Source: an uncultured archaeon (GTDB lineage Archaea > Asgardarchaeota > Lokiarchaeia > Sigyniarchaeales > SOKP01). Taken from it: a stretch of DNA of 14,660 bases. The notes below the pieces were generated by a model that was not told where the DNA came from, searched no databases, and was given only the letters and a program-made list of their open reading frames with translations. The DNA is taken from positions 1-14,660 of the forward strand of contig CAZGJX010000101.1 in the NCBI GenBank assembly GCA_964525635.1, written 5' to 3'. Positions 1-14,660 of the stretch are shown here, piece after piece. Each line of letters opens with the position of its first letter. Within the stretch, counting starts at the first letter, position 1. Position numbers and translations under genes: made by a program.

Positions 1-300
1 AATTGGTCTGATACAGCATCATTTAGTACAGTAAATAAATTATTAAATCCTTCTAAAATATTATTTCTAGGAGGATTAGAAAGGAAATCACAGACTATTA
101 AACTAAGTATACGCTGTACTCGGAAATATTTAAAAGAAAATAGTGGTGAAGGTGTAAATAAGATTATTAGTAGAATAAAAAGTGATCTAGGAGGAACAGG
201 AGGAGGTCATAAGTTAGCTGGAGGAATCCGTCTTTCAAAAGCCTCCTATAAAAGATTAAAAGAAAACATAGATGATTTCATAACAAATTCAACCCATTAA
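1..300 (+). CDS. 3' end of DHH-family phosphoesterase (DHHA1 domain; RecJ/GAN-like), partial
   Basis: Frame 1 is open from the window edge to TAA at 298-300. It reads ...IKLSIRCT...DLGGTGGGHKLAGGIRL..., where the S-x-R and GGGH-xx-AGG motifs are typical of DHHA1. Not in the supplied ORF track. Confidence 0.8.
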   Translation, partial: NWSDTASFSTVNKLLNPSKILFLGGLERKSQTIKLSIRCTRKYLKENSGEGVNKIISRIKSDLGGTGGGHKLAGGIRLSKASYKRLKENIDDFITNSTH

Positions 301-314
301 GAGATTCTTTTAAT

Positions 315-614
315 ATGAGTTTTATAAAGAAAAAAACAGATACAGTTTTTATTTTATCTATATATGTAAAACCAAATGCTCACCAACAAGAAATAAGTGA
401 AGATGATAAACTACTACTAATATCATTAAAATCAAAACCTGAGAGAAATAAAGCTAATAAAGAATTAATAAAACTATTGCAAAGAAAATTAAATATATCT
501 TCAGATCAAATTCATTTCACATCTGGTTTAAGAAGCCAATATAAATCAATCCAAATTAATTTTAAAAATAAAATGGATAAAGAAATTATGTATAATATGT
601 TATTAAAAAAATAA
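315..614 (+). CDS. DUF167/UPF0235 (YggU-like) protein
   Basis: 99 aa with VKPNA, P-x-x-NKANKELIKLL and I-x-x-x-SG-x-x-S-x-x-K motifs. Confidence 0.88.
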   Translation: MSFIKKKTDTVFILSIYVKPNAHQQEISEDDKLLLISLKSKPERNKANKELIKLLQRKLNISSDQIHFTSGLRSQYKSIQINFKNKMDKEIMYNMLLKK

Positions 615-675
615 TAATTTAAAAGAGTTTAAAATTTAGAGAATTTATTAATAATTAACATTTCATTATTAAACT

Positions 676-1324
676 ATGAGTATTTTAGACAATTTATTTA
701 GCCAATATATCTTTATTTTAAAGGAAATTTTATCTAAATTGTATATTGATCAACAAGTTGAGAATATTATTCTACAAATGGAAAAAGAATTTACAAAATT
801 AATAGATTCTGAATTAACCAAGAATGTTACTCTAAAGGATATTAATCAAAAAACACACATAGTAACACCCTGTTTTATGATAGCTCTTTATCGAGTTTTA
901 AATGGAATTCCCTCTATTACCGTTTCTTTAGAACTAATTAGTGATATTATGATGGATGTATTTTAAGAATTTGTTGGACCATTGGTAGAAATGCAAAAAA
1001 CAAGATTAAAAAATGCAAATGATAAATGGAATAAATATAAAGAACAGACTGTTTTTGGAACAAAAAGCACCTATAATTCATTTGATCCCATCTTTGTAAA
1101 AAACAATGAAACTATTCTTGAGTTTCATTTAAAAAAATGCATTTTCTATGATATATTCAAAGCTCATGAAGAAATTCATCTATCTCCAATATTATGCAAT
1201 TATGATAATATCTTTGGCTGATGCTGTAGATGAATGGATCTGCTTTAAAAGGCCTAAAACAATTGCTGATGGAGAGGATTATTGTCAATTTATATATTCC
1301 CCCAAAAAAAGTCAATATAAATGA
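676..1324 (+). pseudogene. Disrupted L-2-amino-thiazoline-4-carboxylic acid hydrolase-like family gene
   Basis: ORFs 676-966 and 982-1221 share one frame, split by TAA at 964-966 (MMDVF*EFVGPLVEMQ). One extra G at 1216/1217 then shifts the frame. The continuation 1217-1324 reads ADAVDEWICFKRPKTIADGEDYCQFIYSPKKSQYK*. The family pattern C-x-F...LC-x-x-D...R-x-x-TIA-x-G-x-x-x-C-x-F is complete across the three pieces. Confidence 0.8.
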
Positions 1325-1385
1325 TTTTGAATAAAATCAGAAAAAGTAAAGGATCAATCTCTTAAATTATATAATACATTAAATC

Positions 1386-1767
1386 CTAGCTTCCTATTTT
1401 TCTCATTTTTCCACATCTTAAACAGATGATAAAGTGTTTTATGGCTTAAAATGAAAGTATTTTAAGCTGTCATACCCTCATCTGCACTTCTGGTCTGGCG
1501 TGTTTCTAATTGAGCCTTATCATATCCACACTTAGGACATTTAAAATCTTTTATTGTACTTTTTAAATTCTCATCTTTCCATTGTAGTATTTCTTTTGCA
1601 TTAATTATTTCTTCTCTATAAGAATGGGTTATTTTTGTTGATAATTTATAAGCCTCTGATTTTTTTTCAGAAAATATTTTTGAAGCACCACATTTACATT
1701 TAAATATTTTCTTACCATCCTGAGTTGAGGGAACCATAAGACCTCCACATTGATCACAAAATTCCAA
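1386..1767 (-). CDS. tfs: Transcription factor S (TFS/RpoM; TFIIS/RPB9-like), two exons: 1767-1469 and 1437-1386, 116 aa when spliced
   Basis: N-terminal MEFCDQCGGLM...CKCG zinc ribbon and C-terminal CPKCG...QTRSADEGMT. After removal of 31 nt it continues HFIICLRCGKMRKIGS* (TAG at 1388-1386), supplying the last CxxC. TTG start with GGTGAT upstream. Confidence 0.93.
1438..1468 (-). other. 31-nt bulge-helix-bulge (BHB) intron in the tfs mRNA (predicted)
   Basis: Minus strand reads UAUG-ACA-GCUUAAAAU-ACUUUC-AUUUUAAGC-CAUA-AAA-CAC. This gives a 4-bp central helix UAUG/CAUA, two 3-nt bulges (ACA, AAA) on opposite strands and a perfect 9-bp intron stem. Cuts at AC^A and AA^A rejoin to ATG ACA CAC TTT in frame. 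Confidence 0.88.
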
Positions 1768-1772
1768 TTAAA

Positions 1773-1778
1773 ATCACC
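1773..1778 (-). promoter_or_regulatory. Shine-Dalgarno-like site (GGTGAT) of tfs
   Basis: GGTGAT lies 5 nt before the TTG start at 1767, matching the archaeal anti-SD complement. Confidence 0.65.
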
Positions 1779-1821
1779 ATTTTATGTAATATATATTAAA
1801 CCAAAAATTTTTCTCTTTTAA

Positions 1822-2799
1822 CTAATATTTTAATCCAAAAATTAGTGCACAAAATAAAACACCAACGACAATATCAGCAGTAGTTCCAGGATTCATTTTA
1901 CCTTTTTCATTATGTAGAAATTCATCTAGTTCATTAGTTAATTTTGTTCCTTTTAATGTTTTTAATCCTCCAGAATCTATTACATTTTTTGCTTTTTTTG
2001 AAATTATTTCAGCAGATTTAATACCAGATTTTCTAATAATTAATGTATCTGGGTATTTTGATAAAATATCTAAAAATGTATTTACTATTGCAATGTTTAT
2101 ATCATGGGTTTGATTAAAAATGTTAGTAAAACTTGGTAATCCTTCATGTAAAATAATGTTGAATCCCGTTGAATATTCTTTACTTATCAAATCAGAATCT
2201 TGAGAAATCTCAAAGATTCTTTTTAATGTTATCTGATCCTTTTCAATCTGTTTAATGGAAGTTTTATCATTTAAATCATATTTATCAACTCTTCCAAGCC
2301 CTCCGACATTAGACATTCTAATTGCTTCGTATAGATATTTTGTATCTTGAATTGTTGTATCTTCAATAGTTTTCTTTAAAACTGATTTAAAATCATGAAA
2401 ATATAATCTATTTGTATTTAAACAAATAACTGCGGTGGCAACAAGGGGGGCTAATATTAAAATATGTCCTAAAATAACATTGCCACCATACTGCCATTCA
2501 ATCATTTTCTCAGCAGCATCCCTGAAAAATAAACCTAAATTGACATAGCTGAGATTATCTTTGTTTATTTTGGAATTTTCTCTAATACTTTCACAAAACT
2601 TATTAAAATTAGGTTGTATTGCTGCAATACCTGCTAAAAAATGTTCAAAACGTGTATTTTGGGAATTTTTTGTACGATGAATATTTCCAGGTTTAGGATA
2701 ACCAGAAATTTCTAATAAACTTGACAATATGATACATCTTGCGATATCATCATTGTTTTTAACACTTAAAGGGGAATCCTTGTAAATATTAATTGACAC
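1822..2799 (-). CDS. citG: CitG-family (triphosphoribosyl-dephospho-CoA synthase-like) protein, archaeal type
   Basis: LLE-x-x-x-x-PKPGNIHR, N-x-x-LG-x-x-x-L-x-PL, PDTLI-x-RK-x-G and NPGTTADI motifs. Confidence 0.88.
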   Translation of the reverse strand: MSINIYKDSPLSVKNNDDIARCIILSSLLEISGYPKPGNIHRTKNSQNTRFEHFLAGIAAIQPNFNKFCESIRENSKINKDNLSYVNLGLFFRDAAEKMIEWQYGGNVILGHILILAPLVATAVICLNTNRLYFHDFKSVLKKTIEDTTIQDTKYLYEAIRMSNVGGLGRVDKYDLNDKTSIKQIEKDQITLKRIFEISQDSDLISKEYSTGFNIILHEGLPSFTNIFNQTHDINIAIVNTFLDILSKYPDTLIIRKSGIKSAEIISKKAKNVIDSGGLKTLKGTKLTNELDEFLHNEKGKMNPGTTADIVVGVLFCALIFGLKY

Positions 2800-2849
2800 A
2801 TTCTAAAATAAGTTTACAAAGAATATAATTTTTATATTAAAATATAAAA

Positions 2850-3182
2850 TTAATAATAAGAGAATTCAAAAGTTTTTCTTTCTTTTATGGAATATCCATC
2901 TTTTTCTTCATTTTTATATAGAATTGGACGGAAAGTTTCTTTTAGATTTTTTTTAAATAAAAATTTCTTTATTCTAAGTTTAATTGCTCTTTTTGATAAA
3001 TCAGCTGACATGATAATTTCTAATTCATTCCCATTTCTAGCAATTTCTAAATGAGGTAGATGTTCTTTTAAAAATCGAATTAAATCATCAACATGTTGAT
3101 CATTTTTAAAACTGAGATCTTTTGCCTCTACGTAAATAGTTTTGGTAATTTTTGGTTTTTTAGATGGTTTTTTTTTTGCCAT
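2850..3182 (-). CDS. rpl22e: Eukaryote-type large-subunit ribosomal protein eL22 (L22e)
   Basis: 110 aa, basic. SKRAIKLRIKKFLFKKNLKETFRPI...KDGYSIK resembles the eL22 signature SKRYLKYLTKKYLKKxxLRDxxRVVA..K..YELR. FLKE occurs in the preceding helix, and AAGTGAT lies upstream. Confidence 0.8.
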   Translation of the reverse strand: MAKKKPSKKPKITKTIYVEAKDLSFKNDQHVDDLIRFLKEHLPHLEIARNGNELEIIMSADLSKRAIKLRIKKFLFKKNLKETFRPILYKNEEKDGYSIKERKTFEFSYY

Positions 3183-3376
3183 AGTCTAAATCACTTATTA
3201 AGTAAATTAAGGATATTATAAATTTTTTATGATCAAATATAATTTTAAATTCCTTCATTTAAACATTAATTATAATGGAAAAACATAAAATTCAACATTA
3301 TTTATTTGCTAAGTATTAATAACTTTAATATCTATTTTAATAATAATTTTTTAATTTCAAGATTAACACTAAAATA

Positions 3377-4660
3377 GTGAATATTATGGTAGATTATATA
3401 GATTTAGATTATGAACCTGATGAAAATGATTTAATTGTTATGTATTATGTAGAAAAAGCTAGAGACTGTAAAGATTTTAAAAATGTTTGTATGGAGATTG
3501 CTAAAGAAAGTTCAATTGGTACATGGACAGAAATTGCGACTCTATCCGCTGAAATTGCCAGACGATTAAAACCTTCAATATTTTATATAGATGAGACCAA
3601 TGGAATTGTGAAGATTGCTTATACGAAAGATCTGTTTGAGGTAAATAACATTTCACAAATTTTAAGTGCTATAGCTGGAAATATATACGGTATGAAAACT
3701 TTAAATAATTTAAGATTGTTAGATGTTTCTTTTCCTAAAGATATTATAAAAGCTTATAAGGGACCTCAATTTGGAATTGAAGGAATAAGAAACTTAACAA
3801 AAATTGAAAATCGCCCTTTATTAGGAACAATAGTTAAACCAAAAGTAGGATTAAATGAAATGGAGCATGCTAATATATGTGCCCAAGCATGGAAGGGGGG
3901 CCTAGATATTGTTAAAGATGATGAAAATTTAACATCTATGATATTTAACAAGTTTGAACAAAGAATTGAAGAAACTCTTAATAAAAGGGATAAAATAGAA
4001 AATGAAACTGGAGAAAAAAAGATATATATGCCAAATATAACAGCACCTATGAGTATAATGAAAAATAGAGCGGACTTTGTCATTGAACATGGTGGCGAAT
4101 ATATTATGGTTGACATAATAACAGTGGGATTTTCAGCTTTGCAAGAACTAAGAGATTATTTAAATGACAAGAATGTTGTTATCCATGCCCACAGAGCGAT
4201 GCATGCTGCAATCACTAGAAATAATAAACATGGGATGACAATGTTAGCTTTAGCTAAATTAATGCGCCTCATTGGTATGGATCAGCTCCATACAGGAACA
4301 ATTGTTGGAAAAATGGAGGGAGGAAAAAGAGAAGTCTTAGAGATTAATCAAGTAATAACCAAAAAAAAAATAAAAGAGAATAACTTAACGTTAGTAAATC
4401 AAGATTGGGATTTTATAAAACCTACTTTACCTGTAGCATCAGGAGGATTGAGTCCTTTACATGTTCCGGAATTGATTGAATTACTAGGAAAAGATATGGT
4501 TTTTCAATTTGGTGGTGGTTGTCATGGTCATCCTAATGGTACAGAAGCAGGAGCTAAAGCTATAAGAGAAGCAGTTAATGGTGTTATAGAAGGATATTCA
4601 TTACAAGATTTAGCTAAATCAAATAAAGAATTAAAGCAAGCTATTGATAAATGGGCTTAA
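3377..4660 (+). CDS. rbcL: Ribulose-1,5-bisphosphate carboxylase, form III large subunit (probable start ATG 3386)
   Basis: ESSIGTWT, GTIVKPKVGL, GGLDIVKDDE (carbamylated Lys motif), HAHRAMH, HTGT-x-x-GKMEG (loop 6 Lys), PVASGGL and GGG-x-x-GHP are all present. About 425 aa, with no small subunit gene nearby. Confidence 0.96.
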   Translation: MNIMVDYIDLDYEPDENDLIVMYYVEKARDCKDFKNVCMEIAKESSIGTWTEIATLSAEIARRLKPSIFYIDETNGIVKIAYTKDLFEVNNISQILSAIAGNIYGMKTLNNLRLLDVSFPKDIIKAYKGPQFGIEGIRNLTKIENRPLLGTIVKPKVGLNEMEHANICAQAWKGGLDIVKDDENLTSMIFNKFEQRIEETLNKRDKIENETGEKKIYMPNITAPMSIMKNRADFVIEHGGEYIMVDIITVGFSALQELRDYLNDKNVVIHAHRAMHAAITRNNKHGMTMLALAKLMRLIGMDQLHTGTIVGKMEGGKREVLEINQVITKKKIKENNLTLVNQDWDFIKPTLPVASGGLSPLHVPELIELLGKDMVFQFGGGCHGHPNGTEAGAKAIREAVNGVIEGYSLQDLAKSNKELKQAIDKWA

Positions 4661-4757
4661 TATCAATTTATTATTTAATTATTATTTTAAATGAATTATA
4701 ACAATAGTTATGGGTAATTGATTAAAAAAAATAAAAGAAAAGAGTAATATATAAATT

Positions 4758-5939
4758 TTAAAAATATCCATGTCTCATGATATTATTATTATCATTATTC
4801 AAGGTTTTTTGTCTAATTTCTTTATTTATTATTTCCTCTATTTGACATAGATATTTATATTGATCTTCTAAACATAATGTTATTGCTGTTCCTTTTTTGT
4901 TTTGTCTAGAAGTTCTACCAATTCTATGTACATAATTTTCAGGATATTGGGGCACATCATAATTAATAATATGTGAAATATCTTCGATATCTAATCCCCT
5001 TGCAGCAACATCAGTTGCAATTAAAAGATTAATTTGCTTTTTCCTAAATTGTTTTATTATTTTTTCTCTTTGATGTTGAGTTAAATCTCCAGAAATATAG
5101 CCAATTTTATATTCATGGTTTCTATTTTTTAATTTATTATGTAACCAATTTCCGGTTTTTTTTGTATTAACAAATACAATAGCAGAATGTGGTTTTTCTA
5201 TTCTAAGAATTTTTTGAAAATAATTATATTTCTGATCATACGAGTTAATTAAATAGTAAAATTGTTTAGTATTTGTTACTGTCAACTTATCTCTACTTAA
5301 ATTAAGAAATTTAATGTCATTTTTTGAATATCGTTCTACTAATTTCTTTAACTTATAATCAAATGTTGCTGAAAAAAGCATAAATTGGAATTTACTTTTA
5401 ACAGCATCTAAAATAAATCTTATATCAGGTAAAAAACCCATATCTAATAGGCGATCTCCCTCATCTAATACTAAGAAATTTATATTATTTAATTTTAATT
5501 TTCCTCTCAGATATAAATCTTTTAATCGCCCTGGAGTTCCTATAATTATATCATATCCTTTTCTTAATTCATTTATCTGCCGATCAATTGAAACTCCCCC
5601 ATAAATAGGAATAGATTTTATATTGTTATGTTTTAAATCACTAATAAAATCATTCACTTGCAAAGCTAACTCTCTTACTGGTACAATTATAAGGCATTCA
5701 TTTTTAGTATAGGATAATTTTTCAATTATTGGAATGAGATACGCATAGGTTTTTCCAGTACCTGTTTTACTTTGTGCAATAAGATTAGTTCCTCTTAAAA
5801 TTAAAGGAATTACTTTTTCTTGTACTTGTGTAGGTTTTTTAATATTTAAGTTTTTTAGAGCTTCAATATTTTTGTCACTAACATTTAATGTTTTAAATGA
5901 AACTTCTGTCATTTTTTTATTAACTTTTAATTTTGTCAT
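4758..5939 (-). CDS. DEAD-box RNA helicase (DeaD/CshA-like, minimal core; alternative start ATG 5912)
   Basis: Q motif PTQVQ, TGTGKT, PVRELA, GG, TPGR, DEGD, SAT, ATDVAARGLDI and HRIGRTSR. Confidence 0.93.
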   Translation of the reverse strand: MTKLKVNKKMTEVSFKTLNVSDKNIEALKNLNIKKPTQVQEKVIPLILRGTNLIAQSKTGTGKTYAYLIPIIEKLSYTKNECLIIVPVRELALQVNDFISDLKHNNIKSIPIYGGVSIDRQINELRKGYDIIIGTPGRLKDLYLRGKLKLNNINFLVLDEGDRLLDMGFLPDIRFILDAVKSKFQFMLFSATFDYKLKKLVERYSKNDIKFLNLSRDKLTVTNTKQFYYLINSYDQKYNYFQKILRIEKPHSAIVFVNTKKTGNWLHNKLKNRNHEYKIGYISGDLTQHQREKIIKQFRKKQINLLIATDVAARGLDIEDISHIINYDVPQYPENYVHRIGRTSRQNKKGTAITLCLEDQYKYLCQIEEIINKEIRQKTLNNDNNNIMRHGYF

Positions 5940-5960
5940 TATTTAGATTTTAGGTTATTT

Positions 5961-6036
5961 ATTATAAAATTCAAAAATTAACAGAAAAAGTATTTCTTCC
6001 TCTTCTTAACGTATTTTTTATATTGAATTTTATAAT
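5961..6036 (-). repeat. Long inverted repeat / predicted stem-loop upstream of the helicase gene
   Basis: Perfect 14-bp inverted repeat ATTATAAAATTCAA (5961-5974) / TTGAATTTTATAAT (6023-6036). It encloses nested minus-strand helices GUUAA/UUAAU and AGAGGAAG/CUUUUUCU around an AAAUA loop. Confidence 0.65.
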
Positions 6037-6182
6037 TCTATTAAACTAATCACTTATTAATTTAAGTAAATTTTCAAAACTATTAAATTCTTCTATTATG
6101 TTTTTTTTCAATATTATATATATTATTTTAATATATTTGTTGAGTAAAGAGTTAAGTATATAATAAGAGATATTAAAATACC

Positions 6183-7142
6183 TCATTCTGCTAAATCTGG
6201 ATATAATTTTCTAAAATATGTAGGTACGTGACTTGAAGCAAATATTCCTGCTTCACTTATTAATCCATCGATATATCTTCTACTTACTGTTTCGAAAGCA
6301 GGATTCATGATTCTAACATTTGCAGGGGATTTTTCCCATATTTCATGAGGATCACGCATTTCTATTTTTTCAAGAATACCAAATGATGTTTGAGGATTAT
6401 ATTTTAATAGAGGGGATGCTACATAAAACGGTACATGCTCTTCATGGGCAACTAATGCAAGTAATCGTGAACCAATTTTATTTAGTACTGTTCCTTCTGA
6501 GGTTATCGAATCGGCACCTATTAATATAAGATCAACTTCAAAATAATTTACGGCCCATCTCATAGCACTATCCACAACATGAATTACATCTATACCCGCA
6601 TTTTGTAATATCTTCACACTTTTTCTCCCTTGGAACAGAGGTCTAGTTTCTGTTGATATTACTTTAAAATTCTTTCCCTGCTTTATTGCTTCTATTAAAA
6701 TTGCATCAACGAAAGATGAATGACAATGTGTCATCACTATAAACTCATTTGCCATAGCAGTTTCAGGAATTCTCCTAGCACCAAATTCAGCTATTTTCTT
6801 TCGTGCCTTATCAATCATATTTTGATATTCTTCTTTATATTTTAAGATAAGTTCAAGAATTTTACCGCATTCTATCAAATCAATATTTTTTTCTAATTTT
6901 TTAATAATATAATTCAAACCATTCCTCATGGTCGGTTCTGTTTCTCTTGTTTTGAAAAGAATATCTCTAGCTTCATTCAATTTACCAAACCAATCATCAG
7001 GACATTGGCACTCCTTTTCCATTTGATGAGCATAATCACTTAGAAATTGTATCGCAGATAAAGCTACATTTGTAGCACCTTGAATTTCTAAAGATTTGAT
7101 TTTTTTTGCATTCTTATTTAATTCTTCCATAGATATACACAC
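6183..7142 (-). CDS. Ribose-1,5-bisphosphate isomerase (eIF2B/IF-2B family; probable start ATG 7130)
   Basis: EIQGA, MTHCHSS (catalytic Cys), TETRP-x-x-QG, GADSIT (catalytic Asp), NKIGS and NPAFE motifs. RuBisCO lies 1.5 kb away. Confidence 0.85.
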   Translation of the reverse strand: MCISMEELNKNAKKIKSLEIQGATNVALSAIQFLSDYAHQMEKECQCPDDWFGKLNEARDILFKTRETEPTMRNGLNYIIKKLEKNIDLIECGKILELILKYKEEYQNMIDKARKKIAEFGARRIPETAMANEFIVMTHCHSSFVDAILIEAIKQGKNFKVISTETRPLFQGRKSVKILQNAGIDVIHVVDSAMRWAVNYFEVDLILIGADSITSEGTVLNKIGSRLLALVAHEEHVPFYVASPLLKYNPQTSFGILEKIEMRDPHEIWEKSPANVRIMNPAFETVSRRYIDGLISEAGIFASSHVPTYFRKLYPDLAE

Positions 7143-7289
7143 TATTTTTATTGAATAATAATATTATAATTTCATTTATATTTAAAGAAGACTCTCTATT
7201 GTTATAATCTTTTACTGTTTAAAAAATGAGAAAGCAGATTTCTTCAAGGATGTTATAAATCGTATAGTTAATTACTCTTTCCTTAATAT

Positions 7290-7727
7290 TTAAATTTCTA
7301 TCTGTGTACCACAAAATACACAGAATTTATCTTTTTTTTTTATTTTAGAACCACAAAAAATACAATCTTTTGAGTTTTTGGGAATTATTTTTAAAGAATT
7401 TGCTTTTTCCCCCAGTTCTCTATTAAATCCACATTCATTACAAAAGTTTGAGTTTTTTCTTAGTTTAGAACCACAATTTTCACATAAATTTGTTAAAATA
7501 TTTTTAATTTCATCCCTTTTTATTAGGCTTTCTTCTCTATCTTCATATAATTCTGGATTCTCATCTTTTTCTATTATATTTTCTTCAAGATCAACTTCTA
7601 AATAATAATATCCAACATATTCGCATTCTTTACATCTATACATTGCTGGAGCTAACCATCCGCTTACATTGAATGCTAGTTTTACAGTGGAATTCTTACA
7701 TTTAGGACAAATTTTAATTGCTACCAT
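7290..7727 (-). CDS. Multi-zinc-ribbon protein (N-terminal CPKC...GWL...CKEC finger plus two CxxCG-x9-CxxCG ribbons)
   Basis: Six CxxC pairs. Repeated units CENCGSKLRKNSNFCNECG and CIFCGSKIKKKDKFCVFCG. Confidence 0.8.
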   Translation of the reverse strand: MVAIKICPKCKNSTVKLAFNVSGWLAPAMYRCKECEYVGYYYLEVDLEENIIEKDENPELYEDREESLIKRDEIKNILTNLCENCGSKLRKNSNFCNECGFNRELGEKANSLKIIPKNSKDCIFCGSKIKKKDKFCVFCGTQIEI

Positions 7728-7965
7728 AGTATTTAAATTTCGCTTTATTCTAGTTTAAATGTATTATCATTAATTTAAAAAAATAATTAATGATAATATG
7801 TTTTTCTTTAACAGATATTATAATTAATTACTCTATAAAAGAAATGATTTATTAGTAATAAATAAAAATTGATTTTAGATTTTAATAAAAGAAAAAAAAA
7901 AGCTTGCTGATTTTACTATAATTAATAAATCTGTTTTTATAAAAAGAGTAAAATAGAAAGAATCT

Positions 7966-9798
7966 ATGAGTAATATAGATCTACAAAGAAAAAGTTTACC
8001 ATTTGAACCAGGGATTTACCAATTTAAAGATAAAGAAGGAACGATAATTTATATTGGAAAAGCAATTAATCTCAGAAAAAGAGTTTCTCAATATTTTATT
8101 AAAACTAAATATAATGATCCTTATTATGAAGAAAAAATTAAGGAACTTGTAAAGAATATAAATTCAATTGAATATATTGTCACTGAAAATGAAAAAGAGG
8201 CGTTAATCCTTGAAAATATTCTTATAAAGAAGCATCACCCACAGTTTAATGTTGTTATGCGTGACTCTAAGACTTATCCATGGGTGATGATTACTTATTC
8301 AGAAAATTTTCCAAGAATTCGAATTATTAGAAATCCACATCATTATAATCAGAATAATTTATTTCTTGGACCATATACCGATAAAAGGGAAATTCAAAGA
8401 ATTCTTCGTGATTTAAGAAAAATTTTTCCTTATTGTTCATGTAAAAAAAAAGTTAAGAAAAAAGAACGTCATTGTTTATATTTTCAATTAAAACTCTGCC
8501 CTGGACCTTGTAAGGAAATAATAAATGAAAAAGATTATGTTGAAAATATTAAGAGAATAGAATTATTTTTAAAGGGAAAGACATCAGATTTGAAAAAACA
8601 AATAGAGAAAAATATGGAAAAAGCAGCAATGGAGCAAAATTATGAAATCGCTGCCTTTTGGAGGGATAAATTAGACGCAATAGTGAATTCAACAACCAAA
8701 CAACATGTCCTTCTTAATGAAATATTAAGTAAAGATATAATTCAAAATTTTAGTAAAGATGGTTTTGTCTCATTAGTAATAATTCATATTCGTGAAGGTA
8801 AAATTGTTAATAAAAGCGAATTCACATTAGATTTACGCGAAAAAGTGGTACAAGAGAATGAGATTTTAATCTCTCTCTTAGAGCAATATTATCAAGATAA
8901 AATGCAGAATATACCAGATATTATCATTATCTCCACATTAACTGAAAGATTTGAATTATTGAATGAAATTTTAAAATCAAAACAAGAAAATATTCAGATT
9001 AGAACTCCAATGGAAAGTAATGAACATGCTCTTATGAATATAGCTTATAAAAATGCGAAAGTCATGGTAGAACAACAAATTCAAATGGAAGATCTTAGAA
9101 TGAAAGACTCTAATCAGGATATATTTGTATTGGAGAAAATACAAAATATTCTTGATTTACCTGAACCTCCTAAAATAATTGAAGGATTTGACATATCAAA
9201 TATAGAAGGGAAGGATGCAACTGGCTCTATGGTCTTTTTTCTAGATGGAAAACCTTATAATAAAAATTATCGATATTATAAAATTAAAACGAAATCTACC
9301 CCTGATGATGTGGGGATGATGAAGGAAGTTATAAGAAGAAGATATAGTTCAATCTTAAAAAAAAATGGTAATTTTCCAGATTTAATTTTGGTTGATGGTG
9401 GAAAAGGACAATTAAATGCTACTGTGAGTGTTTTGGAAGATTTGGGATTAGAAATTCCCACAATAAGTTTAGCAAAAAGATTAGAAGAAATTTTTATTCC
9501 AAATAAAAAAGAACCAATAATATTGTCAGATAAATCTCCTGTATTACAATTATTCCAAAGAATACGTGACGAGGCACATAGGTTTTCAATAAAATTACAC
9601 AAAAAGCAGAGAGAAAAAAAAATATCTACTTCTATTTTGGATGATATTAAAGGAATTGGACCTATAACTAGAAATAAGTTATTAAAATATTTTGGAAGTG
9701 TTGAAGAAATAAAAAATGCTACATTCAAGGAAATATCTCAAATTGTTGGAGAGAAACTTGCTGGAAGTATTAAAAATTATCTAAAAAATAATAAATGA
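7966..9798 (+). CDS. uvrC: Excinuclease ABC subunit C
   Basis: GIY-YIG domain (PGIY...IYIGKAINLRKRV), Cys-rich segment, UVR coiled coil, RNase H-like domain (EGFDISN, DDVGMM, DGGKGQ, RDEAHRF) and C-terminal HhH (IKGIG). Confidence 0.97.
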   Translation: MSNIDLQRKSLPFEPGIYQFKDKEGTIIYIGKAINLRKRVSQYFIKTKYNDPYYEEKIKELVKNINSIEYIVTENEKEALILENILIKKHHPQFNVVMRDSKTYPWVMITYSENFPRIRIIRNPHHYNQNNLFLGPYTDKREIQRILRDLRKIFPYCSCKKKVKKKERHCLYFQLKLCPGPCKEIINEKDYVENIKRIELFLKGKTSDLKKQIEKNMEKAAMEQNYEIAAFWRDKLDAIVNSTTKQHVLLNEILSKDIIQNFSKDGFVSLVIIHIREGKIVNKSEFTLDLREKVVQENEILISLLEQYYQDKMQNIPDIIIISTLTERFELLNEILKSKQENIQIRTPMESNEHALMNIAYKNAKVMVEQQIQMEDLRMKDSNQDIFVLEKIQNILDLPEPPKIIEGFDISNIEGKDATGSMVFFLDGKPYNKNYRYYKIKTKSTPDDVGMMKEVIRRRYSSILKKNGNFPDLILVDGGKGQLNATVSVLEDLGLEIPTISLAKRLEEIFIPNKKEPIILSDKSPVLQLFQRIRDEAHRFSIKLHKKQREKKISTSILDDIKGIGPITRNKLLKYFGSVEEIKNATFKEISQIVGEKLAGSIKNYLKNNK

Positions 9799-9928
9799 AT
9801 TATTCTCAAATATTAAATTGTTTTATAATAATAAGAAGTTTAAAAAATTTTTAATCAATTTATTTTATCATTATAATTTAATTTTTGATTTGCGCTATTT
9901 TTCAATCAAAAATCTCAAAATAATAAAT

Positions 9929-10105
9929 TTATTCTCCCCAATCTTCTTCTGTCATTTCAGCAACTTCAGCAGTAGCTATATCGTTTTTTATTTCAGTAAT
10001 TTCTAAATCGACTCCACAATCAGGGCAAGGTGTAACTTCACCGACAATTGTACCCTCATCTAAATCAAATTCGAAATAACATGACGGACATTCACATTTT
10101 ACCAT
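9929..10105 (-). CDS. lysW: Amino-group carrier protein LysW (58 aa)
   Basis: CPSC...CPDCG zinc ribbon, acidic, ending in EEDWGE. The GTG at 10117 falls inside an AGTGAT SD-like site, so ATG 10105 is the preferred start. Confidence 0.93.
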   Translation of the reverse strand: MVKCECPSCYFEFDLDEGTIVGEVTPCPDCGVDLEITEIKNDIATAEVAEMTEEDWGE

Positions 10106-10258
10106 TTTAATAATCACTTCTATCTTTTAAAAATCTAATTAGAATACCTAGAGATATACACGATTCAAAATAAAATTTTTGATTATTAATAAATCAAATT
10201 AGTAGATAAATAAATATCCATAAAATTTTTAAGACTAATTATCATAGTAACGAGATAT

Positions 10259-11272
10259 TTAATTAGAACAAAATTTAACTACATTTTTTTTTTCCAATTT
10301 ATATTTAATATATGCTAATGCTCCTTTTATTCCAATATCCTCCCTAAAATTACTTACTTTTATATTAGGAGGTCGATTTATTGTATATTTTATAGGGTCA
10401 TTTATAAATTGTTTTCTTAGAGGCTCTATTAATTGTTCTGCATTCTCCATTAAGGCACCACCAAAATATATTGATTCACTATCATAATAATTATTGACTG
10501 AACCGACACCAATCTTTAAATATAAGACACAATCATTAACAATTCTCTTTGACAATTCATCTCCTCTCCTAGCGGCATCAAATACTTCTTTTGCGGTTAT
10601 TTTTAATTTATTATTTTTTACTAATTTCAATAAGATCTCGCCATTTAGTTTTCCTTCTTCAATGGCATCTAATGTCCTATTTCTAACTCCAGTTCCAGAA
10701 CTAAAAACCTCCCAACATCCATAAGCACCACAATTGCATAGATATCTACTATTTCGCTCTAATATTACATGACCTATTTCAGCAGCATTTCCATCTTTAC
10801 CCATTAATAAATGACCATTGCATATAACTCCTCCCCCTATTCCTGTAGATACTGTAATATAAGCAATATTATCTTTCTCTTTGTCATTTGCTTCAAAAAA
10901 ATGAATTCCTAAAACAGCAGCATTACAATCATTAATTAAATAAAATGGTATATTTGGGAAATTTTCTTTTATTGGTTTTTTAAGAGGAATTTCTTTAAAT
11001 CCTAAGTTTGCATTATTAAAAACTATCCCTTTATTTACATTTAGTGGTCCTGCAGATGCAAGACCAATTCCAAGAAGTTGTTCTCTTTTTAAACCATTTT
11101 CTTCAATTAATTTATTCAAAAGCTCACTAATTTGATTACTGATAGAATTTTGATTTTCTTTGAGGGTTCTTTGTTTTGTTAATAAGATTTCTTCTTTTTC
11201 TAAATTTAATTTGCTAATTGCAACACGTACCCAAGTTCCTCCAACGTCACACCCTCCAATATATTTTTCCAA
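10259..11272 (-). CDS. ROK-family sugar kinase (glucokinase-like)
   Basis: GCDVGGT, NDCNAA, STGIGGG, G-x-AAEIGH and CNCG-x-x-GCWE motifs, with no N-terminal HTH. The GTG at 11284 is part of a GGTGAG SD-like site, so TTG 11272 is the preferred start. Confidence 0.92.
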   Translation of the reverse strand: MEKYIGGCDVGGTWVRVAISKLNLEKEEILLTKQRTLKENQNSISNQISELLNKLIEENGLKREQLLGIGLASAGPLNVNKGIVFNNANLGFKEIPLKKPIKENFPNIPFYLINDCNAAVLGIHFFEANDKEKDNIAYITVSTGIGGGVICNGHLLMGKDGNAAEIGHVILERNSRYLCNCGAYGCWEVFSSGTGVRNRTLDAIEEGKLNGEILLKLVKNNKLKITAKEVFDAARRGDELSKRIVNDCVLYLKIGVGSVNNYYDSESIYFGGALMENAEQLIEPLRKQFINDPIKYTINRPPNIKVSNFREDIGIKGALAYIKYKLEKKNVVKFCSN

Positions 11273-11317
11273 TTTTATTCTCACCTTAATGTTTTAAATA
11301 TTTTATTTTAAATAAAA

Positions 11318-12118
11318 TTAATACAGATTTATTTTTATAGAATTATCATCTATTAATTTTTTTATTTTATTCTGTATATTTTTTAATCTATCTCCATCGA
11401 CAGAATATATATATGATTCTGCAGGTATCCTATCCACAGAATATAGCTGAACCATATTAGGCTTTATTTTTTTGATTGCTAAAGCTAAATTATGTATATT
11501 TTCTTCATTATAATTTGGAATAAATTCTTTATTATAGGATTGATATAATAGACATTGAATTGCTAATTTATTCTCATTAGGCATTTCTTTTTTTAATTTC
11601 AGTATTGATTCTATAATTTGACTTATATGAGGAACCTCTGGATGAGGTCTATTTGTTCTTATAAAATCTTGTTGAGTTGCTGCATCTAATTTTGCTATTA
11701 CAAGATCAAATAATTTAACCTTATCCCTAATCTCTTTCAAATATAATGTACTTGAATTTGTTAATAGAGATAATATTGGTGGTTTATTATTCCATTTTAT
11801 TTCCTTTCTTTCTTTAAAAGCTATTTCAAGGAATTCTATAATATGTTCATTTAATGTAGGTTCACCATTATAACCAAAAGTTATAGAATTTAGATTTGGA
11901 AACAATCTTAAAATTGAAGTTAATTCTTTCTTAAAATTATTAGGTGGATGTAAGCTTATGTGATGATCGGGAGAAACTAATTGATCCGAGTTTGTACATC
12001 CTATTTCACAATATACACAATTAAATGTACATTTTTTTTTTTTAGGAAGAATATCAACACCTAAAGATAATCCAAGGCGTCTTGATTTCACAGGTCCAAA
12101 AGTAGATTCTCTAGGCAT
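11318..12118 (-). CDS. Radical SAM protein (COG0731-like, FGPV-x-SRRLG-x-SLG type), function unknown
   Basis: CTFNCVYC (CX3CX2C), GEPTL, LLTNSS, KLDA and NRP motifs. Confidence 0.88.
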   Translation of the reverse strand: MPRESTFGPVKSRRLGLSLGVDILPKKKKCTFNCVYCEIGCTNSDQLVSPDHHISLHPPNNFKKELTSILRLFPNLNSITFGYNGEPTLNEHIIEFLEIAFKERKEIKWNNKPPILSLLTNSSTLYLKEIRDKVKLFDLVIAKLDAATQQDFIRTNRPHPEVPHISQIIESILKLKKEMPNENKLAIQCLLYQSYNKEFIPNYNEENIHNLALAIKKIKPNMVQLYSVDRIPAESYIYSVDGDRLKNIQNKIKKLIDDNSIKINLY

Positions 12119-12258
12119 AGAATATCCTTAAGAAATTTAATTCTTTAAAATCAGTTTAATATAATTAAAAGATATGATTTATATACAATCTTATTTAATT
12201 GAATAAATAATATAATTAAAATACGATGATTAAGAAAAAAAAAAATATGTGAAAATTA

Positions 12259-12834
12259 ATGATACTTGGTATTAATGGTAGTCCTCATAAGGATGGTAAC
12301 ACTGATTATTCATTACAATATGCCCTTTCACTTTTAAAAAAAGCGGGATTTGAAACAGAATATATTACGTTAGCAGATAAAGAAATCCATTATTGTAAAG
12401 GTTGTTTAGTTTGTCGAGAAGGGAAATGTATTTATAATGATGATATGCATTCCATAATTAATGCCATGCGTCGTTGCGATTGTATTATCTTAGCTTCACC
12501 CGTATTTATGGGCCTTATAACAGGTAAAATGAAATCCATGATGGACCGTACAGTTATTTTACGAGTTGGGGGAGAAAATTTCGGGGATAAGTTTGAACTT
12601 AGTGGAAAAATAGGAACAGGTATAGCTTGTGGAGGATTTCGTAATGGAGGTCAAGAACTAACTTTACAATGTATGCATACTTTTTTTCTTCAACAAGATA
12701 TGATAGTAGTTGCTGATGGTCCCCCATATAGCCATTCAGGTGCTACAATTGTAGGTGATACAGAGGATGATCCATTAGGTTTGGAAACAATAGATAATTT
12801 AATAAAAAAGATAATTAAATTAGTACATAAATAA
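12259..12834 (+). CDS. Iron-sulfur flavoprotein / NADPH-dependent FMN reductase (flavodoxin-fold) family
   Basis: GINGSP-x-x-x-GNT, CKGCLVCREGKC (CX2CX2CX4C), DDM, ASPVF and RNGGQE motifs. Confidence 0.9.
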   Translation: MILGINGSPHKDGNTDYSLQYALSLLKKAGFETEYITLADKEIHYCKGCLVCREGKCIYNDDMHSIINAMRRCDCIILASPVFMGLITGKMKSMMDRTVILRVGGENFGDKFELSGKIGTGIACGGFRNGGQELTLQCMHTFFLQQDMIVVADGPPYSHSGATIVGDTEDDPLGLETIDNLIKKIIKLVHK

Positions 12835-12863
12835 AAATAAATAATTAGGTAATAAATATAATT

Positions 12864-12907
12864 AAAAAAAAAAAAATTTCCCTTTTTATTTTATAATAAA
12901 TAAAAAG
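12864..12907 (-). terminator. Hairpin plus U13 tract downstream of the ABC permease (putative terminator between convergent genes)
   Basis: 10-bp inverted repeat CTTTTTATTT (12882-12891) / AAATAAAAAG (12898-12907), followed on the minus strand by 13 U (A13 at 12864-12876). Confidence 0.5.
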
Positions 12908-12917
12908 AATGGAAAAT

Positions 12918-13697
12918 TTAAGTAACTTCCATTTTATTGAAAGAAATAGCACCTAAGATTATCAATACAACAGCAAAAGCACACATTACTACTAAATCTA
13001 ACCATATAGCAAAATTGTGAGAATCAACCATAATAAAACGAAAAAGATCAACACAATATGAGAATGGATTGAATTGATATACAATGTATAAAGCGCTACT
13101 ACTATCAAAAGGAAACATTGCTCCAGAAAGCCAAAACATAGGCATTACTATAAATGTTTGTATTAATCCAAAAGATTGGAAATTTCTTATTCGGGTACCA
13201 ATAATTAATCCTATACCTATAATTCCAATACTTGATACTAAAGCTACGGGGATTATAATTAATATACGTAAAATCAGATCTGGATTATTACCTAAATATC
13301 CAAATGAAATACCAAAAATTAAAATAATCAGAACTTGAATAAGAGTCTGTACAGCTATACCCAATGTTCTTCCAATCATTAATGTCTGTCTACTAACAGG
13401 AGCGACAATTAACTCCTTCATAAATCCAAACATTTTATCTCTCATTAAGCCCATACCTCCAAAAATCCCTGTAAATAAAATAGTTAGTGCTCCTATACCC
13501 GAAGCTACCTCGGCTTTATAATTATTTCCCAAATTGAGCGCATTTCCAAAGACTAATAAAAATAATATCGCTTGAGCGAAAGACGTTATTATTCTTGCTT
13601 TATCTCTCCAAAATGCGAGTATTTCCCGTTTTGTTAATATCCAAACTGCTGGATAATTGATCCCTACATGTTTTAAATTTAAATCTGACATTTTCAA
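12918..13697 (-). CDS. ABC-2 type exporter permease (DrrB-like; probable start ATG 13691)
   Basis: About six hydrophobic segments with RDK-x-x-G-x-x-KEL-x-VAPVSR, LSGAMFP and NPFSY-x-VD motifs. GGAGG at 13705-13701 lies 9 nt before ATG 13691 and next to the upstream stop, suggesting translational coupling. Confidence 0.92.
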   Translation of the reverse strand: MKMSDLNLKHVGINYPAVWILTKREILAFWRDKARIITSFAQAILFLLVFGNALNLGNNYKAEVASGIGALTILFTGIFGGMGLMRDKMFGFMKELIVAPVSRQTLMIGRTLGIAVQTLIQVLIILIFGISFGYLGNNPDLILRILIIIPVALVSSIGIIGIGLIIGTRIRNFQSFGLIQTFIVMPMFWLSGAMFPFDSSSALYIVYQFNPFSYCVDLFRFIMVDSHNFAIWLDLVVMCAFAVVLIILGAISFNKMEVT

Positions 13698-14660
13698 TTA
13701 CCTCCTTAATTGCCTCATTTGAATGCGTTTTTTTATATCTTTTGTACGATTTGAAGACTCTTCTCTTATTTTTGTACCAACATAATGTAAGAAAACATCT
13801 TCCAAGGTGGGTTGATGCATATTTATGTTTTTTACACTCATAGATTGTTGATCGATTTTTTGCATAATCAAAGGAAGCTGTTTACCTCCATTTTCACAAG
13901 AAATCGAGATTTTTTGACTATTTTCGTTATGTTCCTCTACATATTCTCCTTTTTTAATTCTAAATATTGTTTCTCTTATTCCATCAGGAATCTCTTCTAA
14001 ATTACCATCATCGAACATATTAGCTATCCTTTTTTTCATTTCTATTGAAGCATTATGAAACATTTGTTGAGACATAGGAAAGCGTTTCCAACCGTCCAAT
14101 AATTTCTTAGGATCTGACATCATTTCTTGCATTCTTGCTTTAATAAACTCTGGATTAATATTCGGCATATTGGCTGGGAGATTTAATGGAATTTCTATTT
14201 CATTTTCCTTAGAACTTCCTAAGGACACATTAATTATTCCCGGTATTTCTTTTATTTGAGATATTACTGTTGTAAATTGTGAAATATCCTCTATTTTGGA
14301 AAATTCTATCTCAATGACATCCCCAGATAATTGCTTCTTGAGGTTCTCAGAAGTATCTAACGCAATTATTTTTCCATGATCCATAATACAAATTCTATCT
14401 GCAAGTTCATCTGCTTCTTCCATATAATGTGTTGTAATGAGAATTGTGATTTTAGAATCGCCTTTATTTAATTCTTTAATTTTCTCCCAGATCTTTCTAC
14501 GAGTTTGAGGATCCAATCCTAAAGTGGGTTCATCTAAAAATAATACTTTAGGTTCATGTAAAAGACCTCTTGCTATTTCTAATCTTCTTTTCATACCTCC
14601 AGAATAATTCCTTACATAAACATCTGCTTTATCTTCAAGATCCACTAATTTTAAAACTTC
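13698..14660 (-). CDS. ABC exporter ATP-binding subunit (DrrA-like), 5'-truncated by the window edge
   Basis: Signature YSGGMKRRLEIA, Walker B LFLDEPT-x-GLDP, H-loop TTHYMEEA and C-terminal PTLEDVFL. The frame stays open to 14660 (EVLKLVD...). Confidence 0.95.
   Translation of the reverse strand, partial: EVLKLVDLEDKADVYVRNYSGGMKRRLEIARGLLHEPKVLFLDEPTLGLDPQTRRKIWEKIKELNKGDSKITILITTHYMEEADELADRICIMDHGKIIALDTSENLKKQLSGDVIEIEFSKIEDISQFTTVISQIKEIPGIINVSLGSSKENEIEIPLNLPANMPNINPEFIKARMQEMMSDPKKLLDGWKRFPMSQQMFHNASIEMKKRIANMFDDGNLEEIPDGIRETIFRIKKGEYVEEHNENSQKISISCENGGKQLPLIMQKIDQQSMSVKNINMHQPTLEDVFLHYVGTKIREESSNRTKDIKKRIQMRQLRR

What the first reader, a model, noticed from the sequence alone, without database searches (positions are those of the whole stretch)
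1423..1484. Candidate tRNA-endonuclease-type (BHB) intron inside a protein-coding gene (tfs) of a probable Asgard archaeon
Seen in sequence: the TFS ORF stops (TAA 1464-1462) just after QTRSADEGMT. The missing end of the zinc ribbon (HFIICLRCGKMRKIGS*) lies 31 nt further on in another frame. The minus-strand RNA folds as a central 4-bp helix UAUG(1474-1471)/CAUA(1443-1440), 3-nt bulges ACA(1470-1468) and AAA(1439-1437), and a perfect 9-bp intron stem GCUUAAAAU/AUUUUAAGC with a 6-nt loop. Exon-exon pairing is also present: G1475-C1436 plus CAGAUGA(1484-1478)/UCAUCUG(1429-1423), imperfect next to the bulge. Established: archaeal EndA cuts BHB motifs after the second nucleotide of each bulge and RtcB ligates the ends. 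The well-known archaeal mRNA case is cbf5 in Crenarchaeota. Applying that rule removes exactly 1468-1438 and gives ATG-ACA-CAC-TTT, with the normal ADE-x-x-T-x-F-x-x-CxxCG spacing. Inference: this is a spliced mRNA intron in a core transcription gene. I do not know of a described tfs BHB intron, but I could not search the literature.
Basis: partly seen in the sequence, partly recalled or inferred. Interest (0 to 1): 0.95.

Follow-up and report, generated by a model that had tools for sequence, protein, structure and literature searches.

The report
tRNA-type mini-intron in TFS-like gene
A transcription-factor (TFS-like) gene of a Loki-type Asgard archaeon is split by a 31-base insert shaped like a tRNA intron, and comparison with about 120 related genomes indicates that it must be cut out of the messenger RNA, a kind of splicing published for only one archaeal protein gene (cbf5).

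Summary
On the minus strand a TFS-family ORF (1767-1465) stops at TAA 1464-1462. The rest of its zinc ribbon lies 31 nt downstream in another frame. [quoted passage not shown]

Cutting after the second base of each bulge removes 1468-1438. This gives exactly the C-terminus that intron-less orthologues encode without a break.

Fourteen of 135 genomes of the same family, plus environmental contigs, carry a 30-31 nt insert at this site. In these copies:
- 94.7% of the proposed pairs are kept, against 27-51% when the partners are slid.
- Compensatory changes occur in the central helix and the inner stem.
- Exon 2 is under the same purifying selection as in intron-less alleles (pN/pS 0.12 versus 0.14).

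The genome encodes two EndA paralogues and RtcB.

The gene is a conserved TFS paralogue, and a canonical, uninterrupted TFS lies on another contig. Splicing itself could not be shown, because no RNA run was listed.

The same mini-intron design interrupts other genes here and in relatives. This scan already reported the class, including a TFS-paralogue intron, on other DNA. I found no published report.

The parts
1469..1767 (-). Exon 1 of the TFS-like gene. It starts at TTG 1767-1765 and holds the N-terminal zinc ribbon, the first CxxC of the C-terminal TFIIS-type ribbon and the acidic SADE loop. It ends with the first two bases (AC) of the Thr codon.
   Evidence: Pfam Zn_ribbon_TFIIS matches profile positions 1-26 of 39 only, and Zn_ribbon_RPB9 matches 1-29 of 36. 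Intron-less orthologues reach positions 35-36 of 39.
1438..1468 (-). 31-nt BHB intron: the last base of bulge 1, a 9-bp hairpin with a 6-nt loop, the 3' strand of the central helix, and the first two bases of bulge 2. It contains an in-frame TAA (1464-1462) and shifts the frame.
   Evidence: A homologous 30-nt insert sits at the same site in 13 other family genomes and 6 environmental contigs. It is absent, precisely to the base, from 49 orthologous alleles.
1386..1437 (-). Exon 2: the third base of the Thr codon, 16 codons holding the second CxxC of the zinc ribbon, and TAG (1388-1386).
   Evidence: The spliced reading equals the uninterrupted C-terminus of intron-less orthologues. All 64 alleles have an exon 2 of 52 nt with the stop in the same place. 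pN/pS is 0.12 among intron-bearers.
1471..1474 (-). Central 4-bp helix, 5' strand (exon 1, UAUG). It pairs with 1440-1443.
   Evidence: The first pair covaries across relatives (U-A 4, A-U 6, C-G 1, U.G 1, unpaired A/G 7). The other three pairs are kept in 19 of 19 distinct sequences.
1440..1443 (-). Central 4-bp helix, 3' strand (intron, CAUA).
1468..1470 (-). Bulge 1 (ACA). The predicted 5' cut is between C1469 and A1468.
   Evidence: The rule 'cut between the second and third residue of each bulge' is stated in PMC2738675.
1437..1439 (-). Bulge 2 (AAA). The predicted 3' cut is between A1438 and A1437.
   Evidence: The third bulge base varies among relatives (A, G or T) and always completes a Thr codon.
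1444..1467 (-). Inner helix h': a 9-bp stem (1467-1459 with 1452-1444) closed by the loop 1458-1453.
   Evidence: Across 19 distinct sequences 99.4% of cells are paired, and three pairs show changes on both sides.
1475..1485 (-). Outer helix h, 5' strand (exon 1, the Ala-Asp-Glu-Gly codons). G1475 pairs with C1436 and 1485-1478 pair with 1422-1429. G1476 and G1477 face an internal loop.
   Evidence: 90.8% of cells are paired across relatives.
1422..1436 (-). Outer helix h, 3' strand (exon 2, the His-Phe-Ile-Ile-Cys codons).
   Evidence: Intron-bearing alleles average 7.3 of 8 outer pairs, against 6.1 of 8 in intron-less alleles.

Best explanation
This is a genuine archaeal bulge-helix-bulge intron inside the coding sequence of a conserved TFS-family paralogue of a Lokiarchaeia-type (Promethearchaeota) Asgard archaeon.

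Proposed mechanism:
1. The pre-mRNA folds so that the Ala-Asp-Glu-Gly-Met codons of exon 1 pair with the 3' end of the intron and with the Ile-Ile-Cys codons of exon 2. This presents two 3-nt bulges on either side of a 4-bp helix.
2. The heteromeric (alpha-beta)2-type splicing endonuclease EndA cuts after the second base of each bulge.
3. RtcB joins the exons and probably circularises the 31-nt intron.
4. The spliced mRNA encodes the full 116-residue protein with both CxxC pairs of the catalytic zinc ribbon.
5. Unspliced mRNA would give a 101-residue protein lacking the second CxxC pair of that ribbon.

Shown here: the structure, its exact register, its conservation and covariation, selection on exon 2, and the presence of the enzymes. 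Inferred: the cleavage and ligation themselves, and anything about regulation.

The intron sequence is homologous across six genera but patchily present. This points to one old insertion followed by repeated exact losses or allele replacement.
For: 1. Register. Removing 1468-1438 by the published cut rule gives exactly the C-terminus that 49 intron-less orthologous alleles encode continuously, with the same length and the same stop position.
2. Conservation. A covariance model of the motif finds full-length matches (74-97 bits) in 14 of 135 family genomes from six genera. It matches intron-less tfs as 40-nt hits with the intron deleted. Five further environmental contigs, among them one from the marine-sediment metagenome PRJNA259156, also carry the intron.
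3. Structure. In the alignment of 20 sequences 94.7% of cells are paired, against 27-51% when the partners are slid. None of 500 shuffles reaches the covariation score. The inner stem is 99.4% paired with three doubly changed pairs. The first central-helix pair links a synonymous Gly third position to an intron base and occurs as U-A, A-U and C-G.
4. Selection. Exon 2 of intron-bearers has pS 0.78, pN 0.096 and a ratio of 0.12. Intron-less alleles have 0.14.
5. All 30-nt versions carry in-frame stops and the 31-nt version shifts the frame, so none can be read through.
6. Machinery. Two EndA paralogues are present, the better one closest to the 186-residue chains of the A. pernix enzyme (3p1z_B, 3ajv_B). 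RtcB scores 554 bits. Papers report (alpha-beta)2 EndA with the broad-specificity L1 loop in Asgard archaea.
7. No intron-less second copy of this paralogue exists in the genome.
8. The same 1+9+5+9+4+2 design interrupts other genes at homology-exact points.
Against: No RNA evidence was obtained. No RNA run was listed, and two scans of metagenome contigs for spliced junctions found nothing.

The thermodynamic MFE does not contain the central helix. The outer helix is imperfect next to bulge 2: one G-C pair, then an internal loop.

In 7 of 19 distinct sequences the first central-helix pair is an A/G mismatch. These versions are relaxed rather than canonical BHB motifs.

The motif as such is no commoner in the genome than its mirror image.

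Related sequences are not independent, so the shuffle statistics overstate the support.

A canonical TFS elsewhere in the genome means that loss of this paralogue would not necessarily be lethal.
Confidence: 0.88

Rival explanations
1. Decaying gene. An inert hairpin insertion broke a dispensable TFS paralogue. The gene now makes a truncated protein or none, and the downstream piece is a relic.
For: A canonical intact TFS exists at G000:C135, so the paralogue could be dispensable. The G000 copy starts with TTG and has a 31-nt, frame-shifting version of the insert. Public annotation calls truncated proteins of 91-103 residues.
Against: Exon 2 keeps its length, its stop position and pN/pS 0.12 across 15 intron-bearing alleles with pS 0.78, the same as intron-less alleles. 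The insert keeps its BHB geometry with compensatory changes over six genera. A relic would collect indels and stops in the spliced frame, and none is seen.
Confidence: 0.04
2. Translational recoding. Ribosomes bypass the 30-31 nt (hopping as in phage T4 gene 60) or otherwise read across it, with no RNA cutting.
For: A stop codon lies just after the break and a stable hairpin sits in the gap. Both are features of the T4 gene 60 bypass (my own knowledge).
Against: There are no matching take-off and landing codons. The codon before exon 2's His is the variable bulge 2 (AAA, AAG, AAT, AGT, TAT, ACT, TAA or AGA), not ACN. Covariation ties an exon base to an intron base in a 4-bp helix flanked by two 3-nt bulges. 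That is what EndA needs, and a bypass does not need it. The same design occurs in many unrelated codon contexts.
Confidence: 0.03
3. Assembly or sequencing artefact in this MAG.
For: The genome is a fragmented assembly of 245 contigs.
Against: The insert is at the same site in 14 family genomes and in six contigs from independent samples and assemblers. Its sequences have diverged.
Confidence: 0.005

Closest known systems
BHB intron in the cbf5 (pseudouridine synthase) pre-mRNA of Crenarchaeota (Watanabe 2002; Yoshinari 2006; Yokobori 2009, PMC2738675)
   Same: - A short intron inside a protein-coding sequence, recognised through a BHB or BHB-like fold built from exon and intron.
- Cut sites between the second and third bulge residues.
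- A host with a hetero-oligomeric EndA.
- Patchy presence among relatives, implying gain and loss.
   Different: - A different gene (a TFS-family paralogue) and a different phylum (Asgard/Promethearchaeota).
- Here the motif is close to canonical, whereas most cbf5 motifs are described as unconventional.
- The intron is one of many 29-31 nt inserts of a stereotyped design in the same genomes.
- cbf5 splicing was shown experimentally. This case is not.
[quoted passage not shown]
   Same: The same recognition motif and presumably the same enzymes. Asgard genomes are reported to carry many non-canonical tRNA introns and (alpha-beta)2 EndA.
   Different: The substrate is an mRNA, and the exon halves of the motif are constrained by codons. 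Those papers deal with tRNA genes only and do not mention protein-coding introns.
IRE1/RtcB unconventional splicing of HAC1/XBP1 mRNA in eukaryotes
   Same: A spliceosome-independent, protein-endonuclease cut of a short intron (26 nt in XBP1) from an mRNA at paired stem-loops. Ligation uses the tRNA ligase, and removal changes the C-terminal reading frame of a transcription factor (my own knowledge; named in PMC13149111).
   Different: The endonuclease (IRE1) and the recognition motif differ. That splicing is regulated by stress, and no regulation is shown here.

Membership tests
Archaeal BHB (EndA-type) intron | [quoted passage not shown] | tested here: met
   Bulges 1470-1468 and 1439-1437, helix 1474-1471 with 1443-1440. 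The constrained fold is -17.0 against an MFE of -17.3 kcal/mol. In 7 of 19 distinct relatives the first helix pair is A/G, a relaxed form.
Archaeal BHB (EndA-type) intron | Flanking helices h and h' next to the bulges | tested here: met
   h' is a perfect 9-bp stem. h is G1475-C1436, then an internal loop, then a 7-8 bp helix. So h is imperfect next to bulge 2.
Archaeal BHB (EndA-type) intron | Cuts between the second and third bulge residues give a functional joined product | tested here: met
   In silico only. The joined reading equals the uninterrupted sequence of 49 intron-less alleles. The rule is from PMC2738675.
Archaeal BHB (EndA-type) intron | The structure is kept by compensatory change in relatives | tested here: met
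   94.7% of cells are paired against 27-51% when slid. Four pairs show changes on both sides. None of 500 shuffles reaches the covariation score. The alignment was fitted to the model, which leans towards the structure.
Archaeal BHB (EndA-type) intron | The host encodes the splicing endonuclease and the RtcB ligase | tested here: met
   PF01974 hits at G000:C18 (102 bits) and G000:C105 (68 bits). RtcB is at G000:C119 (554 bits). The closest PDB sequences are crenarchaeal EndA chains.
Archaeal BHB (EndA-type) intron | The intron is absent from the mature RNA (cleavage and ligation observed) | not testable with these tools
   No RNA holder was listed. Junction scans of metagenome contigs were empty.
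Transcription factor S (TIGR01384 equivalog) | Score above the curated cut-off of the TFS equivalog model | tested here: not met
   The intron-less orthologue P0003 scores 52.2 bits and exon 1 alone 44.9 bits, against a cut-off of 64.75. The paralogue at G000:C135 scores 81.4 bits. The gene is therefore filed as a TFS-family paralogue, not as the canonical TFS.
Transcription factor S (TIGR01384 equivalog) | An N-terminal Rpb9-type ribbon plus a C-terminal TFIIS-type ribbon with an acidic Asp-Glu loop | tested here: met
   Pfam PF02150 and PF01096 both match. The SADE motif is kept in all alleles.

The most novel reading that the evidence does not exclude
The tfs-paralogue intron is one copy of a genome-wide, still active population of stereotyped mini-introns of about 30 nt. 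They enter protein-coding genes again and again wherever the exon sequence can supply half of a BHB motif. Their removal by EndA/RtcB is a rate-limiting, possibly regulated step, so that unspliced message yields a ribbon-less TFS-like protein. On this reading the closest archaeal relatives of eukaryotes would have a general mRNA-splicing layer with intron gain and loss.
Probability: 0.2. Interest if true: 0.92.

Novelty: new member of a known kind. Interest (0 to 1): 0.78.

Why it matters
Published work documents endonuclease-type splicing of an archaeal coding sequence for one gene only, cbf5 in Crenarchaeota. A second, well-supported case matters for three reasons.
- It lies in a transcription-factor gene of Asgard archaea, the closest archaeal relatives of eukaryotes. 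Sister cases occur in ubiquitin-system, translation and metabolic genes of the same genomes. Together these suggest that mRNA splicing by the tRNA-splicing machinery is routine in this lineage.
- Gene callers and databases truncate these proteins. Here 14 of the 120 best protein clusters end at the intron, including two entries labelled marine sediment metagenome (KKL06221.1, KKN47042.1). This distorts gene inventories that are used to argue about eukaryogenesis.
- The patchy presence among close relatives offers a natural system for studying intron gain and loss in a prokaryote.

Tried and rejected
- RNA evidence. The look-up of sequencing runs listed no RNA holder, so read laying could not be used.
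- Two scans of metagenome contigs for spliced junctions, one for genus g1 and one for the lineage of L072/L137, found nothing.
- cDNA in the protein collection. One 90% cluster holds both 101- and 116-residue forms. The 116-residue forms lie on genomic contigs with the same CitG neighbour and are only 79% identical in DNA. This is a DNA-level presence/absence difference between species, not cDNA.
- Motif enrichment. Strict BHB-like motifs of 28-34 nt number 338 in the genome, against 332 for the mirror-handed control. The motif alone carries no signal in this AT-rich genome. Only motif plus frame rescue plus homology does.
- False positives of my frame-rescue scan: the pheT/pheA gene junction (G000:C2:20283-20246) and G000:C14:11755-11715, plus a spurious hit in L114.
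- Translational bypass was rejected because there are no matching take-off and landing codons.
- The broken plus-strand ORF series at 676-1324 was scanned for BHB motifs that would mend it. None was found.
- The gene tree of 64 alleles is poorly resolved (23 of 61 inner branches open). It gives only a lower bound of 4 and a parsimony count of 11 changes of intron state, and cannot order gains and losses.

Full report
**What is there.** On the minus strand the window holds a TFS-family gene. The ORF runs from TTG 1767 to codon 1467-1465 and stops at TAA 1464-1462. It contains the N-terminal Rpb9-type ribbon, the first CxxC of the TFIIS-type ribbon and the acidic SADE loop. It matches the Pfam TFIIS ribbon only over profile positions 1-26 of 39. 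The second CxxC and the natural end of the protein lie at 1436-1386 in another frame.

Cutting after the second base of each bulge is the rule stated for BHB motifs in PMC2738675. It removes 1468-1438 and joins AC to A, so the reading continues Thr-His-Phe to TAG 1388-1386.

The 78-nt stretch folds better than all 200 shuffles (z -2.9). The minimum-energy fold keeps the outer helix and the 9-bp inner stem but pairs GGGU with ACUU instead of forming the central helix. Forcing the central helix and both bulges costs 0.3 kcal/mol. That cost is small for a structure that a protein clamps.

**Relatives settle the reading.** A search with exon 1 found the orthologue in 122 of 135 genomes of the same family.
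- In 49 distinct alleles the gene is uninterrupted. Its end is, residue for residue in length and nearly so in sequence, what the predicted splice gives here.
- A covariance model built on the motif gave full-length hits of 74-97 bits in 14 family genomes of six genera. Intron-less genes matched as 40-nt hits with the middle deleted.
- Six environmental contigs carry the insert too.
- All versions other than this one are 30 nt long and carry in-frame stops. This one is 31 nt, with one extra loop base, and shifts the frame.

**The structure is conserved, not just the sequence.** Over 20 sequences (19 distinct), 94.7% of the pair cells are standard pairs, against 27-51% when the 3' partners are slid by 1-3 columns. 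No shuffle out of 500 reaches the observed covariation score. The inner stem is paired in 99.4% of cells, and three of its pairs change on both sides.

The most telling pair is the first of the central helix. Its 5' base is the synonymous third position of a Gly codon and its 3' base lies in the intron. They occur as U-A, A-U and C-G. In seven sequences, mostly genus g11, this pair is an A/G mismatch, so those are relaxed motifs. The literature says that the Asgard/TACK type of EndA, heteromeric with the L1 loop, accepts relaxed motifs.

**Exon 2 is still a coding sequence.** Among 15 intron-bearing alleles it has pS 0.78 but pN 0.096 (ratio 0.12). The 49 intron-less alleles give 0.14. All 64 alleles have the same 52-nt exon 2 with the stop in the same place. 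A relic behind a stop codon would not behave so. There is no intron-less second copy of this paralogue in the genome.

**The machinery is present.**
- The genome has two EndA-domain genes of about 200 residues.
- One is closest to the 186-residue chains of the Aeropyrum pernix enzyme and to the Sulfolobus and Pyrobaculum EndA chains.
- The other is more divergent, as expected for a structural subunit.
- It also has one RtcB.

**What gene it is.** NCBIfam places the intron-less orthologue below the TFS equivalog cut-off (52 against 64.75 bits). A second gene at G000:C135:3881-4231 passes it (81 bits), has the usual Trp-containing end and is uninterrupted. So the interrupted gene is a conserved, selected TFS paralogue that keeps the acidic loop. 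It is not the only TFS. Homologues are annotated as Lokiarchaeota or Promethearchaeota, and an L22e-like gene lies nearby, so the Asgard assignment is right.

**History.** The intron sequences of the six genera are alike (same stem core, variable loop), which speaks for one origin. Presence is nevertheless patchy: all four genomes of genus g1, 2 of 7 in g3, 5 of 54 in g11 and none of 42 in g2. On a weakly resolved gene tree the state changes at least 4 and most parsimoniously 11 times. Species whose proteins are 90% identical differ by the exact 30 nt. Intron-bearing alleles use the Ile-Ile-Cys codons that pair best with the Ala-Asp-Glu codons (7.3 against 6.1 of 8 pairs). Some intron-less alleles already pair 8 of 8, so the site seems predisposed.

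**A wider class.** The covariance model also hit a different gene, a ubiquitin-conjugating (E2-like) gene of G055, with a 30-nt insert of the same 1+9+5+9+4+2 layout. Across the family this E2 gene carries such inserts at four different positions, three of them in one copy. Each is removable by the same rule to restore the conserved protein.

A motif-plus-frame-rescue scan of the window's own genome found further cases:
- an E1/ThiF-like gene;
- an AMP/thymidine phosphorylase gene;
- a POR-family oxidoreductase gene;
- aIF2-gamma.

For the first three, the downstream exon starts in the middle of its Pfam profile. In all four, the joined reading restores a recognisable conserved motif.

Notes of this scan report the same class many times, including in this genome and for a TFS paralogue in two other genomes. 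One note reports environmental RNA with the insert removed from another gene. I did not check those notes and they are not counted as support.

**Literature.** Six full-text searches found no report of BHB introns in Asgard protein genes and none combining TFS, intron and BHB. The Asgard intron papers concern tRNA genes. PMC2738675 states that pre-mRNA splicing had been confirmed only for cbf5, with other cases merely predicted. The library lacks most subscription journals.

**Limits.**
- Splicing is inferred. No RNA run was listed, and junction scans of metagenome contigs were empty.
- The motif by itself is as common as its mirror image in this AT-rich genome.
- Related sequences are not independent, and the alignment used for pair counts was fitted to the model.
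- Whether splicing is complete, regulated or slow is unknown.

Noticed in passing
L090 (G055:C201) 590-626 plus; L092 (G118:C91) 1733-1697 and 1430-1394 minus, plus a third insert between them; L106 (G130:C12) 1724-1688 minus; L112 (G021:C72) 1725-1688 minus; L107 (G128:C86) about 1677-1701 plus: A highly conserved E2-like (ubiquitin-conjugating) gene carries 29-31 nt BHB mini-introns at four different positions in different genomes of the family. The copy in G000 (C178:3526-4038 minus) is intact. One copy has three inserts, and one of these has a poor central helix. Each removal restores the conserved protein.
   Followed up: partly
G000:C178:561-597 plus (L142); G000:C109:3101-3065 minus (L143); G000:C6:7451-7487 plus (L144); G000:C142:4701-4666 minus: Four further mini-introns in the window's own genome. 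They split an E1/ThiF-like gene in its GxGxxG motif, an AMP/thymidine phosphorylase gene in its DKHSTGG motif, a POR-family oxidoreductase gene, and the P-loop of aIF2-gamma. For the first three, the Pfam match of the downstream exon starts mid-profile (positions 32, 11 and 29).
   Followed up: partly
window 676-1324, plus strand: Three consecutive ORFs (676-966, 982-1221, 1148-1324) read like one gene broken by an in-frame TAA at 964-966 and a frame shift near 1215-1222. No BHB motif that would mend it was found. It may be a pseudogene, or another kind of recoding or an error.
   Followed up: partly
window 1738-1767, minus strand: The TFS paralogue starts with TTG here, where relatives have ATG. 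The public protein for this locus (91 residues) starts at a later ATG and so also loses the first CxxC of the N-terminal ribbon. It is therefore truncated at both ends.
   Followed up: partly
window 1822-2799 minus, and loci L120-L141: The order CitG-like gene, TFS paralogue, then a PF1765-like gene on the other strand is kept in all environmental contigs looked at. In the window, the broken ORF series at 676-1324 lies between the TFS paralogue and the DUF167-like gene at 315-614.
   Followed up: no
L083 (G120:C231) 1501-1556: A weak hit of the covariance model (29.7 bits) to an AT-rich hairpin just beside a tRNA gene. It is probably only the hairpin part of the model.
   Followed up: no
G000:C4:30199-30163 minus; G000:C22:19092-19054 minus; G000:C76:5343-5380 plus; G000:C136:6793-6829 plus; G000:C1:45749-45711 minus: GC-richer BHB-like motifs of 30-32 nt from the genome-wide motif list. 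They were not examined for what they interrupt and may be further introns in RNA or protein genes.
   Followed up: no

Follow-up and report, generated by a model that had tools for sequence, protein, structure and literature searches.

The stretch of DNA analysed here, called the window, is 14,660 nucleotides long and comes from an uncultured archaeon of the Lokiarchaeia, with named relatives mostly in the Promethearchaeota. Its minus strand carries an Rpa12-like paralogue of tfs that is broken by a short insert. Exon 1 (1469–1767) starts with a TTG codon and encodes the N-ribbon, the linker and the first half of the C-ribbon, including the acidic pair D96-E97 (1482–1477). It is followed by a predicted 31-nt bulge-helix-bulge (BHB) mini-intron (1438–1468), whose 3-nt bulges would each be cut after the second base, and by exon 2 (1386–1437), which supplies Cys105 (1424–1422), Cys108 (1415–1413) and the stop codon TAG (1388–1386). 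Within the insert there is a TAA at codon 102 of the exon-1 frame (1462–1464) and a second TAA in the exon-2 frame (1446–1448); because both frames carry a stop, neither a single readthrough nor a single frameshift can bypass the insert. A preliminary description of this DNA had reported the insert, its length of other than a multiple of three and the two stops, and had argued that no single event bypasses it; both points hold in this genome. An assembly error behind the 31-nt length was considered and rejected, as an independent Logan contig is identical to the window across the gene, over all 382 nt.

Without splicing, the minus-strand reading frame (1767–1462) encodes 101 amino acids and retains D96/E97 and Cys 4, 7, 24, 26, 77 and 80. 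Removal of 1468–1438 gives a product of 116 amino acids that gains Cys105 and Cys108 and has two Cys4 ribbons and the DE hairpin, which the unspliced form does not. Translation thus bears out the earlier description of an unspliced product that keeps the N-terminal ribbon and the DE pair and lacks the last two Cys ligands. The 101-aa reading frame matches Rpb9-type and TFIIS-type ribbons, and the TFIIS-type match ends at profile position 26 of 39. In the structural model the return strand of the acidic hairpin spans residues 99–105, and the intron interrupts it after two residues. Judged from this model, the unspliced product, minus two Cys, most of the return strand and the last strand, cannot fold the C-ribbon; its DE pair would lie on an unfolded tail and could not be presented. 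Database entries annotated as a 101-aa ‘truncated TFS’ are mis-called two-exon genes.

Archaeal TFS1 has a number of relatives, among them Rpa12 (A12.2), C11, Rpb9, TFS2 and TFS4 (PMC5715097). The spliced product resembles TFS1 and these relatives in its two Cys4 ribbons and acidic pair, but unlike canonical TFS1 it is a second paralogue that falls just under the TFS_arch cut-off, has an Rpa12-like ADEG motif and has only a putative role in transcript cleavage. Against TFS_arch (TIGR01384), the score of an orthologue that has no intron is 62.9 bits, marginally below the cut-off of 64.75. The earlier suggestion that the genome be searched for an intact tfs paralogue was followed, and a canonical tfs was found on another contig (C135) with 76.1 bits, above the same cut-off; canonical tfs matches are present in 109 of 135 genomes of the family. 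Among solved structures, the best sequence matches of the window paralogue are to Rpa12, and a fold search with the TFS-like model finds Rpb9, A12 and C11 equally well and so permits no ranking. The paralogue and its orthologues have the motif ADEG, as has eukaryotic Rpa12, and the canonical tfs has ADEP. As far as the sequences go, an Rpa12-like paralogue with ADEG is possibly relevant to the origin of A12.2.

Several other genes of the window and genome should be mentioned. An L22e-like ribosomal protein gene (2850–3182, minus strand; Pfam E value 1e-4, just under the cut-off) lies on the same strand as citG and the tfs paralogue and upstream of both. A 62-aa Cys-rich reading frame with an acidic WGE tail (9929–10117, minus strand) resembles the LysW amino-group carrier, and an ABC ATPase gene (13698–14660, minus strand) has a long Met/Pro-rich insertion before the C-terminal domain. 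Elsewhere in the genome, contig C54 has an array of about two dozen tRNA genes, which may belong to a mobile element, and on contig C50 ARAGORN predicts a tRNA-Sec, consistent with selenocysteine use in Lokiarchaeia.

Structure and predicted splicing of the insert

The insert and its flanks show canonical BHB geometry on the minus strand, with four of four central pairs Watson–Crick, a 9-bp inner stem and an outer helix of eight pairs. The exon strand of the 4-bp central helix (1471–1474) pairs with the intron strand (1443–1440), and at the variable pair of this helix seven alleles have changed on both sides. Bulge 1 (1468–1470) contains the predicted 5′ splice site (1469/1468) and bulge 2 (1437–1439) the predicted 3′ splice site (1438/1437). 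The intron hairpin (1444–1467) has a 9-bp stem and a loop of 6 nt, where all other alleles have 5 nt. The outer exon–exon helix (1428–1482) is formed by 1482–1475 with 1436 and 1434–1428.

Comparison of 19 distinct alleles provides evidence that the structure is maintained. Across these alleles 97.5% of cells pair, relative to 32–56% in slid-register controls, and four pairs, or 20 cells, have changed on both sides. None of 500 shuffles reaches the observed covariation, although the relatedness of the sequences inflates this test. The intron-bearing alleles show no relaxed constraint on exon 2: synonymous and non-synonymous codon differences per pair are 6.2 and 2.4, relative to 6.2 and 2.5 in intron-less alleles. 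A search limited to EndA and RtcB found that the genome encodes two EndA subunits and an RtcB, and the BHB motif of the insert is a generic EndA substrate.

The comparative evidence indicates that a genuine mRNA intron of the tRNA type interrupts this second member of the TFS family. Splicing is inferred because of the covariation together with the conservation of exon 2, and it is very likely that the gene needs splicing of the EndA/RtcB type for a complete C-terminal ribbon. The preliminary description had proposed that TFS activity depends on the tRNA-splicing machinery. This can be kept for the C-ribbon encoded by this gene; it is not supported for the TFS activity of the cell, because the genome has the intact canonical tfs on C135.

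Some further searches should be pointed out. The exact predicted spliced junction has no match in the JGI metagenomes, a DNA-dominated collection in which such a result is uninformative. An Rfam search of the locus gave no match, and a sigma-70 promoter scan, which uses a model unsuited to archaea, was at chance level. Database pairs with the same exon 1, one member full-length and the other truncated, were considered as spliced and unspliced forms and rejected, since their exon 2 sequences differ and the members are therefore separate alleles (one pair was checked in DNA, the other by protein).

Distribution of the intron and the early stop

In the family, 122 orthologous loci can be scored. 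The insert is absent to the base in 108 of these and an insert at the same site is present in 14. Removal of the window's insert at the predicted bulge cuts aligns the gene with the 108 intron-less orthologues without a gap. The 30-nt length is found in 18 of 19 distinct alleles; the 31 nt of the window results from a loop one base longer and is private to this genome. Three of the 13 GTDB alleles of 30 nt have only one in-frame stop. The intron is present in all four genomes of the window's genus, but its wider distribution is patchy and requires 11 parsimony steps, or one gain and 28 losses. In four intron-less sisters (G006, G021, G129 and G131) the outer helix is still strong, suggesting that there have been precise losses besides gains. 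A metagenome locus (L324, JGI 3300002052, positions ~800–830) has a cassette allele, of the kind described below, with a partly deleted intron hairpin and a frameshifted 151-aa product; this represents either an imprecise loss or an assembly artefact.

The gene is not alone in this respect. At least five housekeeping genes of the same genome are broken by 30–32-nt BHB inserts with early stops (C1:45743-45712, C178:567-596, C109:3095-3066, C6:7457-7486 and C76:5349-5379; L126–L130). The hosts are a thioredoxin, a ThiF-family, a nucleoside/AMP-phosphorylase-family, an oxidoreductase beta subunit and a catalase gene, and past the junction exon 2 carries the Pfam profile on. Four of these five mini-introns are also present in relatives, and at other mini-intron sites, too, the length drifts between 29 and 32 nt. 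There is one further candidate (C178:2541-2512; L131). BHB candidates were kept only if there was Pfam continuity, if exon 2 began at the junction or if relatives had the insert too; a de novo genome-wide scan yields no count, as it gave 20 candidates against 16–18 in decoys. Four inserts, comprising two short non-BHB inserts and misplaced boundaries at the oxidoreductase site, were left out of the comparison of inserts in relatives. With respect to the phosphorylase gene on C109, the window also has a RuBisCO-like gene (3377–4660, plus strand) and an eIF-2B-like gene of the ribose-bisphosphate isomerase type (6183–7142, minus strand), both judged from translation. Together the three genes would make up an AMP salvage pathway.

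Codon 102 of the tfs paralogue is a stop in all 19 alleles (17 TAA, one TGA and one TAG), and a product that reads through this stop is absent among 161 database homologues. All 32 introns with a length divisible by three, at six sites, have a stop in frame, relative to 23 and 7 in the other two frames and 0.64 expected from shuffles; the count is partly ascertained, since four of the six sites were selected for having a stop. Stem pairs beside the codon-102 stop that are not themselves part of a stop are equally invariant, and selection for the stop is therefore inseparable from conservation of the stem. The most plausible meaning of the invariant stop is a fail-safe, barring a 10-residue insertion from the catalytic hairpin, and not a switch. 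This fail-safe is shared by the other mini-introns and looks like a general feature of them.

A nuclease gene behind the intron in relatives

In relatives, a gene of 407–461 amino acids with two LAGLIDADG motifs is found directly behind intron-bearing alleles. Homologues of this nuclease, 48–88% identical, adjoin the intron-bearing allele at seven distinct loci, one of them as a 256-aa truncated copy, and at an eighth intron-bearing locus a decayed C-terminal piece of the nuclease is behind the allele. No LAGLIDADG gene was found beside intron-less alleles. Of these, 93 of 107 have DUF167 as their immediate neighbour, and at 10 of 13 intron-bearing loci extra DNA is present in the slot before DUF167. 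A trace of the nuclease is absent at 11 of 14 GTDB intron-bearing loci; in one genome (G054) a nuclease fragment is on another contig. The predicted fold of the nuclease has a pLDDT of 48 and was left out of the analysis. An identity of this downstream gene as an integrase with an att site was considered and rejected, the gene being a LAGLIDADG gene. Related LAGLIDADG genes are found in 60 of 134 genomes of the family (L346–L373), many of them free-standing and of ~400 amino acids, and the window's own genome has one (C4:1875-2552). Away from the tfs paralogue, a 70%-identical copy is fused to a 210-aa N-terminal region (L376; P0164, 672 aa).

Intron-bearing alleles have exon 2 in common, but their exon 1 tracks the host. 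In two allele pairs, exon 1 differs by 3% and 5% from the nearest intron-less allele, and exon 2 by 29% in both. Pairs of intron-less alleles serve as the baseline, where the maximum in exon 2 is 12.5% for an exon 1 difference below 5% and 21% for one of 5–10%. In relatives, a recombination break with a co-converted flank at the intron is shown by these allele sequences. At four loci a second, displaced copy of exon 2 is behind the nuclease. The displaced exon 2 of one of these (L342) starts with a 6-base repeat of the end of exon 1 and is of host type, differing by 6% from intron-less alleles and by 25% from the exon 2 of the cassette. From the placement of the nuclease, the recombination break and the displaced exon 2, the unit in relatives consists of the intron, a spare gene end and the nuclease, inserted at the junction.

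The origin of exon 2 also affects how the outer helix is to be looked at. The exon–exon duplex averages −12.9 kcal/mol in intron-bearing and −6.0 kcal/mol in intron-less alleles, a difference inflated by shared descent of the cassette exon. At pairing-capable synonymous sites there is an enrichment of C, and none is seen at the distal Cys codon. The stronger helix can partly be the result of hitch-hiking on the exon 2 of the cassette.

Beside the window's own allele, no nuclease gene, nuclease remnant or displaced exon 2 was found. What lies between the tfs paralogue and DUF167, at the place taken in relatives by the LAGLIDADG gene, is a broken hydrolase-like gene (676–1324, plus strand) with an in-frame TAA at 964–966, a frame change near 1215 and a weak match to ATC_hydrolase; this is a probable pseudogene inserted between the two genes. 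The cassette origin of the window's allele is extrapolated from the shared site and the similarity of sequence, and the window would hold at most a relic.

Origin and significance of the mini-intron

The explanation we favour, and consider probable, is that the mini-intron of the window is a relic of a selfish homing-nuclease cassette and not a regulatory switch. A cassette of intron, replacement exon 2 and free-standing double-LAGLIDADG gene would enter the junction of an intron-less allele; the host's own exon 2 would be pushed behind the inserted DNA, and the spare exon 2 would restore the gene. The nuclease is predicted to cut the intron-less junction, and repair would copy the cassette. 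The presumed recognition site is interrupted in DNA by the intron, which would leave the cassette immune, and since the intron is predicted to be spliced out of the RNA the gene would work. Housekeeping EndA would cut both bulges and RtcB join the exons, probably without gene-specific control. In time the nuclease would decay or be replaced and the intron would stay, as in the window; this step is proposed because frameshifted, truncated and remnant copies of the nuclease are observed in relatives. Some introns would afterwards be lost precisely, as suggested by the strong outer helix that some intron-less sisters retain.

An alternative that accepts splicing, though an unlikely one, is an old neutral intron that arose by reverse splicing or copying of a tRNA intron and was often lost, with the nuclease a later passenger that uses the intron for immunity. 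Most intron-bearing genomes have no trace of the nuclease, the four sisters with a strong outer helix look as expected after precise loss, and in formal terms a single gain followed by 28 losses would do. However, alleles that join a near-identical exon 1 to a foreign exon 2, with the host's own exon 2 displaced, mark recent lateral gains, and the nucleases, 48–88% identical and all at a single site, suggest a long association. This alternative differs from the cassette explanation in the order of events only, and it equally leaves no switch. Another alternative is the on/off switch of the preliminary description, in which the truncated form could be inactive or inhibitory; in a wider version, tuned splicing efficiency would let the cell make either a 116-aa cleavage factor or a 101-aa protein, the latter possibly with its own function on RNA polymerase. 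The codon-102 stop kept in all alleles by three types of stop codon, the lack of a read-through product among the 161 homologues and retention of the intron throughout the window's genus are all as such a switch would have them. Nor need a truncated form be inert, as the jaw and lobe of the polymerase are docking sites for N-ribbons (PMC8448823), the N-domain and linker of C11 function alone (PMC8501072) and crenarchaeal TFS2 has no C-ribbon (PMC5715097). Nevertheless we regard the regulated switch as quite improbable. The frameshift is unconserved, with 18 of 19 alleles a multiple of three, 89% of orthologues have no intron, an intact canonical tfs is in the genome, the same design recurs in five unrelated housekeeping genes, the stop codon sits in a stem with equally invariant non-stop neighbours, and presence of the intron tracks a mobile cassette. 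Moreover, EndA is a housekeeping enzyme (PMC7714728), and no dedicated, inducible IRE1-like nuclease is known here from a search that covered EndA and RtcB. There is a slim chance that a cassette intron was domesticated as a splicing switch in this genus, such that the load on EndA/RtcB sets the ratio of a cleavage-competent Rpa12-like factor to an isoform of N-ribbon plus linker that acts on RNA polymerase in a way of its own, as the corresponding part of C11 does; if true, archaea would have a forerunner of regulated mRNA splicing that depends on a tRNA ligase.

Two other proposals dispense with splicing. It is highly improbable that the insert stays in the mRNA and that the gene is a pseudogene or encodes a naturally truncated protein like TFS2, the function being left to the canonical tfs. 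The intact paralogue, the annotation of the 101-aa product as a protein and the metagenome allele with a partly deleted insert and broken frame are compatible with it, but exon 2 keeps both Cys and the substitution pattern of intron-less alleles, compensatory changes preserve the central helix and stem, and a complete replacement exon 2 in the cassette would be pointless if splicing did not join it to exon 1. Translational hopping over the insert is scarcely credible. Bypass signals such as that of T4 gene 60 have a stop codon 5′ of a stable hairpin, and the insert resembles them in this; yet it is the 3-4-3 BHB register that is conserved across alleles and not matching take-off and landing codons.

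The cassette explanation can be compared with several known systems. The pre-mRNA of cbf5 in Crenarchaeota has a BHB intron of 16–44 nt, of lengths both divisible and not divisible by three, for which a role as a ‘negative regulator’ has been proposed and is still unshown (PMC2738675); cbf5 is the sole coding-region BHB case named in PMC7714728. Both are short BHB introns in a coding region near catalytic residues, with patchy distribution and precise losses. The intron described here differs in gene and phylum, in being one of many in its genome and in that its splicing is predicted, and in relatives it has a nuclease neighbour, which was not found for cbf5. In Pyrobaculum 16S rRNA, the LAGLIDADG nuclease of Pog.S1213 co-converts the hairpin intron Pog.S1205 (as described in PMC4496867). 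There too a BHB hairpin intron without a reading frame owes its spread to a LAGLIDADG nuclease encoded nearby, which cuts at the site lacking the intron; in the present case the cutting is a prediction. However, the Pog.S1213 nuclease lies in a second intron of an rRNA gene and the cassette nuclease is free-standing behind a protein gene, and unlike Pog.S1205, the cassette brings along a gene end that replaces and displaces that of the host. Phages show collaborative or trans homing, in which a free-standing nuclease such as mobE acts with a nuclease-less group I intron (PMC2988022, PMC2790892). The arrangement is alike in that a free-standing nuclease adjoins the intron that interrupts its target, here a predicted one; but the phage systems have self-splicing group I introns and nucleases other than LAGLIDADG, and here a 30-nt intron, predicted to be spliced by proteins, is found in an archaeal chromosome.

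The preliminary description had also drawn a parallel to HAC1 and XBP1 mRNAs, which are cut by IRE1 and joined by a tRNA ligase; IRE1 is stress-activated and the splicing induced (PMC6627864). What the tfs-paralogue intron would have in common with these is non-spliceosomal cutting and ligation with a tRNA ligase in the mRNA of a transcription factor. The likeness to frame-switch splicing does not extend further, as the enzyme predicted here is the housekeeping EndA, the frame-changing length is not conserved and most orthologues are intron-less.

A selfish and testable account thus replaces a regulatory one. In the literature searched, BHB introns within archaeal coding regions are on record for cbf5 only, with no known route of spread; a limited search found no paper on coding-region BHB introns or on such cassettes in Asgard archaea. 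A specific nuclease and its predicted target are named and are open to direct assay. All stages of the cycle are seen at this single site, in the lineage of archaea nearest to eukaryotes: the empty allele, the intact cassette with a displaced host exon, the decayed nuclease, the lone intron and probable precise loss.
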